NCBI RefSeq assembly: GCF_964213995.1
Contig: NC_135808.1
Coordinates: 620,001 to 684,000, forward strand
Length of the DNA stretch: 64,000 nt
From: Mustelus asterias
Lineage: Eukaryota
Direction: 5' to 3'
How positions within the stretch are numbered: the first letter of the stretch is position 1; each line of letters opens with the position of its first letter. Under the pieces are notes generated by a model. That model was not told the origin of the DNA and did not search any database. It was given only the letters and a program-made list of their open reading frames with translations. This document shows, one piece after another, positions 1 through 64,000 of the stretch. The translations under genes and the position numbers were made by a program.

Positions 1-327
1 TCAGCTGTGCCACTGTACAATGGGGCTGGGGGAGAGGGGAAGTGAGAGAGACCGAGACACAATCTGCTGTCCATTTTTGTGGCAGCGTACAGTGGTCGAG
101 ACAGGGTCTACTCTGACTATCACTTCAGATACAACTGTCTCAGTGCAGGGGATAGTAAAAAACAAAAAAATCACAACCAATTTATAAGTCACGATATTTG
201 AAAAGCAATTTGGTGAAATTCAGATTTCCGTGTTGGTGTTTGGCAGCCGGGATCTCGGTGCAAATTCCCCAACCCGTGTCTTTCGCCCCCTCCGCTTGCC
301 GTCAAGTGTCCGCACTACGGTCTAATC

Positions 328-453
328 TCACTGCTTCTGCTGCATTGCTTCTTTCCTTGCTGCGTCCTGTAACAACTGCGTATCCACCTCATCGGCGGGC
401 AGCTGTACATAACGCACCACCGAGCCACGGATAAAGCAGTTCTTCACGGAGAG
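328..453 (-). CDS. LSM2: LSM2 exon 5 (last coding exon), U6 snRNA-associated Sm-like protein LSm2
   Basis: Reverse complement reads cag|LSVKNCFIRGSVVRYVQLPADEVDTQLLQDAARKEAMQQKQ-TGA, matching the vertebrate LSm2 C-terminus. AG acceptor at 454-455. Confidence 0.97.
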   Translation of the reverse strand, partial: LSVKNCFIRGSVVRYVQLPADEVDTQLLQDAARKEAMQQKQ

Positions 454-711
454 CTGAGGGAGGAAGCATACCCGGGATTAATCGGCAAGCAAGCGTTGTA
501 CCGACAATCAAAAGGATCACGAAAGCCAAACAGGAACCATTTCAATGGTAGGGCACCAGCTGGAGTCTTTGTGCACGTGGAAAATCCTCACCTGCTTCAT
601 ACCCACGACCATTTAACGGCTTGGCCAGCAAGGAGCAGAGAACCCCTGTACCCCCGAGCCACAAAGCTCCCCAGGGAGGGGAATCAGTCACTCCCCACAC
701 AGACTGTTCTA

Positions 712-945
712 CATAAAGAACAAAGAAAATTACAGCACAAGAACAGGCTCTTCGGCCCTCCAAGCCTGCACTGACCATGCTGCCTATCTGAACTAAAACC
801 CCCTACCCTTCCAGGGACCATATCCCTCTATTCCAATCCTATTCATGTATTTGTCCAGACGCCCCTTAAAAGTCACTATCGTATCTGCTTCCACTACTTC
901 CCCCGGCAGCGAGTTCCAGACACCCACCATCCTCTGTGTAAAAAA
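712..945 (-). mobile_element. CR1 LINE 3' end fragment
   Basis: Terminal sequence shared with the longer CR1 copies in this window (ggccctccaagcctg..., gaacaaagaa tail). Confidence 0.7.
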
Positions 946-1769
946 ACTTTAAAAAACTATAGCTCCAGTTCCATGTTGTGTGGAAGTCCGCTCAGACAGT
1001 CAGACTGCCACAGAGCGGAGGAAATGGCAGCAATTTCCCCACCTGTCGAGAAAAGGTTTCACGTGGCTTGAACAATACCCAATGATTAAGTTACCACAAC
1101 TCTCTGGGGTAGAGAATTCCAAGAAGAAATTCCTCCTTATTTCAGTTCTAAATGATCTCCCTCCTATTCCAAGACTGTCCCCCCCCTGGTTCCAGAACAA
1201 GTCACCCACCTCCCCTATGTAATTTCCTCTGCTTAGATTTAAGACCCTAGTTTAGGATTGAATAAACAGTTTCAAACTTAAAACTCTATCATACTCTGGT
1301 GACTTCTCTTTGAACACTGCACAATGTTCTATTCCATTTGCAATGATGATACTGAAGTAGTCCATAATCTATGCAGCAAGAATATCGTCGATTGTCGGAA
1401 AAACCCATCTAATATCCTTTAGCGAAGGAAATCTGCTGCCCTTACTTAGTCTGGCCTACATGTACATGTGACTCCTAAGTAACATGGTTAACTCTTGACT
1501 GCCCTACCAAATGGCCTAGCAAGTCACTCACTTCAAGGCAACAAACCTGGCCTTTGCATGAAAGAACAAAATCAAATCTGGACAATATCCAGGCTTGGGC
1601 TGATAAATAACAAGTAACACACACACCACACAAGGACAAAGCAAATGACCATCTCCAACAAGAGAGAATTAACCATCCCTCCTTGACATTCAATGGCATG
1701 ATCATCCCCCACAGGCAACATCCTGCGGGCTACCATTGACCAGAAACTGAACCAGACTAGCCATATTTG

Positions 1770-2080
1770 GGGGTAGCACAGTGGTTAGCACTGTTGCCTC
1801 ACAGTGCCAGGGACCTGGGTTCAATTCTGGCCTTGGGTCACTGTGTGGAGTTTGCACATTCTCCCCAGCACTGCGTGGGTTTCCTCCAGGTGCTCCGGTT
1901 TCCTCCCACACGCTAAAGATGTGCGGGTTAGGTTGATTGGCCATGGTATATTGCCCCATAGTGTCAGAGGGATTAGCAGGGTAAATACGTGAAGTCAAGG
2001 GGATAGGGCCTTGGTGGGATTGTGGTCGATGCAGCCTTGATGGGCCAAATGGCCTTCTTCTGCACTGCAGGAATTCTATC
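1770..2080 (+). mobile_element. HE1/V-SINE-type tRNA-derived SINE
   Basis: A-box/B-box head (gcacagtggttagcac...gggttcaattc), central gggtttcctcc core, CR1-like tail ending gaattctat. Confidence 0.8.
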
Positions 2081-2254
2081 TACATAAATACTGTGGCTAC
2101 CAGAGCAGGTCAGAGGCTAGGAATTCAATGGTGAGTAACTCACCTCCTGACTCCCCAGAGCCTGTCCACCATCTACATGGCACACCTCCACTTGGCTGAA
2201 TGAGTGCAGCTCCAATAACACTCAAGAGGCTCGACATCATCCAGGACAAAGCAG

Positions 2255-2550
2255 TACGATGGTTAACACTGCTGCCTCACAGCGCCAGTGACCCGGGTTC
2301 GATTCCCGGCTTGGGTCACTGCCTGTGCAGAGTCGGCACGTTCTCCCCATGTCTGCATAGGTTTCCTCCGGCTGTTCTGGTTTCCTCCTACAGTCTGAAA
2401 GATGTGCTGGTTAGGTGCATTGGCTGTGTAAATTCTCTCTCAGTGTACCCCAACAGGCACCGGAGTGTGGCGACTAGGGGTTTTTCACAGTAACTTCATT
2501 GCAGAGTTAATGTAAGCCTACTTGTGACAATAATAAATAAACATTTAAAA
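2255..2550 (+). mobile_element. HE1-head SINE with an alternative tail
   Basis: Same head and core, tail ...cacagtaacttcattgcag...cttgtgacaataataaataaac. Other copies at ~13563-13855, 53305-53615 (-) and 56797-57080. Confidence 0.75.
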
Positions 2551-2862
2551 CATGGCAGACCTGTAACAATCAGTTTGAATAAAGTAAACTGAACCTTCTC
2601 TCCAGAGTTGTCTATAGTTCACTATCTGAAGAATGCATCATGAACTTTGCATTATTTAGCACTGTCTTCCCAAATGGGGAAGTCTGGCTACCTATGATTC
2701 TCCACGGGCAAGCAGTGAACTACCAAAACCTCTATGAGGCTCAGCATCAGGAGTAAGGTGGATCCTCAAGATTCTCCCCGCTGCCCTGCCACTGGTGTGA
2801 CTCTGATCGCTGGAACGAACACAATTCCTATCGAAGCTCAAATGAACATTCACGGCACTCAC

Positions 2863-2922
2863 CATGTGTGGATATTTCTCTGGGTCAGTCACACTGATGT
2901 CTGTCAGTTTGATGTTTAGGTA
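2863..2922 (-). CDS. LSM2: LSM2 exon 4
   Basis: ttttcag|YLNIKLTDISVTDPEKYPHM|gtgagt, 60 nt, phase 0/0. Confidence 0.97.
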
Positions 2923-3061
2923 CTGAAAAGAGAGAGAGAGAGAGTGAGACCAACCTTCAACCCGCAGCCGACAGAACTTTCAGATTTCAGAAACAGGAAA
3001 ACAGAGTTCGTTTTAAGAGATTTATATTTCCACGGGTAAACATTAATGCTAACATTATAGA

Positions 3062-3792
3062 TAAGAAAGTCCACCAAATCCTCTACTTTCGCAGGGGGCT
3101 AAGGAAATTCAGCATGTCCGCTACGACTCTCACCAACGTTTACAGATGCCCCATAGAAAGCATTCTTTCTGGTTGTATCACAGCTTGGTATGGCTCCTGC
3201 TCTGCCCAAGACTGCAAGGAACTACAAAGGATCGTGAACATAGCCCAGTCCCATCACGCAAACCAGCCTCCCATCCACGACTCTGTCGACACTTCCCGCT
3301 GCCTCGGAAAAGCAGCCAGCATAATCAAGCCCCCACGCACCCGGACATTCTCTCTTCCACCTTCTTCCATCGGGAAAAAGATACAAAAGTCTGGGGTCAC
3401 ATACCAACCGGCTCAAGAACAGCTTCTTTCTGCTGCTGTCAGACTTTTCATAGAATCCCTACGGTACAGGGGGTTATTCGGCCCATCGAGTCTGTACTGA
3501 CCACAATCCCACCTATTCCCATAACTCCACACATTTACCTTGCTAATCCCCCCTGACACTAGGGTCAACTTGGCATGGCCAATCCACCTAACCCACACAT
3601 GTTTGTGATTTTTGATGGACCTACTTGTATTAAGTTGATCTTTCCCTACACCCTAGCTATGACTTTAACACTACATTCTACACTCTCTCCTTTCCTTTTC
3701 CCCTCTGTACTCTATGAGCGGTATGCTTTGTCTGTATAGCGCGCAAGAAACAATACTTTTCACTGTATCCCAATACACGTGACAATAATCAG
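3062..3792 (+). mobile_element. Rex1/Babar-like LINE 3' fragment, interrupted by a SINE
   Basis: Translates as ...TNVYRCPIESILSGCITAWYGSCSAQDCKELQRIV..., similar to the Rex1-clade post-RT region. Confidence 0.7.
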
Positions 3793-4376
3793 ATGATATT
3801 AATGTGGGGAGATTGGATGTTACGGTCCAATATGATCATGGCTAATCTTCAGCTTTAACTCCACTTTCCTGTCCAGCCCCCGATACTGAATACACTGAAT
3901 TCTGTCTGTCCCAGACATAAACATATTCAATGACGGAGCATCCGCTATCCTCTGAGGTAGAGAATTCCACAAACTTGGAACTCTGGAGTGAAAAGATTTC
4001 TCCTCATCTCAGTCATAATTGATTGGCCCCCTTATCCCAAGCCTGGGACACCGCGTTTCAGATTCCCCAGCCAGGGAGAAAGCAACCTCCCGTCAAGGCC
4101 CTTCAGAACGTTTTAATGAGATCACCCTTCATTCTGAAGTCCAGACAATACAGACCCAGCTGACTCAATCTCTCATCATAGGGCAACTCTCTCACCCCCA
4201 ACCTAAAGCACATCTTCAACTTGCACAATGCTGCCCTCCTGGGCAGATTAAACAGAAAGTACAAGTTTGAAAATGTGGTCAGTAACTGTGCTACATCGGA
4301 GAACAAACATTTCCTCTAGGCAGGCAGGTGTAACCGAGGTTGGATTGGTGCAATATTGGCGCAGTGGTATTGTCAC
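3441..4376. repeat. Left arm of a ~0.9 kb inverted duplication (partner 7020-7926)
   Basis: Same series of SINE/Rex1/CR1 junctions is present in reverse complement at 7020-7926. Confidence 0.9.
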
Positions 4377-4712
4377 TCGACTAGTGATGCAGAGGCCTAA
4401 GACAATGTTCTGGGGACCCAGGTTTGAATCCCAAAGTGGCAGATTGTGAAATTTGAATTCAATAAAAAGCTGGAATGAAGAGTCTAATGAGCACTGTTCA
4501 TTGTTGTAAAAACCCATCTGGTTCACTAATGTCCTTTAGGGGAAGGAAATCTGCCGTCCTTACCCAGTCTGGCCTACATGTGACTCCAGACCCACAGCAA
4601 CGTGGTCGACTCTGAAACGCTGCTCTGTAGTGGCCGAGCGAGTCACTCAGTTCAAGGGGCAATTAGGACTGGGCAATAAATACTGGGCCCAGCCAGTGAC
4701 ACCCACATCCCT
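4357..4712 (+). mobile_element. Second tRNA-derived SINE family
   Basis: ggcgcagtggtattgtcact...ggtttgaatccc head, core cccatctggttcactaatgtcctttaggg, tail ggcaataaat...cccacatccc. Further copies at ~5137-5575, 8588-8968, 11222-12598, 26845-27200 (-) and 38780-39135 (-). Confidence 0.75.
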
Positions 4713-4816
4713 CAACACTTCCCCTGATTTATACCTTGAAGGTTGTTCTACATGGCTTTTATGTTTATCAAAATGATAATTCAGTCCCAATCATTGCCAA
4801 AATATGCAGCCCTCAC

Positions 4817-4847
4817 CTGATCAACGGAGTGCAGGGTTCCACAGATA
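4817..4847 (-). CDS. LSM2: LSM2 exon 3 (31 nt)
   Basis: tttttcag|t-ICGTLHSVDQ|gtgagg. Completes the Ser codon split from exon 2. Confidence 0.96.
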
Positions 4848-7019
4848 CTGAAAAAAAATGAGAAAAGGTTGATATTTTTATGCCAGAAATCAAGTCTCAC
4901 CATCATTTAACTTCCTAACTAAACAACGCACTTAAGCTTCTCACACACACCCCCACTCTTAATTACTTGAAGCAGAAACAGGCCATTCAGCCCAACAGGT
5001 CTAGGCTGGTGTTTCTGCCCCACACAAGCCTCCTCTAACCCCAGCAACATATCCCTTAATTTGTGTGTTTATACAGCTTGGCCTTACATGGATCTATGCC
5101 ACTCCCCTCCACTACTCCTTGTGGCAGCAAGTGGGAAGGCGGTGCGTAGTGGTATTGTCATTGGACTATTACTCCAGAGACTCAGGGTTATGCTCTGGGG
5201 ACCCGGGTTCAAATTCTAGCACAGCAGAATAAAAATCTGTAATTAAAAGTCTAATGATGACCATGAAACCATTGTCGATTGTCGCAAAAACCAATCTGCT
5301 TCACTAATGTCCTTTAGGGAAGGAAATCTGCCATCCTTACCTGGTCTGGCCGACATGACGGGAATAGGGCCCAGGTGGGATTGTGGTCGGTGCCGACTGA
5401 ATGGGCCGAATAGCCTCCTTCTGCACTGTAGGGATTCTACGATTCTGTGTGACTCCAGATCCACAGCAATGTGGCTGACTCTTAACTGCCCTCTGAATTG
5501 GCCGAACGAGACACTCAGCAATTAGGGATGGGCCCAAGTCAATGACACCCACATCCCATGAACAAATTTTTTAAAGTTCCACATTTCAATCACTTTGAGT
5601 CGAGAGGTTTCTGCTGAATTCCCAATTGGATTCCTTAATAATTAACTTATATTCACAGTCCTAATTTAGTCTCACCCACAAGTGAAATCATAAAGTGCAG
5701 ACCGTCCACAAACCTATAGGATATGCATGGAGCAAGCTACAGCAAAGATAAACATTCCTTTTAACAAGATAGAACTTGTGGAGACAGAAACTCAATGAAT
5801 GTTGCAGGTCATTGACAATTCACCAGAAAGTAATCATTATTCATTCATGGGACATGAACATCATGTCAAGACCAGCATGCATTTCCCATCCCTTCAGAAG
5901 GAGGTGGTGAGCTCCCTTCTTGAACCGCTGCAGTCCCTGAGGTCTAGGTACACCCACAGTGCTGTTAGGGAGGAAATTCCAGGATTTTGACCCAGCGACA
6001 TATATTTCCAAGTCAGGATGGTAAGTGACTTGGAGAGGAACCTCCAGGTGGGGGTGTTCCCAGTTTTCTGCTGCCCTTGTCTTTCTAGATGATAGCGGTC
6101 GTGGGTTGGAAGGAGCCTTGGTGAATCCCTCCAATGCATCTTGTAAATGGTACAACTACTGCCACTGGTGTCAATCAAATAGGGCTGCTTTCTCCTAGAC
6201 GGTGTTGAGCTTTGTAGAATCCCTCCAGTGCCAAAAGAGGCCATTTAGCCTATCGGGTCTACACCAACTCTCTGATAGAGCATCTTACCCAGGCCTATAC
6301 CCATAACCCCACATATTTACCCCATTAATTTCCCTAACCTTTACATCTTGGGACACGAAGAGGCAATTTAGCATAGCCAATCCACCTAACCTACACATCT
6401 TTGGACACTAAGGGACAATTTAGCATGGCCAATCCACCTAACCTACACATGTTTGGAGTGTGGGGAGAATATGCAAACCCCGCACAGTGACCCAAGGCCG
6501 GAATTGAACTCAGGTCCCTGGCACTGTGAAACGGCAGCGCTAACCACCATGCCTACTTGAGTATCTTTGGAGCTGCATTCATCCAGGCAAGTTAACTGCA
6601 TCACGCTCATGACCTGCACTTTGTGATGGTGGACAGGCTTTAGGGAGTCAGGTGGTGAGTTACTCGCCATGGAATACTCCGACTTGCTCTTGCTGCCACA
6701 GTATTTATAGAACTGGTCCAGTTACCCTTTTCAGTCAATGATGAGCCGAGGATGTTGGTGCTCAAAATGCTATCATTCAGCAATGCCACGGCATGTCAAG
6801 CTGAGGCGGTGAGAATCTCTCCTGTCAGAGATAATCCAACATTACTGCACCTAACCCGCACATCTTTGGAGTGTGGGAGGAAACAGCAGAACCCGGCGGA
6901 AACCTACGCAGACACGGGGACAATGTGCAAACTCCGCACAGACAGTGACCGAAGCCAGGAATTGAACCCGGGTCTCTTGCACTGTGAGGCAGCAGTGCTA
7001 ACCACTGTGCCGCCATGCT

Positions 7020-7926
7020 GTGACAACACCACTACGTCAATGTGGCACCAATCCAACCTGGGTTATACCTGCCTTCATTTGTTCTCCTATGTAACACGGT
7101 TACTGACCACATTTTCAAATTTGTACTGTTTAATCTGCTCGGGAGGGCAACATTGTGCAGGTTGAAGATGCGCTTTAAGTTGGGGGTGAGAGGGTTGCCT
7201 TATGAAGAGAGGTTGAGTCAGTTGGGTCTGTATTGTCGAGTTCAGGATGAGGGGTGATCTCATTGAAACGTTCTGAAGGACTTTGACAGGAGGTTGCTTT
7301 CCCCTTGGCTGGGGAATCTGAAACGCGGTGTCCCAGGCTTGGGATAAGGGGCCAATCAATTATGACAGAGATGAGGAGAAATCTTTTCACTCCCGAGTTC
7401 CAAGTTTGTGTAATTCTCTACCTCAGAGGGTAGCGGATGCTCCATCATTGAATATGTTTATGTCTGGGACACTCAGAATTCAGTGTCTCCAGTATCGAGG
7501 GCTGGACAGGAAAGTGGAGTTAAAGCTGAAGATTAGCCATGATCATATGGGACCGTAACTTCCAACCTCCCCACATTTAATATCATCTGATTGATTGTCA
7601 CATGTATTGTTTCTTGCGCACTATACAAAGAATACCATTCATTGAGTACATGGGGACAGAAAAAGGAGAGGATGCAGAATGTACAGTTATAATCACAGCT
7701 AGGGTGCAGCGAAAGATTAACTTAATACGAGGTAGATCCATTCAAAAATCACAAACATGTACGGGTTAGGTGGATTGGTCATGCTAAATTGGCCCTAGTG
7801 TCAGGGGGATTAGCAGGGTAAATATGTGGGGTTATGGGAATAGGGTCTGGGTGGGATTCTGGTCAATACAGACTCGATGGGCCAAATGGCCTCCTTCTGT
7901 ACTGTAGGGATTCTATGAAAAAGTCT
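7020..7926. repeat. Right arm of the inverted duplication (partner 3441-4376)
   Basis: ORF-track peptides at 4019-4270 (+) and 7087-7359 (-) are homologous, and junction sequences match. Confidence 0.9.
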
Positions 7927-10274
7927 ATGAAACTGTTTTTCTCTCTCTCCACAGATGCTGCCAGCCCTGCATTTTCTGCTTTTTATTCAGATTCCCAATA
8001 TCTGCAGTATCTTGCTTTGTATTAGCGTTTTACAAAGTCTGGACCTCATTATATTTTCAACTCCTGGAGAAAGGCTGGAACGTCAAAACAGTCACCTCAT
8101 TTTTATCAAAGTGGCATTAGTTAATTTGAGAAGAAAGTTCAGAACGGATTAAAAAGACTTGTATTTAATGGCAACTTGTATGACCAAACATCCTGAAGTA
8201 TTTTACAACCAATGAGGTATTTCTGAAGGATAATTACTGGCTTAACATAGGAAATGAGGCAGCCAGTTTGCACACTGAGCTCCCAAACAGAGCAATGTGA
8301 TAACCACCAGGGGTGGCATAGTAGCACAGTGATTAGCACTGCTACCTCACAGTGTCAGGGACCCGGGTTCAATTCCCAGCTTGGGTCACTGTCTGTGTGG
8401 ATCTGCACGTACTCCCCGTGGGTTTCCTCCGGGTGCTCCCGTTTCCTCACACAGTCCAAAAATGTGTTGGCTCGGTGCGCCACTTAAAAAGACGACAGTG
8501 CTGCACGACCTTCAGTGACGCACGGGAGTTTCAGCTTACATTTTGTCCTCAAGTCTCAGGATCCACAACCTTCTGACATAGAGGCAGAATGGCACAGTGG
8601 CACTGTCACTGGACTGGTAATCCAGAGGCCCAAGATAATGCTCTGGGAACCCAGGTTCAAATCCCACCACAGCAGATGGTGAAATCTGAATTCAACAAAA
8701 ATCTGGAATTCAAAGTGTAATGATGACCACGGGACCATTGCCAATTGTCAGAAAAATCCATCTGGTTCATTAATGTCCATTAGGGAAGGAAATCTGCTGC
8801 CCTTACCTGATCTGGCCTACATGTGACTCCAGAGCCACAGCAATGTGGTTGACTCAAAATAGCCTCTGAAATGGCCTAGCAAGCCACTCAGTTCAAGGGC
8901 AATAAGGGATGGGCAATCAATGCTGACCCAGCCAGCGACGCCCACGTCCCGCAAATGAATAAAAAACTAATGGCAATAAAGCATTTGGGAATATTACAGT
9001 CCTTCAAAGTTACAAGGGGGATAGATTCACTAAATCTCTGTGCAGAGCAGAAAGCAGACAGGTGGGAAGAATGAGGGGGGATCTTATAGAAACATATAAA
9101 ATTATAAAGGTAATAGATAAGATAGAAGCATGGAGGTTGTTTCCACTGGCAGGTGAAACTAGAACTAGGGGGCATAGCCTCAAAATAAGGGGGATTTCGG
9201 ACTGAGTTGAGGAGGAACTTCTTCACCAAAGGGTTGTGAATCTGTGGAATTCCATGCCCAGTGAAGCAGCTGAGGCTACCTCATTGAATGTTTTTAAGGC
9301 AAAGATAGATAGATTTTTGAACAGTAAATTAAGGTGAGCGGACGGTTAAGTGGAGCTGAGTCCTTGAAAAGATCAGCCATGATTTAATTGAATGACAGAG
9401 CAGGCTCGAGGGGCCAGATGGCCTACTCCTGCTCCTAGTTCTTATTATGATCGTGTTACTTATTTTTAAAAAGCTTAATGACCTTTGGTGACAGGAAGTT
9501 AGTTCATTCATTTTACCTTTTTTCTATTCAAATAATTGGAACAAAAGAAGTGTAGCGAAGGTTCACCAGACTAATTCCTGGGGTGGCAAGATTGTCATTC
9601 TAGGAAAGATTGGGTCAACTAGGCCTGTGTTCACTGGAATTTAGAAGAATGATAGGGGATCTCATTGAAATATATAAAATTCTGACGTGTGACGAGGGGA
9701 TGGGAGTGTCTGGGGGAGGGGGGGGTTAAATAGTATGTTGGCCTTCATAGCAAGAGGATTTCACTACAGGAGCAGCGATGCGGAGACCAAGTCACTGAAT
9801 ATCTTTAGACACTAAAGGCATCAAGGGATCAAGAGATATGGGCAGAAAGCTTGAGTGAGACATTGAGGTAGAGGATCAGCCATGATCATACTGCGTGGTG
9901 TAGCAGGCTCAAAGGGCCAAATGACCTACTCCTACTCTTATTTTCCTATGTTTCCATACCTCAGGAAGGTAACATTGGAGTGATAGTATTGCAAAATCTA
10001 AATAATCCCCTGGTGGGGGAACGTACAGCAAGTCCGAGAGTCTCTTTTCATTTCCTGCTCATGTAATCACACAGGATTGCCAACATACGCCCCGGAGTCA
10101 GACGCAGAGTTCACACACAGACAGCTTCCATGATGGTCAACAAGTTGGAAACGGTAACATTGGAAAGCCATTTGGAGGTTTCCTGTACTTCCTGCCCTAC
10201 AACGTGCTCAAACACCTCGTGAACACGTAACCTGCACAATACTGAAGAAGGGTAAACAATCACATAAGTTGTTT

Positions 10275-10628
10275 TCATAGAATCATACAGTGCAGGAGGC
10301 TGCCACTTGGCCCATCGAGCCTGAACCGACAACAATCCCACCCAGGTCCTATCCCGTAACTCCACATATTTACCTTCCTAGTCCCCCTCGAGCCCACCCC
10401 GCCATTCAATATGATCATGGCTGACTGGTTTGTGTTTCTAAGATTTAGCATGGCTAATCCACCTAACCTGCACATCTTTGGAGTTTGGGAGGTAACCAGA
10501 ACACCCGGAGGAAACCCATGCAGACACGGGGAGGACATGCAGACTCCACACAGACAGTGACCCGGGGCCGGAATCGAACCTGGGTCCCTGGAGCTGTGAG
10601 ACAGCAGTGCGAACCACTGTGCCACCAT
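10275..10628 (-). mobile_element. HE1-type SINE
   Basis: Head, core and tail on the minus strand. Confidence 0.75.
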
Positions 10629-10948
10629 GTTTTATTGAAGATTCTGTCCTTGGAGCTGTTCAGACCAGTATTTCTGATGTAACATTAACTTATCACCTTC
10701 CAGTTTAAGGCATGGTTTGCTGAACTATGTTCCATAAAGAGGGAGAGACAGCCATTGTAGAAGGAGGTGAGGACTTTCATCAATAACATTGCTTATGCCA
10801 CCCCACCATCACGCGAGAATGTGGAATTCGAAACACCATCAGCCATGATCACATTGAATGGCGGAGTGGGCTCGAGGAGCCAAACAGCCCACTTCCACCC
10901 CCATTTCCTATCTGCTGTCAGCAACAAACAAAAACAAGGTGCACTCAC

Positions 10949-11016
10949 CTGAGATCATTCTTTAACTCCACAACAACATCTTTGCCAACCAGGGATTTGA
11001 AAAACGAATAAAATAA
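10949..11016 (-). CDS. LSM2: LSM2 exon 2
   Basis: ttttag|LFYSFFKSLVGKDVVVELKNDL-ag|gtgagt, 68 nt. Confidence 0.97.
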
Positions 11017-11414
11017 CTAAAATGTAACAATAAAAAAAGCTTAGTAAACTGTGCCAGGGTATTCACTTGCCACCAAAATAGCACAACTTCAAAATGAACA
11101 AAGTGTAGTCAGCTGGGCAGAGGTTTGAGAACAGACTCTCAGTCGAATCAGAAAATGATGAGTCCACGTCCCACTACAGCACTGAATATATTATATGGCA
11201 TGCTGCTCAGTAGCATTGAGAAGGCGGCGATGGCCTAGTGGTATTATCGCTAGACTATTAATGCAGAAACTCAGCTAATGCTCTGGGGACGTGGGTTCGA
11301 ATCCCGCCATGGTAGATGGCTGGAATTAAGTATCTACTGATGACCATGAAACCATTGTTGATTGTCGGAAAACCCATCTGGTTCACTAATGTCCTTTAGG
11401 GAAGGAAATCTGCC

Positions 11415-12458
11415 GGTTGGCAGTTGGTGACCAGTGGCGTGCCGCAGGGATCGGTGCTGGGGCCTCAATTGTTTACCATTTACATAGATGATCTGGAGGA
11501 GGGGACTGAATGTAGGGTATTCAAGTTTGCTGATGACACGAAGGTGAGTGGGAAAGCGAATTGCGTGGAGGACGCGGAAAGTCTGCAGAGAGATTTGGAT
11601 AAGCTGAGCGAGTGGGCGAGGATCTGGCAGATGGAATATAACGTTAGCAAATGTGAGGTTATCCACTTTGGAAGAAATAATAGTAAATTGGAATATTATT
11701 TAAATGGAGAAAAATTACATCGTGCGACTGTGCAGAGGGACCTGGGGGTCCTTGTGCACGAATCGCAAAAACTCAGTCTGCAGGTGCAGCAGGTGATCAA
11801 GAAGGCGAATGGAATGTTGGCCTTTATCGCGAGGGGGATAGAATATAAAAGCAGGGAGGTCTTGCTGCATCTGTACAAGGCACTGGTGAGGCCGCAACTG
11901 GAGTACTGTGTGCAGTTTTGGTCCCCTCATTTGCGAAAGGATATATTGGCCTTGGAGGGAGTGCAGAGAAGGTTCACCAGGTTGATACCGGAGATGAGGG
12001 GTGTGGCTTATGAGGAGAGATTAAACAGATTGGGTCTGTACTCGTTGGAGTTTAGAAGGATGAGGGGTGATCTTATAGAGACATATAAGATAATGAAGGG
12101 GCTGGATAGGGTAGAGGTGGAGTGATTCTTTCCACTTAGAAGGGAAACCAGAACTAGTGGGCACAGCCTCAAAATAAGGGGGGGCCGGTTCAGAACAGAG
12201 TTGAGGGGGAACTTCTTCTCTCAGAGGGTAGTGAATCTCTGGAATTCTCTGCCCATTGAAGTGGTGGAGGCTTCCTCGTTGAATATGTTTGAATCACGGG
12301 TAGATAGTTTTCTGATCGATAAGGGAATTAGGGGATATGGGGAGCAGGCGGGTAAGTGGAACTGATTCGCTTCAGATCAGCCATGATCTTGTTGAATGGC
12401 GGGGCAGGCTCGAAGGGCCAGATGGCCTACTCCTGCTCCTATTTCTTATGTTCTTATG
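11415..12458 (+). mobile_element. 5'-truncated CR1 LINE nested in a SINE
   Basis: ORF 11424-12125 carries RT motifs [11 protein letters not shown] and KFADDTK. The host SINE resumes exactly (gaaatctgcc|...|tccttacccagtctgg). Confidence 0.93.
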
Positions 12459-14029
12459 TCCTTACCCAGTCTGGCCTACATGTGACTCCAGAGCCACAGC
12501 AATGTGGTTGACTCTGAACTGCCCTCTGAAGAAGGGCAACCAGGGATGGGCAATAAATGCTGGCCAGCCAGCATATCCCATGAATGAATAAAAAAATTAA
12601 AGGCTGGCACTTGAGTGCCTCCGAGGGAACACTGCAACACCAGAAATGTCATTCTTCAGTTGGGATATTAAATTGAGATGCTATCTGCCATCCTCAAATA
12701 AACAGAAAACATCCCGCAATTATTTAAATGGGAATGGGAGTTTCTCTCAGTATCCTGACCAAATTCCCACCCTCAAAGGGGCAAAAAAGGCTTCATTTAT
12801 CTAGCAGAAACCTCAGGACATTCCCAACGCACTTTAGGGGTAAAGCTAGTACATTTGAAGTGTAATCGCTGTTGTAATGCAAGAAGACCCGGCTGCCAAT
12901 TTCTACACAGGAAGCTCCCACAAACAGCAGTGTGATGACAACCAGATCATCAGCTTTCGTGATGTTGATTGAGGGATAAATATTGACCAGGATAAATTTC
13001 CCTTCACTTCTTCAAAACAGTGCCTCTGAACCGTTTACATCCAGAGGAGAGGGCAGACGGGGCCTCAGATATAAAAACCTGCACCTCCAATAGAGTGGCA
13101 CTCAGCACTGGAGAACATTTTAACACAGGTCTTCATGGGACTTGAATCTTAACAACTTTTGATTCAGAGGACAGTGTGCCACCAACTGATTCACAGCTAG
13201 TTTTCAACCACCAAAACAAAGAAATCAACTGGGCATCACTTCCAATCTGCAGGGCCTTGTAGTTACTCTGTGTCCAGAAGGCTTAGGCTCCCCTTCTGGA
13301 CACAAAGGACTGCGCCAACCCTGCTCCCACTTGGGCCCCAATGGGCTGGGATAACTAAACACTCGCACTCACCTGCATAGGTTCACCATAACACCACGCC
13401 CCTTAGTCTTCAACTCACCCTTAGCTGTCCACCCAGAATTCACCTCAACCCAAACTACCTCCCCGACCAGGGCTCGCACCTTACCCCCATGCCACCTCCC
13501 CCCATCCCACACCAACCCCCATGCCACCTCCTGGACTTGGCTTCGCCCCAAACCCCCCTGTAGGGCAGTATAGTGGGTTAACACTGCTGCCTCGCAGCAC
13601 CAGGGACCCTGGTTCGATTCCCGGCTTGGGTCACTGTCTGTGTGGAGTTTGCACATTCTCCCCATGTCTACATGGGTTTCCTCCGGTTTCCTCCAACAGT
13701 CCAAAGATGTGCTGATTAGGGTGCATTGGCCGTACTAAATTGCCCCTCAGTGTATCCAAACAGGCACCGGAGTGTGGCGACTAGAGGATTTTCACAGGAA
13801 CTTCATTGCAGTGTTAATGTAAGCCTACTTGAGACACTAAGCTTTAAGTTTTTTAAAATATTTGCCCCCAATTACATTTCCCCAAAACCTCCCTGACCCA
13901 CTGCACCCCGAGACTTTAGACTGAGATTCAAATCCCCCCCAAACAGGGAACCCTCCCCTCCCGGGGCTCCCTTCTGCAGGAAAGCCCCCGGCTCCACCGC
14001 GGCCTACAAGCTATGAAGCCCCTCCTAAC

Positions 14030-14330
14030 CCACTGCGGGGTTTGGTGAGGGGCTGCCTGCGTCCTCCCGCCTCCCCATCTCCTTTCCCTCTATCAGAACG
14101 GAGGCCGGCTCCTCTCACCATAATGGCGGCAGCGCCAACGGCACCTCGCAGCGATTCCGATTCAAACCCCACTGCGCCTGCGCCGCCCCGCTCTCGCGAT
14201 CTCCCGAGGTTCCGTACCCCCCCCCCCGCTCTCGCGAGAACTCCTCAAGCCTCACCCCCCCACCGCACCTCCCACCGCGCAGGCGCAGCACTCGGTTCTG
14301 TCCCCGCCCTTTCTGGATTTGATTGACAGC
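14030..14330 (-). promoter_or_regulatory. LSM2 CpG-island housekeeping promoter
   Basis: GC/CpG-rich, no TATA box seen. Contains TCTCGCGAGA (~14230), NRF1-like GCGCCTGCGC and GCGCAGGCGC, YY1-like AATGGCGGC and GC boxes. Confidence 0.8.
14119..14121 (-). CDS. LSM2: LSM2 exon 1 coding part (ATG only)
   Basis: gccgccattATG|gtgaga inside a CpG island. Exons total 3+68+31+60+126=288 nt, i.e. 95 aa plus stop. Confidence 0.9.
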
Positions 14331-14949
14331 TGACATTCCCCCACGTGCTGCCAGTTTGTAACAAAAGGTTACTTTCCCAAATTTCAATTTTAAAACCCAA
14401 TCCATGCAGTAACTTCACTGGACTGGTCATGCAGAGTTCAATCATGACAACTGGTGAATTTCAATTTAATTTAAAAAAGAATGGAAAAGTCTCAGTAACC
14501 TATCGAGTTCAGTAATGTGGGAAGGAAGTCTGCCATCCTGCCTAGCCTGACCTACATGTGACTCTAGACAGTTGACTCTCGAATGGCTGAGCAAGCCATT
14601 CAGTACAAGGGCAATTAGGGATGAGTAATAAATGTTGCCCTTGACAGCAACATTTACATCCCATTCAAGAAATGAAGTGTTTTAGATTTAAAGTCAAAAT
14701 GTGAGCAGTTCGGACAGCATCTGTGGTGAGAGAAACAGAGTTAACTCCGAATTGAACAGTCATATGGACTCAAACCATTAACTCTGTTAATGTTAACTGG
14801 TTCATTAATGTCCTTAGGGGGGGGAATCTGTCATCCTTACCCGGCCTGGCCTACATGTGACTCCAAATCCAGAAATGTGGTTGACTGGGATATAGCTGAC
14901 AAAGATGACTATGTGTGTGTGCATGTGTGTGTGTGTTGGGAGTGGGAGA

Positions 14950-16490
14950 TGGTTAGGATTACTAAGTTTGCAGGTGACACAAAGATTGGCCGTGTGGTTA
15001 ACAGTGAGGCTGAGTGTCTTGGCCGACAAGAAGATATAGACTGGATGGTCAAATGGGCAGGTAAGTGGCAGATGGAATTTAACCCTGAAAAGTGTGAGGT
15101 GATACACTTTGGAAGGAGTAACTTGACAAGGAAGTATTCAATGAAGGGTAGGACACTCGGAAGCTCTGTGGAACAAAGGGACTTTAGCGTGTTTGAAGGT
15201 GGAAGGGCATGTAAAGTGGTGAAAAAGGCATATGGGACACTTGCCTTTATCAATGGAGGCATAGATTACAAAGACAGGGAAGTCATGTTGGAGTTGTATA
15301 GAACTTTGGTGAGGCCACAGCTGGAGTACTGTGCGCAGTTCTGGTCACCACATTATAGGAAGGATCTGATTTCACTGGAGGGGGTCCAGAGGAGATTCAC
15401 CAGAATGCTGCCTGGGATGGAACATTTAAGTCATGAAGAGAGCTTGGATAGGCTTGGGTAGTTTTTGTTGGAGCAGAGAAGACTGGGAAGTGGGGGTAAC
15501 CTGATCGAGGTGCACAAGATTGAGGGGCATAGATTGGGGTTGGGTTTACAATCAGATCAGCCATGTTGGGTCCCCTATTATTCATCATTTATATAAGTGA
15601 CATAGATAATTATGTAGTGGGTAGGGATAGTAAGTTTACGAGTGGCACAAAGATTGGCTGGGTGGTTAAAAGTAAAGTGGAGTGTCTTGGGCTACGAGAA
15701 GATGTCGACGGAATTGACAAATGGGCAGGTAAGATGATCCTGAAAAGTACACTTTAGAACAAGTAATTTGACAGGGAAGTACTTGATGAATGGTAGGATA
15801 CAGGAAGTTCTGTGGAACAAAGGGAGTTTGGCATGTTTGTCCACAGATCTCTGAAGGCGGAAGGGCATGTTAGTAAGGTGGTGATAAAGGCATTTGGGAC
15901 ACTTGCTTTTATCAATTGAGGCATAAATTACAAAAGCAGGGAAGTCATGTTGGAGTTGTATTGAACTTTGATGGGGCCAGCTAGAATACTGAGTGCAGTT
16001 CTGGTCGCCACATTATAGGAAGGATGTGATTGCACTGGAGGGGATCCAGAGGAGATTCACCAGGATGCTGCCTGGGATGGAACATTTAAGTCATGAAGAG
16101 AGCTTAGATAGGCTTGGGTAGTTTGTGTTGGAGCAGAGAAAACTGGGGGGTGGGGTGACCTGATCGAGGTGCACAAGATTGAGGGGCATGGATAAGGAGA
16201 ACCTGTTCCCCTTAGTTGAAGGGACAGAAGTTTCAAGTGAGGGACAGGAGGTTTGGGGGGGTGAGGAAAAACGTTTTTATCCAGAGGGTGGTCTGGAATG
16301 AGTTGCCTGGGAGGTTAGTGGAGGCAGGTTGTCCCACATCCTTTAAAAAGTACCAGGATGAGCACTTGGCACATAATATTCAAGGCTATGGACCAAGTGG
16401 GATTAGGTAGGTAGATCAGGTATTTCACACGTGTCGGTGCACACTTGATGGGCCAAAGGGCCTCTTCTGCACGGGATGATTCTATGATTC
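14950..16490 (+). mobile_element. Two tandem degraded CR1 RT fragments
   Basis: KFAGDTK, VRPQLEYCAQFWSP. The segments ~15230-15530 and ~15895-16190 repeat each other. Confidence 0.85.
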
Positions 16491-17019
16491 TTCATTGTAT
16501 TCCAGCTGCATCCCTAGGTAATCCCACCAAGTGAAAAAGGTACAAGTGACATTGACAAGTTTAACTGTTCATTTATAAACTGTCCAAACCTCTTCCTGTT
16601 CTTAGGATCAGTGACAATTCAAACTTTTCTCAGAACCATGCCATATTTTCCAGTAAACTGGAAACTGGAAAGGCGCCAGGAATGAGTTATTAGAATGCTA
16701 CCCAACTCCATTAGCAACCAGAGGGGACACGTAATGCTCAACATGAAAAACATACAGGAAACAAGTTTTGCAGAAAAATTCACCAGTAACAAGTTTAATT
16801 GTCACTGTTCAAACACCCAGTTGGAAACGTACACAATCATTTATCTAACCCCGCAAACATTCTCCAATTCAACTAGATTTTCAAAAGTACTCAACCATCT
16901 AAAGGACCACTGCAATTTCAGGGAGGAGGGAAGAGAAAACAACTTAAAATGGTATCACTGCCATAACCATAGGTGACTTGAATGACAGAGAGTTTTCCAC
17001 TTCCGGAACATTTAAAAGT

Positions 17020-18939
17020 TCAATCAACTTCCTCAATTGTTGGACCACCAGAACGATCCTTTCCGACTTGCCCAGAGAATGACCCTTCCGGCATGCCTCC
17101 CTGGTGGAGCTTGGCAGTGATGGGTTTGCAAATCTTTTCCAAATCCTTCAATTGTTGCTCAAAGTCTTCCTTCTCGGCCCCTTGGTTCGCCTCCAGCCAG
17201 GATATGGCCTGGTTACACTTCTCAATCACTCTGTTCTTGTCTTCCTCGCTGATCTTGCCTTTAATTTTCTCCTCCTCCACCGAACTCTTCATGTTGAAGG
17301 CGTACGACTCCAGAGAGTTCTTGGCGGCGATCTTCTCACGCTGTTGGTCGTCTTGGGTTTTGTATTTTTCTGCTTCCTGCACCATCCTCTCAATCTCCTC
17401 CTTGCTCAGCCTGCCCTTGTCATTGGTGATGGTGATCTTGCTCTCTTTGCCGGTGCTCTTGTCCACAGCCGACACATTCAGGATGCCGTTGGCGTCGATG
17501 TCAAAGGTCACCTCAATTTGTGGCACTCCGCGTGGCACAGGGGGAATCCCACTCAGGTCAAATTTGCCCAGGAGGTTGTTGTCCTTGGTCATGGCTCTCT
17601 CTCCTTCATAGACCTGGATCAAGACGCCAGGCTGGCTGTCAGAATACGTGGTGAAGATCTGCGTCTGCTTGGTGGGAATGGTGGTGTTACGCTTGATGAG
17701 GGTGGTCATCACCCCTCCTGCTGTCTCCAGACCCAATGATAGTGGAGTGACATCCAACAGTAGAAGATCTTGAACATTCTCTGACTTATCCCCCATCAGA
17801 ATAGCTGCTTGAACGGCCGCTCCATAGGCCACGGCTTCATCAGGATTGATGCTCTTGTTTAGATCTCTGCCGTTGAAGAAATCTTGCAGCAGTTTCTGGA
17901 TCTTGGGGATGCGGGTGGAGCCCCCGACCAAGACAATATCGTTAACATGAGCTTTATCCATCTTGGCGTCTCTCAGAGCTTTCTCCACTGGTTCCAGAGT
18001 GCCTCTGAACAGGTCGGTGTTAAGTTCTTCAAACCGAGCCCTGGTGATGGAGGTGTAGAAATCTATCCCTTCAAACAGCGAGTCAATCTCCACACTGGCT
18101 TGTGTGCTGGAAGACAGGGTTCTCTTTGCTCTCTCGCAGGCTGTCCTCAGTCTCCTGACCGCCCTCTTGTTCTCACTGATGTCCCTCTTGTATTTACGCT
18201 TGAACTCCTCAATGAAGTGATTGACCATGCGGTTATCAAAGTCTTCTCCTCCCAAGTGGGTGTCACCCGCTGTCGATTTCACTTCAAAGATACCATCGTC
18301 AATTGTGAGAATGGAAACGTCGAAGGTGCCACCTCCCAAGTCAAAGATGAGAACATTGCGTTCCCCTCTGCCCTTCTTGTCTAGGCCGTAGGCAATGGCG
18401 GCTGCTGTTGGCTCATTGATGATCCGTAGGACATTAAGGCCAGCGATCACACCAGCATCCTTGGTTGCCTGGCGCTGGGAGTCATTGAAGTAAGCAGGAA
18501 CCGTGATCACGGCATTGCTGATGGTGTATCCCAGGTAGGCCTCAGCAATCTCCTTCATCTTGGTCAGCACCATGGAGGAGATTTCCTCAGGGTAGAATGT
18601 TTTATCCTCCCCCTTGTACTCGACCTTCACCTTGGGCTTCCCTGCGTCGTTCACCACCTGGAAGGGCCAGTGCTTCATGTCGGATTGGACCACTGGGTCG
18701 GTGAACTTTCTGCCAATGAGCCTCTTGGCATCAAAGATGGTGTTGGGCGGGTTCAGAGCCACCTGGTTCTTGGCGGCGTCTCCAATGAGCCTNNNNNNNN
18801 NNNNNNNNNNNNNNNNNNNNNNNNNNNNNNNNNNNNNNNNNNNNNNNNNNNNNNNNNNNNNNNNNNNNNNNNNNNNNNNNNNNNNNNNNNNNNNNNNNNN
18901 NNNNNNNNNNNNNNNNNNNNNNNNNNNNCTGCTTGCCAT
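17020..18939 (-). CDS. hsp70: Cytosolic HSP70 copy 1 (HSPA1-family), about 639 aa, N-terminus crosses an assembly gap
   Basis: Motifs [47 protein letters not shown] and C-terminal [11 protein letters not shown] at 18939 in aaagATGG context stays in frame across the N gap with the expected spacing to RLIGDAAK. Confidence 0.93.
18793..18928. other. Assembly gap (136 N) within HSP70 copy 1
   Basis: Run of N. Confidence 1.
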
Positions 18940-18949
18940 CTTTGCCAAC

Positions 18950-19450
18950 CCCTCCCCTCCCTCAATACGGCCTACTAGGGCTGCAAAATCTCGGCCACAC
19001 CACCAGGCCTACCCCCTCTCCTCCCCCCCGCGCTCTCCTGCCTACTGCTGCCACTCCCGCTCACCTCACTGCCTATTTATAGCCACGTGGCAGAGAGGGC
19101 CTCTGATTGACATCCGCGCCGCCCAATGGCCACGCCGGATCGCCGCCCCTTGGCAACGCTCCGGCCAATGAGGGAGGTCGCAGGGAGGAGGGGGGCGGGA
19201 CCGCTCTTCGGCTGATTGTGACGTCGGCGCCGCTGGAAGCCGCCCGCCGCGTGCTGGAAATGGCGCCAACCCCGAATTCAAATTTGAATTCCGCTCCAAC
19301 GGTCAGGTTCCCACAGTTGGGGCCTACTGGAAACTGATCGACTTTTAAAAATAAAAATCCCCCTCTACAGGCGATGATTGACCATCTTTGCACAATTATT
19401 GCGATATGTTGACGCCTGCCTGCCCGTTAGTTGCCATGAGAACCGTTGCA
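18950..19450 (-). promoter_or_regulatory. HSP70 copy 1 promoter
   Basis: TATAAATA (minus) 19074-19081, E-box CACGTG ~19084, several CCAAT boxes, CRE-like TGACGTC 19219-19225, X-box-like GTTGCCATGAGAAC 19430-19443. No clear three-unit HSE. Confidence 0.7.
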
Positions 19451-20959
19451 TTTGCGATTTTGTTACACATTAGACCCCAATGGAGTCATTCTGTTTCAAG
19501 ATTTTTTAATTTTCCAATTAAAGGCTACAAATCTTCCCATTTGTAGCGGGCTCTGCAAAAAGCAAAACCTGCCAAAAAATGTCAATTGGTTGGGGCCTGC
19601 CTCCCATCTTTGTCCTCTGACCCCTGGCCCAAACACTTGACTCTTTCTTGTTGACCCCTCAAATGGCAGAGCAAGTCCTTCAAGAGTCAGCATAATTTTA
19701 TTTTCCAAAATAAGGTCGCCAACCAGCACCCAACAGGAGGAGCCAGGATGGGCAGTGAGTCTAGCATGCCCACCATCGCCTAACTTTCATAATGTAATCA
19801 TGCGATGGGGACACATATACCCTGTGCTTTTCCCGCAATGGGACAAATCAATGGTAAGAAAAGTCTGCACTCGTCACGATAAATGTCTGGTAAACCTGGA
19901 ATTCATTTACATTTACAATACAGAAATGGGCCATTCGCCTCTACTGCTGTTTGCTGGTGTTTATGCTCCACACAAGCCTCCTCTCAACACTTCTCACCTC
20001 ATCACATAAGCATGTTGTTCTATTCCTTTCTCCCTCCTGTGCTTAGCTGCCTTTCCCTTAGATGTGTCTAAACTATTCACCTCAACTCCATTGATTCCAC
20101 AGTGTGGCCAATTGCAATTTCTTTGAAATTCAGAAGCAACTCTTTTCAGCCCACAGGAGTTTTGTTGTGAACTTAGAGTTGTGCAGGGAAATCCAGCTTC
20201 TCCCAGTGACACGGTGACTCAGTGGTTATCCTCAGGGCGCCAGGGACCCGGGTTCGATTTTATCTGTGTAGAGTTTGCACATTCTTCCCTGCGTGGGTTC
20301 CCTCTGGGTGTGCTGGTTTCCTCCCACAGCCAAAAGATGTGCAGGTTAGGTGGATTGGCCAAGCTAAATTGCCCCTTCGTGTCTAAGATGTGTGGGTTAG
20401 ATGGATGGCCATGCTAAATTGCCCCTTAGTATGCAGAGATGTGCAGGTTAAGTGGATTGGCCGTGGAAAATGCACAGGATTATGAGGGAGGACCTGGCTG
20501 GGATCCTCTTTCAAAGTGTCAGTGCAGACTCGATGGGCCGGATCGCCTCTTTCTGCACTATAGGGATTCTATGGTTCTATTCTGTGGTGACAGAAATCAA
20601 GTTAAAGCCTGAGGCTTTTGGAATTTATTCCATTAAGTGTGGTTATTGGAAACTCTTAGTTTCATTACTCACGACATAATTCTCTCTGTAAAATCCCCTT
20701 TGTGCACGTTACTCTTATAGTTCAACAGATGTGGATAATAAGTTAAAGTGCCTCATTCTGGCTAGCTGCCTTTCATTTTTGTTTAACAGAACTCGGTCTT
20801 CTATGTATTTCTTGTTTTATTATTGTAATGATACAACAGAGAGCAAATAAACATAATCCTCAGAAAATGGTATAGTTTGATCAATGCCCATTTCTGAAAT
20901 TTAAAGCAAAAATTGCCGGAAGTACTCAGCAGGTCAGACAGCCTACTGTGGCAGCCCGT

Positions 20960-21445
20960 TCACAAACATTCACTCCGTCCACCACTGGCGGCTGTGTATA
21001 CCGTCAACAAGATGCACTGCAAGGAACTCACTAAGGTTTCTTAGACAGCACCTTCCAAATCCATGTCCGCGACCATCTAGAAGGACAAGTACTGAATATA
21101 CCTGGGAACACCCACTACCTGGAGGTTCCCCTCCAAGTCACTCACCATCCTGACTTGGAAATATATCGGCCATTCCTTCACTGTCGTTGGGTCAAAATCC
21201 TGGAACTCCCTCCCTAACAGTTTAAAGTTTAAGTTTTAAAGTTTATTTATTAGTGTCACAAATAGGTTTACATTAGCACTCTAATTAAGTTACTGTGAAA
21301 ATCACCACTGTGGGTGTACCTACACCACATAGACTGCACTGGTTTAAGATGGCGACTCACCACCACCTACACAAGAAGTAATTAGGGATGGGCAATAAAT
21401 GCTGGCCTCGCCAGTGGTGCTCAAATCCCTTGAATGCATTTAAAA
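20960..21445 (+). mobile_element. 3' part of a second LINE family (CR1/L2-related) sharing its tail with SINE family 2
   Basis: Ends tagggatgggcaataaatgctggcc...atccc. Homologous reverse copy at ~5845-6160. Confidence 0.6.
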
Positions 21446-21946
21446 ATGAAACATTTCTGAAGAGAGGAACTTTAATTAACAGGTTCATTTTAAAACATGA
21501 AAGGACACTGACCCTAAACACTAACTTGCTTCTCTCACCATGGTTTCTGCCTGACTTGCTGAGTATTCTGAGCATCCGCATATCTGTGCTGAAAAAAAAA
21601 TCAAATTTAACATCTGCTGGGGAGCACAGTTAAGAGCAGAGGGGAGAATGGAGTTTAAAAAATACATTAAAAAGCAAGTGAACAAAGCAGTGGCAAGTGG
21701 AATTAATACGTGAAAGTGTGAGACGACAACTATGGGTGAAGTTTCAAAGTGATGAGAAATAGGAACCTTGCCAGAGCCAAGTGTGTCCGTCTACAGAAAT
21801 CTCTAAAAGCTAGGAGATAAATATGGAAAACAACGAACAAAGGCTGACGGAATGTTTTTCTAATGCATTTGTTTAAAGTTTATTTATTAGTGTCACAAAT
21901 AGGCTTACGTTAACACTGCAATGAAGTTAACTGAAAATCCCCTAGT

Positions 21947-24900
21947 CATAGAAACATAGCAACTAGAAGAAGGAGTAGGCCATTCTGCCTGCTCCGCCAT
22001 TCATTTTGATCATGGCTGATCATTGAATTCAATATCCTGATTCCCCCTTTCTCCCCATATCCCTTGATCCCTTTAGCCCCAAGAACTATATCTAATTTCT
22101 TCTTGAAATCACACAATGTTTTGGCCTCAACTACTTTCTGTGGTAGTGAATTCCACACATTCAGCACCCTCTGGGTGAAGAAATTTCTTTTACCCCCTTA
22201 TCCTCAAACTATGACCCCGAGTTCTGGAATCCCCCACTGTTGGGAACATTCTTTCTCAATCCACCCTGTATAACCCTGTTAGATTTTATAAGTTTCTATG
22301 AGGTCCCCTCTCACTCTTCTAAACTCCAGTGAAGATAATCCTAACTAATTTAGCCTCTCACCATATGACAGACCTGCCGTCCCAGGAATCAGCCTTGTAA
22401 ACCTTCGCTGTACTCCCTCTATAGCAAGGACATCCTTTCTCAGATAAGGACACCAAAACTGCACACAATATTCCAGATGCAGCCTCACCAATGTCCTATA
22501 AAATTACAGCAAAACATCTCTATCCCTATACTCAAATTCTCTCCTATGAAGGCCAACATACCATTTGCCTTCTTTACTGCATGTTGTATCTGCACACTTA
22601 CTTTCAGTGACTGATGCACGAGGACTCCAAGATCTCGTTGAGTATCCACCTTTTTCAATTTATACCATTTCAAGGAATAATCTGTCTTCCTATTATTGCT
22701 ACCAAAGTGGATAACCTCACATTTGTCCACATTGATACTGCATCTGCCATGCAGATGCCCACGCACTCAACCTGTCCAAATCACGCTGAAGCATAGAACC
22801 ATAGAAAATTACAGCTCAGAAACAGGCCTTTTGGCCCTTCTTGTCTGTGCCGAACCATTTTTTGCCTAGTCCCACTGACCTGCACTTGGACCATATCCCT
22901 CCACACCCCTCTCATCCATGAACCCGTCCAAGTTTTTCTTAAATGTTAAAAGTGACCCCGCATTTACCACTTTATCCGGCAGCTCATTCCACACTCCCAC
23001 CACTCTCTGCGTGAAGAAGCCCCCCCTAATATTCCCTTTAAACTTTTCTCCTTTCACCCTTAACTCATGCCCTCTGGTTTTTTTCTCCCCTAGCCTCAGC
23101 GGAAAAAGCCTGCTTGCATTCACTCTATCTATACCCATCAAAATCTTATACACCTCTATCAAATCTCCCCTCAATCTTCTACGCTCCAGGGAATAAAGTC
23201 CCAACCTATTCAATCTCTCTCTCTAACTCAGCTTCTCAAGTCCCGGCAACATCCTTGTGAACCTTCTCTGCACTCTTTCAACCTTATTTACATCCTTCCT
23301 GTAACTAGGTGACCAAAACTGTACACAATACTCCAAATTCGGCCTCACCAATGCCTTATATAACCTTACCATAACACTCCAACTTTTATACTCTATACTC
23401 CGATTTATAAAGGCCAATGTACCAAAGGCACTCTTTACGACCCTATCCACCTGTGACGTCACTTTTAGGGAATTCTGTACCTGTATTTCCAGATCCCTCT
23501 GTTCAACTGCACTCTTCAGAGTCCTACCATTTACCCTGTATGTTCTACTTTGGTTTGTCCTTCCAATGTGCAATATCTCACACTTGTCTGCGTTAAATTC
23601 CATTTGCCATTTTTCAGCCCATTTTTTCTAGTTGGTCCAAATCCCTCTGCAAGCTTTGAAAACCTTCCTCACTGTCCACTACACCTCCAATCTTTGTATC
23701 ATCAGCAAACTTGCTGATCCAATTCACCACATTATCATCCAGATCATTGATATAGATGACAAACAACAATGGACCCAACACCGATCCCTGCGGCACACCA
23801 CTAGTCACAGGCCTCCACTCAGAGAAGCAATCCTCCACAACCACTCTCTGGCTTCTTCCATTGAGCCAGTGTCTAATCCAATTTACTACCTCCCCATGTA
23901 TACCTAGCGACTGAACCTTCCTAACTAACCTCCCATGAGGGACCTTGTCAAAGGCCTTGCTGAAATCCAGGTAGACAATATCCACCGCCTTCCCTTCATC
24001 CACTTTCCTGGTAACCTCCTCGAAAAACTCTAATAGATTGGTCAAACATGACCTACCACGCACAAAGCCATGTTGACTCTCCCTAATAAGTCCCTGTCTA
24101 TCCAAATATTTGTAGATCCTATCCCTTATCACACCTTCCAATAACTTGCCCACCACCGACGTCAAACTTACTGGCCTATAATTTCCCGCATTTCTTTTGG
24201 AACCTATTTTAAACAATGGAACAACATGAGCCACCCTCCAATCATCCGGCACCTCCCCCGTGAATACTGACATTTTAAATATGTCTGCCAGGGCCCCTGC
24301 AAGTTCAACACTAGCTTCCCTCAAGGTCCGTGGGTATACCCTGTCTGGACCTAGGGATTTATCCACTCTGATTTGCCTCAAGACAGTGAGCACCTCCTCC
24401 CCTTTAATCTGTAAAGGTTCCATGACCTCCCTACCTGTTTGCCCTATTTCCGTAGACTCCATGCCCGTTTCCTCAGTAAATACGGATGCAAAAAAACCAT
24501 TTAGTATCTCCCCCATCTCTTTTGGTTCCATACACAGTCTACCACTCTGGTCTTCAAGAGGACCAATTTTATCCCTCACTATCCTTTTGCTCCTAACATA
24601 CCTATAGAAGCTCTTTGGATTTTCCTTCACTCTGTCTGCCAAAGCAACCTCATGTCTTCTTTTAGCCCTCCTGATTTCCCTCTTAAGTAGCTTCTTGCAC
24701 TTTTTATACTCCTCGAGCATCTGATCTGTTCCTTGCTGCCTGTACATTTCATACAACTCTCTCTTCCTCTTAATCAGTGTTACAATCTCCCTCGAGAACC
24801 AAGGTTCCTTATTCCTATTTACTTTGCCTTTAATCCTGACAGGAACATACAAACTCTGCACTCTCAAAATTTCTCCTTTGAAGGCCTCCCACTTTCCATT

Positions 24901-26610
24901 TACACCCTTACCAGAGAACAGCCTGTGCCAATCCACACTTCCCAGATCCCTTCTCATTTCATCAAATTTGGCCTTTTTCCAGTTCAGAACTTCAACCCGA
25001 GGACCAGATCGATCCTTATCCACGATCAGGTTGAAACTAATGGCATTATGATCACTGGATCCAAAGTGTTCCCTCACACTCACATCCATCACCTGCCCTA
25101 ACTCATTTCCCAATAGGAGATCCAATATCGCATCCTCTCTGGTTGGCACCTCTATATACTGATGTAGAAAATTATCCTGAACACATTTTACAAACTCTAC
25201 CCCGTCTAAACCTTCAACAGTATGCGAGTCCCAATCTGTATGTGGAAAATTAAAATCCCCTACTATCACAACTTTGTGTTTCTTGCAGTTGTCAGCTATC
25301 TCTCCGCTGATTTGCTCCTCCAATTCTCGCTGACTATTGGGTGGTCTATAATACAACCCCATTCACGTGGTCATACCTTTCCTGTTTCTCAGCTCCACCC
25401 ATAGGGCCTCTGTAGACAAGCTCCCTAATCTATCCTGCCTGAGTACCGTTGTAACATTTTCCCTGACCAACAATGCCACCCCCCCACCTTTTATCCCTCT
25501 GCCTCTATCCTGCCTGAAACATTGGAACCCTGGAACATTGAGCTGCCAGTCCTGCCCCTCCTGTAGCCAAGTTTCACTAATGGCTATAATGTCATATTTC
25601 CATGTGTCTATCCACGCCTTCAGCTCATCTGCCTTCCCCACAATACTCCTGGCATTGAAATAGACACATCTCTGCTTCCTCCTCACAGCTCACCCTCCCA
25701 CCCAACTTTGTATCATCTGCAAATTTTGAGATAATGCATTCAGTTCCCTCTTCCAAATCATTAATATATAATGTGAACAGTTTGAGTCCTCGCACAGATC
25801 CCTGCGGAACCCCACTAGTCACTGACTGCCAATCAGAAAAAGAACCATTTATGCCAACTCTCTGCTTCCTATCTGCTAACCAGCTTTCTATCCATCTCAA
25901 GACACTACCTGCAACCCCATGTGCTTTAACTTTACATGTTAGTCTGTCATGTGAGACCTTGTCGAAAGTCCAAATGAACCATACCCACTGGCTCTCCTCG
26001 GCCAACTCTACTAGTTACATCTTCAAAAAATTCCAATAGATTCGTCAAGCATGATTTCCCTTTTGTAAATCGATACTGACTTCGTCTGATTATACCACTG
26101 CCTTCCAAATGTCGAGTTATAAAATCCTTGATAATGGATTCTCGTAACTTCCCCAGTTCTGACGTTAGGCTCTCTAGGGTCTATAGTTCTCTGTTTTCTC
26201 TCTACCTCCCTTTTTGAATAGCAAGCTTACATTAGCTACCCTCCAATCTGTAGGAACTATTCCAGAATCCAAAGTATTTTGGAAAATGACCACCAATGGA
26301 TCTACTATTTCCAGGGCCACCTCCTTCAGTACTTTGGGACGAAGATTATCAGGACTTGGAGATTCATCCACCTTCAATCCCATCAATTTCTCCAAACCAT
26401 TTCTCTACCAATGCTGATTTCCTTCAGCTCCTCACTAAAACATGTTTCTCTCAGCACTCCTGGTACATTAGTTATGTCTTCCTTTGTGAAGACTGAAGCA
26501 AAGTACAAACTACAGCAAAGTACAAAGTACATCAGCCATTTCTTTATTCCCCATATTAATTCTCCGGTTTCTGACTGTAAGGGACCTACATTCATTTTTG
26601 TTCATCTTTT
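21947..26610 (-). mobile_element. Older degraded CR1 LINE, split by a younger CR1
   Basis: RT fragments at 22485-22766 and 25670-26395. The host reads continuously across gctgaagcat|ctctgcttcc. Confidence 0.85.
22792..25669 (-). mobile_element. Young CR1 LINE with nearly complete ORF2 (APE endonuclease + RT) and about 3 disruptions
   Basis: FNARSI, AISETWL, YYRPP, GDFN, SDH endonuclease motifs; [29 protein letters not shown] motifs; 582-aa open stretch. Confidence 0.96.
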
Positions 26611-27827
26611 TCTCTGAACAAGGTGCCACACTCCGGCATCTGTTCGGGTACACTGAAGGACAATGTAGCATGGCCAATGTACCTAACCAGCACATCTTTC
26701 AGACTGTGGGAGGAAACCAGAGCACCCGGAGGAGACCCACACAGACACAGGGAGAACGTGCAGACTCTGCACAGCCAAGCCGGGGATCGAACCTGGGTCC
26801 CTGGTGCTGCGAGGCAGCAGTGCTAATCACTGTGCCACTGTGTTGCAAGTTGGCGAGCATTGATTGCCTATCCCTAGATGCCTTGATTGATACAACTGAG
26901 TGACTTTCTAGGCCATTTCAGTGGGCAGTTGAGGGTCAACCACTTTGCTGTGGCTCTGGAATCACATGTAGGCCAGACCAGACAAGGGCAGCAGATTACA
27001 TTCCCTGAAGGACATTAGTGAACCAGATGGGTTTTTCTGACAATCGACAATGGTACTTGGTCGTACATTTTTAATTCTCAATATTTTTGTTGAATTCAAA
27101 TTCCACCATCTGCCATGGCGGGATTCGAACCCAGGTCCCCAGAACATTAGCTGAGTTTCTGGATTAATAGTCCAGCGATAATACCATTAGGCCATCACCT
27201 CTCCTGAGTCTTTAATTTAAGTGGACAACAATACACAGCAAGGGGGTTAATCTTTCCATTGCACAAATCCTTGATCACATCCCACTTGAAGAACTTGCGT
27301 TCAGTTCTGGGCACTGCACCTCAGGAAGTACATATAGACCATTAAGGTGTGCAATGCGGGAACTCAAAAGTCGTTGGTCTGTAGTGCAGACTTAAGCATT
27401 ACTGGGAAAAAAAGAGGCATTTTATTGATGTTTTTCATCCTGCACTCATTTGGGACAATTTGCGTGAATACCAAAATCTTCCTGGAATTAATCAGCACTC
27501 TCTTCTCATGCCTAAATGTGTAGGTTTACCCTGACATCGGGGTTCTTGTGAAATTTCCCGCTTGAACACAAGACGATAAACTTCGTCAAAATGTCTCTTA
27601 TTTCAGAAATTAAAGGTTATTTTTCAAAGGATAAATATAGCGCATGGCTTTTACAAATTAGGGTGGTGGAACTATGTTTAATTTCATATAGAAACAGTTC
27701 TCAAATGTCTCCATCAAACCACTAAAAAAATCTAACCGGAACAAAAGAAGCTAACAGATATTTATTCAGTGGAGTAAACATTCTACAGTTGCCCAGCAGT
27801 CACGGGGAGACTGAAGCATGCCAATCG

Positions 27828-28420
27828 AGGGCAGCACGGTGGCAGAGTGGTTAGCACCAATGCCTCACAGTGCCAGGGACCTGGGTTCAATTCCAGGCTT
27901 GGGTGACTGTGTGGAGTTTGCATGTTCTCCCCGTGTCTGCATGGGTTTCCTCTGGGTGCTCCGGTTTCCTCTCACAGTCCAAAAGACATGCAGGTTAGGT
28001 GAATTGGCCATGCTAAATTGCCCCTTAGTGTCCAAAGTTGTGTAGGTTAGATGAATTAGCCCCTAATTAGGTGAATTAGCCATGCTAAATTGCCCCTTAG
28101 TGTGCAAAAATGTGCAAGTTAGGTGGATTGGCCATGTTAAATTGCCTCTTATTGTCCCAAGATGTGCAGGTTAGGTGAAATGGCCATGCTAAATTGCCCC
28201 TTGGGGTCCCAAGATGTGTAAGTTAGGTGAAATGGCCATGCTAAATTGCCCCTTGGGGTCCCAAGATGTGTAAGTTAGGTGAAATGGCCATTGTAATGCA
28301 TGGGGTTAAGAGAATAGGGCAGAGAGGATGGCCTAGGTAGGATGCTCTTTTGGAGAGTAGGTGCAGACCCAATGGGCCGGATGGCCTCTTTCTGCACTGT
28401 AGGGATTTTATGACTCTATG
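27828..28420 (+). mobile_element. HE1-type SINE with an expanded internal ~48-bp tandem repeat
   Basis: Unit like gtgcaggttaggtgaattggccatgctaaattgccccttagtgtccaaag repeated about 6 times (27990-28290). Confidence 0.8.
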
Positions 28421-28734
28421 GAGTGGTACCACATGATTCCTCCCACGGTCCCTTGGTGCGGACAAGAGTGCTGAGAAATCTAGGTCTTGGTTGAGTGGCC
28501 GAGGACAAATTCTCAGACTGGCTATGCTACCTGCACATTCCAGTCAACTGCCCACAGTCCAACCTCCCTCACCCGCACCGCAACCTCAGACAGCTCGGAG
28601 GGAGGAGGTGAGTGAGGTGAGGGAGGCAGGTTGGTGTCCAACAGCAGGTGCATAAATAGAGTGTGAAGCTGGTCAGTTCAGGAGAGAAATGAGAGATGAG
28701 GACGTTATGTGTGAATATTATTTAAAATTGGGTT

Positions 28735-29195
28735 TACAAGGATGTTGCCAGGGCTAGAAATGGCGAGAGAGATTGGATAGGTTGGGATTATTTTCCTTGG
28801 AACAAAGAAGGCTGAGGGGTAACTTGACAGAGATGTACAAAATTATGCGGGGAAGAGATAGTGTGGACAGGATAAAATTGTTTCCCTTGGTGGAGAATTC
28901 TAGAACCAGGGATCATAGATTCAAGATAAGTGGCAGTAGGTGTAGAGGGGACATGAGGAAGAACTTTTTTTAACACAGAGGGTGCTGGGTGTCTGGGATG
29001 GTGGTGGAGACAGAGACCCTAAACTCATTTTTAAAGTACCTGGTTCTGCACTCTAAGTGCTGTAAGTGGCAGGGTTATGGGCCGGGTGCAGGAAGGTGGG
29101 ATTAGAAAGGGAGAAAGGGCACCTGGGTGTCCTCGATCTGGCATGGACAAGATGGGCCAAATGGCCTCCTTCTGTGCTGTAACTTTTCTATGGCT
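28735..29195 (+). mobile_element. CR1 3' fragment
   Basis: RLGLFSLEQRRLRG motif and CR1 3' tail. Confidence 0.8.
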
Positions 29196-29619
29196 CTGAG
29201 GTTCTATTACTAGTCGTATTAAAAACTAAACGCCAAACAGAATGATTTCAATGCAAGATTTTTATTTGCCTGTTAAACATATGTACTGGGATTATCAGAG
29301 GAGATAACCAGGGGAGTAAAATAGCACTTCAGCAGGATCATGTAGAAAACCATGCAAAGCTCACCTAAACAGAAGATAATATCACAAAATCAACTGGGAT
29401 CCTTCAAAGCCACGTGACCAATTTGTACAATATGCCATATGTGCAAATGGAAACAAAATACTTTTGACACGTCAACACGTATTCAAGTTATTACACTTGG
29501 TGGGGACGTGGCGGGGTGGGGGGCGGGTGGATTGTGGCTGGGGTAGGGTGGGGTGGGAGGGGTTTGCGGTAGGGGTCGTGGTAAAAGTAGGTGGGAGAAA
29601 TGAAAGCTTGCGAAGGAAT

Positions 29620-31530
29620 TTAATCGACCTCCTCAATTGTTGGACCGCTGAAGGAATTTCCTTTCCCAGCTTGGTCGCCAAAGCCAACTGGTACATCCCC
29701 TTGATATAGCTTGACGATAATTGGGTTGCAGACGTTTTCCAGCTTCCTCAGTTGCTCCTCAAACTCGTTGTTTCCCGCCTCCTGGTGCGCCTCCAGCCAC
29801 GAAATGGCCTGGTTGCATGCTTCAATGGCCTTCTGCTTCTCTTCCTTGCTGATCTTGCCTTTCATTTTCTCCTCCTCCACCGAACTCTTCATGTTGAAGG
29901 CGTGTGACTCCAGGGAGTTCTTGGCGGCGATCTTCTTGCGCTGCTGGTCATCTTGGCCCTTGTATTTTTCCGCTTCCTGCACCATCCTCTCAATCTCCTC
30001 CTTGCTAAGCCTGCCCTTGTCATTAGTGATGGTGATCTTGCTCTCTTTGCCGGTGCTCTTGTCCACAGCCGACACATTAAGGATGCCGTTGGCATCGATG
30101 TCAAAGGTCACCTCGATCTGTGGCACTCCGCGTGGCACAGGGGGAATCCCACTCAGGTCAAATTTGCCCAGGAGGTTGTTGTCCTTGGTCATGGCTCTCT
30201 CTCCTTCATAGACCTGGATAAGGACACCGGGCTGATTGTCAGAATACGTGGTGAAGATCTGCGTCTGCTTGGTGGGAATGGTGGTGTTACGCTTGATGAG
30301 GGCGGTCATCACCCCTCCTGCTGTCTCCAGACCCAACGAGAGCGGAGCCACGTCCAGGAGGAGCAAATCTTGAACATTCTCCGACTTATCCCCCATCAGA
30401 ACAGCCGCTTGAACGGCCGCTCCATAGGCCACGGCTTCATCAGGATTGATGCTCTTGTTCAGCTCTTTGCCGTTGAAGAAATCTTGCAGCAATTTCTGGA
30501 TCTTGGGGATGCGGGTGGAGCCCCCGACCAAGACAACATCGTGGATCTGTGATTTGTCCATCTTGGCGTCTCGCAGAGCTTTCTCCACTGGTTCCAGAGT
30601 GCCTCTGAACAGGTCAGAATTCAGCTCCTCAAACCGAGCCCTGGTGATGGAGGTGTAGAAATCTATGCTTTCAAACAGAGAGTCAATTTCAATACTGGCC
30701 TGGGTGCTGGAGGACAGGGTTCTCTTTGCTCTCTCGCAGGCTGTCCTCAGTCTCCTGACCGCCCTCTTGTTCTGACTGATGTCCTTCTTGTATTTGCGCT
30801 TGAACTCCTCAATGAAGTGATTGACCATGCGGTTATCAAAGTCCTCTCCTCCCAAATGGGTGTCACCCGCTGTCGATTTCACTTCAAAGATACCATCGTC
30901 AATTGTGAGAATGGAAACGTCGAAGGTGCCACCTCCCAAGTCAAAGATGAGAACATTGTGTTCCCCTCTGCCCTTCTTGTCTAGGCCGTAGGCAATGGCA
31001 GCTGCTGTTGGCTCATTGATGACACGGAGGACATTGAGACCAGCGATCACACCGGCATCCTTGGTTGCCTGGCGCTGGGAGTCATTGAAGTAAGCAGGAA
31101 CCGTGATGACAGCATTGGTGACAGTGTGTCCCAGGTAAGATTCAGCCGTCTCCTTCATCTTGGCCAGCACCATGGAGGAGATTTCCTCAGGATAGAAGCT
31201 TTTATCCTCCCCCTTGTACTCGACCTTCACCTTGGGCTTCCCTGCGTCGTTCACCACCTGGAAGGGCCAGTGCTTCATGTCGGATTGGACCACTGGGTCA
31301 TCGAACTTCCTGCCAATGAGCCTCTTGGCGTCGAAGACGGTGTTCTGGGGGTTCAGAGCCACCTGGTTCATGGCAGCGTCTCCAATTAGCCTCTCGGTGT
31401 CATTGAAGGCCACGTAGCTGGGAGTGGTGCGGTTGCCCTGGTCATTGGCGATGATCTCCACCTTGCTCTGTTGGAAGACCCCCACGCAGGAGTAGGTGGT
31501 GCCCAGGTCGATGCCAATGGCTGCTGGCAT
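29620..31530 (-). CDS. hsp70: Cytosolic HSP70 copy 2 (HSPA1-family), 636 aa, uninterrupted CDS
   Basis: [15 protein letters not shown]...GPTIEEVD. True ATG at 31530 (aaccATG). AATAAA on the minus strand at 29261-29266. Confidence 0.96.
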
Positions 31531-31599
31531 GGTTCTTAACTCCTTGTGTGTGTGAGAGAGAGACACACAAACTCCTTAAGTCTGCGAAGGTGTCGCTGC

Positions 31600-31870
31600 T
31601 TCTGTTGCCGTTGGCCGTCGGCAAGTTGCTTATTTACAGTCTGCCGGCGGGATTCCAGAATCCCGCCGCGCGCGCGGGGACCCACCCGTCCGGGGCGGCC
31701 AATCACAGGCTGAGCCTCCCGGACTGTGGAACACTGAGACAGGGCCCGGACCAATCGGCGAGTGCACTACACGGTTGCCATGCCGCCGGCTAATAGCAAC
31801 ATTCGGACGGACAAAGCACGCGCCAATTTTCCGGAGCCGCCGCTGGAACACTTCTCATTTTCCAGCACTT
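31600..31870 (-). promoter_or_regulatory. HSP70 copy 2 promoter
   Basis: TATA variant TGTAAATA 31631-31638, two-unit HSE TTCcaGAA inside a palindrome at 31646-31667, CCAAT boxes, X-box-like half sites 31774-31800, CpG-rich. Confidence 0.65.
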
Positions 31871-32654
31871 GGTCGGTAGCCTTGTATGCTGCAGCCTTCA
31901 AGTACTCATCTGAATGTTTAATAGAATCTCTACAGTGCAGAAGGAGGCCATCCAGGCCATCAAATCTGCACCGACCACAATCCCAGAGCCCCTATCCCCA
32001 TAACCCTATGCTTTTACCGTAGCTAGTCCTCCCTGACACTAAGGGGCAATTTAGCATGGCCAATCCACCTAATCTGCACATTTTTAGACTGTGGGAGGAA
32101 ACCAGAGGGAATTCATGCAGACACAGGGAGAACGTGCAGACTCCACACAGACAGTGACCTAAGCCAGGAATTGAACCCGGGTTCCTGGCACTGTGAGTCA
32201 GCAGTGCTAACCACTGTGCCACCGTGCCGCCCAAATGTTTCTTGAATGTTGTAAGGTTTCCCGCCTCTACCACTCTTTCATAGAATTTCTACAGTGCAGA
32301 AGGAAGCCATTCGGCCCATCGAGTCTGCATCAGCCCTCTGAAGAGCATCCCACCCAACCCCAAACCCCTATCACATCCCTGGAACCCAGTGCATCCACCG
32401 TAGATAGGGGAAATTTAGTATGGCCAATTCGCCAAACCTGTATATGTTTGGAGTGTGGGAGGAAACCGGAGCACCCGGAGGAAACCCAATGCAGACATGG
32501 AGAGAATGTGCAAAGTTCACACAGAGAGTGATCCAAGGCAGAATTGAACCTGGACTCCTGGTACTGTGAGGCAGCAGTGCTTTAAAGGCAGTGAGTTTCA
32601 GATTCCCACCATCCTCTGGGTAAAAAACGTTTTCCTCAAATCCCCTGCTCCTCA

Positions 32655-33883
32655 CAAACCTTATTGAGTTCTTTGAGAAGGTGACCAAAGAGGTGGATCA
32701 AGGTAAAGCGGTTGATGTGGTGTCTATGGATTTCAGTAAAGTGTTTGATAAGGTTCCCCACGGTAAACTATTGCAGAAGATACGGAGGCATGGGATCGAA
32801 GGTGATTTAGCTGTTTGGATCAGGAATTGGCTAGCTGTAAGAAGACAGAGGGTGGTGGTTGACGGGAAATGTTCATCCTGGAGTTCAGTTACTAGTGGTG
32901 TACCGCAAGGATCTGTTTTGGGGCCACTGCTGTTTGTCATTTTTATAAATGACCTGGATGAGGGCGTAGAAGGATGGGTTAGTAAATTTGCAGATGACAC
33001 TAAAGTCGGTGGAGTTGTGGACAGTGCGGAAGGATGTTGCAGGTTACAGAGGGACATAGATGAGCTGCAGAGCTGGGCTGAGAGGTGGCAAATGGAGTTT
33101 AATGCGGAAAAGTGTGAGGTGATTCACTTTGGAAGGAGTAACAGGATTACAGAGTACTGGGCTAATGGTAAGATACTTGGTCGTGTGGATGAGCAGAGAG
33201 ATCTCGGTGTCTATGTGCATAGATCCCTGAAAGTTGGCACCCAGGTTGATAGGGTTGTTAAGAAGGCATACGGTGTGTTAGCTTTTATTGGTAGAGGGAT
33301 TGAGTTTCGGAGCCATGAGGTCATGTTGCAGCTGTACAAAACTCTGGTGCGGCCCCACTTGGAGTATTGCGTACAGTTCTGGTCACCACATCATAGGAAG
33401 GATGTGGAAGCATTGGAAAGGGTGCAGAGGAGATTTACCAGGATGTTGCCTGGTATGGTGGGAAGGTCTTATGAGGAAAGGCTGAGGGACTTGAGGCTGT
33501 TTTCGTTAGAGAAAAGAAGGTTAAGAGGTGACCTCATAGAGGCATATAAGATGACCAGAGGATTAGATAGGGTGGACAGTGAGAGCCTTTTTCCTCGGAT
33601 GGTGATGGCTCGCACGAGGGGACATAGCTTTAAATTGAGGGGTGATAGATATAGGACAGATGTCAGAGGTAGGTTCTTTACTCAGAGAGTAGTAAGGGCG
33701 TGGAATGCCCTGCCTGCAGCAGTAGTGGACTCGCCAACATTAAGGGCATTTAAATGGTTATTGGATAAACATATGGATGATATTGGAATAGTGTAGGTTC
33801 GATGGGCTTTAGATTGGTTTCACAGGTCGGCGCAACATTGAGAGCCGAAGGGCCTGTACTGCGCTGTAATGTTCTATGTTCTA
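32655..33883 (+). mobile_element. Very young 5'-truncated CR1 LINE
   Basis: Uninterrupted 371-aa RT-to-C-terminus frame (32681-33796) with intact 3' UTR and gttctat tail. Confidence 0.95.
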
Positions 33884-35391
33884 TTACCATAAATCTATGC
33901 ATCCTGGTTTTTGACCCTTCTATTAATGGGAAGACTTTTGTTTTGTCCACCCTATCTATACCCCTCATAATTCTGCACATGTCAAACAGATCCCCCCGCC
34001 ACACACCATCCCCCCACCGCACCCCAAGATTGGGAATGGAGGGATACAAACGATTGGTCTAGTTGGACCAAGGAGCTGCACAGGCTTGGAGGGCCGAAGG
34101 GCCTGTTTCCTGTGCTGTACTGTTCTTTGTTCTTTGATTCTGCCTCTAGCTCAGGCATCATCCTGGTGAATCTACTCTGCACAGTCTCGAATGCAATTCC
34201 ATCCTTCCTACCCTAGTGGTGACCAGACCGGCACACAGTACTCTAGCTGTGGCCTATTAAGCAATTTATGCAGCTCCATCATAACCTCATTACTCTTATA
34301 TTCTATACCTTGGCTAATAAAGGCAAATGTCCATATGTTTATTTTAAACACCTTATCTATCTATCCTGCTGCCTTCAGGGACCTATGGACATGCACCCCA
34401 AGGTCCGTCTCATCCTCTGTACTTCTTACCATTCATTATGTATTCCCTTACCTTGTTAGTCCTCCCAAAGTGTATCATTTTTCATGGTTTAAATTCCATT
34501 TGCCGCTGTTCTGCCCATCTGACCAGCCCCATCTATATCATCCTGTAATCTAAGACTTTCCTCCTCGCTATTTACCACACCAGCAATTTTCATGTCATCT
34601 GCAAACTTATTGATCATGCCTCCTACATTTACATTCAGATCATTAATGTACATTGCAAACAGAAAGGGACCCAGCACCAATCCCTGAGGTACACCACAGG
34701 ACGTGAATAAATGTGGCAATTCAAGTCAGTGGAATACTGAAAGGAGAGCTGGAAATCCTGGACATGGATCCTTGCTGAAAACAGCTGAGGAAAGCATTGT
34801 TTAGAAGAAGATTCTAAGATGTGTCTTTTTTGAGGGTGGTGTTTGGGAAACACTCGCGTGGAGTCCAGTAAGATAAATGCACATGGGATTCGGGGTAATT
34901 TGATAAAGTGAATTCAAAATTGGCCCAGTTACAGGAAACAGAGTGTGATGACAGAAGATTACTTCAGTGACTGGAAGCCACTGTCCAGTGGCATACCACA
35001 GGGATCTGTGTTGGGTCCCCTATTATTCATCATTTATATAAATGACATAGATAATTATGTAGTGGGTATGGATAGTAAGTTTACGAGTGGCACAAGATTG
35101 GCTGGGCAGTTAAAAGTAAAGTGGAGTGTCTTGGGCGACAAGAAGATGTCGACGGAATTGACAAATGGGCAGATAAGATAATCCTGAAAAGTACACTTTA
35201 GAACAAGTAATTTAACAGGGACGTATTTGATGAATGGTAGGACACTAGGAAGTTCTGTGGAACAAAGGGAGTTTGGCGTGTTTGTCCACAGATCTCTGAA
35301 GGCGGAAGGGCATGTTAGTAAGGTAGGGAAAAAGGCATTTGGAACACTTGCTTTTATCAATTGAGGCATAGATTAGTAATTGAGGCATAGA

Positions 35392-36205
35392 CACCACACA
35401 ACCCTGCCACAGCAACCTCTGCAAGACGTGCCGGATCATCGACACAGATGCCATCATCTCACGTGAGAACACCATCCACCAGGTACACGGTACATACTCT
35501 TGCAACTCGGCCAACGTTGTCTACCTGATACGCTGCAAGAAAGGATGTCCCGAGGCATGGTACATTGGGGAAACTATGCAGACGCTGCGACAACGGATGA
35601 ATGAACACCGCTCGACAATCACCAGGCAAGACTGTTCTCTTCCTGTTGGGGAGCACTTCAGCGGTCACGGGCATTCGGCCTCTGATATTCGGGTAAGCGT
35701 TCTCCAAGGCGGCCTTCGCGACACACGACAGCGCAGAGTCGCGGAGCAGAAACTGATAGCCAGGTTCCGCACACACAAGGACGGCCTCAACCGGGATATT
35801 GGGTTTATGTCACACTATTTCACATAAATATTTCTGCTTTTTTCCTCCTGAGTCTTTATCATGCGATCCTAGAATCAGAATTTATGTCACACTATTTGTA
35901 ACTCCCACAGTTGCGTGGACCTGCAGAGTTTCACTGGCTGTCTTGTCTGGAGACAATACACATCTTTTTAGCCTGTCTTGATGCTCTCTCCACTCCCATT
36001 GTTTTGTTTCTTAAAGACTGGATTAGTTGTAAGTATTCGCATTCCAACCATTATTCATGTAAATTGAGTCTGTGTCTTATAAGTTCTGTTTGTGAACAGA
36101 ATTCCCACTCACCTGAAGAAGGGGCTCAGAGCCTCGAAAGCTTGTGTGGCTTTTGCTACCAAATAAACCTGTTGGACTTTAACCTGGTGTTGTTAAACTT
36201 CTTAC
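35392..36205 (+). mobile_element. Penelope-like element 3' fragment: GIY-YIG endonuclease plus terminal repeat with a hammerhead motif
   Basis: Translates as CKTC...SCNSANVVYLIRCKKGCPEAWYIGETMQTLRQRMNEH...VGEHF...RRVAEQKLI...GLN. catagatta is repeated at 35367-35375 and 36205-36213. Confidence 0.92.
36110..36146 (+). ncRNA. Minimal type I hammerhead ribozyme motif
   Basis: CAC-CUGAAGA-A-GGGGC-ucaga-GCCUC-GAAA-GCUU-GUG. Confidence 0.8.
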
Positions 36206-36506
36206 ATAGATTACAAAAGCAGGGAAGTCATGTTGGAGTTGTATTGAACTTTGATGGGGCCAGCTAGAGTACTGTGTGCAGTTCTGGTTGCCACATTATA
36301 GGAAGGATGTGATTGTACTGGAGGGGGTCCAGAGGAGATTCACCAGGATGCTGCCGAGGATGGAACATTTAAGTTATGAAGAGAGGTTGGGTAGGCTTGG
36401 GTTGTTATCTTTGATGTGGAGATGCCGGCGTTGGACTGGGGTAAGCACAGTAAGAAGTCTCACAACACCAGGTTAAAGACCAACAGGTTTATTTGGTAGC
36501 ACAAGC

Positions 36507-36541
36507 CACAAGCTTTCGGAGCGCTGCCCCTTCATCAGGTG
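36507..36541 (-). ncRNA. Minimal hammerhead ribozyme motif (left arm)
   Basis: Exact reverse complement of 36567-36601. Confidence 0.8.
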
Positions 36542-36566
36542 AGTGGGAATCTACAGAACTCCCACT

Positions 36567-36601
36567 CACCTGATGAAGGGGCAGCGCTCCGAAAGCTTGT
36601 G
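36567..36601 (+). ncRNA. Minimal hammerhead ribozyme motif (right arm)
   Basis: CAC-CUGAUGA-A-GGGGC-agc-GCUCC-GAAA-GCUU-GUG. Confidence 0.82.
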
Positions 36602-37124
36602 GCTTGTGCCACCAAATGAACCTGTTGGACTTTAACCTGGTGTTGTGAGACTTCTTACTGTTGTTATCTTTGGAGCAGAGAAGACTGAGGGGTTACCAGA
36701 TTGAGTTGTACAAGATTACGAGGGACATGGACAGAGTGGATAAGGAGCAGCTGTTCCTCTTCGTTGAACGGTCTGTCACAAGGGTACATAGATTCAAGAT
36801 GAGGGGCAGGAGATTTAGGGGGATGTGAGGAAAAGTGTTTTTACCCAGAGGGTGGTGACGGTCTGGAATGTGCTGCCTGGAGAGGTAATAGAGTCAGGGT
36901 GCCTCACATCCTTTAAAGAGCATCTGGGTGAGCACTTGGCATGTCATATCATTCAGGGCTATGGGCCAAGCGCTGGTAGATGGGATTAGCTGGGAGTTCA
37001 TACGTTTCTAATGTGCTGGTGCAGACTCGATGAGCTAAAGGACCTCTTCTGCATTGTATGATTCTATGAATATTGGATGATTCTATGAACATTAGGTATA
37101 TTTTGTAAACTGTGTTATCCTTAA

Positions 37125-38530
37125 AATCTCACAATACCAGGTTAAAGTCCAACAAACTTATTTGGAATCACGAGCTTTCAGAGCGTTGCTCCTTCGTCTG
37201 GAGTGCTGCTATTCCACTCACCTGATGATTTTGATTTGATTCATTATTGTCACATGTATTAACATACAATGAAAAGTATTGTCTCTTGCGCACTGTAGAG
37301 ACAAAGCATACCATTCATAGAGAAGGAAACGAGAGAGTGCAGAATGTAGTGTTACAGTCATAGCTCGGGTGTAGAGAAAGATCAACTTAGTGCGAAGTAG
37401 GTCCATTCAAAAGTCTGATCACAGCAGGGAAGAAGCTGTTCTTGAGTCGGTTGGTACGTGACCTCAGACTTTTGTATCTTTTTCCCCGATGGAAAAAGGT
37501 GGAAGAGAGAATGTCCAGGGTGCGTGGGGTCCTTAATTATGCTGGCTGCTTTGCCAAGGCAGCGGGAAGTGTAGACAGAGTCAATGGATGGGAGGCTGGT
37601 TTGCGTGATGGATTGGGCTACACTCACGACCTTTTGGAGTTCCTTGCGGTCATGGGCAGAGCAGGAGCCATACCAAGCTGTGATACAACCAGAAAGAATG
37701 CTTCCTATGGTGCTTCTGTAAAAGTTGGTGAGAATCGTAGCTGACATGCCAAATTTCCTTAGTCCTCTGAGAAAGTAGAGGCGTTGGTGGGCTTTTTTAA
37801 CTATAGTGCCAGTATGGAGGGACCAGGACACGTTGTTGGTGATCTAGACATCTAAAACCTTGAAGCTGTCGATCCTTTCTACTTCATCCCCATTGACGTA
37901 GACAGGGGCATGTTCTCCTTTACGCTTTCTGAAGTCAATGACAACCTCCTTCGTTTTGTTGACATTGACGCCAGTTCACCAGATTCCCTATCTCATTCCT
38001 GTACTCTGTCTTGTCATTGTTTGAGATCCGACCCACTATGGTGGTGTTGTCAGCAAACTTGAAAATCGAATTGGAGGGGAATTTGGCCGCACAGTCATTG
38101 GCGTATAAGTATAGTAGGGGACCGAGAACACAGCCTTGTGGGGCACCGGTGTTGAGGATGATCGTGGAGGAGGTGTTGTTGCCTATCCTAACTGATTGTG
38201 GTCTGTGAGTTAGTAAGTTCAGGATCCAGTCGCAGAGGGAGGTGCGAGGCCCAGGTCACGGAGTTTGGAGATGAGTTTCGTGGGAATAATAGTGTTGAAG
38301 GATGAACTAGGAGTCTGACATAGGTGTCCTTGTTATCTAGGTGTTCCAGGGTTGAGTGCAGGGCCAGGGAGATGGCGTCTGCTGTGGACCTGTTGCGGCG
38401 ATAGGTGAACTGTAGGAAGGAGTAGCGCTCCGAAAGCTCGTGATTCCAAATAAACCTGGTGGACTTTAGCCTGGTATTGTGAGAATTCTTACTGTGCCCA
38501 TCCTAGTCTAACGCTGGCATCGCCACATCA
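37125..38530. mobile_element. Palindromic Penelope-derived element 2, split by a Rex1-like LINE
   Basis: Halves at ~37125-37228 and ~38416-38530. Flanking direct repeat atccttaaaatct (37117-37129, 38530-38542). Confidence 0.85.
37229..38415 (-). mobile_element. Rex1/Babar-like LINE 3' fragment
   Basis: KKAHQRLYFLRGLRKFGMS...ILSGCITAWYGSC, upstream FADNTT-like RT remnant, (atcaa)n-like tail. Confidence 0.8.
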
Positions 38531-39342
38531 TCCTTAAAATCTGCATACATTTGTGAAGTGGGAGTTAATTATTATAGTCAAAAATTTCATGTTTAATAAA
38601 TGTTTATTTTCTGTTGTTAAAAGTTCCTGCGACTCTATTCATACACATTTTCTCAAAAAAAGTAAAAGTTACATTCTTTTGAGCCAGTATTCCAATCCAG
38701 GAACTTCCCATCCAGTATTAACAACAGGGATTGAAATTCCATGCACATACTTCCTTTTCAGATAACTTTGATTGGACCTTTTTTTTATTCATTCGTGGGA
38801 CATGGGCGTCGCTGGTTGGCCAGCATTTATTGCCCATCCCTAGTTGCCCGAGGGCAGTTGAGAGTCAAGCACATTGCTGTGGCTCTGGAGTCACATGTGG
38901 GCCAGACCGGGTAAGGATGGCAGATTTCCTTCCCTAAAGGACATTAGTGACCAGATGGGTATTTCTGGTAATCAACAATAGTCATCGGTAGATTCTTAAT
39001 TCCAGATCTTTGTTTCTCATTAAGTTCAAATTCCACTATCTGCCGTAGTGGGATTCGAACCTGGGTCCCAGAACATTAGCGGAATTTCTGGATTAATAGT
39101 CTGGCGATAATACCACTGGGCCATCGCCTCCCCTAACCTGTCTCCCATCACAATTTCAGGCAGTGCATTCCAAACCCTAACCACTCACTGTGAAAAAGTG
39201 TTCCCTCGTATCTCTATTACGCCTTTTACCAATTCCTTTAAATCTGTGCTCCCTCGTTCTCGATCCTTTTATAAGTGGGAACTGTTTCTCCCTCCCTACT
39301 CTGTCCAGACCCCTCACGATTTTGAGCATCTCTATCAAATCT

Positions 39343-39691
39343 CATAGAAACCCATAGAAACATAGAAACCCTACAGTGCAGAAGGAGGCCATTCGGCCCA
39401 TCGAGTCTGCACCGACCACAATCCCACCCAGGCCCTACCCCCACATATTTTACCCGCTAATCCCTCTAACCTATGCATCCCAGAACTCTAAGGGACAATT
39501 TTTTAACCTGGCCAATCAACCTAACCCGCACATCTTTGGACTGTGGGAGGAAACCGGAGCACCCGGAGGAAACCCACGCAGACACGAGGAGAATGTGCAA
39601 ACTCCACACAGACAGTGACCCGAGCCGGGAATCGAACCCGGGACCCTGGAGCTGTGAAGCAGCAGTGCTAACCACTGTGCTACCGTGCCGC
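39343..39691 (-). mobile_element. Intact young HE1-type SINE
   Basis: Full GGCGGCACGGTAGCACAGTGGTTAGC head through a gtttctat tail, inserted in a CR1 remnant. Confidence 0.85.
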
Positions 39692-39984
39692 CCTCTCAGC
39701 CTTCTCTTCTCCAAGGAAAAGAGTCCCAACTTCTCCAATCTACCTTCATAATTGAAGTTCCTCATCCCATAGAATCCCTATAGTGAAGGTGGCCATTCTG
39801 CCCATCGAGTCTGCATCCTACCCAGGCCCACCTCCCCCAATCTGCTGAAGCCCGTGTATTTACCATAGTCAATCTACCCAACCTACACATCTTTTGACAC
39901 AAATGGGCACTTTAGCATGGCCAACCCACCTATGGAGTGTGAGAGGAAACCGGAGGAAATCCATGCAGACACAGGGAATTCGTA

Positions 39985-40580
39985 GAATCATAGAAAAGTT
40001 ATAGCATAGAATGTAGCTATTTGACCCATCTTGTCCATGTCAGCCCAAGGACACCCACGTGCCCTTTCTAATCCCACCTTCCTGCATCCAGCCCATAGCC
40101 CTGTAGCTTTCAGCACTTAATGTGCAGATCCAGGTACTTTATAAAGGGGTTTAGGGTCTCTGCCTCCACCACCAACTCAGGCAGCAAATCCTACACACCC
40201 AGCACACTCTGCGTAAAAAAAGTTATTCCTCATGTTCCCTCTACACCTACTGCCGCTCATCTTGAATCTATGCCCCCGGTTCTAGAATTCTCCACTGAGG
40301 GAAACAGTTTCATCCTGTCGACTGTCTCTCTCCCACTCAGAATTTTGTACACTTCTATCAAGTCACCCCTCAGCCTTCCTCATCCCAAGGAAAATAACCC
40401 CAACCAATCCAATCTCTCCTCATAGCTACACATTTCTAGTCCTGGCAACATTCTTGTAAACCTTCTCGGAATTCTCTCCAGAGCAATTACTGTAATATAT
40501 AGTGACCAGAACTGCGCACAATACTCCAGTTGTGGACTCACCAGTGTTTTATACAATTCCAACATTATATCCTTTTATAT
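39985..40580 (-). mobile_element. CR1 3' fragment
   Basis: LELYKTLVSPQLEYCAQFWS. Confidence 0.8.
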
Positions 40581-40968
40581 CTCTGCCAATGAATGAGAGC
40601 GTTCTTTATGTCTTCTTTACAATTTTGTCTACTTGAACTGCTGCCAATATGTCTTTTCTTCGGAACTGCTATCAGGATCTTCTTTGCTTCTGTCAAAGCT
40701 CCCTTCAATCTCCTTTGCCTCCAGGATAACAAGCTCAGATTCTCCACCCTCACCTTGTATTAAATGCCCTCATCCCTGGAACCATTCTGCTAAATCCACT
40801 CTATACTCTCACATCCTTCCTATAAAAAAAGTGTGGTGACCAGAACTGGATGTGACAATCTGGTTGGAGCTTAAACAAAGCCTCAAGTCAGTATAACTGT
40901 TCTACTTTTGTGCTCAAAGCTCTATGAAACCCAGGATCCCATATGGTTTGATAATTACTGATTCAATA

Positions 40969-41147
40969 TGACGTGGAGATGCCAGCGTTCCACTGGGGTG
41001 GGCACAGTCTTAACAGATTTATTTGGAATCATGAGCTTTTGGAGCACTGCTCCTTCGTACTTCACCTGATGGAGTAGCACTCTGAAAGCTCGTGATTCCA
41101 AATAAAGCTGTTGGACTTTAACCTGGTGTTGTGAGATTTCTTACTGA
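40969..41147. mobile_element. Palindromic Penelope-derived element 3 (degenerate)
   Basis: Same tail and arms with deletions. Flanking direct repeat ttactgattcaatat (40955-40969, 41141-41155). Hammerhead core decayed. Confidence 0.8.
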
Positions 41148-42255
41148 TTCAATATATACAGCTGTCGTCAAAGATTTGTGCACCCGAAACCTCCTGTCCC
41201 TAACTGCGTCATCTTCACTTTGCTTAACCATGCTAAATTGCCCCTTAGTCGTCACAAAGATGTACAGGTTAGCCATGGTGGATGTGTGGGGTTACGGGGA
41301 TAGGGCAGGGGAGTGGTGGGCTTGGGTAAGATGCTCTTTTGGCGAGTCAGTGCAAACCTAATGGGTCAAATGGTCCTCCTTCTGCACTGTAGGGATTCTA
41401 GGTTTTCCAATTCAGGATCACACGGAGCCGGAGCCCATCCTGACAGACACTGGGCATGAGGATGGGATGCCAACCATAAGAGGACATACATTCACACTGA
41501 CAAACCAAAGGACCCAACCTGCATATCTTTGGACTGTTGGAGGAAACATGAGCACCCAAAGCAAACCTACATAGATACAGAGTAACATGCAAACGACACA
41601 CACACAGTCACCAAAGACCAGAATTGAACCTGGGTCTGTGAAGCTGTGAGGCAGCAGTCCTAACCACTGTGCCATGCTGCTGTTCCGTGACTCTCAAGTG
41701 CCTCCCTGAAATGGCCCAGTGACCCACTCACTTCAATAACAATAAATGCTGGCCCATCGAGCGATGCCCCCCACCCATCAATAAAGATGCAAATCAATGA
41801 TTATAAAGTGCATTCCCTGGGAAGAATTTAACCGGTTTAACACATTGGTTAACTTGCCTAGTTAAGCAGGGTTGACTGTCAATTGCTGAGATGTTGCTGC
41901 AACTAAGCTCCAATGTAACAGTAAGGAACAAAAGAAAAATGACTTCAACAAGTTCATGGAAAAACATTCAAGTTTTACATTTATTTTCAAATAATTATAC
42001 CATTCAACTAGGAACATTAATTTAGAAAAAAGGTCGCAGTTAAAAATATATTCAGCAATTCAAAACGTTCAGTAAGAGAAAATCTGCATGATATAAATAT
42101 ACAAAATATTTGCTTTCTTTAACCAACTTACAGAACAAAGTCACATCAAGAGGTCAAAGTAAAAGAAACTCACTTGTACAACTTTCAAAAAATTTACAAC
42201 CTATTACGAAAAATGAAGTTCAATACAGGCATCAAACAAAGTTCCTTCCAGTCTT

Positions 42256-44184
42256 TTAATCCACCTCCTCCACAGTTGGTCCTGTGGAATTGACATTCCC
42301 AGCCTGGGCTCGGCAAGATCCCCCAGCTGCTGCTGCTCCTCCTTGGTACAGGTTGGCAATGACGGGACGGCAGAGATTTTCCAGCTCTTTCAGCTGGTAC
42401 TCAAACTCCTCCTTCTCTGCCGTCTGATTGCTCTCCAGCCACTGGATGGCCTGGTTACACTGCTCAATGATTTTCTTCTTCTCTGCCTCACTGATCTTAT
42501 TTCTCACGCTCTCATCCTCCACCGCGCTCTTCATGTTGAAGGCATAGGACTCCAGGGAGTTCTTGGCTGCGATCCTCTGCCGCTGGACTTCATCCTGGCT
42601 TTTGTACTTTTCTGCATCCAGCACCATCCTCTCAATCTCCTCCTTGCTCAGCCTGCCCTTGTCATTGCTGATGGTGATCTGGTTTGTTTTGCCTGTGCTC
42701 TTGTCAACTGCAGAGACATTGAGGATGCCGTTGGCGTCAATATCGAAGGTGACCTCGATCTGTGGCACCCCACGGGGGGCAGGAGGGATGCCACTCAACT
42801 CAAACCTGCCCAGGAGGTTGTTGTCCTTGGTCATGGCTCTCTCTCCTTCGTACACCTGGATGAGGACACCGGGCTGGTTATCAGAGTAGGTGCTGAAGAC
42901 CTGGCTCTGCTTGGTGGGAATGGTGGTGTTACGCTTGATGAGGGCGGTCATCACCCCTCCTGCTGTCTCCAGACCCAGAGACAGGGCAGCCACGTCCAGG
43001 AGGAGCAAATCCTGAACATTCTCCGACTTATCCCCCATCAGAACAGCCGCTTGAACGGCCGCTCCAAAGGCCACGGCTTCATCAGGATTGATGCTCTTGT
43101 TCAGCTCTTTGCCGTTGAAGTAATCTTGCAGCAGTTTCTGGATCTTGGGGATGCGGGTGGAGCCCCCGACCAAGACAACATCTTGGATCTGTGATTTGTC
43201 CATCTTGGCGTCTCGCAGAGCTTTCTCCACTGGTTCCAGAGTGCCTCTGAACAGGTCAGAATTCAGCTCCTCAAACCGAGCCCTGGTGATGGAGGTGTAG
43301 AAATCTATGCCTTCAAACAGAGAGTCAATCTCAATACTGGCCTGGGTGCTGGAGGACAGGGTTCTCTTTGCTCTCTCGCAGGCTGTCCTCAGTCTCCTGA
43401 CCGCCCTCTTGTTCTGACTGATGTCCTTCTTGTATTTGCGCTTGAACTCCTCAATGAAGTGATTGACCATACGGTTATCAAAGTCCTCTCCTCCCAAGTG
43501 GGTGTCACCCGCTGTCGATTTCACTTCAAAGATACCATCGTCAATGGAGAGAACAGAAACGTCGAAGGTGCCACCTCCCAAGTCAAAGATGAGAACATTG
43601 TGTTCCCCTCTGCCCTTCTTGTCTAGGCCGTAGGCAATGGCAGCTGCTGTTGGCTCATTGATGACACGGAGGACATTGAGACCAGCGATCACACCGGCAT
43701 CCTTGGTTGCCTGGCGCTGGGAGTCATTGAAGTAAGCAGGAACCGTGATGACAGCATTGGTGACAGTGTGTCCCAGGTAAGATTCAGCCGTCTCCTTCAT
43801 CTTGGCCAGCACCATGGAGGAGATTTCCTCGGGGGAAAAGATTTTATCCTCCCCCTTGTACTCGACCTTCACCTTGGGCTTCCCTGCATCATTCACCACC
43901 TGGAAAGGCCAGTGTTTCATGTCGGATTGGACCACCGCATCATCAAACCTCCTCCCGATGAGCCTCTTGGCATCAAAGATGGTGTTGGGCGGGTTCAGAG
44001 CCACCTGGTTCTTGGCAGCATCTCCAGTGAGCCTCTCGGTGTCGTTGAAGGCCACATAGCTGGGAGTGGTGCGGTTGCCCTGGTCATTGGCGATGATCTC
44101 CACCTTGCCATGCTGGAAGACCCCCACACAGGAGTAGGTGGTGCCCAGGTCGATGCCAATGGCTGTTCCTTTGGCTGCAGGCAT
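42256..44184 (-). CDS. hsp70: Cytosolic HSP70 copy 3, 642 aa, uninterrupted CDS, likely the heat-inducible paralog
   Basis: Complete [22 protein letters not shown]...[10 protein letters not shown]-rich 3' UTR with AATAAA (minus) at 41980-41985. Confidence 0.97.
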
Positions 44185-44309
44185 GTTGATTGTGGGTCAA
44201 AGTGGATGAGATGGAGTCTTTGTCGCTGCTGCTGTGCAGTGTTGCTGTGGCAGTGATCCAGTCACTCGGCGCTGTCTCTTCTCCCAGGCGATTGTGAGCC
44301 TCTGAGTTG

Positions 44310-44545
44310 CCGCCCCTTTATATAGTGTGAGAGCGGCCGAGTGGGCGGCGCCCGGCGGCTGATTGACGGCGGCGCGGACCAATGGGAGCGCGGGGCGGTG
44401 AGGTCACCGCCGAATGTTGTGGAAGGTTCGGAGGCGGCGGCCAATCAGAGCGCGGCGCGCGGGCTGGAGGGCGGCGGTTGGAGAGAGTTCTGGAAGGAGC
44501 GAGTCCGGGACAGAAAGTTCTGGAAAGAGGGAGAAAGTTCCCGCT
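44310..44545 (-). promoter_or_regulatory. HSP70 copy 3 heat-shock promoter
   Basis: TATATAAA (minus) 44317-44324, CCAAT at 44379 and 44441. HSE arrays cGAAt-gTTGt-gGAAg-gTTCg (44411-44430), aGAGa-gTTCt-gGAAg (44482-44496) and aGAAa-gTTCt-gGAAa-n5-aGAAa-gTTCc (44512-44541). Confidence 0.9.
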
Positions 44546-44789
44546 CCCTCCCTGTCCCGGGAGGCGGCCACAGCAATGGACTGTGATCAGCTCGGAGCCG
44601 GCTGGAGGCGGCAAGGAGGAGCAGAGCAAAGAGGAGATTGTTGCTCAGCACCCAGTGAGGGGGATGGGATACCAACCCTCCCGGACTGGCCCGGGAGCCT
44701 CCCCCAATCCGGGAGGAATCCTGTCTCAGGAATGGACTCTGATCAGCTGGAGGGAGGAAATGAAGTGAGAATCTATTGGGGGAAGGAGG

Positions 44790-45108
44790 AGGGCGGCACG
44801 GTAGCACAGTGGTTAGCACTGCTGCTTCACAGCTCCAGGGGCCTGGGTTCGATTCCCGGCTTGGGTCACTGTCTGTGTGGAGTCTGCACATTCTCCTCGT
44901 GTCTGCATGGGTTTCCTCCCACAGTCCACAGATGTGCGGGTTAGCTTGATTGGCCATGGTAAAATTGCCCCTTAGTGTCCTGGGATGCATAGATTAGTGG
45001 GTAAAATATTTAGGGATATGGGGGTAGGGCCTGGGTGGGATTGTGGTCGGTGCAGACTCGATGGGCTGAATGGCCTCTTTCTGTACTGTTGGGTTTCTAT
45101 GATTTCTA
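44790..45108 (+). mobile_element. HE1-type SINE
   Basis: Full head and tail. Confidence 0.8.
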
Positions 45109-45311
45109 TTCCTCGGAGTGTCAGCTTCTGGAACTGGGCAGCTCTTTACTTCCCACCAGGAGAAAATTCAGTCCCAATCCAATCATTGATTTATTTTACA
45201 CCTTTATCCGTTTCACAACCATGGAGCATCTTCGGATTCATTCCCCATCCGCCCTCCAGTGAAGATCAGCTCACCCCAAACTCTCACTGCCCGTGTCCTA
45301 ACCCACACCAA

Positions 45312-48170
45312 GCAATCTCTGGACTGCTCCTGGTACCGAGTGCTAGTGAGGCCAGGAACAGGGAGATTCTACAATTGAACACATGGCTAAAGGACTGGTG
45401 CAAGAGGGAGGGTTTCAAATTCATAGATCATTGGGAAGTCTTCAAGAGAGGATGGCACCTGTACGGAAAGGATGGGTTACACCTTAACTGGAAGGGCACA
45501 AATATCCTGGCTGGGAGTTTTGCTCGAGTGTTTCGACAGGGTTTAAACTAGTGTGGCAGGGGGGTGGGGATCAAAACAGTAGGTCAGTAAGTACTGAGGC
45601 TGGGGTCGAGCTGGGGGCCAGGGCAAGGTTAGCTAAGAAGAAGAGCATTCTGGAGCAGGATGACCTGAGTGGGCCTGGAGGTCTGGAGTGCATCTGCTTC
45701 AATGCGAGGAGCGTAACGGGCAAGACAGACGAACTTAGGGCCTTAATGCTTACGCGGAATTTGGATGTGGTTGCAGTGACGGAGACATGGTTAAAAGGAC
45801 AGGACTGGCAGCTGAATATTCCGGGGTATAAGTGTTTTAGGCGAGACAGAGGAGGGGCTAAAAAAGGTGGGGGAGTAGCGATATTAGTTAGGGAGCATAT
45901 TACAGCGGTGCAGAGGGTGGACAATTTAGAGGGGTCATGTAATGAGTTGCTGTGGGTGGAGCTCAAACAGGAAAGGTGCAATCGCTATGCTGGGGGTATA
46001 CTACAGGCCACCCAACAGCCCACGGGAAGTGGAGGAACGGATATGTCAGGAGATTCTGGATATGCGCAGAAAAAATAGGGTTGTTGTAGTGGGAGACTTC
46101 AATTTCCCTGGTATAGACTTGAAAGTGCTTAGGGCTGAGGGTCTGGATGGGGAGGAATTTGTAAAATGCGTACTGGAAGGTTCTTTGGAACAGTATGTAG
46201 ATAGCCCAACTGGAGAGGGGGCTATACTGGATCTAGTTCTGGGAAATGAGCCCGGTCAGATCATCAAAGTTTCAGTTGGGGAATATGTGGCAAATAGTGA
46301 CCACAACTCTGTTAACTTTAGATAGTAATGGACAAGGGCGAGTGTTGTCCTAAGGGTAGGGTGCTAAATTGGGGGAAGGCTAACTATAGCCGGATTAGGC
46401 AGGAATTGGTGGCCGTTGATTGGGAGAGGCTATTTGGGGGTAAGTCCACATCTGGCATATGGGAGTCTTTTAAGGAACAGTTGATAAGGCTGCAGGACAG
46501 GCATGTAGCTGTAAAAAGGAAGGATAGGAAAGGTAGGATTCGAGAGCCATGGATAACCAGGGAAATTGAGGATCTGATCAAAAAGAAAAGAGAGGCGTAC
46601 GTTAGGTCCAGGCAACTGAAAACAGATGCAGCTCTGGAGGAATACAGAGAGAGTAGGAAAGAACTCAAACAGGGAGTTAGAAGGGCAAAAAGAGGTCACG
46701 AAATGTTCTTGGCAGACAGGATTAAGGAGAATCGTAAGGCATTTTATTCATATGTTAGGAACAAAAGAGTTGTCAGGGAAAAAGTTGGGCCTCTCAGGGA
46801 CACAGGAGGGGAATTATGCTTAGAACCCAAGGGAATAGGGGAGATCCTAAATGAGTACTTTGCATTGGTATTCACCAAGGAGAGGGACTTGTTGACTGGG
46901 AGTGTCTCAGAGGGAGGTGTTGACCTGTGAGAGAGAATCTCCATTACAAGGGAGGAAGTGTTAGGTTTTTTTTAGGTAACATTAAAACTGAAATCCCCAG
47001 GGCCTGATGGCATCTATCCTAGACTGCTCAGGGAGACAAGAGATGTAATTGCTGGGCCTCTGACGGAAATCTTTGTCTCTTCATTGGACACAGGTGAGGT
47101 CCCTGAGGATTGGAGGATAGCGAATGTGGTACCGTCATTTAAGAAGGGTAGCAGGGATAACCCGGGAAAATATAGGCCAGTGAGCTTGACGTCCATGGTA
47201 GGGAAGTTGTTGGAGAGGATTCTTAGAGACAGGATGTATGCACATTTAGAACGGAACAATCTCATTAGTGACAGACAGCATGGTTTTGTAAGAGGGAGGT
47301 CGTGCCTTACAAATTTGGTGGAGTTTTTTGAGGAAGTGACAAAAACAGTTGACAAAGGGAGGGCCGTGGATGTCGTCTATATGGATTTCAGTAAGGCATT
47401 TGACAAAGTCCCACATGGCAGGTTGGTTAAGAAGGTCAAGACTCATGGGATACAAGGAGAGGTAGCTAGATGGGTAGAAAACTGGCTTGGCCACAGGAGA
47501 CAGAGGGTAGCAGTCGAAGGGTCTTTTTCTGGCTGGAGGTCTGTGACCAGTGGTGTTCCACAGGGCTCTGTACTGGGACCTCTGCTATTTGTGATATATA
47601 GAAATGATTTGGAAGAAGGTGTAACTGGTGTTATCAGCAAGTTTGCGGATGACATGAAGATGGCTGGACTTGCGGATAGCGATGAACATTGTCGGACAAT
47701 ACAGCAGGATATAAATAGGCTGGAAAATTGGGTGGAGAAATGGCAAATGGAATTTAATCCAGATAAATGCAAAATGATGCATTTTGGAAGAACTAATGTA
47801 GGGGGGAGTTATACAATAAATGGCAGAGCCATCAAGAGTATAGAAACACAGAGGGACCTAGGTGTGCAAGTGGGAAGCTTTTTCCCAGGTCGGAGGTGAC
47901 GATCACGCGGGGTCACGGTGAGAGGGGCGAGGTACAACTCAGATATCAGAGGGACTTTTTTTTACACAGAGAGTGGTGGGGGCCTGGAATGCGCTGCCAA
48001 GTAGGGTGGTGGAGGCAGACACGCTGGCATCGTTTAAGACTTACCTGGATAGTCACATGAGCAGTCTGGGAATGTTGGGGTACAAACGAATGGTCTAGTT
48101 GGACCAATGAGCAGCACAGGCTTGGAGGGCCGAAGGGCCTGTTTCCTGTGATGTACTGTTCTTTGTTCTT
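45312..48170 (+). mobile_element. CR1 LINE with ORF1 C-terminus (SGNH esterase-like) and disrupted ORF2
   Basis: FIDHW...KDGLHLN ORF1 motif, then FNARSV, VTETWL, GDFN, FADD. Internal deletion near 47870. Confidence 0.93.
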
Positions 48171-48280
48171 AAGTCCCGTTCACCCATCACCGCCCTCCCC
48201 CAGGCTCACCAACCCATACTGGCTCCCGCTCCAGCAACGCCTCGATTTTAAAATTCTCATCCTTGTGACATGTCTCACCG

Positions 48281-48509
48281 AGTAACAACCGGGTCTGGAA
48301 AGTTTCACTTTTTAACCCTCACCGTGCTGACGCTGGTTAATCCCAGTAACAACTGAGTCTGAGACGCTTCACTTCCTACCCTCACCGTGCTGACGCTGGT
48401 TAATCCCAGTAACAACTGAGTCTGAGACGCTTCACTTCCTACCCTCACCGTGCTGACGCTGGTTAATCCCAGTAACAACTGGGCCGGGAAATATCCACTT
48501 CCTACCCTC
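48281..48509. repeat. 63-bp minisatellite, about 3.6 copies
   Basis: accctc recurs at 48315, 48378, 48441 and 48504. The central units are identical. Confidence 0.92.
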
Positions 48510-50900
48510 CAGGCAGGTTGTTGGGGTTTATTGATGCCACCATTTAGCTACCGTAAAGCACAGATTGTGAATGGTCATGGGTTAAACTCTCAGCATTGGA
48601 GAGAAATCTTTTCCTATTTCATCTCTCTGCCTGTATCTACGTGTAACTCTATAATTTTTTCGCACATCTTCACACACACACAGTTTTTCCTTTGGTGAAG
48701 TGGTGGAAGCATTCCTGAGCTAATTATCAGCACACTATCAATGCTACTTCTGTGGCCAACAAATCCTGATGTTGGGTTTGAACTTGGAGCTTCTGGTCCA
48801 GAGGTAGCGATGGTAACACTGTGCCACAAGACCTCATAGAATCATACAATCCCTGCAGTGCAGAAGGAGGCCATTTGGCCCATCGAGCCTGCCCCAACAA
48901 TCCCACCCAGGCCCTATCCCCATAAACACATGTATTTACCCTGCTAATCTGCTTGACACCAAGGGGCAATTTAGCATGGCCAATTCACCTAACCTGCACA
49001 TCTTTGGACACAAAAGGAGGCAATTTAGCATGGCCAATTAACCGAACTTGTACATTTTTGGACACTAAGGGGGCAAGTTAGCTTGGCCAATTCACCTAAC
49101 CTGCACATCTTTGGACTGTAGGAGGAAACCCACACAGATACAGGGAGAATGTGCAAACTGCACAGTCACTCAAAGCTGGAATTAAACCCAGTCCCCTGGC
49201 GCTGTGAAGCAGCAGTGCTCACCACTGTGCCACCCTTATTACATGACATGTGTACACACGATGCAAATGAGGAACTTTGCAGACAAATGCATCTGTTATT
49301 CATGTACAACTGATTCTATTTCCAGTTTCATACTCACGGAAGACTCGTAGGCAAGTTGAGGTGTGAAATAATCATTGAAGGGAAGTCCACAAGCCCAAGA
49401 TTAAGTGATGCTTAGTCATAAACCAGCACAGGTAATACCAGGCCCAATAATAATTTGCTGATGAGTTCACCATGTTGCTCAAATATAAATGGGCTGTGGT
49501 CTAACAGCAATGTTAATATGAATGACAACATGTCCAGGATGTAAATGGACCCTCTGGTTTGTTGGAGCCTCCCAGTTGCAGTTCAGTAAAGGAGACATGA
49601 ATTCTGCTTCTTCATAAACTACCTTTATTTCTTTGATCCAACTCCACATACAATTCTCCACCAATACCCAGTGCCACCTGTGGCCCCTTTATATATCAGT
49701 GACTTGTACTGAGCAATTGACATCAAATTAGGACTTAATTGGAAGGTCTGTTAACCCATTCCTAACATGGTTTGCCATTCTGTTCTGTTTCCCAGCACTG
49801 AAGTGCAAATATGGGATGGGAACTGACCTTTTCTCAGTCCGCCTTGCCCATTCCACAGGCCGCATAGATTCAATATTTAACCCCACTGATTTGAAACAGA
49901 ATTGAACCAATTATGGGCTAATAATATGGAATACCTCCTCAGTTAAATCGGGATAGCGTAGAATAGGATTTCACAGCACGGCATGGCTATTCTCACTTCA
50001 AATAATTCCAAAATGTCGGCATTACTTTTCAATGTCATTGGGGAAATGAAATAACTTTCATGTAAACAGCCCCTTTCACAACCTCAGGGTATACAATACT
50101 GCTTTACAATCAATGTTATACATTTGGAATGTGGTTCTCCTAATATTTGGAAAGTCAGCAGCGAGTTTGCACTTAAAGAATAATGAGATAAAAATCAGGC
50201 CGTTTGTTTTTAGTTTTAAGGACGAATGAATATTGTTCAGGCTGGCAGGAGAGCTCCCATCTTCTTTCACCTTGTGTCATTGGATCCTCTGTCAGCCATG
50301 ATCATATTGAATGTCAGAGCAAGCTTTAGGGCTGAGTGGCCGACTCCTGCTCCTAATTCGTAAGGTCAGATCCACTCCAGAGGGAGAACGGATCTTGATT
50401 TAAGCTCACACCCAAAGGTGGCTCCCCTGACAGTATCCGCCTGAATTATATGTTCAATTTTCTTTGCCAACACTTGCAGTTTGTATTTGTTTCCCCGCAA
50501 CTGCTTTCCAAATTATAAACAAATTCTTTTGGATAGAGTTATTTTTGTTAAAAGTAACTTTGTGAACAAGAAATCAGAATGTTTCCATGTTTCTTTTAAA
50601 TTAAAATTGTCCCCCCAAAACCTAATTTTACTCCAGTCAGAATAGTTATGGAGGGAGACCACTTGGTTCTTTGAGTCATAATGATTCTCTGCAGGACGAA
50701 TTTAGCTAACCCCACTCTCCTGCCCTTTCCCTGGAGCCTTGTACAATTCCCAGAATTGATCTTTTCAGGTTAAGCATTCCAGATCATAATCACTCGCTGC
50801 CTCATAGTTTTTCCTCATGTTCGTAGTGGTGCTTTTACCATTCAGCTTCCTGATAGAGAATCCTTAAAGGCAGGAGGACATTTGGTCCATCTAGTCTGCA

Positions 50901-51121
50901 TCCGGGTCCTGGCACTGTGAGGCAACAGTGCTAGGCACTGTGTCACCGTGCCACACATTTAAGCACAAGACACTGATATTGGATTTTACCTTCTCACCCT
51001 CCATCTGTTCTTTAAATTCAACCATACTGTGATCGCTCCTTCTGAGAGGATCCCGAACTATGAGATCATTAAACCCATGTCCCCAGAGCAAAAGCCGGGG
51101 TCTCTGGTTCTCTGGTCCAGT
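50901..51121. repeat. ~220-bp direct duplicate of 53561-53781
   Basis: Near-identical sequence including the same SINE/CR1 junction. Confidence 0.88.
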
Positions 51122-52264
51122 AACCCTCTTACTACATGGGCTTGAGCTCTGCTGGCAAGCCTGTTATGTGGGATTTTAGCAATTGCAAAAGTACGATACT
51201 GTGGATACTGGAAATCTGACATCGGACCAGCAAATGTTGGAAATAGTGGCAGGTCTGGCAGAATCTGTGGAGAGAAATGCTACCTTCCATCACCTCTTCT
51301 CCACGCTATTGTTGATTGGTTTAATGACCATGTGAAAGGTTATGTTCTGATATATTAATTCTATCTCTCTCTCCACAGGCCCGGTGTGTGGATCGGATTT
51401 TGGGAGGGAGGAAGAGAAGGCTTGTATGTGTCCACACATCCTGTGTGTGTGTTTTGCCAGACCTGTTGAGCATTTCCAACATTTTCTGTTTTGACAAAAT
51501 GCTGGTAGTATTCAGCTGGTCTAGCAGCATTCTTGGAGAAAGATTCAGAGTTACCATTTCAAGTTAAAATGATTCTTCTTCAGCAGTTTATGACTTTTCT
51601 TCAGAACTGTTTGAAAGAAGTCATATTCATGTTGAAATTTCAACTGTCTGTCTCTCTCTCCACAGAGAAGCGATTCAGGAAAGTGGCCCATCACAGTGGT
51701 TAGCACCGGGCAGGGACCCAGGTTCAATTCCGGCCTGGGTGACTGTCTGTGTGGAGTTTGCATGTTCACCCCATATCTGCGTGGGTTTTCTCCGACACTT
51801 CAGAGATGTGCAGGTTAGGTGGATTAGCTATGATAAATTCTCCCTTAGTGTCAGGGTGATTAGCAGGGTTAATATGTGAGGTTAGGGAGATAGGGCCTGG
51901 GTGGGATTGTTTTTGGTGTAGGCTCAATGGGCCGAATGGCCCCCTTCTGCACTGTAGGGATTCTATGATTTCAGAGAGCAGTTAAGCATCCATAAGACTT
52001 AGAAGCAGAAGTAGGCCATTCAGCCCATTGAGTCTGCTCTGCTATTCAATGAGATCATAACTGATCTCATGTGATAATCCTCAGCTCCACCTGAGCCCAA
52101 TAACCCTTGATTCCCTTACTGATTAAAAATCTCTCGATCACATTGTTTTGGATCTGGAGTCACATGCACGCTGCACCGGGTAAATTAAGCAGATTGCCTT
52201 CCCTAAAGGATGTTCATTGCAAGGACTAGCTTTTATACTGCAGATTTTATTTTTGGCGGAGTTT

Positions 52265-53300
52265 AGGAACATAAGAACTAGGAGCAGGAGTACACCATCG
52301 GGCTCCTCCAGCTTGCTCCGCCATTCATGGCTGATCTTTTAGTTGACTCAGCTCCACTTACCGGCCCGCTCACTATAACCCTTAATTCTTTACTGTTCAA
52401 AAATCTATCTAGCTTTGCCTCAAAAACCTTAAACGAGGTCGCCTCAACTGCTTCACTGGGCAGGAAATTCCAGATTCACAACCCTTTGGATGAAAAAGTT
52501 CAAAGAACAAAGCAAAGTACAGCACAGGAACAGGCGTAATCAGTGGCGTAACATTTGCTGTTTTCCAATGTGCCAAGACCTCCCCAGAGTCCAGCAAGTT
52601 TTGGTAAATTACCACGGGTGCATTTGCTATTTCCCCGACCATCTCTTTTAGTACACGTGATGCATTCCATCAGGGCCAGGAGACTTGTCTACCTTTAGCC
52701 CCATTAACTTGCCCAACATTACCTCTTTAGTGATCATGATTGTTTCTAGATCTTCACCCACCATAGCTTCCTTGTCATCAATTTTTGGCATGTTATTTAT
52801 GTCTTCCACTGTGAAGACCAACACAAAATACCTGTTCAATGCCTCAGCCATTTCATTTCCCATTATTAAATCCCCCTTCTCACCCTCTAAAGGACCAATG
52901 TTTACCTTAGCCACTTTGTTTCATTTTATATATTTGTAAAAGCGTTTGCTATCTGTTTTTATATTCTGAGCTAGTTTATTCTCTTAATCTATCTTCTTTA
53001 TCGCTCTTCTTGTGGCTTTCTGCTGACCTTTAAAGATTTCCCAATCCTCTAGTTTACCCCTAATCTTTGCCACTTTGTATGCATTTTCTTTCAATGTGAA
53101 ACTTCCTTTATTTCCTCAGATATTCATGACTGATTATCCCTCTTCCTACGGTTCTTACTTTTCACTGCTATATACTTTTGCTGAGCACTGTGAAAAATCG
53201 CTTTGAAAATCCTCCACTGTTCCTCAATTGTCCCACCATAAAGTTTTTGCTCCCAATCTAACTTAGCCAACTCCTATATCATCTTATTGTAGTCTCTTTA
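52265..53300 (-). mobile_element. Degraded CR1 fragments
   Basis: NIGPLEGE...LNRYF...DKSPGPDGMH and WKTANVTPL peptides. Confidence 0.8.
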
Positions 53301-54487
53301 ATTTAAAGTTTTCAAGTTTATTTTGTTAGTGTCACAAGTGGGCTTACATTAACACTGCAATGAAGTTACTGTGAAAATCCCCGAGTTGTCACACTCCGGC
53401 CCTGTTCGGGTACACTGAGGGAGAATTTAGCATGGCCAATCCACCTAATGTGCACATCTTTGGACTGTGGGAGGAAACCAGAGCACCCGGAGGAAACCCA
53501 CGCAGTCACAGGGAGAACGTGCCGACTCCGCACAGACAGTGACCCAAGCTGGGAATTGAATCCGGGTCCTGGCACTGTGAGGCAACAGTGCTGGGCACTG
53601 TGCCACCGTGCCACCCATTTAAGCACAAGACACTGATATTGGATTTTATCTTCTCACCCTCCATCTGTTCTTTAAATTCAACCATACTGTGATCGCTCCT
53701 TCTGAGAGGATCCCGAACTATGAGATCATTAAACCTATGCCTCCAGAGCAATAGCTGGGGTCTGTGGATCTCTGGTCCAGTGCTAATAACTCAACAGCAC
53801 AAACTCCATTTGGAGGCTAAGGTACATAGAAACATAAAAGTGGAGCAGGAGTAGGCCATTCGGCCCTTTGAATCTGCTCCACCATTCAATATGATCATGG
53901 TTAATCCTCTATCTCAACTCCATACTCCCACGATCTCTCCATATCCCTTTGACACCTTTAAAGTTGAGCAATCTATTTCCTCAAATATATTCAGTGATTT
54001 GGCCCCCACCCCTACCCAGCCAGAGGAAACAACATATCTGCATCCAGTCTGTCTAGCCCTGTCAGAATTTTATAGGTTTCAATGAGATCACCCCTCATTC
54101 TTCTAAATTCCAGTGAATACCAGCCCAGTTGATTCTATGACCCAATCTCTCCTCATATGACAATCCCGCCCTCCCAGGAATCAGTCTGGCGAATCTGCCT
54201 TCATCTCCATTTTGGTGCCCCACATTACCCTCACCCATCAAAGAAGTTTAGCTAAGTTAGTAAAACACAAATTTGCCCCGCGGAACCGTAACTCAGGTGC
54301 AGAGAGGCCATTCAGCCCATTGTGTCTGTGCCAGACAAAGAAAAAAATGGAACTGGCCACTCATTTTAATCCCACTATCCAGCATCTGATCCTTCATAAC
54401 CTTGCAGATTAACCTTAATTCAAAGTGGTGTTGTATTATAACAATAGTCATGAAGTAATATATTTTAAACCCCTCAAGAATACCTGA

Positions 54488-55265
54488 AGGAAATTTGGCA
54501 TGTCCGCTACGGCTCTCACCAATTTTTACAGATGCACCAGAAAGCATCCTTTCTGGTTGTATCACAGCTTGGTATGACTCCTGCTCTGCCCAAGAGCACA
54601 AGAAACTACAAAGGGTTGTGATGTAGCCCAATCTAACGCGTAAACCAGTCTCCATCCATTGATTCTGTCTACACTTCCTACTGCCTCGGAAAAGCAGCCA
54701 GCATAATTAAGGACCCCACACACCCCGGACATTCTCTCTTCCACCTTCTTCCGTCGGGAAAAAGATACAAAAGTCTGAGATCACATACCAACCAACTTAA
54801 GAACAACTTCTTCCCTGTGGCTGTCAGACTTTTGAATGGACCTACCTCACATTAAGTTGATCTTTCTCTACACCCTAGTTATGACTGTAACACTACATTC
54901 TCCACTCTCTCCTTTCCTTCTCTATGAACGGTATGCTTTGTCTGTATAGCAGACGAGAAACAATACTTTTCACTGTATACTAATACATAGAACATAGAAC
55001 AGTACAGCACAGAACAGGCCCTTCGGCCCACGATGTTGTGCCGACCTTCATCTGAAACCAAGATCAAGCTATCCCACTCCCTACCATCCTGGTGTGCTCC
55101 ATGTGCCTATCCAATAACCGCTTAAATGATCCTAAAGTGTCTGACTCCACTATCACTGCAGGCAGTCCATTCCACACCCCAACCACTCTCTGCGTGAAGA
55201 ACCTACCTCTGATATCCTTCCTATATCTCCCACCATGAACCCTACAGGTGACAATAATAAATCAA
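54488..55265 (+). mobile_element. Rex1-like 3' fragment with a CR1 3' end (~54988-55247, minus) inserted in its tail
   Basis: Homologous to 3062-3792. The tail taatacat|gtgacaataataaatcaa is split by the insert. Confidence 0.75.
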
Positions 55266-55429
55266 TAGTTTGGGTTTAGCCCAATCCAGAGGAATTTGCT
55301 TCAAAAGCTGTTTTTGCTTTTCCCCAATTCATTCGCTTTATCAAGAGGTGATGAGTTGATAATAAATGGATTGGAGCCGGAAGAAGCCAGGCTGTCATTC
55401 AGTTGACGGAGTGTCGTGATAGCTTGGCT

Positions 55430-56267
<838 letters not shown>

Positions 56268-57689
56268 TAGAATGCATGCTGTACAGAAGGAGGCCGTTCG
56301 TCCCATTGAATGAACCGACTCTGACAGAACATCTTACCCAGGCCGCCTTTCTGCTGTCCCATCCCCATCACCCCTCCTTGCTTCCCTCCTGTAGACTTGC
56401 AATATGTTTTTCTCTTATGTGCTTACCTAGTTCTATTGGCCTTGGGTGGGGCAAGGGGTGCCACTGACCTCGGGTGGGGTGAGGGACGCTGCTGGCCTTG
56501 AGTGGGGCAAGGGGCACTGCTGGTCTTGGGTGGGCAATGGTGGATGTTTATTCAACCTGGTTGATGTCTGGGATCTGAAGACGAATTTGAAACTAGGCAG
56601 GAATTTGCTCCTGGATTAGCAATGCAGAGATGAGTTCAAATTCCACTTGTGATATTGTGAAACTGAGGTCAACAAAGCTTTTATGCAGTTTGGGCTTCTG
56701 CCAGAAAATGATCACAACAGCTGCCAGGTTATTGCAAAATAGAAAGAATGGCTTGCATTTATACTTCTTCCACAACCTTTAAAGATGTCCTGTAGTAGTT
56801 AAAACTGCTGCCTCACAGCACCAGGGGCCCGGGTTCGATTCCTGGCTTGGGTCACTGTCTGTGCAGAGTCTGCATGTTCTCCCTGTGTCTGCGTGGGTTT
56901 CCTCCAGGTGCTCCGGTTTCCTCCCAAAGTCTGAAAGACGTGCTGGTTAGGCACACTGGCCATGCTAAATTCTCCCTCAGTGTACCTGAACGGTGCCGGT
57001 TGTGATGACTGGGGGATTTTCACAGTAACTTCATTGCAGTGTTAATGTAAGCCTTCTTGTAACTAACAAATAAACTTAAAAGTGTAACCACTGTTGTAAT
57101 ATGAAAAACGAGGCTGTGAATTTGTGGGCAACAATTTTTATTCATAGAATCCCTACACTGCAGAAGGAGGCCATTTGGCCCATCGTGTCTGCACCAACTC
57201 TCCACCATCCCACCCACATCCTATCCCCATAACCCCATGTATTCACCCCACTAATCCCTAACCTATGCATCTTTGGACACTAAGGGGTAAATTACCATGG
57301 CCAATCCCTCTAAACAACACATCCTGGGATGCTAAGGGGAAATTTAGCATAGCCAATCCACCACCTTTCACATCTTTGGACTCAGAGAGGAAACCCATGC
57401 GCAGACAGGGAGAACGTGCAAACTCCGCATTGTCTCCCAAAGCCAGAATTGGACCCGGGTCCCTATCGCTGTGAGGTAGCAGTGCTAACCACTCTGCTAT
57501 GGGGTGTGGTGAGGGGTAAATATAAGCCCAGCAGTGGGGAGAATTTCAACACCATGGAATCCTTTATGTCTATCTGGCTGAACTGTCAGCGCCTGCATCA
57601 GTTTAAGGTCTCATTTGAAATATCTCTCTCCCCTTCCCCTGAAACTGCAGCACTTCCACACTGAGAACTTCAGATTTTCTTCTGTTGCA

Positions 57690-59560
57690 AATGAACAAGA
57701 GGGAAATTAGAAGGGCAAGAAGGGGTCATGAGAAGGCCTTGGCAGACAGGATAAAGGAAAACCCCAAGGCATTCTACAAGTATGTTAAGAGCAAGAAGAT
57801 AAGATGTGACGGAGTAGGACCTATCAAATGTGACGGTGGGAAAGTCTGTATAGAAATAGCAGAGGTACTCAATGAATACTTTACTTCAGTATTCACAGTG
57901 GAAAAGGATCTTGGTAGTTGCAGTGCAGACTTGCAGTGGACTGAGAAGATTGAGCATGTGGACATTAGGAAAGAGGATGTGTTGGAGCTTTTGAAAAGCA
58001 TCAAGTTGGATAAATCACCGGGACCGGATGGGATGTACCCCAGGTTACTGTGGGAGGCGAGGGAAGAGATTGCTGAGCCTCTGGCGATGATCTTTGCGTC
58101 ATCAATGGAGATGGGAGAGGCTCCGGAGGATTGCGGATGTGGTTCCATTATTCAAGAAAGAGAGAAGAGATAGCCTGGGAAATTATAGACGATGAGTCTA
58201 ACCTCAGTGGTTGGTAAGTTGATGGAGAAGATCCTGAGGGGCAGGATTTATGAACATCTGGAGAGGAATAGTATGATCAGAAATAGCCAGCACGGCTTTG
58301 TCCGAGGCAGATCATGCCTTACAAGCCTAATTGAATTTTTTGAAGATGTAACTAGACACATAGACGAGGGAAGAGCGGTAGATGTGGTTTATATGGATTT
58401 CAGCAAGGCGTTTGATAAGGTGCCCCATGCAAGGCTTATTGAGAAAGTGAAGGGGCATGGGATACAAGGGGACATTGCCTTGTGGATTCAGAACTGGCTT
58501 GCCCACAGAAGGCAAAGAGTGGTTGTAGATGGGTCTTTTTCAGCATGGAGGTCGGTCACCAGTGGAGTGCCCCAGGGATCTGTTCTGGGACCCTTGCTCT
58601 TTGTGATTTTTATAAATGACCTGGATGAGGAAGTGGAAGGATGGGTTGGCAAGTTTGCTGATGACACAAAGGTTGGTGGTGTTGTGGATAGTGTAGAGGG
58701 ATGTCAGCAGTTGCAACGAGACATAGATAAGATGCAAGACTGGGTGGAGAAGTGGCAGATGGACTTCAACCCAGATAAGTGTGTGGTGGTTCATTTTGGC
58801 AGGTCAAATAGGATGAAAGAATATAATATTAAGGGTAAGACGCTTGGCAGTGTGGAAGATCAGAAGGATCTTGGGGTCTGGGTTCATGGGACGCTCAAAG
58901 CAGTGTCACAGGTAGAGGCTGTGGTTAAGAAGGTGTATGGAATACTGGCCTTCATCAATAGAGGAATTGAGTTTAGAAATCGGGAGATAATGCTGCAGCT
59001 GTATAGGACCCTGGTCAGACCCCACCTGGAGTACTGTGCCCAGTTCTGGTCGCCTCATTACAGAAAGGATGTGGAAGCCATAGAAAGGGTGTAGAGGAGA
59101 TTTACAAGGATGTTGCCTGGATTAAGTGGCATGCCTTATGAGGATAGGTTGAGAGAGCTAGGTCCTTTCTCCTTGGAGAAGCGAAGGATGAGAGGTGACT
59201 TGATAGAGGTGTATAAGATGTTGAGAGGTATTGATAGAGTGGATTCTCAGAGGCTTTTATCCAGGGCTGAAATGATTGCCACAAGAGGTCACAGGTTTAG
59301 GGTGCTGGGGAGTAGCTACAGAGGAGATGTTAGGGGTAAGTTTTTCACTCGGAGAGGGTGGTGGGTGCGTGGAATTGGCTGCCGGTAGTGGTGGTGGAGG
59401 CGGATTTGAAAGGGTCTTTTAAGAGACTTTTGGATAAGTTCATGGAAGTTAGTAAGATAGAGGGTTATCAGTAAGCCTAGTAGGTAGGGACATGTTCGGC
59501 GCAACTTGTGGGCCGAAAGGCCTGTTTGTGCTGTAGCTTTGCTATGTCCTATGTTCTATG
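57690..59560 (+). mobile_element. 5'-truncated CR1 LINE in TRIM intron 1
   Basis: 300-aa RT frame 58192-59094, flanking frames and a CR1 tail. Confidence 0.93.
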
Positions 59561-60151
59561 GTGCACCAATGTTGTTTAGAATCCAAACCAACCTGGATAT
59601 AGTCATGTCATGGTTACATTACTGAGCTAATAAGTCGGAGAGTGTGAGGTGACGTGCCACCATGGCTGATTGAGATTTTGCATTCATGTAATGAAAAGAC
59701 CTGGAAATAATAATGAAAAAGGAACTGGTGCGGTATGAGTGATGGCAAAGTTTCTGGATTGTAAAACAGGCTCTCGTAACAGATTTGAAAGTGACTCCTG
59801 AAGGTTAAGAGCTGTTTTCATTTGCTGTACAAAGCACCTTGGTGTTGAGCATAAACAAAGGTATTTGGCGTTGCTGTTTGTGAGAGCTTACTGTGTTCAA
59901 ATTGACTGATGGGTGTGTCCTACATTTCAACAGTCACATCATTGTCTGTAAAGAACTCTGGAAGTCCTGAAGTTGTGAAAGCTGTTATGTAAATGCAGTT
60001 CTGTCTTTTCGCAAGGTTCTGTAGGGTGTGCTTTAATAGATCCATCTATCCGTGCTCTCATTGCCCTAGTCTAAGCATAGTCATCTTCGCCTTCAAAACA
60101 CATAGACCCTGATAACGGAATTATTGTGCATATGATTATCTCTGTTCACAG

Positions 60152-60455
60152 GGACTGCATCACCAAACACTGGGTGCAGCAGGGTCAGTTGATTTGTGCG
60201 ACTTGCTCCGATATCTCTCCGTCGAGTGCCTTGAAAAGTAACCACAAGCTGTCAAACGTGGTGGCGACGGTGTGCAAAGAGCACGCCCGGCTGGAGGAGA
60301 ATGTACCGGGTCAGCACACCTGTCCAGACCACCAGCGTAAGATGGAACGTTTTTGTGTCACCGACTGCGAGGTTATCTGCCTGGACTGCAGGGACTCGAG
60401 GAAGCACTTGCACCACGATGTCCTCAATGTGCAGGAGGCCGCTGAAGAGTTTAAG
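60152..60455 (+). CDS. TRIM gene coding exon 2: end of RING plus B-box 2
   Basis: cacag|g-DCITKHW...ICATC...NHKLSNVV...CPDHQRKMERFCVTDCEVICLDCRDSRKHLHHDV...EEFK|gtactg. Phase matches exon 1. Confidence 0.92.
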
Positions 60456-60649
60456 GTACTGAGTATAACCCCCACCTCCCCTTCTCTTTCACCCAGTTAG
60501 TAATTTACATCTAGATCCCCCCCTCTCCACCCCCCAGACACCCGAGGTCCTGGCTCACTTGGTACTCGGTCCGCACCAGCAGTCCTCAGGTAAAATGGGA
60601 TTATAATAACTTTCCCTTTCCCGCCCCCTTCTTCCTTGTTCTCCCACTC

Positions 60650-61730
60650 CCCCCTCACACTGCCCATAATGAGGTCGGGAGCCAAGTGGTCCTGGTGGAA
60701 CTCCAGTGCGCTATTGCTGCATGAGTGGGTCTGGATGGCGCTGTCAGTGGCACCTTTTGTCCTTCTGCTTGTGTTTGAGAGTAGACTAGTAATTGGCCAG
60801 GTTGGATTTGGCCTGTTTCTTTTGTACAGGACAAAGCCGGGTGATTTTCCATATTATCGGGTAAATGCCAGTGTCGTAGCTGGCATCTGGGAACAGCTTT
60901 GTTTGGGACATGGCTAGTTCTGGGGCACAGGCCTTCAGTACTATTGCCAATATTGTCAAGGCCCTTTGCAGTATCAGCACCTTCAGCCGTTTCTTGATAT
61001 CTCATGGAGTGAATCAAATTGACTGAAGACTGGGGACCTCTGGAGGAGGCTGAGATCCATTTAGCATTTCTGTCTGTAGCTGTCTGCAAATGCTTCAGCC
61101 TTGTCTTTCGCTCGAATGTGCTGGGCTCCTCCATTATTGAGATGGGGATATTTGTGCAGCTGGTAATGGTAAGGTGGGATATGTTCTGGGCCGGGAAGAT
61201 GCCCAGTCTGGAGTTGCTAGATCTGTTTGGAATCTATCCCATTTAGCACATTGGTAGTGCTGCACAACACAGTGCAAGATGCGAAGATGGGTTTTTGTCT
61301 CCACAAGGACTGTACGGCTGTCACTCCCACCCATATTATCATGGACAAATGCATCTGCGACAGGTAGGTTAATAGGTCTAATAGGTTTTCCCTTCTGTTG
61401 GCTCCCTCACCACCTGCTGCAGATCCAGTCTAGCAGCTAAGTCCTTTAGGATCCGACCAGCTCGGTCTGTGGTGGAACTACTGAGTTACTCATGGCGATG
61501 GATATTGAATCCCCCCACCCAGAGTACGTTCTGCCCCCTTCCCACCCTCAGTGCTTCCTCCAAGTATTCAACATGGATCCATAAGCAGAGGGAGGGAGAT
61601 ACGTGGTAATCAGCAGGAGGATTCCTTGCCCATGTTTGACTTGGTGCCAGGAGATTTCATGGAATCGTGAGTCAATGTTGAGGACTTCTCGGACAACTCC
61701 CTCCCCACTGATACTTGTGTCTGAATTCGG
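60650..61730 (-). mobile_element. Degraded LINE ORF2 fragment (endonuclease/pre-RT region)
   Basis: HEISWHQVKHGQGILLLITTYLPPS and LKACAPELA...GIYPIIWK...SNLANY peptides. Confidence 0.65.
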
Positions 61731-61843
61731 AATAGTTCCATTCCCTAACACTAACGTCCCTTTTTAAAATTCCTGCTATAATATCAGTGCATCTCCTGTT
61801 CCTTCATGCCCTCGGTACATTGTGATTTAATCTTTTCACTTAG

Positions 61844-61939
61844 GCACAACTTCAGAAGTCCGTGACCAAACTGCAGACTTTGATTGAAAAGCGCAATGCA
61901 GCAAAAAGCAAATATGAAGGCCTGTTGGAGGAGATCTTG
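61844..61939 (+). CDS. TRIM gene coding exon 3: 96-nt coiled-coil exon (gene continues beyond the window)
   Basis: cacttag|AQLQKSVTKLQTLIEKRNAAKSKYEGLLEEIL|gtaagt. A 96-nt phase-0 exon is typical after the B-box in PRY-SPRY-class TRIMs. Confidence 0.88.
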
Positions 61940-62786
61940 GTAAGTGAGTTTGCTTCGTACAGACTTTATCCAGCAATTTGATTCTATGTTAAACTTGTGA
62001 TACAAGTTGCATTTGTATACATGGTGTTTTAGTATCACTGAATCTTACACCGTCGGAGGAAATCACTGTGTGCCCTCTGGTTATCGACCTTTGGATCACT
62101 GGAGCCAAGTTTCATTTTATTCCCTCAGTCTAAACTCTTTGTGACCTTTGGGCTTTAAAACATCATCTCGACAAAATCTGAGCACAAGTTGTAAATTTTA
62201 TACCTTTGTTCCTGTGGGGAAGCCAGTTAACTGGCGACCTCGTAGAGACCTGGCAGATACTCATAGGAATTGCTAGGTGCGCAAATAACCCAGTTGAATT
62301 GTGGAGTGAAATGATACAGCAGCAACCAAGTTGTTGGCTAATTATAGCGATTAAGATTTGGCAATTAGTCTGCAGCAGATCTCGACATGAGGCGAGAGAA
62401 AACTCCCAGTGATGGCATGCTTTGAAAACCATTGGCCCAAAGTCACCTTTTACTTCTCGAGCCTGCAACACTTGCCTCGTTCCATGTCTCAGGTTATTCC
62501 CATACTTCATTCCAAAATGATATGTTCAGTAAAAAAAATGATGCTTTGTGTATGATTGAAGTCGATGCATTTGAAGAACGATTGGGCTCATCTATCCAAA
62601 GATAGCCTATACTGTCTTCTCAATAGTGTTAACACACAGGCCAGAAACTCCAAGGTGTTTTGTGAAGTTGGCCTAGACCCTAAGTTTTAAATTTGATTTT
62701 GGCACTAGTGAGCATAACATGTTTCACTACAGGTATGATTCCAGTGACCCACTAGGAAGCTTTTATCAAAATAGACTTCACAGTTA

Positions 62787-63132
62787 GAATTTTGATTTAT
62801 TACTGTCACATGTATTAGTATACAGTGAAAAGTATTGTTTCTTGCACGCTGTACAGACAAAGCATACTGTCCATAGAGAAGGAAAGGAGAGAGTACAGAA
62901 TGTAGTGTTACAGTCATAGCTAGGGTGCAGGGAAAGATCAACTTCATATGAGGTAGGTCAATTGAAAAGTCTTGACAGCAGCAGGGAAGAAGCTGTTCTT
63001 GAGTCGGTTGATACGTGACCTCAGACTTTTGTATCTTTTTCCCGACGGAAGAAGATGGAAGAGAGAATGTCTGGGGTGCGTGGGGTCCTTAATTATGCTG
63101 GCTGCTTTGCTGAGGCAACGGGAAGTGTTGAC
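62787..63132 (-). mobile_element. Rex1-like 3' fragment
   Basis: KAASIIKDPTHPRHSLFHLLPSGKRY...RLKNSFFP. Confidence 0.78.
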
Positions 63133-64000
63133 AGAGAAGACAGAATTAATATAGCTTTTACCAATTACAAAACTTAAACATGTCACAGTATAACTCTTAA
63201 CAGCTAGCTATCTTTGTCATTCCAATTTAAAGCAATATCCCATAGACATGCACTCTTTTTCAGAATTAGCACAAAAACAAGTATGCTCATGTGATGCCGG
63301 ATTTCCAGCTTTTTAACGCCTATTGACAGAGAACCTGACGGCAGTTTTCAGACAAGGATATATCCTCAAAACAGCAAAACTCCAGAGAAGCAAACCCACC
63401 CTCTGGCAGTTCCCAGCCTCCAACTTCAAAGAGGGGTAAAGAGGGAAACATCTCTCTGTTAACTCAAAAGCAGTCTCTGAGCTTGAATATTCTGTGTAAA
63501 ATCAGCTTCCCCATTACATGACCATACCTGCCAATCATCCCAATGAAGCCCTACTCTGCAAAATCCCAGAGAAAAACAACAGAGCAGCATGAGTTCAGAT
63601 TAAACCCAACGTTCTAGCCACTAGAAACAATTAGGCTGCTGCGACAGCAATAGAGGATGCCGGTAAACAGGATGTCAGGGACTGCTCGAAACATCCTGCA
63701 GAACAACATGTTAAAATACATTTCTTAAAGGCACAGCATCGTCACAATAGCATCCCATCTCTTTCAGAAACCAGTTCAGCTTTTTGTCTTCACTTCTATG
63801 TGGAGGTCCATTGCACACATTGGTGATTTCACTTCGCTGGTCTTTCATTGGCGCCCCTCCTTCTGCTTCCCTGTGAAATAGTTTTCCTGAAGCTCGACGC
63901 CATCCAGGACAAGACTGTCCGCTTGGTCACCACCCCTTAAATATTCACAATGTGCGGGGGCATGAGAGTCCTTTACGGAGTCTCATTGATGTTCGAAGCG

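Follow-up and report, generated by a model that had tools for sequence, protein, structure and literature searches.

Within the 64-kb window (the whole stretch of DNA analysed, 64,000 nucleotides), a short palindromic insertion with a one-sided tail splits a decayed LINE that we take, from its translated motifs, to be CR1-like. A longer relative of the insertion, belonging to the same Penelope-like element (PLE) family, lies immediately upstream. The features of the locus are as follows.

35390 to 36205, plus strand: longer tail-less copy of the same PLE family, of a different subfamily (88% alike); it carries a hammerhead itself, near 36110-36146
35390 to 35827, plus strand: C-terminal ORF piece of that copy, with a C-x4-C-x2-C linker and GIY-YIG
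36216 to 36960, plus strand: 3' part of the decayed ORF2 of the CR1-like host LINE, split by the insertion
36401 to 36413, plus strand: left 13-bp copy of the target-site duplication, whose last 2 nt also fit the element template
36414 to 36447, minus strand: PLE tail of 34 nt, running into the ORF start codon in full-length copies
36448 to 36548, minus strand: inverted, 5'-truncated pLTR arm, bearing the tail
36507 to 36541, minus strand: minimal type I hammerhead, predicted cut between 36510 and 36509
36549 to 36552, no strand: copy-specific junction filler
36553 to 36660, plus strand: sense pLTR arm, 5'-truncated and tail-less
36567 to 36601, plus strand: minimal type I hammerhead, predicted cut 36598/36599
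36567 to 36569 and 36599 to 36601, plus strand: stem I of this hammerhead
36570 to 36590, plus strand: its CUGAUGA (36570-36576), extra A (36577) and stem II (36578-36590)
36591 to 36598, plus strand: its GAAA (36591-36594), AGCU palindrome (36594-36597) and N17 (36598)
36660 to 36672, plus strand: right 13-bp copy of the target-site duplication

The architecture given in the preliminary description was reproduced. The inverted arms, 36448-36548 and 36560-36660, are each 101 nt long and differ by 3 mismatches (36479, 36490 and 36498); the loop between them is the 11 nt at 36549-36559, the 34-nt tail stands on a single side, and direct repeats of 13 nt flank the insertion. The hairpin has a fold energy of -215 kcal/mol (z -25.7), which 0 of 200 shuffles equalled. 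Given that 19 paralogous copies of the LINE, from the window and from fetched loci, cross the site without an insert, the 13-bp repeat is a true target duplication, and the earlier claim of an inverted, tailed end inserted with target duplication holds. Within the 11-nt loop, the seven bases 36553-36559 belong to the template of the sense arm, which leaves just ~4 filler bases. The arms of the insertion (36414-36660) do not end at the predicted hammerhead cut. RNA editing of a hairpin intermediate was considered and rejected: G>A and C>T predominate among the differences between arms, followed by T>C and A>G, the pattern of ordinary decay.

All five PLE members found in the window fall inside less than 6 kb (35390-41146). 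Besides the upstream copy and the insertion, these are 37124-37228, a sense arm with tail at 38416-38531, and an older short palindrome with a 14-bp duplication at 40968-41146. At its ORF end the upstream copy has a 77-bp internal duplication (35804-35897) that is shared with another locus, L036 (100% over 817 nt), and is a young subfamily marker. The insertion sits between the second and third of three tandem, intronless open frames, all on the minus strand (17020-19008, 29620-31575 and 42256-44196), which from their translated sequence are presumably HSP70-like.

The Penelope origin claimed for the insertion was borne out by an intact element elsewhere in the genome, L158, which has an uninterrupted 892-aa ORF between direct pLTRs, a reverse transcriptase (RT) match and an inverted copy upstream. 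L158 is 91% alike to the arm of the insertion, and its protein matches RVT_1 (PF00078) at 35.6 bits (cut-off 29.6). No GIY-YIG match came from Pfam for either the full L158 protein or a piece from L064; the C-terminus of L158 is near-identical to the ORF piece 35390-35827 in the window, which matches GIY-YIG (PF01541) at 24.8 bits (cut-off 22.6). The C-x4-C-x2-C linker lies between RT and EN in both the window ORF piece and L158. According to PMC8557442, a CX2-5CxxC linker marks Neptune, and Nematis has such a motif too. On this shared linker motif, the parent would most likely belong to the Neptune clade. Atlas matches were RT and PF26215 clusters at 0.96, which we treat as a lead only, and a PDB sequence search with the 892-aa protein returned 0 matches. 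In two sequencing runs (X1 and X2, from organisms A and B), contigs span the ORF end and pLTR at at least 88%, indicating that the family is not confined to the source species.

The family is large: in the 3.68-Gb genome we counted 44,023 exact matches to the 32-nt tail and 110,784 matches to the hammerhead pattern, with 0 for either reversed control. We sampled the first 93 of 100 listed tail sites, all in the first 6.5 Mb of contig C1. Two arms, the tail and a target duplication of 9-16 bp were present at 60 of the 93, a single arm with a duplication at 8, and 25 were left unresolved; in 37 of the 60 two-arm sites the duplication was 12-13 bp. Since the places examined were the first listed on contigs C1 and C2 and were anchored on exact matches, our samples favour young copies. 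Scatter at the outer ends was at most 6 nt in 57 of the 60 sites and at most 7 nt in 51 of the 52 located, and the two arms met with a spacer or overlap of -8 to +10 nt in 49 of the 60.

The preliminary description had presented the insertion as a non-autonomous element of repeated architecture. Such a discrete palindromic mini-element, MITE- or retrozyme-like, would be transcribed as a hairpin and moved whole by PLE protein, and several observations agree with it. Outer ends and tail are fixed, and the genome holds at least 40 near-full-length look-alikes of the insertion at 82-95% identity. The 30 best loci amount to 25 distinct places once 5 opposite-strand duplicates are dropped, and 19 of these 25 have exact duplications of at least 9 bp. 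The same palindrome, however, did not recur: all 25 differ in their centre, and a 33-mer over the centre of the insertion occurs once in the 3.68-Gb genome with up to 1 mismatch allowed. The inner breakpoints, which this reading expects to be shared, instead vary continuously between the fixed outer ends, with arms of 22-1,881 and 32-1,907 nt in the 60 two-arm sites (10 of them the size of the insertion), and the same palindromic layout extends to L063, whose 1.9-kb arms encode RT. This is the outcome that the preliminary description had itself named as refuting its interpretation.

Other copies of the sequence argue in the same direction. The exact 45-mer of the insertion has 295 genome occurrences, and the 30 arms examined around it range from 98 to more than 1,590 nt; 5 match the insertion in size and 14 have enough length to extend to the ORF, so that no separate lineage is apparent. 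In favour of the mini-element, 744 palindromic loci are centred in one 30-nt zone just 5' of the hammerhead and some centres recur identically, one of them in 16 of the first 50 of these loci (counted by eye). That shared centre is the template's own GAATTC palindrome, and 8 stem-II variants are found among the 16 loci, which speaks against a single mobile unit. Within each of the 16, both arms carry the same stem-II variant wherever both were read. Recurrent centres are thus attributable to short palindromes in the template. Element-private variants present in both arms were also rare (4 against 66 singletons). The mini-element reading is largely refuted, and we consider it highly improbable. 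Together these data indicate that the insertion is very probably a dead short product of an autonomous, high-copy PLE, most likely Neptune, rather than something that propagates as a palindrome.

We propose that such products form as follows. The GIY-YIG nuclease would cut both target strands ~12-13 nt apart, as the duplication lengths suggest. Each target 3' end would then prime RT on the element RNA, one at the tail end and one ~34 nt further in, two starts to which the two fixed outer ends point. Both cDNAs would stop early, in this copy just 5' of the hammerhead, and microhomology, snap-back or a small number of filler bases would link their ends, so that every such head-to-head palindrome acquires a centre of its own. 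The hammerhead would be the pLTR ribozyme of the parent, carried along in both arms. We infer two-ended priming and joining of truncated cDNAs from the fixed outer ends and the close meeting of the arms; as the steps are read from end products, the junctions alone would not separate twin priming from snap-back.

The lengths of the two arms bear on this distinction. Across the 60 two-arm sites arm lengths are correlated (rho 0.85), and 34 of the sites have arms within 25% of each other compared with 15% after permutation. The correlation is similar inside the largest subfamily group (rho 0.86, n=37) and in the 15 sites that have two arms in a further set of 25 loci (rho 0.89). In short copies the arms agree within 10 nt in 22 of 32 where 6.3 were expected, and pairs of one short and one long arm number 6 against 29 expected. 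The subfamily of the insertion itself showed no arm-length correlation (rho 0.03 over 20 two-arm elements, with about 0.8 expected under similar selection), and its arms lie within 20 nt in 4 of 20 elements against 1.2 expected. Taken together, this is an excess of near-symmetric products rather than a universal coupling.

Such symmetry is what would be anticipated if a single primed cDNA folded back at its truncated end and copied itself, the second arm then being a DNA copy, and the preference of centres for self-complementary template motifs also fits this snap-back. On the other hand, in 18 of the 60 sites the arm without the tail exceeds the other in length by more than 25%, yet the tail is only obtainable from RNA. 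Both outer ends look independently primed, a few elements (L007, L081) have arms that differ at subfamily-diagnostic sites, and the correlation is absent in the insertion's own subfamily. We regard single-primer snap-back as a possible but rather doubtful explanation of the whole; it may be one of several routes by which the centre is resolved. A self-priming idea close to it was proposed in PMC3846280.

A third explanation concerns events after integration, in which long insertions were later shortened by symmetric central deletion. Long perfect palindromes are unstable, and short symmetric copies do predominate. Against this, arm-to-arm identity, used as a proxy for age, is related neither to arm length (rho 0.10) nor to symmetry (rho 0.03), the symmetry is equally strong in the 21 youngest copies, and a 3.8-kb palindrome persists. 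We consider central deletion unlikely, and retain two-ended priming with variable joining as the preferred account.

Several individual loci were recorded alongside these counts. At L041, L070, L108 and L123 a stretch of foreign DNA (71-426 bp) separates the two arms within a single target duplication and looks as if captured during joining. Two sets of loci (L007/L030/L142/L144 and L031/L096/L049/L203) each consist of insertions that arose independently in separate copies of a host repeat, at an identical or almost identical site; the shared duplicated target suggests target preference. Arms differing at diagnostic positions, seen at L014, L015, L054 and L069 as well as at L007 and L081, may reflect two RNA templates or later gene conversion. 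At L155 (G000:C1:26967535-26967578) a palindrome running from tail to ORF start has the opposite, tail-to-tail arrangement and extends into the first codons of the ORF.

With regard to the ribozyme, a hammerhead core had been claimed in both arms, and each indeed contains CAC-CUGAUGA-A-stem II-GAAA-GCU-U-GUG. Its assignment as a minimal type I hammerhead with AGCU instead of stem III was upheld at the family level, where AGCU, the palindrome at 15.1-16.1 that would form stem III in a dimer, is present in 159 of 168 motifs. In the same set, 166 have U, A or C at position 17 (core CUGANGA...GAAA...UH, with H at 17) and position 7 varies between A, C and U. We compared 15 variants, namely this copy and 14 of the 21 variants seen at least 2 times. 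Stems I and II were paired in 120 of 120 cells, compared with 23-55% for slid controls, although this figure is no probability because the rows are related subfamilies. Two stem pairs were changed on both sides, and the extra base after A9 and the G10.1-C11.1 pair are present. By covariation, the hammerhead is a genuine motif, and self-cleavage is predicted.

Agreement with covariance models, a check that the preliminary description had proposed, was not obtained: Rfam gives no hammerhead match at E<=10, its matches to the insertion being sub-threshold microRNA hairpins alone. The monomer fold of one arm likewise contains no hammerhead structure (z about 0). Both results are expected of a dimeric or protein-assisted ribozyme, but also of a poor one. 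Given that the long hairpin would pair both ribozymes away, this particular copy is probably inert as a ribozyme.

If the hammerhead cleaves in other copies, arms might be found that end at the scissile bond, and we evaluated this in the main subfamily, the sole one counted genome-wide, in which 51,979 arms reach the predicted cut. Arms that diverge from the template two or three bases past the cut number 2,623 and 1,241, and the first base after the cut was already non-template in 57 of 100 and 26 of 100 listed rows (by eye). Among 60 loci fetched, all 23 with a non-template first base were true truncations, compared with just 9 of 17 and 10 of 20 in the remainder. We estimate that ~1,750 (1,440-2,030) of the 51,979 arms end exactly at the cut and ~590 and ~455 at the next two positions, giving ratios of 3.0 (1.8-5.6) and 3.8 (2.5-6.8). 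For the other side we took 1,020 palindromes with centres in the zone and counted the first 50, a design that favours shorter ends. There the longer arm of 39 placeable main-type elements ended at the cut in 15, and stopped one, two or three bases before it in 3, 5 and 1 respectively, a tally made by hand with some subfamily ambiguity. A separate pattern listing had 41 of 100 arms ending exactly at the cut (by eye), a count that is not independent since the edge of the pattern lies at the cut.

One reading is that cleavage yields a short 3' product of about 97 nt, from predicted cut to tail, whose reverse transcription from both target ends would account for the ~3-4% of main-subfamily arms that end at the scissile bond; we give this about an even chance, and these arms would then be an in-vivo cleavage record. 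A local, sequence-driven snap-back hot spot is a live rival for the same excess. Of the 57 cut-ending rows, 34 go on with TT or CT and are mostly joined to a nearby CTTTTG segment, so that such a hot spot could supply much of the excess, and without these rows the ratio drops to about 1.6-2. No cut-site peak was visible in the 60-site sample in 11-nt bins. Among 159 arms not picked for the cut, 2 end there, and none of the 72 from the main subfamily, where ~2.5 were expected (P 0.08).

The palindromic layout and the minimal hammerhead are both already published PLE features, and the single insertion is one of tens of thousands of dead stubs; the interest lies more in the family-level footprints. 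There is no settled account of how PLEs make inverted insertions with a tail, and the in-vivo activity of minimal PLE hammerheads is called 'still a mystery' in a review from 2020 (PMC7761336). In a genome that has an intact ORF, about 110,000 hammerheads and duplications that can be read, both questions become testable by breakpoint counts. If the cleavage reading is true, then together with the near-symmetry of short copies it would make the genome a 100,000-copy read-out of two-ended-priming Penelope integration, and would be the first in-vivo sign that minimal PLE hammerheads cut. For annotators, PLE stubs of this kind resemble MITEs or microRNA hairpins and are neither. Searches covering literature outside most subscription journals found no paper dealing with this family, with arm symmetry or with genomic ends located at the cuts of PLE hammerheads; Repbase or Dfam may well list the family.

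An inverted copy with a tail is a published PLE layout (PMC8557442; PMC3846280), and the family resembles canonical EN+ PLEs of the Neptune clade in having a single ORF of ~890 aa with RT and C-terminal GIY-YIG, pLTRs, an inverted 5'-truncated copy, a 30-40-nt tail at one end, a target duplication and a Zn-finger-like linker (same sources). It differs in that the two-armed stub is here the commonest product (60 of 93 sites) of a family with more than 44,000 exact tails, and in that the duplications are easily read, with a peak at 12-13 bp.

The ribozyme shares with the minimal PLE hammerheads of Cervera and de la Pena 2014 (PMC4209133; see also Lunse et al. 2017, via the review PMC6765202) the type I core, the extra base between 9 and 10.1, G10.1-C11.1, a palindromic 15.2-16.2 without stem III, and many covarying families. 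Pairs of opposite-strand hammerheads 100-700 bp apart were already taken in PMC4209133 to be probable truncated PLEs. By comparison, stem I as counted here is merely 3 bp, and the 110,784 matches stand against about 4,000-9,000 in coelacanth and Xenopus, by differing search methods.

A further counterpart is the green-anole Poseidon element PAc (Frangieh et al. 2024, PMC11167929), for which both target strands were cut and extended in vitro. There, as proposed here, two RT start sites bracket the tail, and a dimer is predicted. The ORF of PAc starts inside the hammerhead, whereas in the present family its start lies at the end of the tail, about 97 nt past the cut; and for PAc no RNA-seq reads were found to end at the cut, whereas here genomic arms pile up at that position. 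Metazoan non-LTR retrozymes (PMC11722881; PMC7761336) are likewise small and non-coding, carry a type I hammerhead and are thought to use PLE enzymes. They are tandem direct repeats with a sequence of their own and circular RNAs; by contrast, the insertion studied here comes from an autonomous element, of which it is an inverted piece, and its centre is unique.
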